From positions 753,713 through 817,712 of the forward strand of contig PLZJ01000002.1 of the NCBI GenBank assembly GCA_003152105.1: a DNA stretch of 64,000 nt, given 5' to 3'. Below are positions 1-64,000 of this stretch, in pieces (the stretch's first letter is position 1; every line of letters starts with the position of its first letter). The translations under genes and the position numbers were made by a program. Below the pieces are notes generated by a model, which worked only from the letters and a program-made list of their open reading frames with translations, did not search any database and had not been told where the DNA came from. The stretch comes from Candidatus Levyibacteriota bacterium. GTDB lineage: Bacteria > Patescibacteriota > Microgenomatia > Levybacterales > UBA12049.

Positions 1-1
1 A

Positions 2-127
2 ACAACAGTTAATCAAATGGAAAAAATATATCTTCATTTAATAATGACAAATCGAAAAAGGTTATCGCTAAAAACTCCTAAAAAGATTTTAAGAAGAGTT
101 GCAAATAAAATCATCTTTACTCCATAA
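2..127 (+). CDS. 3' end of a gene entering from the left edge; product not identifiable
   Basis: Open frame from nt 2 (TTVNQMEKIYLHLIMTNRKRLSLKTPKKILRRVANKIIFTP) to TAA at 125-127. Confidence 0.4.
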   Translation, partial: TTVNQMEKIYLHLIMTNRKRLSLKTPKKILRRVANKIIFTP

Positions 128-164
128 CACGGAAAGCATCTTATTATGTTATACTTTCGTTCCT

Positions 165-611
165 ATGATGAAGTATAAGAAAAAAATGAGAAAACAGCTG
201 TCAAAATCAAATAAACAACATGCTTATGCTCTATCTTTACAAAAACTATTCAACTATATTGATATACGAGAATCTTATGTCAGTCTCATCTTGGGAGTTG
301 CAACGGTATTTTTAATTACCATTTCGTTATTTCTGGCAGTTCTTGGAAAAAATATTCATTTTACATTTTTTACTCCAACTTACCATACTAAATCGATCTA
401 TACACAAGGCATACAAACGGTTAATAAACAAAAATTACCTTCTAGCTCGATTTTGGGCAATTCTTACCTAGTAAAAGATGGAGATACGTTATGGGATATT
501 TCAATAAGAGCATATGGACGAGGAGACAAATGGGAGGATATTGTAAATGCAAATAATATTTATGACTCAGACTATATAATGGTTGGACAATCACTTGCTA
601 TACCTCGGTAA
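165..611 (+). CDS. Membrane-anchored LysM peptidoglycan-binding protein
   Basis: One TM segment (LILGVATVFLITISLFLAVL) and a C-terminal LysM motif YLVKDGDTLWDIS...WEDIVNANNI...IMVGQSLAIP; ATG 165 preferred over TTG 99 because TGnTATACT lies just upstream. Confidence 0.85.
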   Translation: MMKYKKKMRKQLSKSNKQHAYALSLQKLFNYIDIRESYVSLILGVATVFLITISLFLAVLGKNIHFTFFTPTYHTKSIYTQGIQTVNKQKLPSSSILGNSYLVKDGDTLWDISIRAYGRGDKWEDIVNANNIYDSDYIMVGQSLAIPR

Positions 612-614
612 GCA

Positions 615-642
615 TTGACACTTATTGGTTAATAAGTATAAT
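615..642 (+). promoter_or_regulatory. Sigma70-type promoter of tRNA-Gly
   Basis: Consensus TTGACA (615-620), 16 bp spacer, TATAAT (637-642), 8 nt before the tRNA. Confidence 0.8.
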
Positions 643-650
643 TGGTGTAT

Positions 651-722
651 GCGGTGGTAGTTCAGCGGTAGAATGTCTCCTTCCCAAGGAGAAGGTCGAG
701 GGTTCGACTCCCTTCCGCCGCT
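651..722 (+). tRNA. tRNA-Gly(CCC), CCA not encoded
   Basis: Acceptor GCGGTGG/CCGCCGC+T; anticodon arm TCTCC-TT-CCC-AA-GGAGA; T-arm GGTTCGACTCC. Confidence 0.97.
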
Positions 723-744
723 CTTATTGACTACCCACAACAAT

Positions 745-1680
745 ATGAAAAACACCTATTTACTAATTATCCTATTAATTGTTATAGCTTTTTTTGGTGT
801 TTCAAGTAAATTTTTTAGAAATCAGAAACCAATTACCACTGTTATTAAATCTTCAGTTATAACAACTCATATCTCTAAAAATTTTTTAAAACCAACAATA
901 ACACCCATAGACCAAGAGTTATTCGGAAATGAAATAGCATTATCAGTATCACAACCGGCTGATAAATCTTCTGTGACGTCACAAAACATTGTTATTTCAG
1001 GAAAAACTGTGCCTGATGCAGACGTTTTTGTAAATGCAAATAATGTTAATGTAGATTCTTCAGGAATTTTTTCAACAAACATTTCTTTAAGTGAAGGTGA
1101 AAATAATATCTTTATTGATTCAAATGATGCTACAGGAAATACTAATGAAAAAATTATTTCTGTAAATTATTTGCCAACGATCGAGAGCACTTCAGCTATA
1201 TATTTACCAAATGTTAAGGTTGTAGCACTAGGTCTTTCTTCTATTAGCGTAAATAATAATTCAGCAACAGTAGTAATATCACCTAATTCTCAAACTATCT
1301 TTAAAAACAACTTCTGGGATCAAATACAATTCCAGAAAATTAGCATTGGTGATTTACTGAGTGTTTATGGACTGTGGGATGATGCTACGCATACTAAAAT
1401 CAATACCTCATTTATTAGAGATGATTCCATCACAACAAGAACCGCAGTTGTATACGGCGTAGTAGAACGTTCCAATGTAAATACTATGGAAATAGCAACA
1501 CGTACACTTGGAAATACATCAGTTCTTATTAGCAGTTCTATTATTTATTACAATTTACAGAATAAAATTATTTTATATAATCAGTTAGAAAAAAACGATA
1601 AGGTTAGAGTATCAGGGGTTTTAGATGCTGCAAACCATCAGATAAGCGCAGTAATGAATATTAAAGATTTTGCTAGGTAA
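745..1680 (+). CDS. Membrane-anchored/secreted protein with an Ig-like domain and beta-rich repeats
   Basis: MKNTYLLIILLIVIAFFGV hydrophobic N-terminus at ATG 745 (the ORF-track start lies inside the tRNA); Ig-like ISGKTVPDADVFVN...G.FS..ISLSEGENNIFI..D..GN. Confidence 0.75.
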   Translation: MKNTYLLIILLIVIAFFGVSSKFFRNQKPITTVIKSSVITTHISKNFLKPTITPIDQELFGNEIALSVSQPADKSSVTSQNIVISGKTVPDADVFVNANNVNVDSSGIFSTNISLSEGENNIFIDSNDATGNTNEKIISVNYLPTIESTSAIYLPNVKVVALGLSSISVNNNSATVVISPNSQTIFKNNFWDQIQFQKISIGDLLSVYGLWDDATHTKINTSFIRDDSITTRTAVVYGVVERSNVNTMEIATRTLGNTSVLISSSIIYYNLQNKIILYNQLEKNDKVRVSGVLDAANHQISAVMNIKDFAR

Positions 1681-1737
1681 ATTGCCATGAATATTATTCA
1701 CTGTTGACGTATATGTGCTGATTTGATAATATAAATC

Positions 1738-3408
1738 GTGCCCCAATCAAAAGGAAACAAGACAAAGTATATTTTTGTTTCAGGAGGCGTAATTTCAGGA
1801 ATAGGTAAAGGAATTACAGCAGCCTCGATTTCTCTTCTTTTAAAATCTTCTGGTTACACTGTCGCACCAATTAAATTTGAAGGCTATTTAAATATAGATG
1901 CTGGTACTATAAACCCTATTGAACACGGAGATGTTTTTCTGTGTGATGACGGTGCAGAAACTGATATGGATATTGGAACTTATGAGAAGTTTTTGCAAGA
2001 GAACATGGGTAAAGAAAATTTTGTAACAATGGGTCAGATCTATAAAACGATTATCGATAAAGAGAGAAGATTTGAATATAACGGAGAGGATGTGGAAGCT
2101 GTTCATATTACCGAGGAAATTATTTCTCGAATTAATAAACTAGCATCAATTAAAAAGGCAGATATCGTTGTAATTGAACTTGGTGGAACAGCAGGAGAAT
2201 ATTGGAATGTATTTTATTATGAAGCAGCTCGATTATTAGCATTTCATAATCCAGGTGACGTTATCCATATTCATGTAAGTTATGTACCCACTCCAGGACA
2301 TTTAGGAGAACCAAAGACAAAACCCACACAACTTTCTGTTAGAACATTAAATTCAATGGGTATTCAACCGGATTTTATCGTTGCAAGATCAGAAAAACCG
2401 CTCGACCAAAGAAGAAAAGACAGATTTGCACTATTTTGCAACATGCATAGAGAAGATGTTATATCAAATCCAGATGTAAAATCAGTTTATGAAGTTCCAT
2501 TAGTTCTTGAAAAACAAGGTATTACTAAAAAAATAGTTGATAAACTCCACTTATCCGACAAAAAGCCTGAGATGAGTACTTGGGAAAACTTAGTTCAAAA
2601 AGTTTTGAAAAAGAAAGATCATACCGTTGAAATTGCTATTGTTGGAAAATACTTTGGAACAGGAGATTATCAGCTCAAGGATTCATATGCAGCACTTTTT
2701 GATGCTTTAGACCATGCAGGATTTGCCAAAAATACCAAAATTCATACTAAATGGATTGATGCAGAAAAAATCACAGATCAGAATATTGAAGAAATAATCG
2801 GTCAACCAAATGGTATAATTGTGCCTATTGGTTGGGGAGAAAGAGGAGCGGAGGGCATGATAAAAGCAGCAAACTACGCCCGAGTAAAACAAATTCCTTA
2901 TTTAGGTTTATGTTATGGAATGCAACTTGCTTGTATCGCGTTTGGAAGGTATGTGATTGGATTAACTGATGCAAACAGTGATGAAAATACCAAAACTATT
3001 AATAATATTATCCATTTTATGCCTGAACAAAAAGCAATTACTGAAAAGAGAGCATATGGTGGAACAATGAGACTTGGAGCTTGGGAAGCAATTATTAAAG
3101 AAAATACATTAGCATATCAATTATATGATACTTATAATGGTTTTATTGATAAAGCAAAAAGATTAACAAGCGAAAGGCATCGACATAGATATGAATTTAA
3201 CGATACATTTGTTTCTCAGTTTGAAAATGCAGGTTTCATATTTAGTGGTAGATCAGTTGAAGAAAATTTAGTGGAAATTATTGAACTTCCTAAATCACAA
3301 CACCCTTTTTATATAGGAACTCAGGGTCATCCAGAGTATAAAAGTAGACCTCTTTCTCCTCACCCGATTTTCTTAGGTTTTATTCAAGCATGTATAAATA
3401 CGTCCTGA
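1738..3408 (+). CDS. pyrG: CTP synthase
   Basis: KYIFVSGGVISGIGKG, GLCYGMQ, ERHRHRYEFN, HPEYKSRP motifs. Confidence 0.98.
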   Translation: MPQSKGNKTKYIFVSGGVISGIGKGITAASISLLLKSSGYTVAPIKFEGYLNIDAGTINPIEHGDVFLCDDGAETDMDIGTYEKFLQENMGKENFVTMGQIYKTIIDKERRFEYNGEDVEAVHITEEIISRINKLASIKKADIVVIELGGTAGEYWNVFYYEAARLLAFHNPGDVIHIHVSYVPTPGHLGEPKTKPTQLSVRTLNSMGIQPDFIVARSEKPLDQRRKDRFALFCNMHREDVISNPDVKSVYEVPLVLEKQGITKKIVDKLHLSDKKPEMSTWENLVQKVLKKKDHTVEIAIVGKYFGTGDYQLKDSYAALFDALDHAGFAKNTKIHTKWIDAEKITDQNIEEIIGQPNGIIVPIGWGERGAEGMIKAANYARVKQIPYLGLCYGMQLACIAFGRYVIGLTDANSDENTKTINNIIHFMPEQKAITEKRAYGGTMRLGAWEAIIKENTLAYQLYDTYNGFIDKAKRLTSERHRHRYEFNDTFVSQFENAGFIFSGRSVEENLVEIIELPKSQHPFYIGTQGHPEYKSRPLSPHPIFLGFIQACINTS

Positions 3409-3428
3409 GTAAAGATTTCCTTACTTAC

Positions 3429-3457
3429 TTGAGCTTTGATTTTAAATTTAGTATAAT
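3429..3457 (+). promoter_or_regulatory. Leaderless-type promoter of rplS
   Basis: TTGAGC-17-TATAAT ending 6 nt before ATG 3464. Confidence 0.65.
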
Positions 3458-3463
3458 AGCTTC

Positions 3464-3748
3464 ATGTTACAAAGTGTTACATTTAATCCCGGTGATATAG
3501 TACAGGTATATCAAAAAATATCTGAGGGTGAAAAAACTCGAATTCAGATATTTGAAGGCACGGTACTTGGTATTCGTGGTAGAGGTGAAAATAAGATGTA
3601 TACTGTTCGAAAAGTTGTAGACGGCATTGCAGTTGAAAAAATATTTCCTCTCTTATCTCCAAGTATTGAAAAAGTTGTCATAAAAGGACACCAAAAAAGA
3701 AGAGTTAGAAGAGCAAAGCTTACTTTTATGAGATCTTCAATTAAATAA
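3464..3748 (+). CDS. rplS: 50S ribosomal protein L19 (short form)
   Basis: FNPGDIVQVYQKISEGEKTRIQIFEGTV...TVRK...GIAVEKIFPL.SP...VRRAKL. Confidence 0.97.
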   Translation: MLQSVTFNPGDIVQVYQKISEGEKTRIQIFEGTVLGIRGRGENKMYTVRKVVDGIAVEKIFPLLSPSIEKVVIKGHQKRRVRRAKLTFMRSSIK

Positions 3749-3807
3749 TAGCGCTGCAGTAAGCTTCTTTTTCTAGTACAATATAGTAAGATTAGTTATT
3801 TTTCTAC

Positions 3808-5208
3808 ATGTTAGATAAAAAAGTTAAAATCATTGCAACTATTGGCCCCTCATCTCAAAGTAGTGAAATGATTCAAGCATTAGCAGAAAAAGGTACAGAT
3901 ATATTCCGTATTAATTTATCTCATGCTACAGAAAATCAATTAAGCTCTGTAGTATCAAATGTTAGGCTTGCAGAGACTAAACTAAATAAGCATTTATCAG
4001 TATTAGTTGATTTACCTGGACCTAAGATTAGAATAGGTTCAGTTATTGATGGGGCAAGTCTTAAGATCGGAGATACACTTAAAATACATTATAAGGATAT
4101 ACAAGGTACAGAATCAGACACATCATTAAATTATCCATCTATTCTTAAAAATATAGCTCCAGGAACCATTATGTATATTGATGATGGAAATATAAAATTG
4201 CTAGCTGAAGAAAATAATAATGAATATGTAAGAGCAACAGTACTTGTTGGTGGACCGTTAATTTCATATAAAGGATTTTCTGCAGAAGGTATTTCATATA
4301 CTAAAAATGGTGTATCTGAAAACGACAAAAAAAGCATCGAGCTACTTTTAAAATATGATGTTGATGCAATCGCAATTTCTTTCACGCAATCTGCAGCTGA
4401 TGTTACAGACATTAAAAATTTACTTCCATCAAATTCCACAAAACTTCTAATTGCAAAAATTGAAACAGAAGCAGGAGTTGAAAATGCAGAGGAAATTTTA
4501 AAAGTAGCGGATGGATTAATGGTTGCAAGAGGAGATCTTGGTCTTTCAGTTCCATTTGCTACAGTACCAAATATACAAAAACAACTTATAAAATTATGTA
4601 ATAAAAAAGCTAAACCAGTAATAACTGCAACGCAAATGCTGGAATCAATGATAAATAAACCTCTCCCTACTCGTGCAGAAGTAACTGATGTAGCAAATGC
4701 AATTATTGACGGGACAGATGCAGTAATGCTGTCTGCTGAAACAACTATTGGAAAATATCCATTGGAATCTGTGGATACTTTAGTTAAAATAATTTTGGAA
4801 ACGTTAAAACACTCACTGTTTTCTGAAGAAAATGCTGATATTGAACTTGGCAATGCAGTTTCTCATGCAGCAGGTATAATCGCGGATCAAATCAACTCCA
4901 AATTAATTATCGCATTTACGCAAAGCGGAGTAACAGCACAAAGAATTGCCAAATATAGACATAAACAGCCAATAATTGCCGCCTCTCAAGAACTTTCAAC
5001 ACTTAGGAACTTAAATTTCAGTTGGGGAGTGTATCCATTTCAAATAAGTAAAACAGAAGGATTTTCAGATTTAAGAAAACAAGCGCTCGAAATTGTTACT
5101 AAAAATGAATTTGTTACAGTTGAGAAAAATGATACCTATGTTATTGCAGCAGGAATGCCTTTTGGTCAAAGTGGGACTACAAATATGATTTTTATAGATA
5201 AAGTCTGA
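3808..5208 (+). CDS. pyk: Pyruvate kinase
   Basis: KIIATIGPSS, DLPGPKIRIG, AKIE, MVARGDLG, TATQMLESM, PTRAEVTDVANA, MLSAET. Confidence 0.98.
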   Translation: MLDKKVKIIATIGPSSQSSEMIQALAEKGTDIFRINLSHATENQLSSVVSNVRLAETKLNKHLSVLVDLPGPKIRIGSVIDGASLKIGDTLKIHYKDIQGTESDTSLNYPSILKNIAPGTIMYIDDGNIKLLAEENNNEYVRATVLVGGPLISYKGFSAEGISYTKNGVSENDKKSIELLLKYDVDAIAISFTQSAADVTDIKNLLPSNSTKLLIAKIETEAGVENAEEILKVADGLMVARGDLGLSVPFATVPNIQKQLIKLCNKKAKPVITATQMLESMINKPLPTRAEVTDVANAIIDGTDAVMLSAETTIGKYPLESVDTLVKIILETLKHSLFSEENADIELGNAVSHAAGIIADQINSKLIIAFTQSGVTAQRIAKYRHKQPIIAASQELSTLRNLNFSWGVYPFQISKTEGFSDLRKQALEIVTKNEFVTVEKNDTYVIAAGMPFGQSGTTNMIFIDKV

Positions 5209-5217
5209 TTGCTTTCT

Positions 5218-7215
5218 TTATTTTGCTTCAACAATTTTAATTCTATCTCTAAGCATCGCAGCGGTTTCAAAATCTAAATCCTTTGCAGCTTGTCTCATAT
5301 GAGATCTCAGCACTTTAATAATTTTTATTTTTTCGTCAGGTAAAATAACTTCTTTTTCAGTAAGCTGTAAGATTTCATTATCAGGTTTCTTTTCATTTTC
5401 TTCCTCTAGTGTGACGAGCTTTGCTCGAATTGATTTTTGGATACCAAGTGGAGTAATAGAATGTTTTTTATTATACGCGGTTTGAATTTTTCTTCTTCTT
5501 TCTACTTCAGACATTGCTTCTTGCATTGATTTTGTCACTTTGTCAGCATACATAATTACGCATGAATCTAAATTCCTTGCTGCTCTTCCCATTGTTTGAA
5601 TCAAAGCACTGCGTGACCTCAAAAAACCTTCTTTGTCTGCATCGAGTATAATTACTAAAGAAACTTCTGGTAAGTCTAATCCTTCTCGAAGTAAGTTTAT
5701 TCCAACAATAACATCATAGTCACCAAATCGTAGTTTATCTAATACATCTTGCCTTTTAAGCGTTTCAATATCTGAATGTAAATAAGCAACTTTAACTTTT
5801 CTTTCCTCTAAAAAGCTTGCTAATTCTTCTGCCATTCGTTTTGTAAGCGTTGTGACAAGAACCCGTTGCCCTTTGTCACTTCTTTTTTTGATCTCATCCA
5901 TTAAATCAGGTATTTGTCCTTCTGATTTTCTTACTTCAATTATTGGATCAACAAGCCCAGTAGGTCTTATTAGTTGCTCGATAACACCGTTATCTGATTC
6001 TTTTGATAAAGAAATTTCATACGGATTTGGGGTTGCCGATATATAAGTAACTTGGTGTACTCTTTGCATAAACTCATCAAACCTAAGAGGTCTATTATCT
6101 AAAGCAGATGGTAATCTAAATCCATAGTCAATTAACATTTCCTTTCTTGCACGATCACCGTTATACATACCTCGTATCTGTGGTAATGTCATGTGTGATT
6201 CATCAATAAAGAGTAGCCATTCTTTATTATTTTGTTCAAAATAATCGAGTAGACTAAATGGTGGATCTCCTGGTTTACGTCCATCAAAATATCTAGAATA
6301 ATTTTCAATTCCATTTACAAATCCAAGTTCATTTATCATTTCTAAGTCATATTCAGTACGTTGTTTTAATCGATGAGCTTCGAATAGTTTGTTTTGCTTC
6401 TTAAATTGCTCAACGCGTTCTTCCAAATCATGCCTAATTTGTGCAAAAACTGATTTATAGGAAGCAGGATCAGTCATGTAATGTTTTGCAGGGTATATAA
6501 CACTTTCTTTTCTATCTTCTAAAGTATCGCCAGTTATTGGGTCAAAATCTATAAGTTTTGTAATTATGCTATCTTCAATTTCTATCCTAAGTCCAATATC
6601 CGTATATGCAGGGAATACATCTAAAGATTCACCACGTATTCTAAAACTTCCTCGTTTGAATCCATAATCATAGCGCTCATACTGTAAGTCTGCTAATCTG
6701 AGTAAAATATCTTTTTGGGATATTTCCATTTGTTTTGATAAATGAAGTATAAATTTACCATATTCAGCAGGTGACCCAAGATTATATATGCAAGATACCG
6801 ACGAAACTACAATTACATCTTTTCTTGTTAATAGATTCGTGGTAGATGCGAGTCTTAACTTATCTATTTCTTCATTAATCTCAACTTCTTTCTCAATGTA
6901 TGTATCTGATTGCGGAATGTACGCTTCAGGCTGATAATAATCATAATATGACACAAAATATGAAACAGCGTTGTGAGGAAAAAAATCTCTAAACTCTTGA
7001 TACAATTGTCCTGCAAGTGTTTTATTGTGAGAAATAATCAGTGTTGGCCTCTGTAAGTTTTGAATAACGTTGGCAATCGTAAATGTTTTTCCACTCCCAG
7101 TAACACCAAGAAGTACTTGATTCTGTACATTATTTTGTAAGTTTTCAGTTAAGTTTTTAATTGCTACCGGTTGATCACCGGTAGGTTTAAAATCTGATAC
7201 AAGCTTAAAATTCAT
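5218..7215 (-). CDS. uvrB: Excinuclease ABC subunit B
   Basis: PTGDQP, LGVTGSGKT, YYDYYQPEAY, DESH, GFRLPSALDNRPL, C-terminal UVR domain; start at ATG 7215 (MNFKL), 6 nt after TGCTACAAT. Confidence 0.98.
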   Translation of the reverse strand: MNFKLVSDFKPTGDQPVAIKNLTENLQNNVQNQVLLGVTGSGKTFTIANVIQNLQRPTLIISHNKTLAGQLYQEFRDFFPHNAVSYFVSYYDYYQPEAYIPQSDTYIEKEVEINEEIDKLRLASTTNLLTRKDVIVVSSVSCIYNLGSPAEYGKFILHLSKQMEISQKDILLRLADLQYERYDYGFKRGSFRIRGESLDVFPAYTDIGLRIEIEDSIITKLIDFDPITGDTLEDRKESVIYPAKHYMTDPASYKSVFAQIRHDLEERVEQFKKQNKLFEAHRLKQRTEYDLEMINELGFVNGIENYSRYFDGRKPGDPPFSLLDYFEQNNKEWLLFIDESHMTLPQIRGMYNGDRARKEMLIDYGFRLPSALDNRPLRFDEFMQRVHQVTYISATPNPYEISLSKESDNGVIEQLIRPTGLVDPIIEVRKSEGQIPDLMDEIKKRSDKGQRVLVTTLTKRMAEELASFLEERKVKVAYLHSDIETLKRQDVLDKLRFGDYDVIVGINLLREGLDLPEVSLVIILDADKEGFLRSRSALIQTMGRAARNLDSCVIMYADKVTKSMQEAMSEVERRRKIQTAYNKKHSITPLGIQKSIRAKLVTLEEENEKKPDNEILQLTEKEVILPDEKIKIIKVLRSHMRQAAKDLDFETAAMLRDRIKIVEAK

Positions 7216-7355
7216 AGAGTTATTGTAGCACAATACTTAGTTGACGCATTTTTGAGAAATAAAAATTGATATATTTTGTATACATATGTTCTCTTGACAA
7301 GGTTCTAGTATTTTTCGTATAAAATAATAGTATTCTTTTTAAGATACAAATCAAT

Positions 7356-7985
7356 ATGCCAGGAGTATTATATAAAAAAGAAAGAGAAGTATTGGAGTAT
7401 ATTGCTCAATTTCAAAAACATCATGGGTATTCTCCTACGTTAAAAGAAATTGCCCAAGCAACAGGTCATCGTGCTAATTCAACTATCCATACACTTATTA
7501 GATCTTTAGTAGAAAAAGGTTATATTCAAAAAGTAGATGGAAACACAAGAGTGCTTAAGATTCTCGATCAAAAAACTGCAGATAGAATGCTAGGTGCAGA
7601 ACCTTCTTTGGAGCTACCATTAATGGGATATATAGCTGCAGGAAAACCTTTAGAGCCACATACAGATCCTAATGCTACTTTTCAAGTAAGTGCATCAATG
7701 ATTACAGGTAAAAAAACTGCTTATGTTCTTCAAGTTAAAGGAAACTCGATGATTGAAGATGGTATTTTAGATGGAGATTTTGTCGTAGTTGAAAGAACAA
7801 ATCAAGCATATAACGGAGATATTGTCGTTGCACTCGTAGATAATAACTTGGCTACGTTAAAACGATTTTATAAAGAAGGAGAAAGAGTTATCCTTAAGCC
7901 TGCTAATGCTACTATGGAGCCAATTTACCCAACATCTTTAACAATACAAGGCAAAGCAGTAGGTGTTATAAGAAAATATCAGTAA
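7356..7985 (+). CDS. lexA: SOS repressor LexA
   Basis: Winged HTH (GYSPTLKEIA), Ala-Gly cleavage site (IAAG), GNSM Ser and TLKRF Lys; divergent from uvrB. Confidence 0.96.
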   Translation: MPGVLYKKEREVLEYIAQFQKHHGYSPTLKEIAQATGHRANSTIHTLIRSLVEKGYIQKVDGNTRVLKILDQKTADRMLGAEPSLELPLMGYIAAGKPLEPHTDPNATFQVSASMITGKKTAYVLQVKGNSMIEDGILDGDFVVVERTNQAYNGDIVVALVDNNLATLKRFYKEGERVILKPANATMEPIYPTSLTIQGKAVGVIRKYQ

Positions 7986-7988
7986 TTT

Positions 7989-8894
7989 CTATTTTTTACT
8001 ACATAAATGTATTAATTGACTTATTGCTTCTTCAAAAGTAAATCCTGCTGCTTCTACTGCTTTTGGAAATAAACTTTGATTCGTAAGGCCTGGTATACTA
8101 TTTATTTCTAAGACATAAATTTGATCTTTTGTAATAATAAAATCAGTTCTTGAAAGATATTTAAATCCTAACTCTCTATGAATGCGTAGTGCTATTTTTT
8201 TAATTTTTTCTTGCAAGGCAGGTAAGAGAGAAGGAGCAAAGGGAATCTCTTTCGTCTTTCCATTATACTTATTATCATAGGTAAACAATTCTTTATTGGG
8301 AGTTTGAATTTCAATTAACGGAAGAACTTTTTTTTCTAAAATCCCTACGGTTACTTCTATGCCAGTTATATATGATTCAATCATAACTTCATGATATTTA
8401 TCAAATATATAAGTAGCAATATTATTTAAATCTTCTTTATTGCCTACAATCTGCACGTCTATGCTTGATCCGTTTTCAAGTGGCTTAATAATGACAGGGT
8501 AAATAAATGGCATATTATTAATGGTTTTTCTTGTTGCAATAAACCAATCTGGTGTTTTAATACCAAGAGATTTACATATATTTTTAAATGTACGCTTATT
8601 CCAACTTTTATGACATGTACTTGATGTTGGACCAATAAATTGCAATTTATTTTTTTCCAAAAAGTACGATAATTTTCCATCTTCGCCTTCAAAACCATGT
8701 AAAACAGGAAATATGACTGTATATTGTAAAAGAAGTGGTAATAAGTTATATAAGCCTAAACGAATATCAAATATTTTTACCCGGTAGTCTAAATTTTTAA
8801 TTGTTTCAAATATATTTGTAGCAGAAAGTAATGAAATTTCTTTTTCATCACATGTACCTCCAGTTAGAATAGCAATTGATGGTGGTTTATTCAT
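7989..8894 (-). CDS. ddl: D-alanine--D-alanine ligase
   Basis: GG...EKEISLLSA, LHGFEGEDG, KP..GSS, TYDNKY, RTDF, EINSIPGLT..SLFP. Confidence 0.95.
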   Translation of the reverse strand: MNKPPSIAILTGGTCDEKEISLLSATNIFETIKNLDYRVKIFDIRLGLYNLLPLLLQYTVIFPVLHGFEGEDGKLSYFLEKNKLQFIGPTSSTCHKSWNKRTFKNICKSLGIKTPDWFIATRKTINNMPFIYPVIIKPLENGSSIDVQIVGNKEDLNNIATYIFDKYHEVMIESYITGIEVTVGILEKKVLPLIEIQTPNKELFTYDNKYNGKTKEIPFAPSLLPALQEKIKKIALRIHRELGFKYLSRTDFIITKDQIYVLEINSIPGLTNQSLFPKAVEAAGFTFEEAISQLIHLCSKK

Positions 8895-8930
8895 AGATAA
8901 AAGAATATCCAGATAAGCCTATGTAGGAGA

Positions 8931-9557
8931 TTATTTTTTAAACTTTTTAGTAAGTTTTAATTTATGTTCAATATAAAAAAGTATAAGAAGCACTAAGGCA
9001 ATGACAATTCCAATTTCGAATTTATGGAATATTGGTCCAAGGGTAGTCCATTTACTGCCAACATAGTAACCAAAATAAATTAAACATGCACACCATACTA
9101 GGGAACCAGTAAGGGTATAGATGCAAAATCGCTTTAAATTCATTTTAAAGGCTCCAGCAGGTAATGAAATAACGTAACGAAGGCCTGGCAATAGTTTTCC
9201 AATAAACACGATTTTACTGCCGTATTTATCAAACCAGATTTCTGCTTTTTTATATTCATGTTCAGAAAGCAATATAAATTTTCCATATTTTCGAATTAAG
9301 GTTAAGATCACATGATCTTCTAAAAAATAGCCAATACCATAACCAATTAAGGAGCCCGTTAAGTCACCAAGTGAAGCTACTAAAACTATTAGTGGGAAAC
9401 TAAATACACCGTTGTGAGTTAGATATCCAGTAAATGGGAGAGTGATTTCAGAAGGTACGGGAATTAACGCAGAACCGAGTGCCATTAAGAAAAAGACGCC
9501 AAGATAGCCAGTTGAGTGAATAATTTGTATAATAAGGGACGAAAGTAGTTCAACCAT
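8931..9557 (-). CDS. DedA family membrane protein
   Basis: GYLGVFFLMALGSALIPVPSEITLPFTG; WFDKYG...GKLLPGLRYVISLPAG. Confidence 0.93.
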   Translation of the reverse strand: MVELLSSLIIQIIHSTGYLGVFFLMALGSALIPVPSEITLPFTGYLTHNGVFSFPLIVLVASLGDLTGSLIGYGIGYFLEDHVILTLIRKYGKFILLSEHEYKKAEIWFDKYGSKIVFIGKLLPGLRYVISLPAGAFKMNLKRFCIYTLTGSLVWCACLIYFGYYVGSKWTTLGPIFHKFEIGIVIALVLLILFYIEHKLKLTKKFKK

Positions 9558-10250
9558 ATGGGAATATTATACATTGTAGCTACCCCAATTGGCAATTTAA
9601 AAGATATAACAATCCGTGCAAAAGAAATTTTGGAGAAGGTTGAGTTTATAGCGTGCGAAGATACACGAAGAACAGGATTACTAATTAAACAGTTAGGAAT
9701 AGAAAAAAAAGCAAGGTTCATTTCTTTTTATGAAGAAAATGAACAGATTAAAATGTATGAGATTATTGCTTTATTACAAAAAGGAAACAATGTGGCGCTC
9801 GTTTCAGATGCAGGAACTCCTACAATTTCTGATCCAGGATTTAAGTTAGTAAGAGAATGTATAGCTATTGGTATTGCAGTTGAATCTATTCCAGGTCCAA
9901 GTTCAGTAATAACTGCACTGACAGTATCTGGGCTTCCTACTGATAAGTTTTTATTTATTGGTTATTTACCTAAAAAACCTGGTAAACGATTAAAATTACT
10001 TGAAGAATTAAAAAAAACACATCAAAACACAGATCAACTAAAATCGACAATTATTTTACTTGAATCACCACACAGACTAATCAAAAGCTTAGAAGAATTA
10101 CGTGTTGCTTATGGTAATATCTACATCGTGATTGCAAGAGAATTAACAAAAATGTATGAAGAAGTAAGACGAGAAGAAATTATAAATAGCATTGCACATT
10201 TTAGTAAAACTCCTCCAAAAGGTGAATTCGTATTGCTTTTTATTCTTTAA
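9558..10250 (+). CDS. rsmI: 16S rRNA (cytidine-1402-2'-O)-methyltransferase
   Basis: LYIVATPIGNLKDIT, ACEDTRRT, LVSDAGTPTISDPG, ESPHR, ARELTK, KGEF. Confidence 0.97.
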   Translation: MGILYIVATPIGNLKDITIRAKEILEKVEFIACEDTRRTGLLIKQLGIEKKARFISFYEENEQIKMYEIIALLQKGNNVALVSDAGTPTISDPGFKLVRECIAIGIAVESIPGPSSVITALTVSGLPTDKFLFIGYLPKKPGKRLKLLEELKKTHQNTDQLKSTIILLESPHRLIKSLEELRVAYGNIYIVIARELTKMYEEVRREEIINSIAHFSKTPPKGEFVLLFIL

Positions 10251-10877
10251 TTACACTGTATTCTTTTTGGCTTGACGAATGTCCTTATCTTCAATAGTAC
10301 CATTTGAAGAGATTTTATACACATATACTTGGCCAGTACTTATTTCTAAATGAGCAATTTTATCATCAGGAATATGTTCTAAATATTTAACAATTGCACG
10401 TAGTGCATTACCTGAACTTACAACGAGTACATTATTTCCTTCCATAACTTGCTTTAGTATTGTGTCTTTAAAAAATGGTATTTCTCTTTCGTATACTTGT
10501 TTCAAGGATTCTCCCTCAGGTATAGGATAATCCCATGACCTTCGAAGAAGTAAAAAATTTTTTTCTCCAATCTCTTTTTCAATTTCCCATTTGTTTTTAC
10601 CGTTATAAACACCGTAGTTTCGCTCATTAATTCGCTTATCTACTATAGTTGGTAAATCTTTTTGTTTAATTTCTTTTTTAATCTCTTCTAATGTATCTAT
10701 TGCTCTTTTAAATACAGAAACGTAGGCTGTTGTAAAATGAATATCCTTCAATTCCTTTCCCGCACGTTTTGCTTCATCTATTCCGATTGAAGTTAACTCT
10801 GGATTATCCCATCCTGTCCACCAACCTTTTTGGTTATATGTCGATAAACCGTGTCTAACTAATACTAATAATCCCAT
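10251..10877 (-). CDS. gpmA: 2,3-bisphosphoglycerate-dependent phosphoglycerate mutase
   Basis: LVLVRHG.S.YN...TGW, ERNYG, RRSWD.P.P.GESL; directly downstream of enolase. Confidence 0.88.
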   Translation of the reverse strand: MGLLVLVRHGLSTYNQKGWWTGWDNPELTSIGIDEAKRAGKELKDIHFTTAYVSVFKRAIDTLEEIKKEIKQKDLPTIVDKRINERNYGVYNGKNKWEIEKEIGEKNFLLLRRSWDYPIPEGESLKQVYEREIPFFKDTILKQVMEGNNVLVVSSGNALRAIVKYLEHIPDDKIAHLEISTGQVYVYKISSNGTIEDKDIRQAKKNTV

Positions 10878-10885
10878 AAAATTAG

Positions 10886-12139
10886 TTACGCTTTGTGAAG
10901 CTCTGAATATATTTCGAGTAATCTATTATATTTTACGACTCTTTCACCTCTGGCAGGTGCACCAAATTTAGTAAAATCTGAATTCACGGCAATTGCAAGA
11001 TCAGCAATAAAATCATCTGTTGTTTCTCCACTCCTATGAGAGATTATTGTTTTTATATTATTTTTTTTAGCAAGTTCAATAACTTGTAAGGTTTCAGTTA
11101 CGGTTCCAATTTGATTTACTTTAATTATAACTCCTGTTATTGCCTTTGCATTAATTGCTTTTTGCAGTAATGTACTATTAGTTGAAATTATATCATCACC
11201 AATAATTACACAAGATGCAGGTAAGGTTTTAGTTATTTTTGCAAAACTATCAAAATCTTCTTCATAAAACGGGTCTTCGAAGTAACGAAGTGGGTATTTC
11301 TCATAAATTGATTTATAGAATACTAATAATTCTTCTGGGGTTATTTTTTTACTTTCACTTTTTAAGTTATATATACCGTCATCATAAAAACTTGAAGCAG
11401 CAACATCCATACCAATTTCTACATCTTTTTGGAACACATATCCTGCTTTTTTAATTGCGAGTAACAAATAGTCCAGAGCTTCGGTGTTTTTTGAAAAATT
11501 TGGCGCAAAGCCGCCTTCATCTCCTAGTAAATTACTGAAGCTATTTTCATGCAAAAGTTTTTTAAGTTGTGTATATATGGTTACTGCTTGTTCTAAGGCT
11601 TTTGGGAATATTTTAGTAGTGGGTAAAATCATGAATTCTTGAAAGTCAATATTTCCACCAGCATGCATTCCACCATTTAAGATATTAAAAGCAGAGATTG
11701 GTTGTTCATAAGAGTCGTTATGTGAAGTTAGATTTCGTAAATATTTGTATAATGGAATTTTTTGCTCTTGAGCAGATACTCTTGCTAGTGCTAAAGAAAC
11801 CGGCAATATTGCATTAGCTCCAAGTTTCGTTTTATTCTCAGTACCATCAAGTTTATTCATTAATAAATCTAGTTCATTTTGATAAGAAGGATCTTTTCCT
11901 ATTAATGATGGACCAATCACTTCGTTAACATTTTCTACTGCTTGCAGCACTCCTTTTCCACCATAAACTGATCGATTATTATCTCTTAATTCTAAAGCCT
12001 CGTGTATAGAAACAGATGCACCGCTTGGACAAGATGCAACCGCGTTTATGTTCGTATCTAATGAAATTGTAACTTCTACAGTAGGGGTGGCTCTACTATC
12101 TAGTATTTGTCTTGCATGTATCGAAGTTATTTTAGCCAT
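10886..12139 (-). CDS. eno: Enolase
   Basis: PSGAS...EALELRD, GDEGGFAP, DVAAS, EDP, GDD, KVNQIGT, SHRSGET, RVVKYNRL. Confidence 0.98.
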   Translation of the reverse strand: MAKITSIHARQILDSRATPTVEVTISLDTNINAVASCPSGASVSIHEALELRDNNRSVYGGKGVLQAVENVNEVIGPSLIGKDPSYQNELDLLMNKLDGTENKTKLGANAILPVSLALARVSAQEQKIPLYKYLRNLTSHNDSYEQPISAFNILNGGMHAGGNIDFQEFMILPTTKIFPKALEQAVTIYTQLKKLLHENSFSNLLGDEGGFAPNFSKNTEALDYLLLAIKKAGYVFQKDVEIGMDVAASSFYDDGIYNLKSESKKITPEELLVFYKSIYEKYPLRYFEDPFYEEDFDSFAKITKTLPASCVIIGDDIISTNSTLLQKAINAKAITGVIIKVNQIGTVTETLQVIELAKKNNIKTIISHRSGETTDDFIADLAIAVNSDFTKFGAPARGERVVKYNRLLEIYSELHKA

Positions 12140-14363
12140 TTTTATCTAACAATTTGTGTTCGTAACTTGCAATAACTCTTCGGGTTTGTTGTAAATCCTC
12201 AGGAGGAACAGTTATGCTTGATATTCCACATTGTACCATAAATTCAATTCCCGCTAATGAGGATACAGATGAGGAAATGTAACATGTTTCAATCTTATGT
12301 TTTTGAGCAACTTCAATGCCTTGCGATAATAACCAATTTGTTGACTTATTTTGATCTGAAAATCCTTGTGATAATTCTAAATTGTTTTTATCTATTCCAA
12401 ACATAAGTGAGGATAATGTTGCAACATCAAAACTAACCCCATCGAGTCCAGAAGAAACGAACATATCCAACTCAGCGATATTTGCTGGAAGCTGTGCCAA
12501 TAGCCATATTTTGAATAATGGAGAACTTTGTAATCCATTTGCATAAAGAAGTTTTTTAATTGATTGAAATTCAGAAACTGTTCTTACAAAGGGCAGAAGA
12601 ACTCCGATATTTTTACCTGTTGCTCTTTTTCTAATTTCCTTAATTACATCGATTTCAATTTTTAACAAAATATTGTCATCCAAATAGCGAAGAGCACCTC
12701 TGTAGCCTAAAAATGGATTTTCTTCTACTTCTTCATATGCTTTTCCAAAAGAAAGAGTTCTAAGCTGTGAAGAAGTGAATTCAGAGAATTTATATAAAAC
12801 AGGCATGGGATAATATTGATCGCATAGATTTTGTAAGGTTTTTACCATTGTATTGATAATCACATTTCGATTCTCCTTTTTAAAAAGCTGTTTTGGATGA
12901 AGATTATATTGTTTAAAAAAGATTTCTCCATAAATAATACCGACTCCATCTGCATAAGGAACTGTTTCTTTATGAAAATCAGTTTTAGTTGATATAGTTG
13001 TAAGTAGTTTAGTAGCAGTTATCGAGTGACTTTTCGATAATTTACTAAAGTCAGCACTACCATGATAAACAGTGCCTTTTTGACCATCTACAAGCACTGC
13101 TTGACCAGTTTTTAGAATATCGAGTGCATTTTCAGAATTGGCGATGACAGGTACACCAATTTGTTTAAATAACAATTGAGTACTTGGAGAAGCTGCTTCT
13201 TCTACAATAATTGCATTTGCTTTCTTTAATACACTTGCAGTTTCTAAATCTATTTTTTGCGTTACTAACACATCACCTTGCTTTACTAAAGGTAAATCTT
13301 TTTTATTTTTAATAACTCGAACATTTCCTTTAATTATTCCAACTCCATGAGGAGTACCAACAAGGAGGGGTTTAAACGCATCATGCATGTCAGTTTTGCC
13401 AGTATTTTCAGATAGTTCTCTTGTGTTTAGAAGAAACAGTTTATTGTCTTCATACGCAAAAAAAGCTTCTTGTGGAAAGTAAAAGTGTTTTTCTAACTTT
13501 TTTGCCAGTAGCGCCACTTCAATAATTTGTTTATCGCTTAATTTTTGCTCATAGCTTTCCTCGGCTGTGAGGGTATTAATTTTTGTATGGGTGCCAATAG
13601 TTGACTGCATAACTTCTTGATTTGCAATTCTTTTTGTTTTAATTTCTAGCGATAACTTATCAACCTCATAATAATCGGTTTTTTCACCATGTAATATGTA
13701 TCCAGGTAGTCCATATGCTGCTTCTATGAGTATAAGCTTTTTATTGCTACTATCTGGATCTTTGGTAAATAGTCTTCCTGAAATATCAGCGTTTATTGAT
13801 GCTTGAACAATTGAAGCAAGAGAAAGTGTTTTGTAAGAGACTTTTTCTTCATTCATTCGAAGTAACATTGATGTATCAAAAAGTTTGGCAAAGCTTTCTT
13901 TAATTCTTTGCAGTAGGTTTGCATCACCAACAATTTGCATAAAACTACTGGTAGAATCTGATAGACGAAAAAGAGTATTTCTGTTGCCAATTGAAGCTGA
14001 TATAACATTAACCGATGGCAATGAATGCTGAGTATGAATTTTTTTGTATGCTTTAATTATCGATTCTGCTAATTCTTCCGGATAGGATGAATACAAAATA
14101 ATTTTTTTAATTGCTTGTGATACTTGCTCAACTGAGGAATGATCGGAATAGGTTATTGTTGATAGAAGATTATCAATTTTGGGTTTAAGCTTATTACTTT
14201 CAATAAACGTAAACCAAGCTGCAGTTGTTATAACAAACGCATTTGGCACGGTAATATCTGAAGCAAGCATACTTGCAAGGTGTAATCCATAAGTACCGGT
14301 CAGTTCTACGTCTTCTTTATCAATTTCTTTTAGCCACAATACAAATGGCTGTTTGGACAGCAT
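12132..14363 (-). CDS. PEP synthase (PpsA)-like protein with degenerate catalytic motifs
   Basis: Full three-domain PpsA layout (ATP-grasp, swivel, PEP-binding barrel with EENPFLGYRG), but the phospho-His motif and other catalytic signatures are altered. Confidence 0.85.
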   Translation of the reverse strand: MLSKQPFVLWLKEIDKEDVELTGTYGLHLASMLASDITVPNAFVITTAAWFTFIESNKLKPKIDNLLSTITYSDHSSVEQVSQAIKKIILYSSYPEELAESIIKAYKKIHTQHSLPSVNVISASIGNRNTLFRLSDSTSSFMQIVGDANLLQRIKESFAKLFDTSMLLRMNEEKVSYKTLSLASIVQASINADISGRLFTKDPDSSNKKLILIEAAYGLPGYILHGEKTDYYEVDKLSLEIKTKRIANQEVMQSTIGTHTKINTLTAEESYEQKLSDKQIIEVALLAKKLEKHFYFPQEAFFAYEDNKLFLLNTRELSENTGKTDMHDAFKPLLVGTPHGVGIIKGNVRVIKNKKDLPLVKQGDVLVTQKIDLETASVLKKANAIIVEEAASPSTQLLFKQIGVPVIANSENALDILKTGQAVLVDGQKGTVYHGSADFSKLSKSHSITATKLLTTISTKTDFHKETVPYADGVGIIYGEIFFKQYNLHPKQLFKKENRNVIINTMVKTLQNLCDQYYPMPVLYKFSEFTSSQLRTLSFGKAYEEVEENPFLGYRGALRYLDDNILLKIEIDVIKEIRKRATGKNIGVLLPFVRTVSEFQSIKKLLYANGLQSSPLFKIWLLAQLPANIAELDMFVSSGLDGVSFDVATLSSLMFGIDKNNLELSQGFSDQNKSTNWLLSQGIEVAQKHKIETCYISSSVSSLAGIEFMVQCGISSITVPPEDLQQTRRVIASYEHKLLDKNG

Positions 14364-14420
14364 ACAATTATTATCTAGACTTTTACTAGTTTCTGCAAGT
14401 GTTATTTATAGAAAACTTGC

Positions 14421-14449
14421 TTGACATGAGTAATGTATATTTATACAAT
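14421..14449 (+). promoter_or_regulatory. Leaderless-type promoter of the response regulator
   Basis: TTGACA-17-TACAAT, 6 nt before ATG 14456. Confidence 0.7.
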
Positions 14450-14455
14450 CAGTTT

Positions 14456-14881
14456 ATGGAACCACAACCTAAAAAGATCTTAGTTGTAGAAGACGACGTC
14501 TTTTTAAGTGAAATTTATGTCGATACATTAACAAAAGAGGGATATAATATCGACCGAGCAATTGATGGTGAACAGGCAACACAAAAAATAAAACAAGGTG
14601 GATATGATTTAATACTTCTTGATATCATTATGCCAAAAATGGATGGCATTTCAGTAATGGAAAACTTAAAACAAGATCCTAGTTTTAAGTTAACCTGTCC
14701 GCTTGTATTTTTAACTAACTTGGATAATGAAGAGCAAATGAAAAAAGCATTATCTTTAGGAAACGGCTATTTAATTAAAAGCCTTATGACACCTGGTGAT
14801 TTAGTAACTGAAGTCAAACAATATCTTTCAATGCAATTTGCCCCTCTTACGCAGACGCCACCAACGACACAACAGAATTAG
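14456..14881 (+). CDS. Single-domain response regulator (receiver)
   Basis: KILVVEDD, DLILLDIIMPKMDG, FLTN, YLIK; no output domain. Confidence 0.93.
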   Translation: MEPQPKKILVVEDDVFLSEIYVDTLTKEGYNIDRAIDGEQATQKIKQGGYDLILLDIIMPKMDGISVMENLKQDPSFKLTCPLVFLTNLDNEEQMKKALSLGNGYLIKSLMTPGDLVTEVKQYLSMQFAPLTQTPPTTQQN

Positions 14882-16298
14882 TTATTGGAAATGTGCTTGC
14901 TTCAATCGTTTTTTGATCTTTTACTATTTTTAGACTAAACGAAAAAGTCGAACCTTTATCAATTTCTGAATTTACCCAAATTTTGCCTCCATGCATTTCA
15001 ATAATTGATTTAGTAATATATAATCCGAGACCAGTTCCTTCCATAGTAATCTTTGTTAAATAACTATCTCCAACACTGCTAAATTTTTGGAATAATTTAT
15101 CAAGATCTTCTTTTGTCATACCTTTTCCTGTATCGGTAAGATTTGTAATAATCATATCGTTTTCAATTTTAAAGGAAACAGTAATTGAACCACCAGGAGG
15201 AGTGAATTTAATTGAATTACCTGCTAAATTAATAAATACTTCTTTCATTTTATCTGGATCTGCCATAACTTGTATATTTTCTGCTCCACTTGCATCGACA
15301 TGTAGCGTAATTTGCTGACCAGATGCAAAAGGAGTAAGTTCTGTAAATGTGTCTTGTGCAAGTTTAGCTAAGTTAATTTCTTTTTGACGTATAACATAAC
15401 GACCAGCTTCAATTCTTGATACATTTAACATATCATTTACTAGATTAATTAATCTATTCGTAGCATCTAAGGCATGCTCAAGATAGGTAGTATCTTTTTC
15501 ACTTGGACTGCCATTCTTTTTATTCTCGAGATACATCCACAAATATGATTTTATAGCTGTCATTGGAGTTCGGAGTTCATGTGATGCTAAAGAAACAAAC
15601 TCATCTTTCATTTTATCAAGTTGTTTTAAGCGATCATTAGCATCCTCAATAGATTTATATAAAAGTGTATTGTCTAAAGAAATGCCAATAACACTACTTA
15701 GTCGCTTAATTAAATCTTGTGAATAAATATCAATAGATGCTTCATCTTGTGCCAAACTTATAATTAATATACCAAAACATTGACCACGAATTACAAGTGG
15801 ATATACTACCGTTGATTTAATTTGAAGAATCGAAGCAAATGTATCAATATTTTTTTTATTTTCAAAAGTAGCAAATACATCTAAAAGCGTATTTGTAATA
15901 TATGCCCGTTTAGTTCCTAATGCTTTAACGAGAAGATTATTGGTACTTGAAAAAGGCATAGAAGTAACATAAATAGGTAATACGTCATTTAACTTAGCTT
16001 GAATTTGCTCATCTAAATGAGAAAAAGCTATTTGCTCTAAAGAATTTAATTTAGAATTTGATAAATATATTGAAGCTGTTACAAAATCGGAATTTTCTAT
16101 TACCGCATCTACAATACTTTTTGCAACCTGCATGACATCTGTTATGGAGTTAAGTGTAATTTCATCAATCTTTCTAAGCAAAGTTAATGTTTTATTTGTT
16201 TGAGATAACTCATAATTTTTTTTATACATTTCTTCTGTAATATGAGTTAAATCATTAGCTACAGAATTATCAGATTTTGAAGAATTATTGGGATCCAT
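14847..16298 (-). CDS. Cytoplasmic GAF-domain sensor histidine kinase
   Basis: GAF (VYPLVIRGQCFGILI), H-box FVSLASHELRTP, N-box NLAGNSIKF, DTGKG, GTGLGL; no TM segment. Confidence 0.93.
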   Translation of the reverse strand: MDPNNSSKSDNSVANDLTHITEEMYKKNYELSQTNKTLTLLRKIDEITLNSITDVMQVAKSIVDAVIENSDFVTASIYLSNSKLNSLEQIAFSHLDEQIQAKLNDVLPIYVTSMPFSSTNNLLVKALGTKRAYITNTLLDVFATFENKKNIDTFASILQIKSTVVYPLVIRGQCFGILIISLAQDEASIDIYSQDLIKRLSSVIGISLDNTLLYKSIEDANDRLKQLDKMKDEFVSLASHELRTPMTAIKSYLWMYLENKKNGSPSEKDTTYLEHALDATNRLINLVNDMLNVSRIEAGRYVIRQKEINLAKLAQDTFTELTPFASGQQITLHVDASGAENIQVMADPDKMKEVFINLAGNSIKFTPPGGSITVSFKIENDMIITNLTDTGKGMTKEDLDKLFQKFSSVGDSYLTKITMEGTGLGLYITKSIIEMHGGKIWVNSEIDKGSTFSFSLKIVKDQKTIEASTFPITNSVVSLVASA

Positions 16299-16321
16299 TA
16301 TTTAATTATATACTTAAGAAT

Positions 16322-16600
16322 TTATTTGAGTAAAGATGGCACTTGCTCTTGAGGTAACTTTGAAAGAATATCTTTTGCAGCATGCCTACAAACTTCTACT
16401 GAGGTCTGTCCAAAAATAATTTCGTATTTTGCGACCAATTTTTCAAGAATTTCTTTTTCATTTCCTGTTAATGCTACCTCATTATTGCTTACATTAATCT
16501 TTAAGCCAGATATTTTTTGAGCTTGTTCTAACGCAATAGGTCCTATTATGCCCTCTTGAGCTTTTATTATTTTTAATACTGCTTGTGAATATACATCCAT
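16322..16600 (-). CDS. Small soluble hypothetical protein (92 aa)
   Basis: Compact helical ORF (IIKAQEGIIGPIALEQA...LVAKYEIIFGQTSVEVC), 1 nt downstream of the membrane-protein gene. Confidence 0.8.
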   Translation of the reverse strand: MDVYSQAVLKIIKAQEGIIGPIALEQAQKISGLKINVSNNEVALTGNEKEILEKLVAKYEIIFGQTSVEVCRHAAKDILSKLPQEQVPSLLK

Positions 16601-16601
16601 A

Positions 16602-17426
16602 TTATGACTCCCTATATTCCTTTAAAGCGGTAAATAGTTGAAAAATTCCAAAACCAAGTAAAGTGTAAGAAACGGCATATATATAATCTAAAATACTTCC
16701 AGGATAATAAGTATTTTGAAAAATAACAAAACAATATTCAGCTAAAAATTGAGCCACAAACGCTATAATTATAAATAGTATTTTACTTCGCATTAATCCT
16801 CCAAGGCTATTTCTAGTAAGTGAATAAGTTAGTAGTGCAATAGAAATATAAATTATCGGACCTGTTGGATAACCATAATTTAGAAATGTTTCAACAGGGT
16901 GCTTAAAATCTATAGAATAATTTTTTAAAACGAGCCAGTAAGAAACTACCAAAATTATTAGAGGAATAAAAATAACTTGTACTTTAGAACTTATTGAGTT
17001 TAAGGAAAATCTTACACCTGAAGCTTCTGCTAATAAGATTATGCCATAAATATAAAAAGGGATAGTACCAAAAAAACCAATATCTCCAATTGAAGGATAC
17101 GGTACAGCTATATGTAATACAAAAATATAATAACTATATGCAAGTTGTCCAAATTCTTGAAATAGTAAGCCAAATGAAAACATGATTATGGCTCTTCCCA
17201 TTAAACTTCTCCAACCACCCCATGATTTGGCAATAGAGAATCCAAATAATGCTGACCATGCAGCTATTACGCCATATAAATTGCCGAAATACCCAAAAGC
17301 AGAGAAAGGATTTTCACTTTGACTCTTATTTAGAAAAAAGGTTAAATAAAGCCACCAAATACTAAAGAAAATAAATAAACCCACTAATACTTTTGCTGGC
17401 CAATAATATTTTATAGTTTTTAACAT
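16602..17426 (-). CDS. Stand-alone multi-TM (7-8 TM) sensor-like membrane protein
   Basis: Successive hydrophobic helices; PYPSIGDIGFFGTIPFY resembles the P.PS.AD...L motif of membrane sensor domains usually fused to kinases or cyclases. Confidence 0.75.
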   Translation of the reverse strand: MLKTIKYYWPAKVLVGLFIFFSIWWLYLTFFLNKSQSENPFSAFGYFGNLYGVIAAWSALFGFSIAKSWGGWRSLMGRAIIMFSFGLLFQEFGQLAYSYYIFVLHIAVPYPSIGDIGFFGTIPFYIYGIILLAEASGVRFSLNSISSKVQVIFIPLIILVVSYWLVLKNYSIDFKHPVETFLNYGYPTGPIIYISIALLTYSLTRNSLGGLMRSKILFIIIAFVAQFLAEYCFVIFQNTYYPGSILDYIYAVSYTLLGFGIFQLFTALKEYRES

Positions 17427-17498
17427 ATAGTACTATATAAGCAAAGCACAGTATGCATAACTTGTCAATATTCATCCTAATCGGTTACAATAAATAAA

Positions 17499-18461
17499 AT
17501 GATTGACACAATTGATCCTGACAATCAACTTGCAATAAACAATTTAAACAACAAATATCCAGAATTCCCAAACTCCAAAAAATTGGAATTCCAGGACAAA
17601 GAGTTAATAGAAAAACTCTTACTTAACTTTCCACCCTATTCTGATTTTAACTTTTTAAGTTTATGGAGCTATAACACAAAGGATGATATAGAATTTTCAA
17701 TACATAACAATAATATAATTTGTAAAATGAGAGACTATATCACTGGCGAATTTTTTTATACGTTTGCTGGATCAAATTCTCCATTTTCAACAATAGAAAC
17801 AATATTTAAATACTTACAAGAACATAAATTACCGTTACTTTTAAAGATAGTTCCGGAAACAAGTATTGACCAAATCCAAGTAAAGCAGAGATTTAATATT
17901 ATTGAGGATAGAGATCAATTTGATTATATTTACTCTATTGAGGGCTTCGCGAACTTAAAAGGAGGAGATAATGTTAAAATTCGAAATTATTGCAATAGAT
18001 TTAAAGAACTTTATTCAACTATTAACCAAAAAACTTTAGATCTATCTAATTTAAACGATCAAGTAATTTTTTTATCAATATTTGACAGATGGAGACAATT
18101 TAAAAATCAAGATAAAGAAGCAATTACCGAAAGACTTGCCCTAGAAAGACTTTTTCAAATATCAAGTCAGGTTGATAATTTATATAATATTGTATTGTAT
18201 GACGTTGATAAGCCAATAGGTTTTTTTATCGGGGAACAATGTAAATCAGAATATGCGATCAGCCATTTTGCTAAAGCTGATTCTCAAAATTACCATGGCA
18301 TCTATGCTTACTTATATCATAAATCTTCAATGGATTTATTCAATCTTGGTTATAAATATGTTAATTATGAGCAAGATTTAGGCATTCCAGGGTTAAGAAG
18401 ATCCAAAGAGCAAATGCACCCTGTTTACTTTTTAAAAAAGTATTCTATTTCACCTTCTTAG
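17499..18461 (+). CDS. DUF2156 / aminoacyl-phosphatidylglycerol-synthase C-terminal-like (tRNA-dependent GNAT) protein
   Basis: SDFNFLSLWS, DRDQFDYIY...L.G, HFAKAD, YVNYEQDLGIPGLRRSK..MHP. Confidence 0.85.
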   Translation: MIDTIDPDNQLAINNLNNKYPEFPNSKKLEFQDKELIEKLLLNFPPYSDFNFLSLWSYNTKDDIEFSIHNNNIICKMRDYITGEFFYTFAGSNSPFSTIETIFKYLQEHKLPLLLKIVPETSIDQIQVKQRFNIIEDRDQFDYIYSIEGFANLKGGDNVKIRNYCNRFKELYSTINQKTLDLSNLNDQVIFLSIFDRWRQFKNQDKEAITERLALERLFQISSQVDNLYNIVLYDVDKPIGFFIGEQCKSEYAISHFAKADSQNYHGIYAYLYHKSSMDLFNLGYKYVNYEQDLGIPGLRRSKEQMHPVYFLKKYSISPS

Positions 18462-19056
18462 TTATTGTATTTTTCTTTTTAAATAAAATTCCAATTTTGT
18501 ATTGTACTAAAACATAAACTAATACGTTTATTATTAAATAATATAAAGGGAAAGTAATGTTAGCGAAGTTAGAGTTTTTTATAGTTAACAAAGTAATAAA
18601 ACCACTAGATCCAGCCGCTAGCCATGGCCAAGCACTTTCAGTTTGTGGTTTATTGTATGATTTTACAAGTGTTGGCACATATGCTGCTGCGTCAGCTAGA
18701 ATACTAAACATAATTGCTATGTTGCCATTGTTGGTAATATACCAAAGTATAATTCCAAGTATCGAAAAAAATGCACAAATAATATCTAACTTTTGAATTT
18801 TTGCATAGGATTTCTTGTTAATAAAAGTGGCTAAGAACACAAAAAAGGGAATTAATCCTACACTTAGGGGCATTATTGCTTGAAATCCTACTCCCTGATT
18901 TAACTCTGCAAAAAATGTAATAATAGGAGGAATTGACCAAAGAAAAAAAGATACTCTGTTTGGTTGAATTTTACCTTTTATCGTATCATTTACATAACTA
19001 ATAAATCCAAGAAGGTTTAGAGCAATGCCAACATAAATGAAATTGGGGTTTAACAT
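18445..19056 (-). CDS. Multi-TM membrane protein, PQ-loop/MtN3-like
   Basis: About 7 TM with an internal repeat (SYVNDTIKGKIQPNRVSFFLW / YVPTLVKSYNKPQTESAWPW). Confidence 0.7.
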   Translation of the reverse strand: MLNPNFIYVGIALNLLGFISYVNDTIKGKIQPNRVSFFLWSIPPIITFFAELNQGVGFQAIMPLSVGLIPFFVFLATFINKKSYAKIQKLDIICAFFSILGIILWYITNNGNIAIMFSILADAAAYVPTLVKSYNKPQTESAWPWLAAGSSGFITLLTIKNSNFANITFPLYYLIINVLVYVLVQYKIGILFKKKNTITKKVK

Positions 19057-19093
19057 AAAATGAATGCTATATATTGAATACTAACTCATCAAT

Positions 19094-19582
19094 TTACCAT
19101 TCATCTGCCCTGTATACTGCCATAACCAGTGCACAAGTTGGAGAGTTTTTTACATGAGCCGAGATAATTTGCATTTGTAGTCTCCTTGGATGAAATTGAA
19201 TATTTCTAGTCTTACATAAATCAATTAATGAATTAGTAATATCAGTTTTAAGGACTGCATCGACAATACGCATAGATTGGCCTTCAATTTCGTGTTCAAC
19301 AAAGAGTCCGCTACCATCTTCTAATTGATACCAGCCTATTCCAGCCCCCACTGCTTTTCCAGCATGATCACTTCTTTTTTCGGCTTTTACAACATAAAGT
19401 CTATGACCGAATTCATTTTCTTGTGTTTTATATTTGGCTATTTTAATTTCAGACCCGACAGGAATTATTGAAGAAAGGGGGATAATATTATAATTTGCCA
19501 CTCCAGCAGTATTTAATGCGGCATCAAAAGAAGAAAGTAACGTTTTTCCATAACCAATTCCTTTTGTAACGGTAATAATCAT
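19094..19582 (-). CDS. pdaD: Pyruvoyl-dependent arginine decarboxylase
   Basis: LSSFDAAL..AGVANYNIIPLSSIIP with Ser-Ser self-cleavage site; G.GLFVEH. Confidence 0.9.
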   Translation of the reverse strand: MIITVTKGIGYGKTLLSSFDAALNTAGVANYNIIPLSSIIPVGSEIKIAKYKTQENEFGHRLYVVKAEKRSDHAGKAVGAGIGWYQLEDGSGLFVEHEIEGQSMRIVDAVLKTDITNSLIDLCKTRNIQFHPRRLQMQIISAHVKNSPTCALVMAVYRADEW

Positions 19583-19632
19583 TTAAATAATTTCGTAATT
19601 CTAATTATCTATATAGTTCAAATCTTTGTCAA

Positions 19633-20679
19633 CTATGCTTCAGCTAATTTATTCTTAAAATAATCTACCCAAGGATTTATCGCAGGGTTTTGATTATAAT
19701 ATAAGGCCAAATAGAGCGTAACATAACTTCCATAAAGTAACATTTCAAAAAAATCATCATACATTGATGCACCTGAGGTTTCGTATTCTTCAATCGTTCT
19801 TTTGTTTTGCTTAACCACTTCAGTTGTAAGTTTTACCCTTTTTTGTATTTTAGGAGAATAATTTGGAGAAAAAAAGGAGATAAATGCCAAAGGAGCTTCT
19901 GTTGGAAAAAGTAATCCCTCCATTAAATGGTGATTTAAATCTGGAATTAGATAGAAAGCAGAAAATGATTTACTTGTTTCATTAAATTGATTTCTAAATA
20001 TCTGCGCGTTTCCCGCTAAATGTTCCGCTGCAAAAATTACTGGAATTTTATTAATATATTTTTGGTAATCTTTTCGTGCATTTTCTCGAATTGAAAGTTG
20101 ATTCTGAGAAAGTCTTTTTAACGCATCTTCTAATTCTTGTTCTTCCAAAGAAAGTATTCCCGTCTTATCTATAAGTCCAAGCAATCCTAAAATAGTATAT
20201 CCCGCACCAAGTCTTGGAGTACCCGAAGGATTTAGTTTTCCATCAAAAATATATGCAGTGATATTATGTTTTTTCGCAAATTCTGCAAGTTCTCCTCCTT
20301 TTGTTAAAATTACCATTTTTGCTTGTTTTGACAATGCCTCTTCTGCACAAGATAATACCTCTTCAGTAGACCCTGAATAACTAGTTAGAACAACAAGCGT
20401 TTGATGATTAACATATTCAGGCAAGTGGTAATCTGAAATTACCTCAGAAGGATATTTCATAAATTTACCCTGTAAAGCTTTTAAAACTAAAGCCCCATAT
20501 ATTGAAGCTCCCATGCCACAAAAAACAATATTTTTAATATCTGAGAATTTATGCGTAACAGTGACTTCATTCACTTCTTTCCATGCTTGTTCTAATTGTT
20601 TTACTAAGTTTTCAGTTGAAAGAACGGTATTTTGAGGATCAATTTTTTGGAGTTCTTCTTTATTATCAAAATCTATCAT
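19633..20679 (-). CDS. Bifunctional phosphoglucose/phosphomannose isomerase (SIS domains)
   Basis: CGMGASIYG, SYSGSTEEVL, TKGGEL, PRLG, QFNETSK, PDLNHH. Confidence 0.9.
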   Translation of the reverse strand: MIDFDNKEELQKIDPQNTVLSTENLVKQLEQAWKEVNEVTVTHKFSDIKNIVFCGMGASIYGALVLKALQGKFMKYPSEVISDYHLPEYVNHQTLVVLTSYSGSTEEVLSCAEEALSKQAKMVILTKGGELAEFAKKHNITAYIFDGKLNPSGTPRLGAGYTILGLLGLIDKTGILSLEEQELEDALKRLSQNQLSIRENARKDYQKYINKIPVIFAAEHLAGNAQIFRNQFNETSKSFSAFYLIPDLNHHLMEGLLFPTEAPLAFISFFSPNYSPKIQKRVKLTTEVVKQNKRTIEEYETSGASMYDDFFEMLLYGSYVTLYLALYYNQNPAINPWVDYFKNKLAEA

Positions 20680-20683
20680 TTAC

Positions 20684-21118
20684 TTATACTTCCTTTCGTT
20701 CTAATTTTCTTTGCGCTTCTGTTTCATCAGGACGATTAAAATCATCTTCCAATCGCATCGTTGTACCAATTTCTGGCGTAGACACTTCAACTATATCACA
20801 ATCCGTAACTGCAATATGTCTATGTTTTTGCCCTACGATTGTCGTATATCCTCTTCCTTTTTCCATATGTAATGTTATTAGATTTTTTTCTTTGTTTTCA
20901 ATAATAAGATCACACTCTCCATTTAACAACCAATATGATTCTTGTTTTTTATCATGAACTTGTAAAGATAGACGTGCGCCTTTGTTAATATGAAGAATTT
21001 TCCCCATATAAGGAAGTCCTTCTGGAACCCAATGAAGTTCATAACCCCAAGGTTTATCAATTTTTTTAACATATGAAGAGGTAGAAAACGTTGAAGAATC
21101 AAAGGTTGAAAAATCCAT
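20684..21118 (-). CDS. Cupin protein (mannose-6-phosphate isomerase type II-like)
   Basis: KPWGYE, KILHINKGARLSLQVH.KK.E, HR, EVSTP...RLEDD. Confidence 0.85.
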   Translation of the reverse strand: MDFSTFDSSTFSTSSYVKKIDKPWGYELHWVPEGLPYMGKILHINKGARLSLQVHDKKQESYWLLNGECDLIIENKEKNLITLHMEKGRGYTTIVGQKHRHIAVTDCDIVEVSTPEIGTTMRLEDDFNRPDETEAQRKLERKEV

Positions 21119-21124
21119 AAATAG

Positions 21125-22507
21125 TTATTTTGCCACGTTTGTAATCTGATCTTTTAAAATTTTTACTTTTTCATCTAGAACATTCTTATCTAATGCTTCA
21201 ACATTTAAACGAAGTAATGGTTCAGTGTTAGAAGTTCTCATATTAAATCTCCAGTTATTATAACTAATTGAAATACCATCAATTTCTGATAACTCACCAT
21301 CTTTGTAGATATTTTTTATTGTTTCAAGTATTTCGTTAGCATTTGTGACTTTAAAGTTAGTTTCACCTGACTCGAAAGATCTTCTCACTTCTTCGACAAG
21401 CTCAGACAACGTCTTACCTTCTTCACTCAATACTTTTAAGACAGTAAGTATTATAGGTAGTTGTGACTCAGCATTTCCTGTATCTCGAAAAAAATAGTGA
21501 CCTGAGGATTCTCCTGCAAAGATACCTCCAGAAGCATTTAATGCCTCAGTGATAAAAGCATGACCTACTTTTGTAATAAGCGACTTACCCTTATTTTCTT
21601 CCACAATTTTTGAAGGAGTTAAAATATATCTAATATCAAAAAGTATTGTTTCACCTGGATTGTTTTTTAAAAATTCACGTGCAACTAGTGCAGTTATCAT
21701 TGATGCTGATACTACTTGGCCCTTTTCGTCAATAAAAAATAATCTATCGCCATCTCCATCTGGAGCTAAACCAAGATCAGCTTTTTCCTCAATTACTCTG
21801 TTTTGCAAACTCTCTAAATTAGTAAAATCTAATGGATCTGGTTGATGAGCTGGAAAATTTCCGTCTAAGTCAAAATTCATTTTGATAAGTGTTGCTGATA
21901 CAGCGTTAAATAATGCTTCGATATATGTTGCTCCCATGGCATTTGCGGGATCTGCAACTATCTTAAAATTTTTAATTGTTGGGTTGTTTAGCATTTGTAA
22001 ACTACTTTTCACTTCATCTGGCAAAATATTATTTTTTGGCGTTAATAATCCTTTATATTTTGGAGTATAAGTTATAGTTTTTTGTGACATTTCCTTAATC
22101 ATATCCATACCAGTTGATTTGCCAATTTTAATTAGTCCTTTTGGACTATTTATTACAAACTTTAACCCATTCCACTGCGGAGGATTATGAGACGCAGTAA
22201 TTTGAATTCCACAATCATAATGGTAATGTGAAACAGTGTAGTAAAATGAAGGAGTTGATAATTTACCAGTATCTATAACTTCTGCACCAAGATCAACTAA
22301 TGTCTTTTTAGCTACAGCAAATAATGAATCTCCTGATAGCCTCATGTCATAACTTAACACGACCTTTAATTGCCTATCATTTGAAATTTTTTCAGTAAAG
22401 AAAACGTAGATTGCCTTTATAACTATTGCAATATTTTCTTCATTAATATCTGTTGGATAAATGCCACGAATATCGTATGCTTTAAAGATTTGTGAATTTA
22501 TTTGCAT
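21125..22507 (-). CDS. manB: Phosphomannomutase/phosphoglucomutase
   Basis: FKAYDIRG, ITASHNPP, DGDGDR, GESSGH, R.SNTEPLLRLN.E. Confidence 0.95.
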   Translation of the reverse strand: MQINSQIFKAYDIRGIYPTDINEENIAIVIKAIYVFFTEKISNDRQLKVVLSYDMRLSGDSLFAVAKKTLVDLGAEVIDTGKLSTPSFYYTVSHYHYDCGIQITASHNPPQWNGLKFVINSPKGLIKIGKSTGMDMIKEMSQKTITYTPKYKGLLTPKNNILPDEVKSSLQMLNNPTIKNFKIVADPANAMGATYIEALFNAVSATLIKMNFDLDGNFPAHQPDPLDFTNLESLQNRVIEEKADLGLAPDGDGDRLFFIDEKGQVVSASMITALVAREFLKNNPGETILFDIRYILTPSKIVEENKGKSLITKVGHAFITEALNASGGIFAGESSGHYFFRDTGNAESQLPIILTVLKVLSEEGKTLSELVEEVRRSFESGETNFKVTNANEILETIKNIYKDGELSEIDGISISYNNWRFNMRTSNTEPLLRLNVEALDKNVLDEKVKILKDQITNVAK

Positions 22508-22516
22508 TTAGTAATC

Positions 22517-23212
22517 TTAGAACTCGAGCAAAAAAAAGTCAAGGCTCTCCAACAAAGGGAGGGGAAGATTGCCAGTCTTTTGAGCTACATCAAGCAAAAA
22601 TAATTTTGCATATACTTTTTTTAATAGGCTCTCTGAAAGATTTTGTGAAATTGTTTGAATTTTTTTTGTTTGCCAAGGTGCTAACCGTAATAATTCATCA
22701 ATTTTTTTGGCATCTTGCTGTTTAGAAGAAAGCAGAAGTCTCACTTGTCGAATTAGCATAAAAAATATAAATTCAACTTCACTATTTTGCATTGCTTTGT
22801 GAAAAAGCTTTATTCTATCATTAGTAGATGCTGAGAATAGTGAATCTATAAACGCAAAAATATCCATTGGTAAAGGATAATGTGTAACTTGTGCTCCTTT
22901 TATAAGTTTTAGCTGAACAGAAGTTAATTGTTTTCCTTCCCAGAAATTAACAGTTACAGATTTTGGAGCATTTGTTACGTAGCTTATAATATCTTTACTT
23001 TCACTACTTGTGGCTTTTTTCTTTGTAAAAAAATCATCTATAAAGACAGCAACACTCGAAGCAAATAAAGAACCACCTTCCATTAGTTGCTTTAATTCTG
23101 TAAGTGTTATTGTATCTGCTTGTAAAACATAAAAATTTTTAAATTGAGTCTTTAGACTATTGTAGTAAGCTCGAGATGCAACAATATCTTCTCCGTGAAT
23201 TATAGTAATCAT
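22517..23212 (-). CDS. holA: DNA polymerase III delta subunit (short form)
   Basis: IIHGED N-terminus, GGSLF, IFAFID, MLIRQVRLL, PWQ..K, LDVAQKTG. Confidence 0.75.
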   Translation of the reverse strand: MITIIHGEDIVASRAYYNSLKTQFKNFYVLQADTITLTELKQLMEGGSLFASSVAVFIDDFFTKKKATSSESKDIISYVTNAPKSVTVNFWEGKQLTSVQLKLIKGAQVTHYPLPMDIFAFIDSLFSASTNDRIKLFHKAMQNSEVEFIFFMLIRQVRLLLSSKQQDAKKIDELLRLAPWQTKKIQTISQNLSESLLKKVYAKLFLLDVAQKTGNLPLPLLESLDFFLLEF

Positions 23213-23215
23213 ATA

Positions 23216-23617
23216 TTAGCCTTTTTGCTTTTTGTATTGTTTAAAGAGTTGATTCGCTAAGCTGCCTAAGTGCCTACTTCGTGTGTTGTGTGGAAGTAGT
23301 GCGCCTGAAAAATTTTTAGGAATATGAAGCAATTCATGTATAAGAACTTTTTGCTTTTCGTCACTTGTTAGTTTATCAAAATGTTTTGATAATACCTCAA
23401 TAACATATGCTGGTTCAATCTGTAGGGCGTGTTGAAATATCTTTGGAAATGACCAAATTCTTGCATAAGCTCTGGCCTTAGAACCATCTGTTCTATAACA
23501 ATATAGCTTTGTACTATCGATATAGGGAAGATCTATTACACCCAATATTTCAACAATATCATTTTTAACATCTTCAGCTTCGCTCCATTCGAGTTTAAGT
23601 GACTTCTTTTTAGGCAT
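23216..23617 (-). CDS. Putative zinc metallopeptidase
   Basis: AYARIW, YVIEV.S..FD.L...Q.KVLIHELLHIP (HExxH). Confidence 0.85.
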   Translation of the reverse strand: MPKKKSLKLEWSEAEDVKNDIVEILGVIDLPYIDSTKLYCYRTDGSKARAYARIWSFPKIFQHALQIEPAYVIEVLSKHFDKLTSDEKQKVLIHELLHIPKNFSGALLPHNTRSRHLGSLANQLFKQYKKQKG

Positions 23618-23620
23618 AAA

Positions 23621-24145
23621 TTAGGTATGTTTATCAGCTATATTCGAAGCACCATATGCAAAAGGTTTTGTTTTTGCAACATAACCACTTCCAGTTACCA
23701 TTCCAACTACTTCCTTAATCATAGATCTTGTTTCACCATGCTCGCCAACATCAATATGAATTTCCAAGTTATATTTTGGCATTTTCCCATTTAGCGATTT
23801 TTGCAGTATTGGCACAAATACTGAGGCAAATTCTAATGAAGTAGAAGTTTCTTCGTACACTTTTTGACGAAGTGTATGAATATCACTTGCAAACTTTCTT
23901 TTCCAAAAATATCTACCTCCATACCCACGTCTATAAACAACAAGTGCAGTTACTAGATGAATTTGTTTTTTTCCTGTTGATTGATGAATTCTTTCTTGAG
24001 AATCAGTTCCAATAACTAAGCTATATGTTGCACTTGGATCTTCTTCTAAAAATGATTTAATATGGGAAACAATATCACTTGTTAAAACCTTTCCGTGTGT
24101 TAAACTCTCGAACTCTTCTTCTATTATGTTAGTTGTTTTATTCAT
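23621..24145 (-). CDS. YkuK/DUF458 RNase H-like protein
   Basis: IGTDSQ, G.GGRYF, LRQKVYEE...SL, LEIHIDVG..G.T...IKEVVG, KP.AYGAS..AD; ATG 24145 avoids overlap with the upstream gene. Confidence 0.88.
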   Translation of the reverse strand: MNKTTNIIEEEFESLTHGKVLTSDIVSHIKSFLEEDPSATYSLVIGTDSQERIHQSTGKKQIHLVTALVVYRRGYGGRYFWKRKFASDIHTLRQKVYEETSTSLEFASVFVPILQKSLNGKMPKYNLEIHIDVGEHGETRSMIKEVVGMVTGSGYVAKTKPFAYGASNIADKHT

Positions 24146-24147
24146 AT

Positions 24148-25299
24148 TTATATATGCAATAGCCATTTTAACATTGTTTTAACATTTTTTGGAACAGTAA
24201 GGATAAGTGAATGGGAATTTTCATTGTTATTAAAGTTTTCAACTGGAAGACTACTTGCTTTTACTGATATGCCAAGTACTTCTTTTTTTCCTATTACAGG
24301 GTTCCCTTTAATTTTAATATAACTCTTTATTGTAGTATATACAGGAGTTGGATTGTGCGAACTGTCCATCAAAGACAAATCTGCAAACGGACTACCACTT
24401 CCTTGCAACAAAAAAGGAGTTATTGCAACAATACTTGGATCAGTCCATACAGAAGAAAACGCAGTTTGATAATAAGAAGAAATAGTTGCGTTACTAAGTA
24501 TTTTGTTTGACCATCCGGTTTCGGTTATAAAAATAGGAAGTTGCTTATTACTCATCTGCGCTGCTAATTGCTGCTCAAAGCGATAACTTGCAATACTTTC
24601 ACCATCTTGTTTTTGAGGAGAAGCTGAAAATGCAGGATTTGGATATGAATGACTAGCAATGCCATCAATTTGATTAAAAATACCAGGAACAGCATCGTTC
24701 ATAGCTTTCATATAATCAAATTCATCCATTGAGTCAGTCCCATTTGTAATTGCCGCGTTATCAAATCCAGCTGATATAATAAAAAAATCAGGATTTTTTG
24801 ACTTAAATACATTTACTGCGTAACTGAGAAGCGTTGCATATTCTCCAGGGTTTGGTGTTCCCCCCCATTCATCACCTCGATTAGGCTCATTAAAAATGAT
24901 TACATATCTATTTTTTGTAGGCCAGTTTAATGAATTTAAAAAGTTTGCAAAATCTTGAATATCCAAATAGGTAGGCTTTCTCCAAACAGTAGTGTTAAAA
25001 TAGTCATCATCTGTTGATATTCTAACAATTGGAATAATATGCATTTTAGCTGCATCATCCATGAATTTTTGCCAAATTACCAAATCTTTATTTCCAGCTT
25101 GAATTGGGATAGTTACGTACCCCCAATCTCCACCTGAAGAATTTACTAAATCGCTTGCTTGAGATATTTCAGTAGGAAAAAGTATATGTACACCAATCTT
25201 ATTATTTGGTTTATCCAAAGGATTTACTATAGCAAAACAATTACCAGTAAACAAAATAGTGCACAAAAAGAAAATGGTTAGAAATGTTAGTAATTTCAT
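24148..25299 (-). CDS. Secreted clan GH-A glycoside hydrolase (GH5/GH39-like)
   Basis: Signal peptide MKLLTFLTIFFLC...CFA; IFNEPN (acid/base), SHSYP, FITETGW (nucleophile). Confidence 0.85.
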   Translation of the reverse strand: MKLLTFLTIFFLCTILFTGNCFAIVNPLDKPNNKIGVHILFPTEISQASDLVNSSGGDWGYVTIPIQAGNKDLVIWQKFMDDAAKMHIIPIVRISTDDDYFNTTVWRKPTYLDIQDFANFLNSLNWPTKNRYVIIFNEPNRGDEWGGTPNPGEYATLLSYAVNVFKSKNPDFFIISAGFDNAAITNGTDSMDEFDYMKAMNDAVPGIFNQIDGIASHSYPNPAFSASPQKQDGESIASYRFEQQLAAQMSNKQLPIFITETGWSNKILSNATISSYYQTAFSSVWTDPSIVAITPFLLQGSGSPFADLSLMDSSHNPTPVYTTIKSYIKIKGNPVIGKKEVLGISVKASSLPVENFNNNENSHSLILTVPKNVKTMLKWLLHI

Positions 25300-25306
25300 A
25301 GTGGTC

Positions 25307-26491
25307 TCAAACAACTATACCAAGTGTCTCAAGGCATGACTTAACAAGCGCAACATTTGTTAAAGACTCTGTAGTATTCGAGTCTGTTATGCGTGAACAA
25401 ATAGTTTTAATATATTCGAGCGCTAGAGGTAAGTTTAAGTCATTAAGTAAGATTTGGTCAAAATCATGTCTATTTATAGCAACAGCTTTTTTTGTACTAA
25501 ACTTAGAAAGAATAGATAGTATAGTATTAATTTCTAATGCAGCTTTTTCTAAATCTTCTTCCTGATAGGCAAATTCGTTTCTATACTTTTTACTAAGCAA
25601 ATACCATCGTAGTTGATTGCCAGTATATTTTTGTAATACATCTTTAATCAATATTAAATTTCCCAAAGATTTTGACATTTTATCTCCTTTATACATAACC
25701 ATTGCAGTATGCATCCAGACATTTACAAAAGGTGCATTATTCGTATAAGCTTCAGATTGAGCAATTTCACTTTCATGATGGGGAAATAGCAAGTCTCTAC
25801 CTCCTCCATGAATATCAATTTGATTTCCTAAATACTGTAATATAATTGCACTGCATTCTATATGCCATCCAGGCCTGCCTGGTCCGTATCTGCTTGGCCA
25901 ACTTGGTTCATTATGTTGGGATTTAAACCATAATACAAAATCAAGAGGATGTTTTTTGTTTAGATCTTGAGTATTATTTCCTCTTTCTTTTGAAAGCAAT
26001 AATAATTCCCTGTCTGAAAAATGATCTAAGATTCCATATACCTTGTGTTTTTGAGTATCAAAATAAACGAATCCGTTTTTTTCATAAGCGTAATTTGTTT
26101 CAACTAATTTTCCTATAATTTCGAGAATTTTTGGCATAACGTGAGTTGCCTTAATAAAGTCGTTTGGTCTTTGTACGTTTAACTCATCCATGTATTGCAA
26201 ATAATCATTTGTCCAATAAGTTGCTACTTCTTGCCACGTTTTATGTGTTTCATTTGCTTGTTTAATCACATCATCGCTATCATTAATGTCGGTTACGTTT
26301 TGTACATATTTTACGTTGTAGTCTAAATAACGTAAAAACCTAATTAAGACATCAAACGATACATAGGTAAATGCATGACCTAAATGAGCAGCATTATTTG
26401 GCGTAATACCACAAACATACATTGTTATACTTTTTTTACTTTGTGGCAAAAATTCTTCTACACTTCTAGTTCTTGCGTTATATAATTTCAT
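25307..26491 (-). CDS. Cysteinyl-tRNA-synthetase-like class I ligase, MshC-type, apparently lacking the anticodon-binding domain
   Basis: MYVCGITP...HLGH, YVQNVTD, GRPGWHIECS, DIHGGG.DL.FPHHE, KMSKS; only about 394 aa; start ATG 26491 lies 6 nt after TACAAT. Confidence 0.85.
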   Translation of the reverse strand: MKLYNARTRSVEEFLPQSKKSITMYVCGITPNNAAHLGHAFTYVSFDVLIRFLRYLDYNVKYVQNVTDINDSDDVIKQANETHKTWQEVATYWTNDYLQYMDELNVQRPNDFIKATHVMPKILEIIGKLVETNYAYEKNGFVYFDTQKHKVYGILDHFSDRELLLLSKERGNNTQDLNKKHPLDFVLWFKSQHNEPSWPSRYGPGRPGWHIECSAIILQYLGNQIDIHGGGRDLLFPHHESEIAQSEAYTNNAPFVNVWMHTAMVMYKGDKMSKSLGNLILIKDVLQKYTGNQLRWYLLSKKYRNEFAYQEEDLEKAALEINTILSILSKFSTKKAVAINRHDFDQILLNDLNLPLALEYIKTICSRITDSNTTESLTNVALVKSCLETLGIVV

Positions 26492-26583
26492 CAACATATT
26501 GTATAACAAATTGTAAAATTAGTGTAATTTATGCTTTAAAACTCATCATTGACTCTTACAACAATTTGTATTACGTTATCTAG

Positions 26584-26877
26584 GTGAGACCAATTGAAAG
26601 AAGGATAATGTCTGAATTAACAAGACGACGAGGAGAAATTTTTTTTCAATCTACTCGAAGCATACAATATACTTATGAAGAAGTTCCAGAAGAAACTACA
26701 ACGCAAACTGAGCCTTCGAGAAATGTTCAGTTGCAACTACCTAATTTTAACCAGGAGTTATACGATCAAAATAATACCTTAAGTGACCCCAACGGGAGTC
26801 GAACCCGTGTTGCCGGGATGAAAGCCCGGCGTCCTAGGCCACTAGACGATGGGGCCGCACTAGAACAAGTCTTGTAA
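26584..26877 (+). CDS. Hypothetical protein whose 3' part runs antisense through tRNA-Glu
   Basis: TTGACT-17-TACGTT exactly 6 nt before GTG 26584, matching the leaderless pattern; no recognisable homology. Confidence 0.45.
   Translation: MRPIERRIMSELTRRRGEIFFQSTRSIQYTYEEVPEETTTQTEPSRNVQLQLPNFNQELYDQNNTLSDPNGSRTRVAGMKARRPRPLDDGAALEQVL
26784..26856 (-). tRNA. tRNA-Glu(TTC), CCA not encoded
   Basis: Reverse strand GGCCCCATCGTCTAGTGGCCTAGGACGCCGGGCT-TTC-ATCCCGGCAACACGGGTTCGACTCCCGTTGGGGTCA; promoter TTGTTT-17-TATAAT at 26905-26877. Confidence 0.97.
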
Positions 26878-26902
26878 TTATACAGTAAATGCTAAGCGTA
26901 AA

Positions 26903-26931
26903 CAATAAAACCACCCTAAAAGTTAGGGTGG
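26903..26931 (-). terminator. Intrinsic terminator after the MscS-like gene
   Basis: 9-bp stem CCACCCTAA/TTAGGGTGG (26911-26931) followed on the minus strand by TTTTATTG. Confidence 0.85.
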
Positions 26932-26945
26932 AAATAGAAGCCTAT

Positions 26946-27683
26946 CTATTTTTTAGATGATCTCTGACCTGCTGTTTTATTCTCAGACTTAGTATGTAGC
27001 GTGGTATCACTTATATTTTTCTTTAAATTATCTAATAGCTCTGAAGCAGTTCTTTGACCACCAAGACCAAAAGCTATTCCTCCAGCAATCGCTATCATTG
27101 CTACAAATCCTTGAAATAATATTTTTATCAGATCTGAAGCTACATTTAATTGAGTTAAAACAACTAGTATGGTAAATATATTTACTGCATACTGCGTTGA
27201 TACTGCAAGCATTCGAGATGTATTACTAGATACTTCTTGCGTTGAAGCAAGCACAATATCATAGGCAAGTTTACCAAAAACGAATCCGACCAAACCGATA
27301 ATCACTGCAATAAACACATTTGGTAAATATAATAAAAACGAACGAAGGATAGTATCAACTTGTGATAAGCCCCATACTTCAGCTGTTGGCATCAAAAAGA
27401 CTATTATAATAAACCAACGGGATATTTCAGCTAAGATATTTGTCCAAGTAAGTTCACTTCTTGCTTGAGGAACATTATATCTTCGAAGAAATTTTTCAAT
27501 ATTTAATGCTTTTAATACGCCGACTATTATTTGCTTAACAATTGATGCAATGATAATACCGATTAGAAGAATAACTATTCCTGCGATAAAACGTGGAATA
27601 AATGTAACTAAAGCAAATAGGGCATTATTAAGAGAAGCTAGCAATATTTGTCCAATATTAGGTAAGTTAGTAGATGAGTACAT
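26946..27683 (-). CDS. MscS/CmpX-like membrane protein (conserved TM-helix repeats)
   Basis: Two repeats FIPRFIAGIVILLIG / YLPNVFIAVIIGLVG; AGGIAFGLGG; strong SD AAGGAGGTGA. Confidence 0.85.
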   Translation of the reverse strand: MYSSTNLPNIGQILLASLNNALFALVTFIPRFIAGIVILLIGIIIASIVKQIIVGVLKALNIEKFLRRYNVPQARSELTWTNILAEISRWFIIIVFLMPTAEVWGLSQVDTILRSFLLYLPNVFIAVIIGLVGFVFGKLAYDIVLASTQEVSSNTSRMLAVSTQYAVNIFTILVVLTQLNVASDLIKILFQGFVAMIAIAGGIAFGLGGQRTASELLDNLKKNISDTTLHTKSENKTAGQRSSKK

Positions 27684-27770
27684 TTAATTGTCACCTCCTT
27701 TCATACAAAGATACATTTGGACTGAATTTAAAGGCAGTTTCTACTGTAGTGTAAATAATATCTGTGCGTA

Positions 27771-27799
27771 TTGTCAATAGGAAGAATGATTGTTATAAT
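27771..27799 (+). promoter_or_regulatory. Promoter of tRNA-Lys(TTT)
   Basis: TTGTCA-17-TATAAT with extended TG. Confidence 0.7.
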
Positions 27800-27814
27800 T
27801 GTCATACGTTTTAT

Positions 27815-27886
27815 GGGCCGTTAGCTCAGCGGTAGAGCAGGAGCCTTTTAAGCTCTTGGTCGCAGGTTCGAATCCCGCACGGCTCA
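27815..27886 (+). tRNA. tRNA-Lys(TTT), CCA not encoded
   Basis: GGGCCGT/ACGGCTC+A acceptor; GGAGC-CT-TTT-AA-GCTCT; GGTTCGAATCC. Confidence 0.97.
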
Positions 27887-27977
27887 CATGAAAGTACAGA
27901 TTATTTTGTAGTTAATAAAGTTATTTATCTAAACTTAGTAGAAGCTATAAATAATGTGGTATTTTAAAAAATAGAAG

Positions 27978-28103
27978 TTACTGTTTTCTTTTGTGTTTAC
28001 TTTCTTTTAATTTAAGCATTTCCTTTTTAGCTTCTCTTCTTTTTTGAGTTTTGCGTGGATGTGATTTTTTCTTACTGCCAACTCCTGTATTTCTTTTTGC
28101 CAT
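27978..28103 (-). CDS. 41-aa Lys/Arg-rich small protein (absent from the ORF track)
   Basis: MAKRNTGVGSKKKSHPRKTQKRREAKKEMLKLKESKHKRKQ*; TATAAT (28115-28110) 6 nt before ATG. Confidence 0.65.
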   Translation of the reverse strand: MAKRNTGVGSKKKSHPRKTQKRREAKKEMLKLKESKHKRKQ

Positions 28104-28176
28104 ATTATAATTATACACTAATTTAGTTAATCTTGAAATCCTATAAATTTAATAGATTTCAATACATAAAAATAAA

Positions 28177-28743
28177 TTAATTAGGACTCATAATTAAATA
28201 ACCACCGATTCCGGTTGGTCCTAAATAATTGCCGCACACTCGTAACGCAGATGGATTAGCGTCTGGACATATGGCTCCAGGAGTAGGTTGTGTTTCTAAA
28301 CATGCTTTTAAACAGTAATGTGGATAATACGTATTTGAACCAATTACTATTGCTGGTCCATAACCAATATATTGATAAATATTATAATTGGTATTTAGTG
28401 GATCACATGGCATAGTTTGTAAATACACTATTCCATTTGCATCATGAAAACTGTTTCCAGTTCCACAATTATCAATATAAAAAAAACCACCTGATCCACT
28501 TTCATTAAAGTTACTCGCGCTAGGATATCCTTTATTTTGAGATCGAAATTCTTCCAGGGCATACTGAATTTTTGCTAAATCAGCTTTTCTTTGAGCATCT
28601 CTACCTTTTTCTAGTAAATATGGTGGGTTAATAATTACAATTGTGAACGTAGCTAAAATTCCAAGAATTGCGATTACAATAATAACTTCAACTAACGTAA
28701 ATCCAAGTTCTAATTTATTGTTAAAAAAATTTCCTGTTTTCAT
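28177..28743 (-). CDS. Type IV pilin / pseudopilin
   Basis: Class III signal G|FTLVEVIIVIAILGILA, RDAQRKADL..IQ.ALE.F, C-terminal Cys pairs. Confidence 0.92.
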   Translation of the reverse strand: MKTGNFFNNKLELGFTLVEVIIVIAILGILATFTIVIINPPYLLEKGRDAQRKADLAKIQYALEEFRSQNKGYPSASNFNESGSGGFFYIDNCGTGNSFHDANGIVYLQTMPCDPLNTNYNIYQYIGYGPAIVIGSNTYYPHYCLKACLETQPTPGAICPDANPSALRVCGNYLGPTGIGGYLIMSPN

Positions 28744-28768
28744 TTCTTAGTTTACTATGAACTATTTT

Positions 28769-29521
28769 TTAATTAATTTCAATATCTGGATTACTTTTTA
28801 ACCCAATTAGTGCCATCATGGTACTAAAATTGTAACCCCCATCTCTTCTATAGGAAAAATATGTATCTTTTAAACAATAGGTGCATTCATTATTAATTTC
28901 AATATTTTCTTTTTTAATACCATTTTCTATCATTTGTAACTTCGCAATCGACTTAAGAGACAATGATTTGGTATTATTTTTTATCTTTCCGGCATTTTTG
29001 TAAGCCCTAAATTTAGCATAAACATCCTCTTTTACCAAAAAATGGCATTCTTCTATGCCTGGGCCGATTCCTGCCAGGAGTAATGAAGGATTAATAAAAA
29101 ACTTTTCTTTAAGCATCAAAATAGCATTGTTTATAATTTCTTTATCAAGCCCTTTCCAACCTGCATGCAAAATACCAATTATGTTTGTTGGAGGATAATA
29201 AAAAAAGATAGGCAGACAATCTGCTACTGTCACTGATAAGTATAATTCATTTTCTGTAGTTACTAAGCCATCTACTTGAGGAATAAAGGAAGTAGTATCT
29301 TTGGTTACTATAGCTACAATATTTTGTTGCGCAAGCAAAGCTGAAACTAATGAAGTTTTTTTTATTTTTACCTTACGCAAAAATGTAGCTCTGTTCTTTT
29401 CATTTTTTATTTTATAATTTTTTGCTTGTAATTTCATTGAACCATCTTGTTTAGTTGATATTTCTGTTACCAAATTTGGGTAAGGAGAAAAAATGGAAAA
29501 TTGAAGAGAACTTTTATGCAT
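28769..29521 (-). CDS. pgeF: Peptidoglycan editing factor PgeF/YfiH (purine nucleoside phosphorylase-like)
   Basis: DGLVT, VADCLPI, HAGWKG, IGPGI..C.F.V, CT.C....FSYRR. Confidence 0.93.
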   Translation of the reverse strand: MHKSSLQFSIFSPYPNLVTEISTKQDGSMKLQAKNYKIKNEKNRATFLRKVKIKKTSLVSALLAQQNIVAIVTKDTTSFIPQVDGLVTTENELYLSVTVADCLPIFFYYPPTNIIGILHAGWKGLDKEIINNAILMLKEKFFINPSLLLAGIGPGIEECHFLVKEDVYAKFRAYKNAGKIKNNTKSLSLKSIAKLQMIENGIKKENIEINNECTYCLKDTYFSYRRDGGYNFSTMMALIGLKSNPDIEIN

Positions 29522-29533
29522 AAAATATGGCGG

Positions 29534-29704
29534 TTAGTTATTTTGACCTAGTTTATAGCCAACAATTATTCCAACAACCGCGCCTACTGTATTGCCAACA
29601 AGTGATTCAATAGATAAAAATGAATACCCAAAGAATACAGGGATATATCCACCGATAAAAGAACCAACAGTAACTGCTATCCAAATCAATGTATTTTGAG
29701 ACAT
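29534..29704 (-). CDS. Small Gly-rich membrane protein (56 aa)
   Basis: MSQNTLIWIAVTVGSFIGGYIPVFFG...; TATTAT 6 nt before ATG 29704. Confidence 0.75.
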   Translation of the reverse strand: MSQNTLIWIAVTVGSFIGGYIPVFFGYSFLSIESLVGNTVGAVVGIIVGYKLGQNN

Positions 29705-29811
29705 ACTGTTATAATAACATAGTCTTTCCATTCTATCAGCACTCATTATAATAAATTGCTATTTATGTATTTTTTTAATATAATAGATGATCAATAATTA
29801 CTTCATATTTT

Positions 29812-32724
29812 ATGGATTACATAACAATTAAAGGAGCCAGGGAACATAATTTAAAAAACATAGATGTTCAAATTCCAAAAAATAAATTAGTAGTTTTTAC
29901 TGGTTTATCTGGTAGCGGAAAATCAACACTAGCGTTCGATACTATTTACGCCGAAGGACAAAGAAGATATGTAGAAAGTCTTTCTTCTTATGCAAGACAA
30001 TTTCTAGGAGTAATGAAAAAGCCTGATATAGATGTTATTGAAGGACTCTCTCCTGCTATTTCAATAGACCAAAAATCTGCATCACATAATCCCAGGTCAA
30101 CTGTTGGAACCGTTACTGAAATTTATGACTATTTTAGATTGCTTTTTGCAAGAATAGGTCACCCACATTGTCCAAATTGTGGAAGGGAAATTACTCATTT
30201 AACTAAAGATGAAATTACAACTATTATCATGCAAATGCCAAACAACAAAGGCAAATCGATTAAAGAAAGCATAAAACTTCTAATACTTGCACCAATAGTT
30301 AAAGACAGAAAAGGTGAATACGCAGAACTTTTTAAAGACTTAAAAAAACGTGGATATAAAAAGGTTCGTATAGATAACATGTTGTATGATTTACAAGACA
30401 ATTTTAATCTTATTAAAACCAATAAACATACTATTGAAGCAGTTATTGATCAAGTTATGCTCGGTTATGATACAGACAGGCTACGAATTGCAGGAGACGT
30501 TGAACAAGCATTGGCACTAGGTAATGGAGAAATGGTTGCTTCAACAGTACTTGATAAGGGGTTTACGTTTCCTAAAAGCCCAAAATCAATGGAGGATGAG
30601 CTGTTTTCTGAAAAATTCGCTTGCATATATTGTAAAATATCAATCCCTGAAATTGAACCAAGAATTTTTTCTTTTAATACACCACACGGTGCATGTCCTG
30701 ATTGTAATGGACTTGGATACGTATTAACGGTTGATAAAGATTTAGTTTTTAATAAAAATCTATCAATTAGAGAAGGAGGAATACTTCCCTTCTTTTCTCT
30801 TTATGATAATGACACATGGTTTTCTAGAACATTTAAGACATTTTTAAAAGAGAATAACATTGCTGATAACAAAGAAATTAGTACTCTTTCTGAGGATAAG
30901 CTCCATTTAATTTTGTATGGAACAGGTACTGCAAATTATGAAGTTACAGGAGAAAATAGATTTGGCAGATCAACTGCCATTTACGAACAGTTTCATGGCA
31001 TAATTGAAATTCTAAAAGAACGATTTACGTCTACAGACTCAATGATGGTTCGCTCTCAAGTAGAAAAATTTATGAGAAATGAAACGTGCACCACTTGTCA
31101 TGGTACGAGACTTAAAAATGAAGCGTTATCAGTAACTATTGATGATAAATCAATAGTTGATGTCACATCAATGTCAATTGCAAATACGTTACTTTTTACA
31201 CAAAAATTACCGTCAATAATATCACAAAGAGAAAAAGAAATTGCAAAATTAATTGTTAAAGAAATAATTCTTAGATTAACTTTTCTGGTAGATGTAGGGC
31301 TTGAATATTTAACACTGGCAAGAGGAGCTCATACATTATCAGGAGGAGAGGCTCAGCGAATTAGATTAGCTTCTCAAATTGGAAGCGGCTTAACAGGTGT
31401 TTTATACGTATTAGATGAGCCTTCGATTGGCTTACATCAACGTGATAATCAAAAACTAATTGAAACACTTAAAAAATTAAGAGATTTAGATAATTCTGTT
31501 ATTGTTGTAGAGCATGACGAAGAAACAATGGAGGCAGCAGATTATATTCTAGACTTTGGACCTAAAGCAGGCGAATATGGAGGAGAAATTATTGCAAAAG
31601 GAACTATTTCTGAAATTAAAGAAAACGCTAAATCATTAACAGGACAATTTTTATCCAAAAAAAGACAAATCCATGTTGATTCGTTTTCACCTGAGGTTGT
31701 TAAAGAATACGAAACCTATCAATCACAAAAAGGAAAAAAACTTACACTTTATGGTGCGCAGGAACATAATTTAAAAAACCTAACTGTTGATTTCCCACTC
31801 AATTCACTTATTGTAGTTACAGGTGTATCAGGAAGCGGAAAATCAACATTAATTAACGATATTCTGTTTCATTCTTTAATGACAATGAAAAACCCATTTC
31901 ATCGAGAAAAACCTGGAAAATTTTTACGCTTAGACGGATATGAAAACATTAAGCACATATATCAAATCGACCAATCTCCGATTGGTAGAACACCAAGAAG
32001 TAATCCAATCACATATACTGGCGCGTTTACATATATTAGGGAATTATTTGCAAAAACAAAAGAGGCGCGCATAAGAGGTTATCACCCGGGCAGATTTTCG
32101 TTTAACGTCAAAGGGGGAAGATGCGAAGCTTGTGAAGGAGAGGGTCAAATTAAAATAGAAATGCAATTTATGCCAGATGTTTACATAACATGCGAGGTAT
32201 GCCAAGGGAAGCAATACAATGCAGAAGCACTTGAAATACTTTTTAACGATAAAAATATTGCAGACATTTTACGAATGAGCGTTGAAGAGGCATTACATTT
32301 CTTTGGCTTTTCCAAAACTCTATCTCATAAATTGCAGGTTCTTTCAGACGTTGGTTTGTCATATATTAAACTCGGACAACCAGCACCAACACTTTCTGGC
32401 GGAGAAGCACAACGAGTGAAACTTGCAACTGAGCTTTCAAAAAGAGGAAAAGATAGTCTTTATTTACTTGATGAACCTACTACTGGTCTTCATTTTGCAG
32501 ATTTAGAAAAATTACTATTTGTATTAAAACGTTTAGTTTACCAGGGCAATACCGTAATAGTCATAGAGCATAATTTAGATATTATTAAAAATGCAGATTA
32601 CATAATTGACCTTGGTCCGGAAGGTGGAGATAAAGGTGGAGAAATTATTGCAATGGGAAGTCCTAAACAAGTTGCAGAAAATGACCGCTCATACACTGGA
32701 AAAGTTTTAAATAAAGTGCTTTAA
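29812..32724 (+). CDS. uvrA: Excinuclease ABC subunit A
   Basis: GAREHNLKN, two Walker A motifs (GLSGSGKS, GVSGSGKS), LSGGEAQR twice, zinc-finger Cys pairs. Confidence 0.98.
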   Translation: MDYITIKGAREHNLKNIDVQIPKNKLVVFTGLSGSGKSTLAFDTIYAEGQRRYVESLSSYARQFLGVMKKPDIDVIEGLSPAISIDQKSASHNPRSTVGTVTEIYDYFRLLFARIGHPHCPNCGREITHLTKDEITTIIMQMPNNKGKSIKESIKLLILAPIVKDRKGEYAELFKDLKKRGYKKVRIDNMLYDLQDNFNLIKTNKHTIEAVIDQVMLGYDTDRLRIAGDVEQALALGNGEMVASTVLDKGFTFPKSPKSMEDELFSEKFACIYCKISIPEIEPRIFSFNTPHGACPDCNGLGYVLTVDKDLVFNKNLSIREGGILPFFSLYDNDTWFSRTFKTFLKENNIADNKEISTLSEDKLHLILYGTGTANYEVTGENRFGRSTAIYEQFHGIIEILKERFTSTDSMMVRSQVEKFMRNETCTTCHGTRLKNEALSVTIDDKSIVDVTSMSIANTLLFTQKLPSIISQREKEIAKLIVKEIILRLTFLVDVGLEYLTLARGAHTLSGGEAQRIRLASQIGSGLTGVLYVLDEPSIGLHQRDNQKLIETLKKLRDLDNSVIVVEHDEETMEAADYILDFGPKAGEYGGEIIAKGTISEIKENAKSLTGQFLSKKRQIHVDSFSPEVVKEYETYQSQKGKKLTLYGAQEHNLKNLTVDFPLNSLIVVTGVSGSGKSTLINDILFHSLMTMKNPFHREKPGKFLRLDGYENIKHIYQIDQSPIGRTPRSNPITYTGAFTYIRELFAKTKEARIRGYHPGRFSFNVKGGRCEACEGEGQIKIEMQFMPDVYITCEVCQGKQYNAEALEILFNDKNIADILRMSVEEALHFFGFSKTLSHKLQVLSDVGLSYIKLGQPAPTLSGGEAQRVKLATELSKRGKDSLYLLDEPTTGLHFADLEKLLFVLKRLVYQGNTVIVIEHNLDIIKNADYIIDLGPEGGDKGGEIIAMGSPKQVAENDRSYTGKVLNKVL

Positions 32725-32769
32725 GTGTTTAGTTTCCTCTGTTATTATTAATAAATCCACAAAAACCTT

Positions 32770-34587
32770 ATGGTAAGAAAAATACTAATTATTTTTTCAT
32801 TTCTTTTTTTGCTCGCTGCGTTCCACAACGTTGGTACAGTATATGCTAAACGAGATATTATCTCTTCTTATGATGTTACGTATCGTGTAAATGAGGATGC
32901 TTCGACTCATGTTACGTTTCTTGTAACACTTACAAATGAATCAAGTCAATCTTATGCTTCTTCTTATAAACTGTTGCTAGGATTTTCAAATATGAGCAAT
33001 ATTAAAGCTTCAGATCCCATTGGTTCTCTAATCCCAACTATTATTGAAGATTCAAAAGGTAAAACAGTCCAACTTGATTTTAACAAACATGTTGTTGGTG
33101 TAGGCAAACAACTCATTTTTACTCTATCATTTGATACAACTGACGTTGCGCAAAAAGAAGGGCAAATTCTTGAGGTAAATATTCCCGGTATTGCCAACGC
33201 TTCCCAATTTGAAAATTTTAATGTACATCTGATAGTTCCTCCTGAATTTAAACAACCAACGTATATAAAGCCAAATATTGCATTTAGTACATTTGATTTC
33301 ACAAAAACGCAATTAGGTACTTCAGGAATCTCGTTAGCTTTTGGGAAACAGCAAGAATTTGTTTTCTCGTTAACGTATCATCTGCAAAATAACAATATAT
33401 TTCCGCACACACAATCTATCGCTCTTCCTCCAGATACTAATTATCAAAAAATTACTATTGGTTCTATAAATCCTCAACCAGAAAGCGTAACCAAAGACAT
33501 AGATGGAAATTGGATAGCTACATTTAATCTAAACGGAGTTGGTACTAAAACAATTCTTGTAAAAGGAAAAGCTTTTATTACTCTACGTCCGAAAAATGAA
33601 CAAATTACCGATCAACAAAAGTTATTATATACACAAAACCAGCAGTATTGGGAAACACAAACGCCACAAATTCAACAAATTGCTAGATCCCTCAAAACAC
33701 CAAAAGCAATATATGATTATGTAGTCAAGACATTACATTATGATTTTTCTCGTGTAGTTGATAGCAAAAATAGACTTGGGGCTGCTTCGCTTATATCAGA
33801 TCCTAGTTCAGCTGTATGTTTAGAATTTAGTGATCTGTTTATTGCAATTGCCAGAGCAAACGGAATTCCAGCTCGAGAACTTTCAGGATATGCATATACG
33901 CAAAATACAAAAGAAAGACCACTATCGCTTGTTAAAGACATATTGCATGCTTGGCCAGAATATTATGATTTTTCAAAAAAAACGTGGATAATGGTTGACC
34001 CTACATGGGGCAATACTACAGGAGGTATCGATTATTTTGATACATTGGATTTTGATCATTTTGTTTTTGCAATTCAAGGAGCTAGCAGTACGTACCCCAT
34101 TCCAGCTGGAGGTTATAAAACAGAAGCAAGTAAAAATGTAAAAGACGTTTCGGTTTCGTTTGGAAATGATGTGCAAAATAATAATTTTACTCAATCTGTG
34201 GAAGTAAAAATGCCTGCGCATGCTTATGCTGGACTTCCTCTTTTTGGAACAGTAACAATCAAAAATGATGGTGGCGTTTCTATGCCTGCGCAAAATATCA
34301 GTATCTTATCAAACAAAATTGACCAAAAGGGTCAACCTGTATCTTATAGAGAAATACTACCGTTTGGCTATGAAACTGAACAATTCTTACTTCCCCAAAC
34401 ATCACTTTTGACAAATGAATCTGATACTCTTACAATTAAATCCTATAATGAGTCGGTGAGGCTACAATTTAACGTTTCACCTATTCCATTATCATTTTTA
34501 GCAATAGGAGGCATATTTGTTGCAATATTTAGCACAGCAATACTTATTATTACCAAAAGAACCTGGCGTATATCTCTTTTTAAATAA
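32770..34587 (+). CDS. Secreted/membrane-anchored transglutaminase-like protein
   Basis: Signal peptide; triad motifs VCLEFSDL, LHAWPEY, VDPTW; C-terminal TM. Confidence 0.9.
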   Translation: MVRKILIIFSFLFLLAAFHNVGTVYAKRDIISSYDVTYRVNEDASTHVTFLVTLTNESSQSYASSYKLLLGFSNMSNIKASDPIGSLIPTIIEDSKGKTVQLDFNKHVVGVGKQLIFTLSFDTTDVAQKEGQILEVNIPGIANASQFENFNVHLIVPPEFKQPTYIKPNIAFSTFDFTKTQLGTSGISLAFGKQQEFVFSLTYHLQNNNIFPHTQSIALPPDTNYQKITIGSINPQPESVTKDIDGNWIATFNLNGVGTKTILVKGKAFITLRPKNEQITDQQKLLYTQNQQYWETQTPQIQQIARSLKTPKAIYDYVVKTLHYDFSRVVDSKNRLGAASLISDPSSAVCLEFSDLFIAIARANGIPARELSGYAYTQNTKERPLSLVKDILHAWPEYYDFSKKTWIMVDPTWGNTTGGIDYFDTLDFDHFVFAIQGASSTYPIPAGGYKTEASKNVKDVSVSFGNDVQNNNFTQSVEVKMPAHAYAGLPLFGTVTIKNDGGVSMPAQNISILSNKIDQKGQPVSYREILPFGYETEQFLLPQTSLLTNESDTLTIKSYNESVRLQFNVSPIPLSFLAIGGIFVAIFSTAILIITKRTWRISLFK

Positions 34588-35812
34588 ATCAGGAGATATT
34601 TTATATGTTGGGAAAGCAAAGAATTTAAAAAGCAGAGTATCTTCATATTTTGTAAATAAAAATAATTTAGGAGAAAAAACAAAACTTTTAGTTTCACAAA
34701 TTCATAAAATTTCATATGTTATTGTTGCATCAGAAATAGAATCACTGCTTCTGGAAGCAAAATTAATTAAAAAACATAATCCTAAATTTAATATTCGACT
34801 AACTGATGGGAAATCTTATCCGCTAATTAGAATAACAATAAAAGAACCTTATCCTAAAGTATTAATTGCAAGACGAATTGATGACAATACATCAATCTAT
34901 TTTGGCCCTTTTCCAAACACTGGTGCAATGAAACTTGTACTAAGAACAGTTAGAAAAATATTTCCTTTTGAATCAGTCAGAAATCATCCGAAACGATTTT
35001 GCCTCTATCATCATCTTAATTTATGTCCGTGTGCAGAGGTTTATAATACTGACACTAGCCGTAAGGAATATCTAAAAACTATCCGATATGTAATATCCTT
35101 TTTAGATGGAGATGTGAAAAAAGTTGTCAATGATTTGATAAAAGAACAAAAACTAGCCAGTACAAATGAAGAATTTGAAAAGGCAAGCTATATACAAAAA
35201 CAATTACATGCAATAGATATAGTTACAAGTCCAATTCATAAACCCTTTGATTACGAATCAAATCCAAATCTAGTAGAAGACAAAAGAAGCCAGGAATTAT
35301 TATATTTGCAAAAAGTACTTGTAGATAACAACATACGAGTTGCGTATCCAACTCGGATAGAATGTTACGACATTTCAAATATTCAAGGCACAAATGCAGT
35401 TGCATCAATGGTAGTTTTTACTAACGGAGAAAAGGATGCAAAATGGTACCGAAGATTTAAAATGAAAATCGAAGGTAAACCAAATGACTTTGCTATGATG
35501 AACGAAGTCATTACAAGAAGATTAAAACATGAAGAATGGCCCTTTCCACAGCTTATTGTTGTAGATGGCGGTAAAGGGCAAGTAGGAAGCTCACAAGATG
35601 CTTTAAATGTAAGTGGCAAAGATATACCATTAATTGGACTTGCTAAGCGTTTAGAAACAATAGTGCTTCCAAATTCTAAAGAAATAAAATTGCCTGATGA
35701 TACACCTGCTTTGCATTTACTAATGAGATTAAGAGATGAAGCGCATCGTTTTGCCATCACATATCATAAAAAAATACGATCTAAAAACGCCTTATTGACT
35801 GCAATTGGGTAA
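34517..35812 (+). CDS. uvrC: Excinuclease ABC subunit C (no C-terminal HhH domain)
   Basis: GIY-YIG (PGVYLF...YVGKAKNL..RV.SYF), UVR, RIECYDISN, VVDGGKGQ, LRDEAHRFAITYH; AGGAGG before TTG. Confidence 0.93.
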   Translation: MLQYLAQQYLLLPKEPGVYLFLNKSGDILYVGKAKNLKSRVSSYFVNKNNLGEKTKLLVSQIHKISYVIVASEIESLLLEAKLIKKHNPKFNIRLTDGKSYPLIRITIKEPYPKVLIARRIDDNTSIYFGPFPNTGAMKLVLRTVRKIFPFESVRNHPKRFCLYHHLNLCPCAEVYNTDTSRKEYLKTIRYVISFLDGDVKKVVNDLIKEQKLASTNEEFEKASYIQKQLHAIDIVTSPIHKPFDYESNPNLVEDKRSQELLYLQKVLVDNNIRVAYPTRIECYDISNIQGTNAVASMVVFTNGEKDAKWYRRFKMKIEGKPNDFAMMNEVITRRLKHEEWPFPQLIVVDGGKGQVGSSQDALNVSGKDIPLIGLAKRLETIVLPNSKEIKLPDDTPALHLLMRLRDEAHRFAITYHKKIRSKNALLTAIG

Positions 35813-35832
35813 TAGTGGCAGCAATACTGTAA

Positions 35833-37191
35833 TTATTTTTTAGTGAGAGAATATACGTAGGGGTAATATAAAAACGATGCGGGAGCTCCATCAATTAAAT
35901 ACTTTTCAAAATCTGCATATATTATTTTTCTGGCATTTACATCAATAGTTTTTCTTCCATCCTCTAGTAATTGGTCAATTCTCAAATCTCTGAAGTTTCC
36001 AATATTCAAGGGTTGACCGGAATGCCATAACGAATATTGATCTGGATCTTTCGGTGGATTAAACGCATATAAGAATACTTGAAAATTTCCTGGTATGCTA
36101 TCAACTATTACAATATTTGACTTAACATTAATCTTTTCCCAATTTCTCTGTATTATTTTTGCGGTTTGAACATATTCTGGAAAAGTTGTAATAGTCAGCG
36201 TCATTGGACCATTAATATTTGCTGCTTTTAACAGTAATTGGGAATGAGTAAAATCTTGTAGCCTTTGAAAATCAGGGTCATTTATTGCAAACCACATTTG
36301 GGGAGGATAGGGAGTGTAAGTACGAGAACCGTAAGGAAATGTATTGGGCAAAGCATAGGTTAATGCATCTCGTATTCTTTTATCCGACAAGTATTTACTA
36401 TCTGAAGTATTGTAAAACAACGTGACTAAATTATTACTATCTAAACTTTTTATAATTTCAGTATTTGGAAATTTTGAAAACGTTGTTTTGTTATAATCAA
36501 TATCCGTTAATCCAATTACTTTATTTATTTCTCCAAGCACATACGCAGTCTTTAATGCATCTTGTGTTGGATAAAATTGATATGTTTTTGTCATATAGGA
36601 ATTTTTAGAAGCAATTAATTTTATTGTTTGAACAAAATCTCCATTTAAAGTAACATTTTGTATGCGGTACTTACCGACACCAATATTGCTGTTTTTTAAT
36701 ATTGGGTGAGAAAGTGTGACTAAAAATGGTGAATAAGAATCTTTAAGATGAAATATCATAGCATAAGCTGATGGGCGAGAAATGGTTACATCCTTATAAG
36801 AAAGATTAATATCTTTTGAGGTAACATTTGTACCGTCTGAAAAATATAAATTATTAAAGAGATCAAATTTATAAGTTTTTCCATCACTTGAAACTACCCA
36901 TCTTTTCGCAATTCCTGGTTTTGGTGTACCATCTGGAGCTAGCGTAGTTAAACCAACGGACACATCCTGAAGGATAAAGGTTGGAAGAGAATCGAGTGTA
37001 TATGCTCCTACAATTCCAATTCTTTGTTGTTCTGATATTGCAAGTTTGGCAAGAAGAAAATCTGCGGAAAATTTTAGAAATAAAAATAATGCTAATCCTA
37101 TAATGAAAAAGAATAGTAGAGATTTCCCCTTTTTTTTAAGATATGCTCTAATCAGCCATATAAACAGGCGTCTGCGACGTAAAAATATCAT
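35833..37191 (-). CDS. ABC transporter substrate-binding protein, family 5 (peptide-type)
   Basis: GL......G..KPGIA.RW.VS.DGK.Y.F, GVGKY, D..IR.AL.YA, DPDQYSLWHS, RIDQLLE.GR. Confidence 0.88.
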   Translation of the reverse strand: MIFLRRRRLFIWLIRAYLKKKGKSLLFFFIIGLALFLFLKFSADFLLAKLAISEQQRIGIVGAYTLDSLPTFILQDVSVGLTTLAPDGTPKPGIAKRWVVSSDGKTYKFDLFNNLYFSDGTNVTSKDINLSYKDVTISRPSAYAMIFHLKDSYSPFLVTLSHPILKNSNIGVGKYRIQNVTLNGDFVQTIKLIASKNSYMTKTYQFYPTQDALKTAYVLGEINKVIGLTDIDYNKTTFSKFPNTEIIKSLDSNNLVTLFYNTSDSKYLSDKRIRDALTYALPNTFPYGSRTYTPYPPQMWFAINDPDFQRLQDFTHSQLLLKAANINGPMTLTITTFPEYVQTAKIIQRNWEKINVKSNIVIVDSIPGNFQVFLYAFNPPKDPDQYSLWHSGQPLNIGNFRDLRIDQLLEDGRKTIDVNARKIIYADFEKYLIDGAPASFLYYPYVYSLTKK

Positions 37192-37198
37192 ATTTTAC

Positions 37199-37417
37199 TC
37201 AATGAGGAAAAAGTAATGCAATAGATAATATTGCAAACAGAATTACAAGTCCCATTGTTATCCATACAAGAAATTTTTCAACGCTTCTTTTGCTTCTATA
37301 AAATTCTCCGCCGCCTCCAAAAGTAGAAGAAATACCTGCACCTTGCATTTGGAGTAAAATGCATGCAATAAGTCCTATTGCAACGATTAATTGAAGAATT
37401 TGTAAAAATGTACTCAT
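37199..37417 (-). CDS. secG: Preprotein translocase subunit SecG
   Basis: LIACILLQ.QGAGISSTFGG....RSKRSVEK.L..IT. Confidence 0.93.
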   Translation of the reverse strand: MSTFLQILQLIVAIGLIACILLQMQGAGISSTFGGGGEFYRSKRSVEKFLVWITMGLVILFAILSIALLFPH

Positions 37418-37425
37418 CAGTAGTA

Positions 37426-38391
37426 TTATAACTGCTTTATAACTGCCTTTGCAAGCTTATCGCTGTTGTGATACAGAGGAAATTCTTCATCAATTAAATC
37501 ATGCGTTACGACGTTGTAGGCAACTTTTTGTGGAAGGGTAAGAGGAACAAATGAATATTGCTTTTTAAATTTTTTTGGAATTACCGCATCAATTTTATTA
37601 TTAATAAAAAAAGTATCAAAAATATGAGATTTTGTATGTTTTTTAATGGCATTTGCAAAATCCGAAATTGTATAATTTTTTGTCTCAAAACTCTTATTTG
37701 CAACATTTACAACAAAAAACTTTTTGGCTTTTGCATCAATTACTGCTTGTAAAATAGCAGGTATGAGAAGTACTGGCATAATTGTGGTGTATAAATCACC
37801 TGGTCCTGCAATAATACAATCTGCATTTCTTATAGCAGTAATAACTTCCTTGGGTACTCTTGGATCCTTTGGTTGTAAATACAATTTTCTAATTTCACCT
37901 TTAAATAATCCTTTATCTATATTTTGTTCTCTTTTTACAATATGATGCGTTGAAGTTTTTGCCTCTATCCCTATCTGATCTAGTGTTGAGGGATAAATTT
38001 TGCCTTTTGTGTTAAACATTTTTTCAAGTTCTGCAATTGTTACTAATACATCACCAGTAATATCCTGTAGCGAAGCAAAGAGTAAATTTCCTATTTTTTG
38101 ACCATATATTGATTTATCAGCTCCGTATCTATTTCCTGGAAATCTATATTGAAGTAAGTTTTGCATGCGATCATCTGCTTCTGACAATGCTATCATGCAG
38201 TTAATAATATCTCCAGGAGGTAAAATATTAAATAATCTTCTCAGTCGTCCAGACGAACCACCATCATCAGCCATTGAAACTACTGCGGTTATGTTAGTTG
38301 TATACGCTTTTAATCCACGGAGTAAATTAGCAGTTCCCACGCCTCCGCCTAGACAAACAAATCGTGATTGACTTATTTTTTTGTTATCCAT
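37426..38391 (-). CDS. yvcK: YvcK/CofD-like UDP-GlcNAc-binding gluconeogenesis factor
   Basis: LGGGVG...LLRGLK, VSMADDGGSSGRLR, PPGDI.NC, AD.II.GPG.LYT.I.P.LL. Confidence 0.92.
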   Translation of the reverse strand: MDNKKISQSRFVCLGGGVGTANLLRGLKAYTTNITAVVSMADDGGSSGRLRRLFNILPPGDIINCMIALSEADDRMQNLLQYRFPGNRYGADKSIYGQKIGNLLFASLQDITGDVLVTIAELEKMFNTKGKIYPSTLDQIGIEAKTSTHHIVKREQNIDKGLFKGEIRKLYLQPKDPRVPKEVITAIRNADCIIAGPGDLYTTIMPVLLIPAILQAVIDAKAKKFFVVNVANKSFETKNYTISDFANAIKKHTKSHIFDTFFINNKIDAVIPKKFKKQYSFVPLTLPQKVAYNVVTHDLIDEEFPLYHNSDKLAKAVIKQL

Positions 38392-38777
38392 GACATGAAT
38401 GCGTCTAAAACTGCAAGCATTCCTGCAGTAACTATAAACGCAATAAGCGTATTCATATGAAGTCTAGGAATAATAAATCCAGCAGAGGAAAATCCAGGGT
38501 AGGTAAATGCCTTTACAGATATTTGCGGTATTATTACAGTAAGACCATATAAAATAAGTCCATTACTAATAAACGAAAAGAGACCCAGACTTACAAGGTT
38601 AAGAGGTAATGAAACTATGTTAATAATTGGTTTAATAAAAATAGATACTAATGAAAGTATAAATCCTCCTATTATAAAAACTAGTATTCCCCCCTGTACC
38701 TGTACACCAGGAAAGGCAAGTGTAAGGAGAAAGAGAGATAACGCATTAAAAAATGTCATGCGTAATATTTTTTTCAT
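38373..38777 (-). CDS. 4-TM phage-holin-family (superfamily IV) membrane protein
   Basis: FNAL.L, IKPIINIVSLPLNLVSLGLF..I.NG; in an operon with yvcK and secG. Confidence 0.85.
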   Translation of the reverse strand: MKKILRMTFFNALSLFLLTLAFPGVQVQGGILVFIIGGFILSLVSIFIKPIINIVSLPLNLVSLGLFSFISNGLILYGLTVIIPQISVKAFTYPGFSSAGFIIPRLHMNTLIAFIVTAGMLAVLDAFMSWITKK

Positions 38778-38885
38778 GGCAGCCTCTCGTACTGGACATT
38801 ATACAGCTTAACCAAGAATTTGTATAGGTATGTCAGAACTTGTAAAAAACGAAAATACTTTGTATAGTACGTAAACAATATATTT

Positions 38886-40046
38886 ATGGATACTATTTTA
38901 TGCCCAAACTGTAATCAATCCATCGAAATCAGTCAAGCTATTCGCCATCACATCGAAGAAGAAGTAATTTCAGCTGAAAAAAATAAACACAAAATTGAGC
39001 TCGAACAACTAGATAGAAAAATTCGAGATGAAGAGAGAAAAAAACTTACAGAAGAAATTGATTTTAAATTAAAAGATAAAGAAAATCAGCTCGAAGAAAC
39101 AAAACTACAAAACAAAGCACTACGAGATCAATTACTCGATTTAAATAAAAGCATAAGACAGTTACAAGAATCGGAAGATAAAAGGGCTTTAGAAAATGAA
39201 AAGAGGCTTCAACAAGAGCGTTTAAACATTAAGCAAGAGGCCATGAAACAGGAAGAAGAAAAGTCTCAACTTGTAATATCAGAATTAAAAAAACAATTGG
39301 AAGATCAAAAAAAACTCTTAGTAGATGCACAAAGAAAAATGAATCAAGGCTCTCAACAATTACAAGGAGAAATTTTGGAGTTAGAACTAGAATCAAGATT
39401 ACGATCGACTTTTTTATATGATGAGATACTTCCTGTTCCTAAAGGAGTAGAAGGAGCTGATATCTTACACAAAGTATATTATAAACCAGAAGTATACAGC
39501 GGTTCTATTGTTTGGGAGCTAAAACGAACTAAAACATGGAACAAAGATTGGTTGGCAAAACTACGAGAAGACGCTAGAAAACTAGGCACATCTACTGCAG
39601 TTCTTGTTTCAGAAGTTTTACCTGATTCCATAACACATTTTGGGTTATTAGATAGAGTTTGGGTTTGTTCTTTTGAATATGCAATTCCACTTGCCTCAGT
39701 ACTTCGAGTAAACTTAGTACAAGTAACGCATGCAAAAGCTACAGCAGAAAATAAAGACAAAAAACTTGAGTCACTCTATACTTATTTAACAAATGATGTT
39801 TTTAGAGGAAGATTTGAGTCTCTTGTTGAAAGTATTGTGGAACTACAGGTTGATGCCGAAGCGGAAAAACGAGCACTTCAACGCTTATGGAAAAAGAAAG
39901 AAATTCAATTAAATAGATTAATTAATAATACGTCTTTTATGTATGGAGAATTACAGGGAATTTTAGGTTCTGCTTTGCCAACTATCAGAGGACTTGATAA
40001 TCCTCAAATCGAATCTGGTGATTATGATGAAAGCAAAACAGATTAA
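38886..40046 (+). CDS. DUF2130 domain coiled-coil protein
   Basis: ICPNC N-terminus, long coiled coil, GSQQLQGEILELELE..L...F..D.I.PV.KG..GAD, GSIVWE.KRTK.W. Confidence 0.9.
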   Translation: MDTILCPNCNQSIEISQAIRHHIEEEVISAEKNKHKIELEQLDRKIRDEERKKLTEEIDFKLKDKENQLEETKLQNKALRDQLLDLNKSIRQLQESEDKRALENEKRLQQERLNIKQEAMKQEEEKSQLVISELKKQLEDQKKLLVDAQRKMNQGSQQLQGEILELELESRLRSTFLYDEILPVPKGVEGADILHKVYYKPEVYSGSIVWELKRTKTWNKDWLAKLREDARKLGTSTAVLVSEVLPDSITHFGLLDRVWVCSFEYAIPLASVLRVNLVQVTHAKATAENKDKKLESLYTYLTNDVFRGRFESLVESIVELQVDAEAEKRALQRLWKKKEIQLNRLINNTSFMYGELQGILGSALPTIRGLDNPQIESGDYDESKTD

Positions 40047-40052
40047 CCAGTC

Positions 40053-40676
40053 ATGACACTGCCTACTTTTAATGAGGAACGTTCTCTTTGGAAAAAAGAC
40101 TATTCATTTATATCTGGAATTGATGAGGTAGGAAGAGGTAGTTTTGCTGGTCCTTTAGTTACGGCAGCAGTAATTTTCCCTAAAAATTATAACAATAGAC
40201 ACGGTATAAATGATTCAAAACTCCTTACGCCAAAACAAAGAGAAGAACAAAGTAATATTATCAAACAAGTAGCAATGTGTTTTTCTATTTCGACAATTTC
40301 AGTTTCCGTAATAAATAAAGTAGGGATAGAAAAAGCCACTCAAATGGGATTTAGGAAAAGTATAAAAGAACTTTCTGTAATGCCAGATTATGTATTAATA
40401 GATGCATTTAAAATAAAACAATTCGCAAACACAAAACAAAAAGCAATAATAAAAGGGGATAGAATCTCAGTTAGCATTGCAGCTGCTTCTATTATTGCAA
40501 AGGTATACAGAGATTCACTTATGAATACACTGCATGAAAAATTACCACAATATGATTTTCAAAACAATAAAGGATACGGAACAAACTTCCACAGGAAAGC
40601 TATATATGAATTAGGATTAACAAAATGGCATAGAACATCATTTAATTTAAGCAAGTATATAAATACTAAAGCTTAG
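40053..40676 (+). CDS. rnhB: Ribonuclease HII
   Basis: GIDEVGRG.FAGP, NDSKLL, LIDA, KGD...SIAAASIIAKV.RD, NKGYGT..H. Confidence 0.97.
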   Translation: MTLPTFNEERSLWKKDYSFISGIDEVGRGSFAGPLVTAAVIFPKNYNNRHGINDSKLLTPKQREEQSNIIKQVAMCFSISTISVSVINKVGIEKATQMGFRKSIKELSVMPDYVLIDAFKIKQFANTKQKAIIKGDRISVSIAAASIIAKVYRDSLMNTLHEKLPQYDFQNNKGYGTNFHRKAIYELGLTKWHRTSFNLSKYINTKA

Positions 40677-40698
40677 ATAATCTCATAATAGAGGAGTT

Positions 40699-41667
40699 TT
40701 ATAAAGCACTAAATGCTTTGTTTATCTTTATTGTTAAAGCGTGGATACTCTTTTCGTTATACATAGAATACGCAATTACCGATAACCCCATTTGTGTTAA
40801 GAGTTTTATTTTTTTGTTGAGTGTTTTTTCATCAATTAAATCAATCTTAGTTAAGACAATAATTTCTGGTTTAGTAAGGAGCAGTGGATTATAGTTTTCA
40901 AATTCAGATCTGACAATTTCATACGTTTGTTTAATGTTTTCATCAGTACTATCAATTAAGTGAAGTAATATTTTTGTTTTCTCAATATGCTTAAGAAACG
41001 TTATTCCTAAGCCTTTACCTTCCGAAGCACCTTCTATGAGTCCTGGTATATCAGCAATTGGGTATGTATTAAGCATCCCGATATTGGGTTCAAGTGTTGT
41101 AAAGGGATAATTACCAATTTTTGGAGTAGCATTTGTAAGAACTGAAAGCAAACTACTCTTGCCTGCATTTGGTAAACCTACCAAACCTATGTCTGCAATT
41201 AACTTTAATTCCAGTAGTAGATTTTTGGCTTCTCCTTTTGTACCTTCTTCTGAACTAAGTGGAGTTTGATTTGTAGCTGATTTAAAATAAGCATTTCCTT
41301 TTCCACCGATTCCTCCTTTAGCAAGTAAAACTTTATTATTACTATTTGTTATTTCGTATATATTTCCTGTATCAGTATCAGTAATAATCGTACCAAGTGG
41401 CACTAGTATTGTCATGTGATCTGCATTTTTTCCAAATAATTTAAATTTTTTCCCAGGAATACCGCTATTTGCAATTATCTTTTTTTTATATCTAAATTCT
41501 TTAAGATCAGTAATATTATTTGAGCCTTGAAAATAAATACTGCCTCCATTTCCACCATTTCCACCATCTGGTCCTCCTCTTGCAGTTTGACCGTTTCTTA
41601 AAAAAGTGGCGGCTCCATTTCCACCATCTCCTGCCTTAATATATAGTGTGACATTATCAACAAGCAT
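40699..41667 (-). CDS. obgE: GTPase Obg/CgtA (no C-terminal extension)
   Basis: Gly-rich Obg domain (AGDGGNG, GGPDGGNGGNGG), GLPNAGKS, YPFTTL.P, DIPGLIEGAS.G.GLG, TKID. Confidence 0.97.
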   Translation of the reverse strand: MLVDNVTLYIKAGDGGNGAATFLRNGQTARGGPDGGNGGNGGSIYFQGSNNITDLKEFRYKKKIIANSGIPGKKFKLFGKNADHMTILVPLGTIITDTDTGNIYEITNSNNKVLLAKGGIGGKGNAYFKSATNQTPLSSEEGTKGEAKNLLLELKLIADIGLVGLPNAGKSSLLSVLTNATPKIGNYPFTTLEPNIGMLNTYPIADIPGLIEGASEGKGLGITFLKHIEKTKILLHLIDSTDENIKQTYEIVRSEFENYNPLLLTKPEIIVLTKIDLIDEKTLNKKIKLLTQMGLSVIAYSMYNEKSIHALTIKINKAFSAL

Positions 41668-41740
41668 TGTTGCATTATAGTACAGATATGGTTTGTTAGA
41701 TAGTTTTTTGACATAAAGTAGCTAGAACCTGACTACTTTA

Positions 41741-41769
41741 TTGACAGAATAAAGTTTTACAATTACTAT
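41741..41769 (+). promoter_or_regulatory. Promoter of fabH
   Basis: TTGACA-17-TACTAT, 8 nt before ATG 41778. Confidence 0.65.
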
Positions 41770-41777
41770 GTCTGCAA

Positions 41778-42809
41778 ATGCCAAGAGAATTTGGTCCTGC
41801 AATTACTAGTATTGGGAAGGGATTACCCGAACATGCGTTTAGCAATCAACAAATAATTGATGATTTCGGCGTTGATAGTTCTGATGAATGGATAAGAACC
41901 AATGTCGGCATCAAGCAACGATATATTGCAGGCCCTGAACAAGCAACTTCTGATTTCGCAGTTGCTGCGGCAACAAATGCACTTGAACGTGCCCGTTTAA
42001 AAGCATCTGATATAGATCATGTTATCGTAGCTACTGCAACGCCCGATTATCTATTTCCTTCAACTGCAGTACTTGTACAAGATCGTTTAGGCGCAAATGC
42101 AGGCGCACATGATGTAATGGCCGCATGTACAGGAGGTATTTATGCACTTGCAGATATGTGTTCTATGCATGAAGCCGATTTAATCGAAATTAACAAGTCG
42201 CTAGTTATTGGAGCTGAAACTCTTACTAGGCATGTTAATTGGGAAGATAGGGGAACTGCAGTTTTATTTGGCGATGGAGCAGGTGCAGTAGTTATTGAAA
42301 ATATTCCAAATCCTGGACTTATGAAATTTGTTCTTGGTGCTGATGGGTCACAAGCGAAAAGTTTATATATACCCTCAGGTGGAAGTCGGAATCCTATTAC
42401 AGAACAAGTACTAGAAGAAGGTAATGATGCAATTATTATGAATGGGCCAAAAACATTTAAACATGCTGTTAACCGAATGAGTGAAGCGGCTGAAGAAGTA
42501 ATGCAAAAAGCACATTTAACAGATGCGTTAGGAAATATTGATACAAGACATATAGATCATGTTATCCCACATCAAGCAAATGTTAGAATTATGAATGCAG
42601 TATGGAATCGTTTTGGTCTGCCAGTCGAAAAAAGAGTATCGAAAATTGAAAAATATGGAAACACATCTGCTGCTTCTATTTTTATAGCAATGAATGATGC
42701 ATATGAAGATGGGACCATAAAAAAAGATGACGTATTACTACTTGTGGCATTTGGCGCTGGTTTTACGTATGGAGCAGCTGTTTTACAATGGCAATTAGAA
42801 AATAAATAG
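41778..42809 (+). CDS. fabH: Beta-ketoacyl-ACP synthase III
   Basis: Intact Cys-His-Asn triad: AACTG, PHQAN.RI, GNTSAAS; DR.TAVLFGDGAGA; AFGAGFTYG. Confidence 0.95.
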   Translation: MPREFGPAITSIGKGLPEHAFSNQQIIDDFGVDSSDEWIRTNVGIKQRYIAGPEQATSDFAVAAATNALERARLKASDIDHVIVATATPDYLFPSTAVLVQDRLGANAGAHDVMAACTGGIYALADMCSMHEADLIEINKSLVIGAETLTRHVNWEDRGTAVLFGDGAGAVVIENIPNPGLMKFVLGADGSQAKSLYIPSGGSRNPITEQVLEEGNDAIIMNGPKTFKHAVNRMSEAAEEVMQKAHLTDALGNIDTRHIDHVIPHQANVRIMNAVWNRFGLPVEKRVSKIEKYGNTSAASIFIAMNDAYEDGTIKKDDVLLLVAFGAGFTYGAAVLQWQLENK

Positions 42810-42818
42810 TGCTATTTA

Positions 42819-43676
42819 TTACGAAACAAATATATCTTTATTTGCTTGTCTTTTTCCGACAAGTTGCATCCAGTCTCTTGGAAATGATTCTAGTTTTCCT
42901 GCCTTTTTCAATTTAACAAACATTTCATGTGCCGATTCTCTTAATACTTTTCTCGCCACTTCAACTGGAACTCCCGGCAATGTTCCTCCTGCAAAATCAG
43001 CATAATCACAAATTGCATCTACGTCACCCTCGTTCATTTCCACAGCTACTGTTTCTGCTGCAACATCAGTAATTCCTTTTGCTCTTGCAATTCCTACATA
43101 CTCTTCTTGCGTATGTTTAAAATAATTAAGAGGCTTTCCAGGAGAGTATCCCAAAGCTTGTGCTTTTTGTTTACCTAGAACCGCAAGTTCTCCCCATACT
43201 CGTGCTCTATTTCTTGGTGTATTTATATATCCACAACTTATGACAATTACTCCATCAGGACGTAATACACGAGCTGTTTCTTCAAATGCTTCTTCCACAT
43301 CGGTTAAGTGAATACTATTTGCAAAAACGACTACATCAAATTTACCGTCTTCTGCTGGAATTTCTTCAGCTTTACCAACTGCGAATGTTACCTCAGGACG
43401 AAAAGCAAATTTACGCCTTGTTGAAGCAATTGCACTTTCATCTGGATCTACTTCAAGAATTGTCCCACCTGCCAATACTTTATCCTCCTCTAGCAAGAGT
43501 TCAGTCATTGCTCCTTTTCCAGATCCAAGATCTAGTATATGTAGCGCTTGAGGAGCAAGTTGAATAGTCTGTCGATTAATTTCTCTATAAAAACGACGTC
43601 TAGTAAATCGCTCATAAGTATGATCAAAATCAGTAGGAACAGGTGGTGGTGTTTGATGTGTTTGTTCTGGGCTCAT
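42819..43676 (-). CDS. Class I SAM-dependent methyltransferase
   Basis: Motif I ILDLGSGKG, VD, AEEIP..DGKFDVV, ARVLRPDG; own promoter TTGACT-17-TATTAT (43720-43692). Confidence 0.9.
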   Translation of the reverse strand: MSPEQTHQTPPPVPTDFDHTYERFTRRRFYREINRQTIQLAPQALHILDLGSGKGAMTELLLEEDKVLAGGTILEVDPDESAIASTRRKFAFRPEVTFAVGKAEEIPAEDGKFDVVVFANSIHLTDVEEAFEETARVLRPDGVIVISCGYINTPRNRARVWGELAVLGKQKAQALGYSPGKPLNYFKHTQEEYVGIARAKGITDVAAETVAVEMNEGDVDAICDYADFAGGTLPGVPVEVARKVLRESAHEMFVKLKKAGKLESFPRDWMQLVGKRQANKDIFVS

Positions 43677-43797
43677 AATTAATTTAGACTGATAATAGTA
43701 GCTTTATCAATGGAAGTCAACAACTATTCCTTGAAAGATCTTGCAAAATAAAATAAAAACTGCTATTGTCTCAAAAGATTAGATCAACTCAACAATA

Positions 43798-45324
43798 ATG
43801 AATAAATCTGCAGAATATCTTGAAGCAAGAGCAGAAACATTGGGTGCACATCTTCATAAAGAACCTTCAAGTGGCGTTTCGATTACTGGATATGCTGCAT
43901 TAACTCCACTTGGTGACACGCAGGAAACTTTTGAAGGAATGTTAAATGGGCAGTCAGGTGTGGTTGAATTTGATGCAAATAATTTTGCGGTAAATGTAGC
44001 AGCACCTGTAAAACATTTCGACCCACTAGAACATTTTGATAGACGCGCACTCCGAGGTGTATCGTACGTTACTGCAATGGCTGATGTATTAACACAAAGA
44101 GCTGCCTTAGATGCTGGACTTATTCAGAGCACAAATGAAATGTTGGGCGACGAATTACCAAGTGGACAGAAACAAGATAGACATAAAATAGGAAGCTCAA
44201 TTGGAAGTGGCATTGGTCCAACCCCTAATATATTACGTATTTATCAACAATTATATAAAGATGTTGAAGGATTGGAAAGTAAATTAAGGCAAACAATTAA
44301 TCCTGAAGAAAGAAGTGAATTAGAAGGTGAAATAAAAGCAAAAATTAGAAAAAACTCTGAAAGAGTAGGACCATTGTGGGGACTGGAAATGTTCCCTGAA
44401 GAAGTAAATTCAGATCCATCTATGAAACTTGGTTATTCTGGACCAGGTATTAGCGATACTGCAGCATGTGCGACTGGACTTTCAAATGCAGTCGAATCTG
44501 TTCGAAAAATAAAAGAAGGTGAAAGTGAAAAAGATTTTGGTGGAGGTGTAGAAGCTATCTTAACTGATCCAAATAATATTCATATTGGTGACATTGGAAT
44601 TGCGTCATTTGCAGCACTTCGCCTTGTGCTTTCTACAGAATATTTTAATATTTTAAAGAAAACAATAACTAGTCCTGAAGAATCTAGCCGGCCTTATGAT
44701 CGAAATAGAGATGGATTTGTTCTGGGCGAAGGTGGAGCAGTTGTTTTATTTGAAAGATCTGATTTAGCAGCAGCAAGAGGAGCAAACGTACATGCAGAAG
44801 TTGTCGGATACAGTAAATCACTGGATGGTAAAGGTCAAACAGATTTGGATGTTGATAATGTTGCAAGAACTATTCTTGAAGCGTGCGAAAACCGTTGGAC
44901 TTATGAAATAGAAGTTCCTGATGTTATATTTGCCCATGCAACAGCTACAAAATCTGGCGACAGAGCAGAGGCAAAAGCATTGTATAAAGCATTTGGAAAG
45001 TTACTGCAAGACATTCCCATTACTGCAAATAAAAGTAATATCGGTCATTTAGCTGGAGGAGCGGGAAGTGTAAATCTAGCAATGGCGATAGAAGCACTTC
45101 GCCAACAACAAATTCCTCATATTTTAAATTTAGTTAATCCTAGATTAAATTTAGAAAATCCGGAAGAAGAAGATGATGAAGAAATAAACCATGTCGTTTT
45201 TGTTAGAAATGAGCCGCTTAAAGGAAACTTTCAAAAAGCACTTATACTTGGGTATGGTTTCGGGGGAAATAATGCTGCAATGTTGATTAGAAGACCAAAG
45301 CTTCATAACTTACTAGTTTATTAG
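43798..45324 (+). CDS. fabF: Beta-ketoacyl-ACP synthase II-like ketosynthase with insertions
   Basis: ITG....TPLG, TAACATG (Cys), SRPYDRNRDGFVLGEG, AHATAT (His), NKSNIGH (Lys/His), GFGGNN; promoter TTGCAA-17-TATTGT. Confidence 0.88.
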   Translation: MNKSAEYLEARAETLGAHLHKEPSSGVSITGYAALTPLGDTQETFEGMLNGQSGVVEFDANNFAVNVAAPVKHFDPLEHFDRRALRGVSYVTAMADVLTQRAALDAGLIQSTNEMLGDELPSGQKQDRHKIGSSIGSGIGPTPNILRIYQQLYKDVEGLESKLRQTINPEERSELEGEIKAKIRKNSERVGPLWGLEMFPEEVNSDPSMKLGYSGPGISDTAACATGLSNAVESVRKIKEGESEKDFGGGVEAILTDPNNIHIGDIGIASFAALRLVLSTEYFNILKKTITSPEESSRPYDRNRDGFVLGEGGAVVLFERSDLAAARGANVHAEVVGYSKSLDGKGQTDLDVDNVARTILEACENRWTYEIEVPDVIFAHATATKSGDRAEAKALYKAFGKLLQDIPITANKSNIGHLAGGAGSVNLAMAIEALRQQQIPHILNLVNPRLNLENPEEEDDEEINHVVFVRNEPLKGNFQKALILGYGFGGNNAAMLIRRPKLHNLLVY

Positions 45325-46971
45325 CTTAGGAATAATTGATCGCTTTACTACAGTCGCTTGCAAATCTTTTATGCCTCCGATAATTGTTCCTTCAGAAGAA
45401 ATAACGATATTACTACCAAATGTGCGTTTATCTAATTGAACAGTTTCTGCGTCATAACAAATTCCATCTCCAGCTCTGACTGTATGATTATCAAAAAAAT
45501 CTGTTTCCCCAATTCTTAAAAATAATGGCATTACATTTGTATCAATTTTTTCAAGATGAACAATGCCAGCTGCTTGGGCAGCACCTTCTATCAACTGATC
45601 TTCAAGTAAAGCAACAACTTCATCATTAGTAACTTGCTTAACCTTTAATCCTTTAATGCTCGCAGTAATTTTATTGTCATGTTCTCGAATTATAGAAACA
45701 TTATATGTGCCATCATCACAGAGCTGCGGTTCAACCCGCAATACTGTTTTTCCATCAGCAGATACAATTTCTTTAAACTCAACTTCTCTAAAGCCTACTA
45801 ACTTAAGATTTCCATCTCCTAATCCTAAATGAGATGAAATTAAGCCAATTGTTTCAATTGCTGCTCTAATTTGTTTGTGTCCTGGAAGTATTTTTGGCAA
45901 TCCACTTTCTGGAGCAAAATGCCCTTCTGCTAATAACTGATCAACATGAACGACACCATAATATGCGCTAGGATCGCCTTCTTTTTGTTTTACCGTTGTC
46001 ACAAGTTGCTGATCATTTTCTCTTGTGACTTGATTTTTTGTTGCTATTGCTCTTCCAATTCCAGATTTTCTATCTTCATCTTGATTATTTCTTTCCATAG
46101 TTTGTACGTAAACCTGTTGTGTTCCATACCACTGCTCAAGCATTGTTTGCGCATCTTCGATATCATTAAAAAATTCAGTATAACCGCTTGGAACTGATGG
46201 ATTTTTTAATAAAGCGATAACTTTTTCTCCTACCTCTGATGTTGGTACAGTTCTTGGGAGTCCAAGTTTATCCGATATAACATTATGCATATCCTCCGCA
46301 GAATACTGACCATTTGACTCTCTTTTTGCTGCTATATTAAATACCATAACATTTGCAGTATCTGGTACGATTGGTGGCGTTACTTCTAAAAATCGTATAC
46401 CCCGCTCTGCCATTTCTGCTTGTCGCTTATGAAGTGATTGTAAATCTTCATATTTGTGTCTGGCAACATTGTCGTATTGTGAAACTATTGATATGGCACC
46501 TCTGAGTTGTGGGTCAAAATGACCTGGCACACTTTGCAATCTAATGATTACACCTCCGTCATTCATGATAGGCAAAAATTGAGTTACTAAATCATTTGAA
46601 GCGTCACTGTTTAGCGCTTGAGTTGATCCAGATGTTACAAGAACTACATAATCTACTTTACCATTAAGCTTTTCTGCTGCTTCTTGAAATAACTGCTTTC
46701 TCCCTTCAGAAGTCGACATATCAGCAGATAAACCATAAGCTGTACCATTATTTTCTGAAACATCATGCAGCACCGTATTTGCCCGCTTTTGCTTATCTCT
46801 AAATGAAAATGCTACCGTTACTTTTTCAGCTGCCAATGCTTTAACGATTGCAGCTCCAATATCTCGATTACCACCAGATACAAAAGCGGTCTTGTCAACT
46901 AAAGAAAGTTCACGATTTATCTGCCTGTCTTGTATTATTTGATCTAATGTTACTGCTTGTTCTGGACTCAT
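45313..46971 (-). CDS. Fusion of an enoyl-reductase-like SDR and a FabZ/FabA-like double hot-dog dehydratase
   Basis: N-half Rossmann VSGGNRDIG with Y-x6-K (YDNVARHK); C-half GHFAPESGLPKILPG and LIEGAAQAAG hot-dog motifs. Confidence 0.75.
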   Translation of the reverse strand: MSPEQAVTLDQIIQDRQINRELSLVDKTAFVSGGNRDIGAAIVKALAAEKVTVAFSFRDKQKRANTVLHDVSENNGTAYGLSADMSTSEGRKQLFQEAAEKLNGKVDYVVLVTSGSTQALNSDASNDLVTQFLPIMNDGGVIIRLQSVPGHFDPQLRGAISIVSQYDNVARHKYEDLQSLHKRQAEMAERGIRFLEVTPPIVPDTANVMVFNIAAKRESNGQYSAEDMHNVISDKLGLPRTVPTSEVGEKVIALLKNPSVPSGYTEFFNDIEDAQTMLEQWYGTQQVYVQTMERNNQDEDRKSGIGRAIATKNQVTRENDQQLVTTVKQKEGDPSAYYGVVHVDQLLAEGHFAPESGLPKILPGHKQIRAAIETIGLISSHLGLGDGNLKLVGFREVEFKEIVSADGKTVLRVEPQLCDDGTYNVSIIREHDNKITASIKGLKVKQVTNDEVVALLEDQLIEGAAQAAGIVHLEKIDTNVMPLFLRIGETDFFDNHTVRAGDGICYDAETVQLDKRTFGSNIVISSEGTIIGGIKDLQATVVKRSIIPKLIN

Positions 46972-46975
46972 ATTG

Positions 46976-47872
46976 CTATTTAATAAGCGTCATCGCTTGA
47001 ACAACTTCAGGTTCTCTATGCGTTACTAAATATACTATCGCTCTCGCTGCATCTTCTGGAGTAAGATCATCGGAAGAGTTAAGAGAATCTCTTAAAAATG
47101 TTCTTTGCTCATCAGTTAAATCAGCTGTCAATGGAGTATCTACTAATGCAGGTCTTAGTATGCTTGTATAAATATCTCGTTTTACGTTTAACTCCGATGC
47201 AGTTCCAATTGCTATCGCTTCCATGGCACTTTTTGAAGCACTATAATTTGTTTGTCCAGGCAACATTGCATGTTTTCCAATGCTGGAAACGTAAACAATG
47301 TCTCCTCCTTTTGGATCTCTATTTCTAACCATTTTTTTGACTGCTGCTCGAGTTACAAAAAAAGCACTATCGACATTTGTACGCATCACATCATACCATT
47401 GATTCGTTTTCATTGTTAATATAAGGTTATCTTGTTTTGTGCCAACATTATTTACAACAACATCAATTCGTCCAAAAACATCAACTACTCCATTTATTAA
47501 TGCCTCTGCTCCTTCTTCTGTAGTAACATCAGCCGGAATAAAAACAGCATCCGCTCCGTCTCCAATCGCTTTTATTTCTTGAGCAGATAATTCACCCACT
47601 TCTTGCCTTTGAGGTCTGCCATTAATTACTACTTTCATACCCATTTCACCAAATAGCCGTGCGGTAGCAAAACCAATTCCTTGCGTAGAACCAGAAATAA
47701 CAGCCACTTTTCCAGCTAGTTTTTCTCGATCAACTGGAGGAAGCATATCAGGAGAGATACTGTTACCAAGTACACTTGAGATATTTTCTGGCGCAAGACT
47801 TATATTTATTTTCTGCGTAAGTGCTACATTACTTTGATTAGAGGATGATTCACGATCTTGTTCTGAGGTCAT
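46976..47872 (-). CDS. fabG: 3-oxoacyl-ACP reductase (FabG-like SDR) with N-terminal extension
   Basis: SGSTQGIG, FGRIDVVVNNVG...DNL...M....W..V..TN, VSS, PGQTNYSASK; promoter TTGACT-17-TATCAT (47916-47888). Confidence 0.85.
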   Translation of the reverse strand: MTSEQDRESSSNQSNVALTQKINISLAPENISSVLGNSISPDMLPPVDREKLAGKVAVISGSTQGIGFATARLFGEMGMKVVINGRPQRQEVGELSAQEIKAIGDGADAVFIPADVTTEEGAEALINGVVDVFGRIDVVVNNVGTKQDNLILTMKTNQWYDVMRTNVDSAFFVTRAAVKKMVRNRDPKGGDIVYVSSIGKHAMLPGQTNYSASKSAMEAIAIGTASELNVKRDIYTSILRPALVDTPLTADLTDEQRTFLRDSLNSSDDLTPEDAARAIVYLVTHREPEVVQAMTLIK

Positions 47873-47970
47873 ATATTAGTTTTGAAAATGATACTACTGA
47901 GTAATAGTTGAGTCAATATGTAGTTTTATAAAAAATTGACAAGCTATTTTCAATGTGCAATAACTTATAT

Positions 47971-50900
47971 ATGAGCAAAATTGCTAATAACTCATTACGT
48001 GAAAATAGCTCACATTTAGTAAGAAACTATTGGGATAAATTTTTAAAACTACCGACAATAATTAAATACGCAGTAGTAATAATGGTTTTTATTCTACTTT
48101 CTATTCCAACTGGACTATTAACAAGACAAAGTTTATTTAATTTTGCTTCACAAACCCAAGGATTTCATGTCATTTCTAATACACTTTATTATAATGACAA
48201 GCCATTTAAAGCATGGGGATTTAATATGGTTGGTGCTTTAGGACAAGCAAATTGTGGAGATGGAACAAGTTCTGATCCAAATGGAAAAGTTGCTGCTCAA
48301 AATTTTAACAATAATGAACTCTCTTATATGGAAAAAAATTGGGGTGCTCCAACTATTATTAGAATTCAGGTCTCTCAACCGGCATTAAGCGGTAAATTAT
48401 CTTCTATTAGCTGGCAAAATTACGCAAGTCAGATAGAAAATGATATTAAATTAGCAGAAAACAATAAGGTCAATGGGATTATAATTGCCATGCAAAATGG
48501 ACAAAATGGCTGTGGAAATAGTGCATCTTATCCTTCGAATGATACAAATGTAGCATGGATGAATTTAATATCAAATACAACAATTAAATCAGATCCTCAG
48601 GTTCTTCTTGAACTATATAATCAGCCTCAAAATAACGGAAATAATAGTAATCAATGGCTCACTTGGAAATATGGGAATATGCGAAAAGGAAGTACTTGTC
48701 GAGCTTACTCTGGAAATATCTTTGGAATGGAATGCTTGGCAGAAAATATTAGAAATAGAGGAGTAAGCAACGTATTAATTGCAGATGGAGCAGACAAAGC
48801 ATCAAATTTCCTAGGAATTAGCCAAAAAGACACCAATACAAATTCTCCAAATTACAATCAAAACTATTTGTTGGACGACCAAAATACTGTTTACGGAATT
48901 GAACCATATGGGCAAGATATCAATTCAAATAATAACACATCGAAGATTATATGGGATGCGAATTTTGGTACGCTTTCTCAAACTAAACCTGTGTTAGTTA
49001 CTGAATGGAATATGACGTTACAAAGCTGTACTCGAAACGCCTTAACAACTCAAGAGGTACAAGCACTTGGGTATCCAACTCCAAATAGTAACCAAACATA
49101 TTACCAATATAATGGGGAAGATAATACATCACCATTTTTCTCATACTTAAGTGCTCACAATATCGGATTAATTGTTAATAGTTTTGACTCGTCAAATACA
49201 ACAATAAGAACTACAAATGCTTCTACTGGTAACTGGAATAATTGGTATCCAAGTAAATGTGAGATGGCAGTTGGAATTAACAATAACCTACCAAATAGCA
49301 GTGCAGGAAACATATTGCCTTCTGGACTTATATATAATATTGGCGTAGGATGGGATGTTTTGCAACAATTCCGACAGTGGGCAGTTTTAACAGACAGAGC
49401 ATTTTTACCTCATATTATTGCTGGCTATTGGCTAACAAATCCACAAGATATTAAAATAGCCGCGAAAGAAAAAGTACAATTTATTCATACGTATGGTGAC
49501 TTCAATAATTTACCAGGAAATGCTTATCCTATACTTAAATCAAATAATATGAAAGTTATTTCTTCAGATTTATTAACACCCCTTAATGATTATGGTTGTT
49601 GGCACTATAGAATGTATCATCCAACCTATAATTCATACATTGCATCATGTAAATCTATGCCAAACGGGTATGCTAATTTTCAAGCCAATGCTTACGGACT
49701 CCAAAGCGCAAATAATTTATTGCTAACAAGAATAAAAAATAAATTAATTGCAATTAGAAACAATACCAAATACGCTTCTTATTTATCTTATCTTTATGTA
49801 ATCGATGACTGGGGTAGCGGAGATTTTAAAAGTGCAAAGACACCTCTGAAAGAAATTAATGGCTTAATTCATACCATTATTCCAGGCGTACAAAGTATTT
49901 GCGGATTTTCGTTTGGGAGCGTACCATTTAAATCACACGCAGGAACAGTAAGTTATTTTGCTAATCCCTTAAATAATTATTCACCGGAAGGTTGTGATAA
50001 TGTCAGTGGATATGGATATGCGGTCAGATATAAAACAGATAGTGCCAAAAATTATGATTGGAAAATGCCAGGCATAATGGAAGCATGGCAAAAACAGTTA
50101 ATAGCAAACGGAATAAGTGATTATCCGAATTGGAATAAAATAGTAAATGTAATTGGTACGGGCCAGGTATTTGGAAGCTACACAGGTAGTTACGTTATTC
50201 CTTTATATGACACTGCAACCGCTAAAAAATTAAATGTACCAATTTATCAACCAATAATTGATCAGGAAACAGATTTTTGTAAGTTAGGAATGTCTTTATT
50301 TTTTTATGACTATCATGCTAGTGGAAGTTATTATACTCCTGCAAACAATACAAGTATTGATGAAGGAGTTAAACAATCTATAATACAATGTAATCAAATC
50401 TGGAACACGATTACTGTTGTCACCCCTACTTTTACTCCAACGCCAACGCTTACACCAACGCCAACGCTTACACCTACACCTACCCCAACCCTATCTCCAA
50501 CGCCTTCTCCAACGCCAACGCTTACACCTACACCCACTTTAACACCTACCTCTACGCCAACTCCACCTCCGGGATGTTTTTATAAACAACAAGAATGCAA
50601 TATTCACAAAGGTCAGGTTAGTTGCGGGCCAGAAATATTAATTTGTACAACTCCAACACCAATTACAGTTATAAATCCTGTACAAAACAAATTAATTAAT
50701 GGGTCATTTGATTTTGGTAATTTAACCGGCTGGACAACGTTTAATAAATCAGTGAATTCTAATACGGTTGCTATTGACCCATCAACATTCGTAAATGGCA
50801 ATTATTCTGTTAAAGCAACTATTAATCAGCCTGGAAAAAAAGAATGGTACTTTCAGTTAATGCAAGGTCCAGTACAGCTTAGCTTAAGCACAAACTATAT

Positions 50901-51162
50901 GATATCTTTTTATGCCAAGGCTTCTCAAAATAGGAGATTACAAGTATTTGTGCAAAACTCAAATCACATTCCATATTCAACGCAAAACTTTATATTGACA
51001 ACTACTTGGCAAAAATATTCATTTAATTATTTTCAACCTTCAACAGATGACAACGCAGCGCTAAAGTTTAATCTAGCTGATGCAGCAGGAAATATTTGGA
51101 TTGATAAAGTATCATTATCCCCGGTTCTGGTTAATATTGAGAATAAAGATACTTTACCGTAA
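47971..51162 (+). CDS. Large surface protein: TM anchor, GH5-like domain, second barrel-like domain, Pro/Thr linker, CBM4/9-like domain
   Basis: F.V....LYYN.KPF...GFN, IIRIQVS, ELYNQP, PVLVTEW; PT repeats; LINGSFD..NL.GW...Y.ISFYAKAS...[10 protein letters not shown]...IWID.VSL. Confidence 0.85.
50422..50568 (+). repeat. Pro/Thr low-complexity tandem repeat (TPTPTL)n coding linker
   Basis: Repeated ACNCCN units, including near-tandem CCAACGCCAACGCTTACA. Confidence 0.9.
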
Positions 51163-51255
51163 CTGTTCACAAACTCAACTTATTTGATTATTTCTCTTGT
51201 AATTTGGTTGACATGCAAGATATTTTGATCTAGACTCAAAAAAGAAAGAATATAC

Positions 51256-54200
51256 ATGAATTATTTCTTTAAACATAAAATCCCTTTGTTTAAACAAAAA
51301 TTTTCATCATTAGATAAATTCCATAAGCTGAGCATAGGGATTGTATTATTGTTTATATTTGTAACCCCCTCGCTTGCACTTGTCACAAACTTATTCACTA
51401 ACGCCTCTTCCCTTGACTCATTCAGACTAGAGGCAGAACCAACTTCTACAAATAGTAATAGGTTATCTGGAAATGTTAGTGTGGTAACCGATACTAGTTC
51501 ATCTAACGGACAGGCTATACTATTTGGATCTAATGGAGTAAATGGTGCCAATGTTACTTTTAATCCATCAGTTATTCCCTTTTCTGCACCAGAGATAGGT
51601 AATCCATGGCACGGACAATATGAGTGGCAACAAGGACAACTGATCCCTTCACCATGGCCTGTTACAGATTCCTATCTTCGCTACGATACTGCGCCAACGG
51701 ATATAGGCTCTTGGGCTACTCTTGAACCAACACAGGGAAATTATGACTTCTCTTCAATTGATACAGCTTTGGCACAGGCAAAAGCAAATGGAGGCAAACT
51801 TGGAATAACAATTGCTGCTGCAAGAGGAGATATTACGGGTCAAGCATTTATACCAAATTATTTAATAAGTGATATGGCTGGAGATTCACAATCATACTGG
51901 AGTGGAGTTTCACCGGGAAATGGAGTATATGTGCCGGATTGGAATAATAGTTTTTTTATGACACGAGCGCAGGCTCTAATTAATGCGTTGGCTGCAAAAT
52001 ATGCAAATGACCCACGTCTTGGATGGATTGAAACCGGAATTTATGGAAATTATGCAGAGTGGATAAATGATGGTCTTCCAAATGGTCCAAGTGGTCAAAC
52101 ACCTGCTGTAATTACCGATGCAAATAAAAAAACATCATAGATTGGTGGGTCAACTCTTTTCCTAAAACTAGAATCTTAGCAGTTATTGAAGAAGATGGAG
52201 ATCAATATGGATTTAAATATGCCATGAGCTTAACTCCAAAACCTGGCTCTCCGGCTATTGGGTGGCGGTATAACAGTCTTGGGACCCTTGGACCAACTGC
52301 TAGTTATCTAACAGGACTTCAATATTGGGAAACACCACCACCAGCTGGTGCAGATGGAACAATACTATCGGAGCGATGGAAAACTGCTCCTGGTATAGTA
52401 GAATTTGGTGGTTTATCACCTTCTTCAACTACTGACTCACTTAATGATGCCTATACAGACGTGCTTCGTTACCACATTGATATGGTTGATGGAAGTTATT
52501 TTGATAACTGGAATAATTACTCAAGTGCTGAGCAGGCAACTTTGCAAAATATTATGGAACACTCGGGCTACAGAATTAGTCTTGATTCCCTAACACTGCC
52601 CTCAGTAGTCAGTCCAGGGAATAATTTTACAGTTTCTACTAATTGGTCTAATCTTGGTTCTACACCTGCATATAATCCATGGAATATCATGATTGAGCTT
52701 AAGGACTCATCTGGAAATGTTGCGTGGCAAGGAAAATCAAGTTTAGATTTTCAAACTCTACTTCCTACTAACTCAACAGGAACAGATATTCCAAATACTA
52801 CAACTGATACTTTCACAGTTCCTTCCAGTATTCCTTTGGGAACTTATTCTGTTTCTGTAAAAATAGTAGATCCAACAGGCTATTATAATCCAATGAATTT
52901 AGCAAATTCGGCAAAACAATCGGATGGAAGTTATTTACTTGGTCAAATTTCAGTTGGTAGCTTGGCTCCAACACCAACACTATCACCATCTGGAACTCCA
53001 ATAACTCCTACACCTATTACGAACTCGTCATTTCTTTGGCCAAATATACAAGGTAAAGTAGGAGCATTTTTTATAGGATTAAATAATAATTCAGATGTTG
53101 CACTAACTGCTGGGCAGGGTTTAAATCAAACTGTGCTTGATACAGTAAATCCAGGTAGTAGATTGGAAAATTTATATAATCAGTACAATTTTAAATACTA
53201 TGATTATTATGTCTGGAACCAAATCTACGGCAACTGTCAAACAAACCATGCAGCAGGATACGTTTGTCCATATTATCAAAACTCATCAAATCTACAGTCT
53301 GCATTAAGCGCAATTCAATCACATATTAATAGCAATAGTATTGCGACAGATAAAGCGGTAAGTGGATATGTCATTTTGGACGATTTTCCTGGAATTATTC
53401 CTCAAACATTCTTTGATCAAGTTGCAACTATGATACACAACGCCAATGCTGGATCAAATGGTATGACAAAATCAGCGATTTCCAGACCAACCATATGTGA
53501 CTTCGGAGGGTGGTTGGATTATAAGACAAGTGTAAACGGAGCTTGGAACCATAATGATAACGATATTACAAAACAATCTACAAATTTCTATCCTGCTGAT
53601 TGTGACATGGTCGAGCTTTATCCAGAATGCTACAACGAACCAGCAAATTATTCACATGGGGATTGGTGTGATTGGACAATGCAGGACACTACAGGAGGAA
53701 ATACGCCAAAAATAACTAGAGAATATAACATATTACAAAGTAAAGGTTGGGATATTACTAAAGAACCATTAATTGCCAATGCTCAGTCATATGGCTATAC
53801 CGCCGCCTACCAATCGGGAAGCGGAGTATATATTATTCCTCCTACAGGAATAGAGGAAAGTACTTTAATAAAGTCATATTGTGATACTGGAGCAACTTCT
53901 GTAAATGATTTTGCCTGGGATGATCCTGCTCATGCCTCAAATATTAAATCTGAACTTGCTAACGATTCAGGCATGTATAGCGGATTTTTGAGTGGTGTAA
54001 ATTACTGCAAATCTAAGTGGGGAATAGCTATGGGCCCTTCCTCATCCAAAATAGCAAATGTAAATTCATCATTTAATTTAATATCAATGCTTGGTAAGCT
54101 TGTGCAACATTTTACTTCTATGTTCAGTGCACACGCGCAAACCCTAACACCAACCACAATTCATTTGATTTCAGGTTACTCCGGCACCAATACTGGGGGT

Positions 54201-55385
54201 AACACAATTGTTTTTGGACCTCCAAGTGGATACTCAGCAGATGATGTAATGATTGCGCAAATTACAACCCAAGGAACACCAGGAATAACACCTCCTGATA
54301 GTAGTTGGAACGGTATTAAACGTACAAACACAGCTTCAAACTCTTTGGTTCAAGAATTATATTATCATGTAGTAAAAGCTAGTGAACCATCGACCTATAC
54401 ATTTACCTTCACATCCCCAGAACAAGCTTCTGGAGGAGTTGCTGATTATAGTGGAGTTAATACTTCAAATCCAGTAGATCAGGTTAATCAAGGATCAGCT
54501 CTTAACTCTAGTAATATTTCAGCCGCAAGCATAAATGTTAATGCAACCGGAGAAAGACTTATGTTTTTTGGAGGATCACTTTCGAATACATCCTTTACAC
54601 TTCCAACTGGCATGTCACAAGTATGGCAAAAAGAAAATACTGCCATTTCATCTAATTTAGCGGACTTATATACCAATGCTGGCTCAACTGGGGTTATAAA
54701 TGAAAGCAGTGCAGTTTCAGCAGATAATGTTGCACAAGATTTATTACTTCAACCAGCAGGTTCAACTTTTACAAATCCCACGCCAACTTCTACTCTTTCA
54801 ATATCTCCTACCCCAGTCTCAGCTTCACCTACACCCAGTTGTTCTCCTTTACCTAGTGGAAAAGGTACAGATGTTATTACCTTTACAGTACCAACAGGCA
54901 CTAACTCTTATAACGTCTGGTTTAGAATGAAAGTACCAACTTCTGGCGACTCAATTTATTCACAACTTACGGACAATTCCGGCAATGCATTTGGATGTCC
55001 ATCACAAATTATTGATAATAATACAGTAGATGGAAACTGGCACTGGATTCCTCAAGGTCAAAATTCCTTAACCCAGGGACAAACTTACACATTTACTTTG
55101 ACTGGAAATCAAGATGGAGTTAAAGTTGATGAAATAATATTGTCTCAAACATGTGGACCAACAGGAGTAGGCGATAACTGTCTAGCTGCTCCTACACCAA
55201 CACCTACCTTAACACCTATTCCTTCACCTACAGCTGTTCCAAGCCCAATTACAACATCTACTCCTACGCCTGTCAGACCTACTCCAACATCTACACCTCT
55301 AAGTTGCAAAAAACTTTCTATTAATTGCTATTATACAAATTTAAGTACCTGTTCTTATGTTTGCGGAGACACAAAACATAAGTAG
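51256..55385 (+). pseudogene. Giant secreted glycoside-hydrolase-like protein (GH42/DUF4832-like, second barrel, beta-domains, PT linkers) split by a 1-nt frameshift
   Basis: ORFs 51256-52140 and 52224-55385 join if the A7 run at 52126-52132 were A8: ...TDANKK|NIIDWWVNSFPKTRILAVIEEDGDQYGFKYA|MSLTP, with no stop. Confidence 0.8.
55191..55297 (+). repeat. Pro/Thr-rich C-terminal linker repeat
   Basis: [36 protein letters not shown]. Confidence 0.75.
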
Positions 55386-55539
55386 ATTAATAGAGTGAGT
55401 AATAAAACAGGATAAACATAATTATATTTATAGTGAGCCAACCGCACTTTCTATCAAATCATTCCTGGAATTCATAACTAAATTTTTGGACATATATCAA
55501 GTAAGAAGCAATTAATTTAAAATAGAATTTACCTTCTAA

Positions 55540-55812
55540 CTATTTTAGATTATCCAATATCCACATTCTAGCAAGAGTTGTTGGTCCTATTCCTTGTTTA
55601 AATGCTTTATTTCTAATCTCTTGTAAATGTTTTGGCTGAATTCGAATTGTAATTGTGCTTGTTTTATTTGCTTGATGAAATCCAACAAGAGTACCGTCAT
55701 TAATCTCATCAACCGCAGAATGAGTATCCCAAAAGTTAGCTTCTTCCTCGTATGTTTTAAATGGTTTTAGTGGAATAAATTGATGTTCTTTTACTATTTT
55801 AACTTTTGTCAT
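55540..55812 (-). CDS. BrnA/CopG-like antitoxin
   Basis: FKTYEEEANFWDTHS, RHH-like TITIRI...L..IR.KA...GI...TL.R.WI; SD AAGGAGGTGA before ATG 55812; overlaps the toxin 3' end. Confidence 0.88.
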   Translation of the reverse strand: MTKVKIVKEHQFIPLKPFKTYEEEANFWDTHSAVDEINDGTLVGFHQANKTSTITIRIQPKHLQEIRNKAFKQGIGPTTLARMWILDNLK

Positions 55813-56110
55813 TATCTTCACCTCCTTCAAGAGTATATTCGTTATAAAAACTTTTTTCTTCTTTTCTGGATGGTCTTGCAGTAATAAGACCATACGTGTT
55901 TTTGCTTTTTCGGTGCCCAATTACGATACTTAAATATCTTTTGCTTTTTGTACGACCGATTAAAATCCAGCGATCAAATTTACCTTGAATAAAAACATAA
56001 TCATGGGATATAATCTCCAAAACCTCATTTAAACTAATATTATGTTTCGCAATATGTTCTTATCTATCTTCTTCAACTATTAAAGTATCAATTACAATGT
56101 CTTTAATCAC
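55799..56110 (-). pseudogene. BrnT-like toxin with a premature stop at codon 17
   Basis: GTG 56110: VIKDIVIDTLIVEEDR*EHIAKHNISLNEVLEII...LIGRTKSKRYLSIV...LITARP.RKEEK; TAA at 56062-56060. Confidence 0.82.
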
Positions 56111-56117
56111 TTTAAAT

Positions 56118-56146
56118 AGTGTAAGACATTGTCTTACTTTTGTCAA
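56118..56146 (-). promoter_or_regulatory. TA-operon promoter with palindromic operator
   Basis: TTGACA-17-TACACT, 7 nt before GTG; perfect inverted repeat GTAAGACA-T-TGTCTTAC at 56121-56137 covering the spacer and -10. Confidence 0.8.
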
Positions 56147-56378
56147 TATCGTAAAAATTACTTGCCCAAATTTTTATGATACAGGTTTAAAGGATAAAAT
56201 AGATTATCCTATTCTAGGGAAAAGTTTATAAGGCTATTCGTGATTGCGAGAACAACACTGTTCCCTTCGGTGAACAATTCGTCTGGTGGATGGAACACCT
56301 TCTTCGAGTATATCATAATTTAATAAATACAGGAGCAATTTATGACAATTATATAAATTAATTTGTTATACTCAAATT

Positions 56379-58253
56379 ATGGATGATTCATTAATATCTG
56401 AAGAAAATAAACCAGTTGATTATTTAATTGAAGGCGAGGGTCAAAATGCAACGATTTCTAGTCCTGAAAGAGTAATAAATGATATACCTGAAGCAGCTGT
56501 AGAAAAAGCAAAATCAAGTAGAGAACTAGTTGAGACAAAACTTCGCCCACAAGATATTCAAGATCAAGCGGGTTTTAGTCGAAGAATATATTCTTTTATT
56601 ACTTTAACTGGAAAAGAAACTAAATTTTCTCTTAGAGGAAGATACGAATTACCAGAAACTGATAGTTCATTTAAAGATATAGGTACAAAACCTCTTGATG
56701 ATGTATTTGTTGGTAATGAGTTCCAAAGTTATAAATCATCACATCGTAGTGAAGCTGAAAGAATTCAAACTACAAAAGATTTCGAAGGCTTCATTGCACT
56801 TTCTGACCAGTTAATTCCTGATAATCCAAGAGTTGAGCAGGCAAAACAAGACATACAAAATGGTGTATATAGCGATGATACCATTACATTTATTAATGAG
56901 CTGGTAGCTACTAGCATAATAGATGACAAAGGTTTAGTTAACAGTGAAATCAATGCTGATGCAGAAGCCTTAATGATACTAGCTTTAAGTGGTAACGCAG
57001 AAGCTCAACGTTTAGTTCAAAGTAAGTCAGAAGCACTTCTTAGAATGGATGATGAGAAAAAACAAAGGGCAATAACAGAAGGAAAATTAAGAGTAGAAGG
57101 AGAATTGAAAGATGTTCCAGATGCGGATATGTCAAGACATTCTCTGGTTCATATTTACGAAGGTCCAGTTGAAAGAGACGAGCATGGAAATGTTATTTTA
57201 AGATCAACTGCATACAGACCAAAAGCCGCCCCATTTGGTCAAGTAATCTTAAGAGACACTATACATACTTCAATAGATGGACCTGTCGGAGAACATGATT
57301 TAGGTAGCTGGGATGATATTGATACTGTAGTAGTTGCTAAAGCAAAAAACAATATTGATAAGGCAGATACAATTAGGCCAGAAGATACCTACTTTCATAT
57401 ATATCCACATCAGGCATTAACCCTTGAAGAAGCAACGGGTATTGTTCCAGGAGAAGTGCCTGAAGATGCGATTATATCAAAGCTGCCTGATGGTAAAACA
57501 ATACTATATAGACGAAATGGATTTACTGTCAGACATTTACAAGAGTATTTGAAATTAAACCCAGAAGCACCTCATGCTCTTACTTCCATTTTAAATAATG
57601 AAACATTTGTTGATTTAGGAAGCATAACAGAAACCGTAAACGCTCTTACGCAATCTTTAAATGAAGACGATGCTTCTTTAAGAGCTGAACCTGCATTAAC
57701 TAAAGGATTAATCAATGTTTATTCAAAAGCTGGAGTAGAAAGATTACAATCGAAATCTAAGAATCCTAGTGACTCCGAATTCCCCACGCTAAGTCGTGAA
57801 GAAATTGCTAAAAGAATAGCTCATTTAATTATTGGAAGGCTGCCTACAGAAATAAGAAATACTGCTGTCAAAGAAGCTATTAGGGATCAAGGCAGCGAAA
57901 TGCATACTATTATGGCTCATGGATGGCAAAACGAACATGATATTGAGATAATTAAATATGCTCTAGAAAGAGGTATAAGTACTGGCGAACACATAAATAC
58001 AATTGCTAGTGAAACTACTGATAAAATCGCTGATGCTTTTGAGTCTGCTGGCACAGAAGGAGGAATTGATAATAATTACATGCCATCATGGGGAGATGCA
58101 ACAGACGATGAAACAAAGGTTGTAGATGTAGTAAAATATGGATACAATTGGAAAAAATATTCATATTCACCTACTCCTAAAGAGATACTTGAATTAGCTC
58201 CACAAACTAGAGCAGATATCTACGATTCCGGAGTATTAACAGCTAGGATATAG
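56379..58253 (+). CDS. Large acidic hypothetical protein (624 aa)
   Basis: Long ORF, no recognisable motif or TM segment; TGnTATACT 6 nt before ATG. Confidence 0.85.
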   Translation: MDDSLISEENKPVDYLIEGEGQNATISSPERVINDIPEAAVEKAKSSRELVETKLRPQDIQDQAGFSRRIYSFITLTGKETKFSLRGRYELPETDSSFKDIGTKPLDDVFVGNEFQSYKSSHRSEAERIQTTKDFEGFIALSDQLIPDNPRVEQAKQDIQNGVYSDDTITFINELVATSIIDDKGLVNSEINADAEALMILALSGNAEAQRLVQSKSEALLRMDDEKKQRAITEGKLRVEGELKDVPDADMSRHSLVHIYEGPVERDEHGNVILRSTAYRPKAAPFGQVILRDTIHTSIDGPVGEHDLGSWDDIDTVVVAKAKNNIDKADTIRPEDTYFHIYPHQALTLEEATGIVPGEVPEDAIISKLPDGKTILYRRNGFTVRHLQEYLKLNPEAPHALTSILNNETFVDLGSITETVNALTQSLNEDDASLRAEPALTKGLINVYSKAGVERLQSKSKNPSDSEFPTLSREEIAKRIAHLIIGRLPTEIRNTAVKEAIRDQGSEMHTIMAHGWQNEHDIEIIKYALERGISTGEHINTIASETTDKIADAFESAGTEGGIDNNYMPSWGDATDDETKVVDVVKYGYNWKKYSYSPTPKEILELAPQTRADIYDSGVLTARI

Positions 58254-58391
58254 AATCAATTTTTTCTATTTTAGTTTTGTGTTCGATTCCCATTGGGTTA
58301 TGAAGCTAACACTTTTCACAACGATTTTAGAACGCAAAAGATTAGACTGTTAAATCAAGCTAAATGAAGTTATTTTTCACATCTGAATCTG

Positions 58392-58464
58392 TGAGCCGCC
58401 GGGGAATCGAACCCCGAACCGACTCCTTAAGAGGGAGTTGCTCTGCCAATTGAGCTAGCGGCCC
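58392..58464 (-). tRNA. tRNA-Lys(CTT), CCA not encoded
   Basis: Reverse strand GGGCCGCTAGCTCAATTGGCAGAGCAACTCCCT-CTT-AAGGAGTCGGTTCGGGGTTCGATTCCCCGGCGGCTCA. Confidence 0.97.
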
Positions 58465-58540
58465 GTTCTTACAAATTCCATCTACATTATAACAATGACA
58501 ATTAACAATAACAACAAAATGCAGCTTTTTCGTAATCTGT

Positions 58541-58765
58541 CTATTTTCCGTTTATTGAAGCCAGCAGAAGCAACGATATAAAAAGCATTGATGAAAGACT
58601 AACAATAAGCTGTAGCTTAGATAATCTTTGAATGCTAATTGGCGTTTTTAAGTGAATCGAATGTTCGGCATTTTTAGCACCGTGGAGATACAATAAGTTA
58701 AATATTACAGAACTTAGTATAGTAAAAATACTAAGTGCATAAAAAATTGTATATATATTCATCAT
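58541..58765 (-). CDS. Small 2-TM membrane protein
   Basis: Two hydrophobic segments; ATGA start/stop overlap with the upstream gene. Confidence 0.6.
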   Translation of the reverse strand: MMNIYTIFYALSIFTILSSVIFNLLYLHGAKNAEHSIHLKTPISIQRLSKLQLIVSLSSMLFISLLLLASINGK

Positions 58766-59385
58766 GTAAATGTTTCGTCAAAATAAGCAAAATTATTTCG
58801 TCGACTTGTATCTCTATACCACATTTCTCCTTGTGGATAATAGTGACCACGCTGCGCATACTCATTTGATAAATGAATCCCGATAACTCTTGAGTTTCTA
58901 ATATTTTCCAAATAAAAGATATCATGGTGCGTAGGACGATCAAAAGTTATAGCAATATTACCCATATCTATAAAATCCGATATTAATCCACTTTTTAACG
59001 TATCTATTTCAGTGCATTTAACTTGATCTAAAAGTACTTGATCTTGATTAAAAGATGCAAGTGGTGAATATCTTACCTCAAGTATTTTTCTCGTTGTTGC
59101 TATATACAAATTAAAATACCAATCAATAAATATTTTAATCAGTAATGAAATAAAAACATTTACTATTGTTATAACAACGGTAAATGCAATCAGCTCTGAT
59201 GAAAAAGATATTATAAACAAATAGACAGAAGCAACAATTCCTAAAAGACTGATAAATGCTAGTGAAAGAAGGGGACCAAGAAGTATAAGGGGATGTTTTC
59301 TAGTAACAACAAGGAGTCGCTCATTTGGCATTGTCAGAAATTTTCGCCAATCTCCCGAGATCACATATTTATTTACATCTTGCAC
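58762..59385 (-). CDS. Membrane protein with a bacterial PH (bPH_2-like) domain
   Basis: E.LL.V.RKHP, two TM, W.FNLYI.T.RKIL, L..V...D....G.....DMGNI.I; SD AAGGAGG before GTG. Confidence 0.82.
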   Translation of the reverse strand: MQDVNKYVISGDWRKFLTMPNERLLVVTRKHPLILLGPLLSLAFISLLGIVASVYLFIISFSSELIAFTVVITIVNVFISLLIKIFIDWYFNLYIATTRKILEVRYSPLASFNQDQVLLDQVKCTEIDTLKSGLISDFIDMGNIAITFDRPTHHDIFYLENIRNSRVIGIHLSNEYAQRGHYYPQGEMWYRDTSRRNNFAYFDETFT

Positions 59386-59524
59386 CCAAGCCTCCTTTCT
59401 TTAATAATTTAGACCAAATTAATAGTCTATGGATAAATACGTAATTATTAGTAGTATAAACTTATATTGTAAATTTTGATTAAGAGTAAAGAAAGAGTTA
59501 TGTAATAAATTATAGTACTCTGTG

Positions 59525-59598
59525 CAGCCCCGACAGGGATCGAACCTGCAACCTACGGTTCCGAAGACCGTCGCTCTATCCAATTGAGCTACAGGGCT
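59525..59598 (-). tRNA. tRNA-Arg(TCG), CCA not encoded
   Basis: Reverse strand AGCCCTGTAGCTCAATTGGATAGAGCGACGGTCT-TCG-GAACCGTAGGTTGCAGGTTCGATCCCTGTCGGGGCTG. Confidence 0.96.
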
Positions 59599-59693
59599 AG
59601 AGGATATCTAGTATTCTAGCAAAACATTGTCAGAACTTCAATAAAACTTAAGGACAAGATACTAAAAATAGTATATAATGTTGAGATAATTTT

Positions 59694-62042
59694 ATGAAAG
59701 AGGCGTATCAGAAAATTAAATTTTTCATAGGTTGGCCTTTATCACTTTTAGCCATATATTTCATTTATAAATTAATCTCCTCGAAATTTTCAGATATTAT
59801 TCCAAATATTTTACATAGCAATTTCTATTTATTAACACTTAGTTTACTAAGTTTTATTTTGTACTATTTTATTCGAGCATATATATGGCAAGAACTTATA
59901 CAAAATGAGGCTACTAAAATTCCACTTAAGCATGTGTCATTTTATTGGGCTATATCTGAGGCCAAGCGCTATATCCCAGGAAATGTGTGGTCTTTTTTAG
60001 GAAGAGTAAACCAATTTGAACGGTTTAAATTAAGTAATAAAAAAATTCTTACGCTTATGTATTACGAAATACAACTTATACTACTGAGTTCAGTACTACT
60101 GTCGTTACTTAGCTTACCAATTGCATATATTTTTTTTCATATTACAATTAATAGATCACTCTTTTACTCCTTAGCAACGCTTCTTGTAACACTAATTGCA
60201 CTTTTGACAGTTTGTGGCAAAGCTTTTACTTCCAGAATAAGTTCTCGTTTTCTTTTGCCTTATTCAAAAACTGAAAACTTTAGATTATTGGCTTTATATT
60301 CTGTTGCATTTTTACTGTATGGGATTGGCACTTATTTTTCGATTGTTGCGATACTTCCTTTAACTCCTAGGTATTTTTTTGAATTTTGTGGTTTTTTTAC
60401 TTCATCACTGCTTATTGGCTATGTAACATTAATAACTCCTACAGGACTTGGTGTTAGAGAAGCAGTTACAACTGCTGGTTTATCTTTATTTCTCCCAACC
60501 AGTAGTGCGGCTCTGGCATCATTGTTTTCCCGTTTAATGCTTATCATTGGAGAATTATTGTTCATAGGCATTGCATTTTTATGGCATAAATCAAAAACAA
60601 TACTTTTGACAAAAGTTGAAAAATTTGTTTCTAACAACAAGCAGCTGAGCATACTTTGCTTTTTGTTCATACTATTTGTTTTATATTTTAGCGTACTTAG
60701 TATATTAAGATATAATAATTTTTATACTGGACGATTTGATTTAGGTAATATGGATCAAGCTGTATGGAATACAGCACATGGAAGAATTTTTCAAATCACC
60801 GATCCAAATGGGACTGATATAATATCACGACTTGCTTATCATGCAGATTTTCTTTTAATATTATTTGCCCCTTTTTATTATATTTGGTCAGATCCACGAA
60901 TGCTTTTATTGCTACAAACAGTAATTGTTGGCATTGGATCGTTTTATTTATATTTTTTTGCTCAATCTATTTTAAAAAACAAAAATCTGGCACTATTAAT
61001 TGCTTTTACATATCTTATGTATTCGCCTCTCGAAAATTCTATTCTTTTTGACTTTCATGCAGTAACGGTTGCAACTACTTTTCTCATTGCATCATTTTAT
61101 TATCTTGAAAAAAAGAAGTATATTTTCTTTTCATTATTTCTTATACTTGCGTGTCTGTCTAAAGAAGAAATATGGTTAATAGCCTCATTATTTGGGTTGT
61201 ATATATTACTTAAAAAACCTTTTAAAAAAATTGGCTTCATAATGACTGTAGTTTCATTTGCTATATTTTATTTCTTAGTAGACTTCGCAATACCACATAG
61301 TAAAGGTACGCAACATTTTGCGTTGTCTTATTATTCAGATTTTGGAGACAAACCGTCTAATGTAATTCGAAACATTTTACTCAATCCTATAAAAACATTT
61401 GGCATTTTATTTCAACAAGAACAATTATCGTATGTTTTTAAACTTTTACTGCCACTTGGATTTTTACCATTACTTTTTCCAGCAGCAATTATTTTTGCAG
61501 CCCCAGACTTACTTATCGATCTTCTTAGTAATAATTCAAATGCACACCAAATATACTATCAATACACTGCACCTATTACTCCATTTTTATTTATTGCTTC
61601 TATATATGGCGTATTTCACTTTTTAAAAAAGTTTCCCAAGATTCCACCACTTGTAATTGGTTTATATCTTTTTATTACAACCATTTTTTCCGCATACACG
61701 CTTGGACCATTACCACAATCACTCAAACCAAACATAGATATGCTTATAAAACCACTCTGGTATGCACACGATATAGATAAGTTTCTTTCTCAAATTCCAA
61801 AAAGCTATTCAATAGCCGCAACTAATAATCTTGGCTCTCATTTATCCAGAAGACAAAAGATTTTTACTATACCAGTTGGCGTTGAAAAGGCAGATATTGT
61901 AGCTTTTTTATTAAATGACCCATTTGCGCAACCTTCCTTAAAACAACAAAAGGCTATGGCAGAAGATCTCAAGACAAAGGAAGATGACAAATATACCTTA
62001 TTATATGAAGAAAAAGATTTTATCGTTTTTACTGCAAAGTAA
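59694..62042 (+). CDS. Fusion of a lysylphosphatidylglycerol-synthase-TM/flippase-like domain and a DUF2079 GT-C-type membrane glycosyltransferase
   Basis: N-part: KRYIPGNVW...GR, TPTGLGVRE, SRL. C-part: FDLGNMDQ..WNT.HG, H...LL, FDFH.V, KEE, YQY. Confidence 0.82.
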   Translation: MKEAYQKIKFFIGWPLSLLAIYFIYKLISSKFSDIIPNILHSNFYLLTLSLLSFILYYFIRAYIWQELIQNEATKIPLKHVSFYWAISEAKRYIPGNVWSFLGRVNQFERFKLSNKKILTLMYYEIQLILLSSVLLSLLSLPIAYIFFHITINRSLFYSLATLLVTLIALLTVCGKAFTSRISSRFLLPYSKTENFRLLALYSVAFLLYGIGTYFSIVAILPLTPRYFFEFCGFFTSSLLIGYVTLITPTGLGVREAVTTAGLSLFLPTSSAALASLFSRLMLIIGELLFIGIAFLWHKSKTILLTKVEKFVSNNKQLSILCFLFILFVLYFSVLSILRYNNFYTGRFDLGNMDQAVWNTAHGRIFQITDPNGTDIISRLAYHADFLLILFAPFYYIWSDPRMLLLLQTVIVGIGSFYLYFFAQSILKNKNLALLIAFTYLMYSPLENSILFDFHAVTVATTFLIASFYYLEKKKYIFFSLFLILACLSKEEIWLIASLFGLYILLKKPFKKIGFIMTVVSFAIFYFLVDFAIPHSKGTQHFALSYYSDFGDKPSNVIRNILLNPIKTFGILFQQEQLSYVFKLLLPLGFLPLLFPAAIIFAAPDLLIDLLSNNSNAHQIYYQYTAPITPFLFIASIYGVFHFLKKFPKIPPLVIGLYLFITTIFSAYTLGPLPQSLKPNIDMLIKPLWYAHDIDKFLSQIPKSYSIAATNNLGSHLSRRQKIFTIPVGVEKADIVAFLLNDPFAQPSLKQQKAMAEDLKTKEDDKYTLLYEEKDFIVFTAK

Positions 62043-62052
62043 GATAAATAAT

Positions 62053-62862
62053 CTATTTTGTTAGTAAAAGAGGAGAGAGTGCTTTAGCCAATTTTTCTGC
62101 AATACCTTTTTCTCCTATGACAACACTATAAACATATTTTCCAGACTCTTGTTTCATATCTGGTGGTTTTGAAATATATACACAAGAAAGCCCTGCTTCT
62201 TGAGCAATTAAAACGGGGGCTGCAATATCCCAAATTGCTTCATTTAGCATCATAGTTATATCCATTCTTCCAAGTGCTGTCATGGCTCCATGAAAACAGG
62301 TAGCGCGATAATTTGCTGGAACTCCACAAATTGCAGAAACGGTTTCTATAACTTTTACTTTAGTCTTCGTATCACCAATAAATCCGAAAGTGATAAAGGG
62401 TTTTGGTTTAACAAAACTTTTTCGAAGTACTTTTTTTCCATTATAAAACATACCTTTGCCTGAAAATGCATGAATAGTTTCCCTTAATATTGGAAAAGAA
62501 ATAATACTATAAATTGGTTCATTGCCCTTCCAAAGTGCAATCATCGTTCCAAAAATTGGAATATTATGTGCAAAATTGTTCGTTCCATCAATTGGATCTA
62601 TAATCCAGTTATATTCTTTGATGTTTTGTTTTCCTTCTTCAGTAATAAAACCAATTTCTTTTGAAATCTTACGTAAGCTAGTTCGAAGATAGGAATCTAT
62701 TTCTTTATCAGTTTTTGTTAAAATTGCATTTGAAAACGCATATCCTTTTTTCCATTCAAGTGTAGTTTCTTCTTGAAACGCCTTATAAATGAGCTTATCT
62801 GTCTTTTTAAGAATTGCAGAAACGCTTCTGTGTATTTCTTGGAGTGGAACTGGAGTATTCAT
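62053..62862 (-). CDS. Inositol monophosphatase family protein
   Basis: LT.TD..I, ITEE, WIIDPIDGTNNF, WDIAA..LIA.EAG. Confidence 0.92.
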   Translation of the reverse strand: MNTPVPLQEIHRSVSAILKKTDKLIYKAFQEETTLEWKKGYAFSNAILTKTDKEIDSYLRTSLRKISKEIGFITEEGKQNIKEYNWIIDPIDGTNNFAHNIPIFGTMIALWKGNEPIYSIISFPILRETIHAFSGKGMFYNGKKVLRKSFVKPKPFITFGFIGDTKTKVKVIETVSAICGVPANYRATCFHGAMTALGRMDITMMLNEAIWDIAAPVLIAQEAGLSCVYISKPPDMKQESGKYVYSVVIGEKGIAEKLAKALSPLLLTK

Positions 62863-62894
62863 TATGTAGAGTATAGCAAAAATGATACTATCTT

Positions 62895-63245
62895 TTATTT
62901 TTTATGAATAGTAAGTGAATGAAGCTTTAATTTTTCTAAATATGAGTTTATATATTTTCTATGTATGGTGTGTATTTGCTTTTTAACAAATTTTCTGGGT
63001 ATCAAGCATATAAAAGACGCAATACCTGCTATTATCAGGTTATCTATGTTTGCACTTACTGAATCTACTCCATTACTAAGCAAAGCTATAAATCCAAATA
63101 TAATCGAAGCAGTTACAGCAGCTCTGATTCGATTTATTTTTTTGATTTTTGATGTATTTTTCTTAGTAAATAGCCTTGAATCACCAATAGCATAGCCAAT
63201 AAAGGTAAAAAGAAGTAAATTTACAAAAAATAAGGCAAAATGCAT
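62895..63245 (-). CDS. Small 3-TM hypothetical membrane protein
   Basis: Hydrophobic segments from ATG 63245 (MHFALFFVNLLLFTFIGYAIG). Confidence 0.65.
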   Translation of the reverse strand: MHFALFFVNLLLFTFIGYAIGDSRLFTKKNTSKIKKINRIRAAVTASIIFGFIALLSNGVDSVSANIDNLIIAGIASFICLIPRKFVKKQIHTIHRKYINSYLEKLKLHSLTIHKK

Positions 63246-63345
63246 AGTTGGCAGATAATAGCAAAGAAATGACCAAAAATCAACTATAGGTTTAGTTTGC
63301 TTTGTGCCTAATCGTGCCTGTAAACATAGCAATTACTCCCTTGAA

Positions 63346-63400
63346 TTGCTATTTATCCTATAAAATGCTATTATATATAGACCGCGGGAGCGGTTTTTTT
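63346..63400 (+). promoter_or_regulatory. typA promoter followed by a terminator-like hairpin in the leader
   Basis: TTGCTA-17-TATTAT (63346-63374); ACCGC-GGGA-GCGGT + T6 at 63381-63400. Confidence 0.65.
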
Positions 63401-63407
63401 ATAGACT

Positions 63408-64000
63408 ATGCAAATTAGAAACGTCGCAATCATCGCACACGTTGATCACGGAAAAACTACCTTGGTTGACGCACTTTTGAAGCAATCAAAAACCAAACTA
63501 CACAAAGATTCTTCTGAATCTCTTATTATGGATTCAAATGAACTTGAAAAAGAAAGAGGAATAACGATATTTTCCAAAAATGCCTCAGTCATCTTTAATA
63601 ATACTAAAATTAATATTATAGATACTCCAGGACATGCAGATTTTGGTGGAGAAGTAGAAAGAGTCCTTAAAATGGCTGATGGCTGCTTGCTACTTGTTGA
63701 TGCAAAAGAAGGACCAATGCCGCAAACACGCTTTGTCTTAAAAAAAGCCCTCCAAATGAAGCACAAAATTATCGTTGTGGTAAATAAGATAGATAAAAGT
63801 GATCAAAGAGTACATTATGTATTAGATAAGACGCTTGATTTATTCTTAGAACTGGGCGCAGATGATGTAACTGCTGATTTTCCAATAATTTACGCTTCAG
63901 CAAAAAGAGGCGTTGCAGGTCTAGATGATAATTTGGAAAATATGACTGATATTACACCAGTATTTGACACTATTATTAAAGAAATTCCAGCTCCCTCTGG
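63408..64000 (+). CDS. typA: Translational GTPase TypA/BipA (5' part, runs off the window)
   Basis: [81 protein letters not shown]. Confidence 0.97.

What the first reader, a model, noticed from the sequence alone, without database searches (positions are those of the whole stretch)
41741..47916. ACP-less but otherwise complete FAS-II-like elongation cycle plus methyltransferase in a CPR-type genome
Seen: five adjacent genes between obgE and a surface-glycanase region, in alternating orientation (+,-,+,-,-) with four separate sigma70-like promoters. They encode FabH (C-H-N triad intact), a SAM methyltransferase, FabF (C-H-H intact), an enoyl-reductase-like SDR fused to a dehydratase, and FabG. 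Together these give condensation, ketoreduction, dehydration and enoyl reduction. No ACP, FabD, ACC or acyltransferase gene is in or near the cluster; the intergenic gaps (about 120 bp or less) cannot hold an ACP. Established: Patescibacteria are generally described as lacking fatty-acid synthesis and obtaining lipids from hosts. Inference: one of three things. (i) A rare CPR lipid-making or lipid-remodelling pathway working on CoA thioesters or an ACP encoded elsewhere. (ii) A methyl-branched or specialised acyl-chain pathway. (iii) Enzymes that act on the host's acyl-/malonyl-ACP pool to redirect host lipid synthesis toward the symbiont. This is the best candidate for an undescribed system in the window.
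Basis: partly seen in the sequence, partly recalled or inferred. Interest (0 to 1): 0.9.

Follow-up and report, generated by a model that had tools for sequence, protein, structure and literature searches.

The report
Symbiont fatty-acid enzymes lacking their carrier
A tiny host-dependent bacterium (Levybacteria, CPR) keeps intact genes for every step of the fatty-acid chain-extension cycle plus a methyltransferase, but has no carrier protein or CoA supply to run them, so the enzymes likely work on the carrier protein of its host cell.

Summary
Confirmed. Five intact genes (FabH, methyltransferase, FabF, enoyl-reductase-like SDR fused to a double FabZ, FabG) lie in a 97.7%-complete Levybacteria genome. 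No ACP, phosphopantetheinyl transferase, FabD, biotin carrier, biotin carboxylase, CoA synthesis, PlsX/Y or CdsA was found in it. An orphan AccD-AccA fusion, IspH and two PlsC fusions lie elsewhere. Both borders are bridged by contigs. In 245 genomes of the order, 95 carry at least one Fab enzyme and 81 of those have no ACP domain. FabD, whose only known job is loading ACP, is the commonest orphan. Catalytic residues are invariant, and FabF keeps its ACP-docking arginines. One genus holds the full pathway with ACP; its enzymes mostly have short N-termini and ordinary composition, while carrier-less copies are Arg-shifted and often carry disordered N-terminal tails. Best reading (0.45): enzymes delivered to the host to act on its ACP pool. 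Import of host ACP (0.2), CoA-only chemistry, decay and a missed carrier remain open. Export, host and product are untested. The scan noted similar clusters in four other genomes; I found none in print in 8 searches.

The parts
41741..41769 (+). sigma70-like site TTGACA-17-TACTAT ending 8 nt before the fabH start (consensus match only)
41778..42809 (+). FabH, 343 aa, triad C117-H265-N295; R270 at the position of E. coli R249; almost no N-terminal extension
42819..43676 (-). Class I SAM methyltransferase, 285 aa, unnamed family with an N-x-I-H motif (H123 in 139 of 144 relatives); next to fabF or fabH in 9 genomes seen
43692..43720 (-). sigma70-like site TTGACT-17-TATTAT upstream of the methyltransferase
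43798..45324 (+). FabF, 508 aa, C224-H380-K412-H417; Arg at the positions of E. coli K65, R68, K128 and R206; about 20-aa N-terminal extension and a long helical insertion
45313..46971 (-). 552-aa fusion: enoyl-reductase-like SDR (Y166-x6-K173; nearest model PRK07806) plus a tandem FabZ pair with one split site (H351 + E462); residues 1-19 predicted disordered
46976..47872 (-). FabG, 298 aa, S197-Y210-K214, about 48-aa N-terminal extension; likely co-transcribed with the fusion gene (4-bp gap)
47888..47916 (-). sigma70-like site TTGACT-17-TATCAT upstream of fabG

Best explanation
The five genes encode an intact set of fatty-acid elongation enzymes that has no carrier in its own genome and likely works on the host's acyl carrier protein, most likely after delivery into the host cell. 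Shown: the genes, their catalytic residues, the missing ACP/PPTase/FabD/BCCP/CoA genes, and the same carrier-less pattern across the order. Inferred from family knowledge: FabH primes and FabF extends acyl-ACP with malonyl-ACP, FabG reduces, the tandem FabZ dehydrates and the SDR domain reduces the enoyl-ACP. Inferred, untested: the host supplies holo-ACP, malonyl-ACP and acyl-CoA; the methyltransferase likely adds a methyl branch to a beta-ketoacyl-ACP intermediate; the orphan AccD-AccA and PlsC fusions act in the same place; the result is more, or differently shaped, lipid for the epibiont to take. The route of delivery is a guess (type IV secretion, with the disordered N-terminal tails as signal). 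About 0.65 for 'uses a foreign ACP', 0.45 for 'inside the host'.
For: (1) No ACP, PPTase, FabD, BCCP or biotin carboxylase in a 97.7%-complete, 4-contig genome, by Pfam and by profiles built from the order's own divergent copies. The nusB-rnc slot that holds an ACP-like gene in G028 is empty here. (2) No CoA or acetyl-CoA supply and no phospholipid route found: CoaBC, CoaD, CoaE, PDH E1, POR, AMP-binding ligase, PlsX, PlsY, CdsA. (3) 95 of 245 order genomes have FabH, FabD, FabF or the fusion; 81 of the 95 have no ACP domain and 50 carry one enzyme only. Of 80 of the 95 re-searched, 13 have an ACP domain, 14 a PPTase, 11 both and 64 neither, so the two searches agree. (4) FabD is the commonest orphan (54 of 245), with Q/S/R/H intact in 35 of 35 proteins; FabF C/H/K/H are intact in 29 of 29. 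(5) This FabF keeps Arg at four of the six ACP-interface positions tested in bioRxiv 10.1101/2020.07.09.196451. (6) The five proteins have K/(K+R) 0.47-0.55 and pI 5.0-5.5, against 0.64-0.89 for 17 of 18 housekeeping enzymes of the window. The shift below neighbouring genes is seen in 28 of 28 genomes without a stand-alone ACP (median -0.18) but is +0.01 to -0.10 in the four genomes of the one genus with the full pathway, at similar GC. That genus also has short N-termini on the fusion, FabG, FabD and FabH. (7) Three VirB4-like ATPases are present; a relaxase-free T4SS is widespread in CPR (bioRxiv 10.1101/2025.01.22.634366).
Against: No export, host or product is shown. The full-pathway comparison rests on one genus. 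3 of the 28 carrier-less genomes (G044, G104, G188) fall in its composition range, and ACP-bearing G043 shows -0.12. FabF has the same N-terminal extension in the ACP-bearing genus, 11 of 26 carrier-less FabDs have none, and this FabH has almost none. FabG has Asp at the position of E. coli R129 (role of R129 recalled), and FabF has Gly and Glu at K69 and R127. The paper shows R206 acts in catalysis rather than binding. The enzymes co-occur more than chance (fusion with FabF 15 against 4.3 expected; kin not independent), as a lost pathway would. Broken copies exist in G078 and G125. A bacterial host already has these enzymes, so the benefit must be flux or product shape. The VirB4-like genes were not shown to form a secretion system.
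Confidence: 0.45

Rival explanations
1. The enzymes stay in the CPR cell and act on holo-ACP, acyl-ACP and malonyl-ACP drawn from the host cytoplasm, extending or methylating chains for the CPR membrane.
For: Same carrier-less pattern and kept ACP surfaces. Two PlsC fusions could use acyl-ACP. No export step is needed.
Against: Needs protein import, for which no route was found. No PlsX/Y or CdsA to finish a phospholipid. Does not explain the composition shift against the cell's own enzymes.
Confidence: 0.2
2. An ACP-independent cycle on CoA thioesters inside the CPR cell makes or edits a special acyl product (the reading of earlier scan note e1-6993422).
For: This genome lacks FabD as well as ACP, as a CoA route would. 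FabG has lost one recalled ACP-binding Arg. AccD-AccA is present.
Against: No CoA synthesis, acetyl-CoA source or acyl-CoA ligase found. No BCCP or biotin carboxylase, so no malonyl-CoA. Intact FabD in ACP-less relatives has no role in such a route.
Confidence: 0.12
3. The genes are remnants of an ancestral FAS-II that is being lost piece by piece and do little now.
For: Patchy distribution, a complete set in one genus, broken copies in G078 and G125, long branches.
Against: Whole frames and invariant catalytic residues at 30-50% identity. Many lineages keep single enzymes without ACP.
Confidence: 0.13
4. An ACP, PPTase and FabD exist but lie in an assembly gap, or an unrecognised carrier replaces ACP, so this is an ordinary in-cell FAS-II.
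For: Four contigs, not closed. The order's ACPs can be very divergent (Pfam E about 1e-7), and my profile was built from those already found.
Against: Five or more genes would have to be missing together. C1 and C2 overlap by 25 nt. 46 of 52 high-quality carrier genomes lack an ACP domain.
Confidence: 0.1

Closest known systems
Bacterial type II fatty-acid synthase (E. coli FabH, FabF, FabG, FabZ, FabI with AcpP, AcpS, FabD, AccABCD)
   Same: All four reactions of the elongation cycle plus FabH, with catalytic residues aligned to the E. coli enzymes.
   Different: No ACP, PPTase, FabD, BCCP or biotin carboxylase; reductase and dehydratase fused; FabZ duplicated into a split-site pair; a methyltransferase in the module; N-terminal tails.
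Double-hotdog dehydratase domains of type I FAS/PKS (His and acid on different repeats; recalled)
   Same: His kept in repeat 1 and Glu in repeat 2.
   Different: Arises from a recent-looking FabZ tandem: single-repeat forms with both residues exist in the family (P0029-P0031, L014). Fused to an SDR, not part of a megasynthase.
FabI/FabL enoyl-ACP reductases and the uncharacterised PRK07806 SDR subfamily
   Same: Y-x6-K aligned to FabI Y156/K163; best model PRK07806, E 2e-27.
   Different: Below the cut-offs of PRK07806 (96 of 162 bits) and FabL; structure searches return generic SDRs. The activity is inferred.
BioC-BioH pimelate route and PKS C-methyltransferases (both recalled)
   Same: A SAM methyltransferase tied to the Fab cycle; conserved His after strand 4.
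   Different: BioC model 39 of 185 bits. The position where PKS enzymes have a Glu is Asn/Ser here. Relatives include Dehalococcoidia proteins.
Phage auxiliary metabolic genes and T4SS effectors (recalled as concepts)
   Same: Single intact enzymes of a pathway kept without the rest, useful only with a host's machinery.
   Different: Here the holder is a cell living outside the host; delivery of biosynthetic enzymes by CPR is not shown in the papers I read.

Membership tests
Type II fatty-acid synthase | KAS III with Cys-His-Asn triad | tested here: met
   TIGR00747 339.5 above 292.1; C117-H265-N295
Type II fatty-acid synthase | Elongating KAS with Cys-His-His | tested here: met
   C224, H380, K412, H417; below the FabF equivalog cut-off
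Type II fatty-acid synthase | Ketoreductase with Ser-Tyr-Lys | tested here: met
   S197, Y210, K214; best PDB matches include FabGs
Type II fatty-acid synthase | Hotdog dehydratase with His and Glu | tested here: met
   hhalign to E. coli FabZ: repeat 2 probability 94%, repeat 1 42-48%; H351 and E462. No structural match obtained for this domain.
Type II fatty-acid synthase | Enoyl-ACP reductase | tested here: inconclusive
   Y-x6-K motif matches FabI, but no family cut-off is reached
Type II fatty-acid synthase | Acyl carrier protein and phosphopantetheinyl transferase in the genome | tested here: not met
Type II fatty-acid synthase | FabD and a complete acetyl-CoA carboxylase | tested here: not met
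   No FabD; AccD-AccA only, no BCCP or biotin carboxylase
Type II fatty-acid synthase | Makes acyl-ACP in vitro | not testable with these tools
   needs an assay
BioC malonyl-ACP O-methyltransferase | TIGR02072 score above cut-off | tested here: not met
   39.3 against 184.95; 2 of 9 family members match at all
PKS-type alpha-C-methyltransferase | His-Glu catalytic pair (recalled) | tested here: inconclusive
   His in 139 of 144; the likely partner position is Asn in 118 of 144
T4SS-delivered effector | Secretion ATPase in the genome | tested here: inconclusive
   Three PF19044 matches at E 1e-22 or better; other components not checked
T4SS-delivered effector | Translocation into a host cell | not testable with these tools
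   needs co-culture; the host is unknown

The most novel reading that the evidence does not exclude
Levybacteria inject a variable kit of lipid-synthesis enzymes (Fab enzymes, a methyltransferase, carboxyltransferase, PlsC, IspH) into their host and run the host's ACP pool as an outsourced, tailored membrane factory: cellular 'auxiliary metabolic effectors', recognisable by Arg-shifted composition and disordered N-terminal tails. One genus holds the whole pathway with its own ACP and could make its own fatty acids.
Probability: 0.35. Interest if true: 0.92.

Novelty: new variant of a known kind. Interest (0 to 1): 0.72.

Why it matters
How CPR bacteria get membrane lipids and what their type IV secretion system carries are both stated as open (PMC11665869). 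This set gives named, testable candidates for both. Each enzyme can be tried in E. coli K-12 fab mutants, which asks directly whether it works on a foreign ACP. The order-wide pattern also suggests that 'incomplete pathways' in CPR genomes may be host-directed tools rather than leftovers. A Levybacteria genus with ACP, PPTase, ACC, FabD/H/F/G and the fusion is an exception to the view that CPR cannot make fatty acids.

Tried and rejected
Recent transfer: rejected. GC3 of the five genes is 0.16-0.20 against a genome median of 0.22. Named relatives of the fusion are Levybacteria or Microgenomates at 42-45%. 29 order FabFs lie on one side against 6 non-CPR FabFs, support 96, in a quick tree with few outgroups and long branches. 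FabH is the exception: its named hits are Bacillota and others at 43-50%, so its origin is open. Chimera: rejected; contigs bridge obgE-fabH and fabG-next gene with even depth in run X1, which may be the source sample. Hidden ACP: the best hit of the custom profile is ribosomal L7/L12, E 0.14. Complex of the fusion with E. coli ACP: no answer, score 0.00. Single-sequence fold of the dehydratase half failed, pLDDT 33; both structure searches were filled by SDRs. No RNA holder listed. Gene context of the methyltransferase outside CPR: not obtained; 0 of 200 other genomes of the phylum sample match it. A genome-wide N-terminal motif test was weak: 18.5% of 81 acidic, Arg-shifted proteins against 3.8% of the rest, confounded by Glu content. 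Rows dropped: 5 of 34 fusion hits (E 1e-21 to 1e-26); 47 of 87 PF08541 hits above E 5e-13, which may be HMG-CoA synthases or divergent FabH (not checked); 15 FabH-only genomes left out. Two of the 29 kept fusion hits (G018, G226) are SDR-only and G053 is split. Literature: 8 searches found no description; subscription journals are mostly outside this library and I read no supplements.
Full report
Observation. FabH passes its family cut-off and has C117-H265-N295. FabF has C224-H380-K412-H417. FabG has S197-Y210-K214. The 552-aa protein folds with pLDDT 92, residues 1-19 disordered. Its SDR half places Y166 and K173 on FabI Y156 and K163; its C-terminal half is two FabZ-like repeats, the first keeping the His (H351) and the second the Glu (E462). 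Relatives with one repeat keep both residues, so the pair looks like a FabZ dimer fused into one chain with one site. Sigma70-like sites lie just before three of the four transcription units, but their total number is at chance level.

Organism and assembly. The genome has 1,215,035 bases in 4 contigs, 97.7% complete; C1 and C2 overlap by 25 nt. Named relatives of the fusion are Levybacteria and Microgenomates. Contigs from peat runs bridge both borders, with even depth in X1 (X1 may be the source). GC3 is at or below the genome median. In a quick tree, 29 FabFs of the order form one side against 6 non-CPR FabFs, support 96. The genes are old residents; FabH's origin is less clear.

What the genome lacks. 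No ACP, FabD or PPTase by Pfam, with controls ringing in 10-11 of 14 genomes, nor with profiles built from the order's own divergent ACPs, FabDs, PPTases and biotin carriers, nor with E. coli, Thermomicrobium and Parabacteroides queries. nusB and rnc are adjacent here, whereas G028 has an ACP-like gene between them. The biotin-domain hits fall in two 480-aa proteins, the one I read being a membrane-fusion-type subunit beside an RND gene, and the ATP-grasp hits include CarB-, PurK- and Ddl-type proteins. CoaBC, CoaD, CoaE, PDH E1 (the hit is transketolase-like), POR, AMP-binding ligase, PlsX, PlsY, CdsA, Dxr and IspG were not found. Present elsewhere are a 629-aa AccD-AccA fusion facing an IspH-like gene (named by eye) and two proteins joining a PlsC-like domain to a ketopantoate-reductase-like domain. 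Each is an enzyme whose carrier or substrate this genome cannot make.

The order. Of 245 genomes, 34 match the fusion profile (29 kept), 36 have FabF, 54 FabD, 87 match PF08541 (40 kept as FabH), 14 a carboxyltransferase and 25 an ACP domain, 11 of them stand-alone. 95 genomes carry at least one of the four Fab enzymes; 8 have a stand-alone ACP, 6 only a fused one, 81 none, and 50 carry a single enzyme. In 80 of the 95, 13 have an ACP domain, 14 a PPTase, 11 both and 64 neither; 6 of 52 high-quality genomes have an ACP domain. The profile found no ACP beyond those it was built from. Catalytic residues are intact in 29 of 29 FabFs and 35 of 35 FabDs recovered whole. One genus (G210-G213) has ACP, PPTase, FabD, FabH, FabF and the fusion in all four genomes; the AccC-AccD-AccA fusion with an adjacent biotin carrier was read in G211 and G213. 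Gene order is fluid: G002 has plsC-fabG-fusion-fabF-MT in one direction, while many genomes hold the fusion alone at its locus. Broken copies exist in G078 and G125.

ACP surfaces. bioRxiv 10.1101/2020.07.09.196451 (passages) names K65, R68, K69, R127, K128 and R206 of E. coli FabF. This FabF has R, R, G, E, R, R there. FabH keeps the Arg of E. coli R249 and FabG that of R172 but has Asp at R129 (these three roles are recalled).

A compartment hint. The five proteins have K/(K+R) 0.47-0.55 and pI 5.0-5.5; 17 of 18 housekeeping enzymes of the window lie at 0.64-0.89. Against neighbouring genes the Fab proteins are shifted in 28 of 28 genomes without a stand-alone ACP (median -0.18) and by +0.01 to -0.10 in the full-pathway genus at similar GC. 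The first motif of the fusion starts at residue 11-24 in that genus and 22-62 in 16 others; FabG and FabH follow the same trend. Against this: it is one lineage, three carrier-less genomes overlap its range, FabF has the tail in both groups, and 11 of 26 carrier-less FabDs have none.

Methyltransferase. It lies beside fabF or fabH in 9 genomes; I looked only in loci fetched around Fab genes, so the link is biased. The family has 142 representatives at E 1e-30, with His123 in 139 of 144, and includes Dehalococcoidia proteins. It is far below the BioC and UbiE cut-offs. A methyl branch on a beta-ketoacyl-ACP is my inference from the His motif (PKS motif recalled); a BioC-like ester is the alternative.

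Mechanism. A cell with no ACP, no CoA route and no phospholipid route cannot run these enzymes alone. Intact FabD kept without ACP in dozens of relatives points to a carrier from outside. Any subset of enzymes can add to a host's own FAS-II, which fits the many one-enzyme genomes. I therefore favour action on host ACP (about 0.65), inside the host (0.45) rather than after import of ACP (0.2). CoA-only chemistry (0.12), decay (0.13) and a missed carrier (0.1) remain. Three VirB4-like ATPases offer a route, unproven.

Literature. PMC11665869 (passages) says lipid synthesis is missing in Patescibacteria, lipid uptake is unexplained and the T4SS role is unknown. bioRxiv 10.1101/2025.01.22.634366 (passages) finds VirB4 in 2,417 of 3,035 CPR assemblies, mostly without relaxase. 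PMC11608272 (passages) lists fabGZ in CPR; PMC12455944 (passages) reports an acquired acpP; PMC13014828 (passages) treats CPR as unable to make fatty acids. bioRxiv 10.1101/465690 was seen as a listing only. Eight searches found no description of this set. Four earlier scan notes describe similar clusters in other CPR genomes; they are unchecked leads, and the order-wide carrier test and composition contrast are my own.

Verdict. Real, intact, lineage-resident and carrier-less; not a member of FAS-II by the carrier criterion, though it works like one. New variant of a known kind, interest 0.72; categorically new if delivery to the host is shown.

Noticed in passing
G000:C1:521602-524498 (L002, L003): AccD-AccA fusion (629 aa) facing an IspH-like gene; no BCCP, biotin carboxylase, Dxr or IspG found in the genome.
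   Followed up: partly
G000:C2:215454-217391 (L001) and C1:545384-547231: Two proteins join a PlsC-like acyltransferase to a ketopantoate-reductase-like domain, in opposite domain orders; a relative lies in the full Fab cluster of G210 (L102:4396-6297).
   Followed up: partly
L097, L098, L099, L102, L076-L080 (G210-G213): A Levybacteria genus with a near-complete FAS-II: divergent ACP with an insertion, PPTase, AccC-AccD-AccA triple fusion, divergent biotin carrier, FabD/H/F and the fusion.
   Followed up: partly
L084:1465-2778 (G101): FabD fused to a C-terminal ACP-like domain, next to a PPTase.
   Followed up: partly
L061-L075, L079: 14 order genomes carry about 820-870-aa proteins with an ACP domain; the one scanned is AMP-binding + ACP + PlsC, a likely fatty-acid scavenging route that rarely co-occurs with the Fab set.
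   Followed up: partly
L082:1492-1725 (G028) and L027:5873-6127: ACP-like proteins without the canonical DSL motif; the first sits between nusB and rnc.
   Followed up: no
L283-L285 (G113, G187, G188): Larger clusters with two or three condensing-enzyme-like genes, separate SDR and hotdog-like genes and PlsC, again without ACP.
   Followed up: no
L289, L290 (G099, G120): ACC triple fusion with an adjacent biotin carrier; G099 (97% complete) has no ACP domain.
   Followed up: no
window 51256-55385: A GH42-like ORF (294 aa) and a DUF4832 ORF (1053 aa) in different frames, 83 bp apart, may be one gene broken by a frameshift.
   Followed up: no
window 56379-58253: 624-aa acidic protein with no Pfam match and the same Arg-shifted composition as the Fab proteins.
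   Followed up: no
G000 whole genome: No match to E. coli undecaprenyl-diphosphate synthase at E 0.01, despite a large glycosylation gene set noted by the scan.
   Followed up: no
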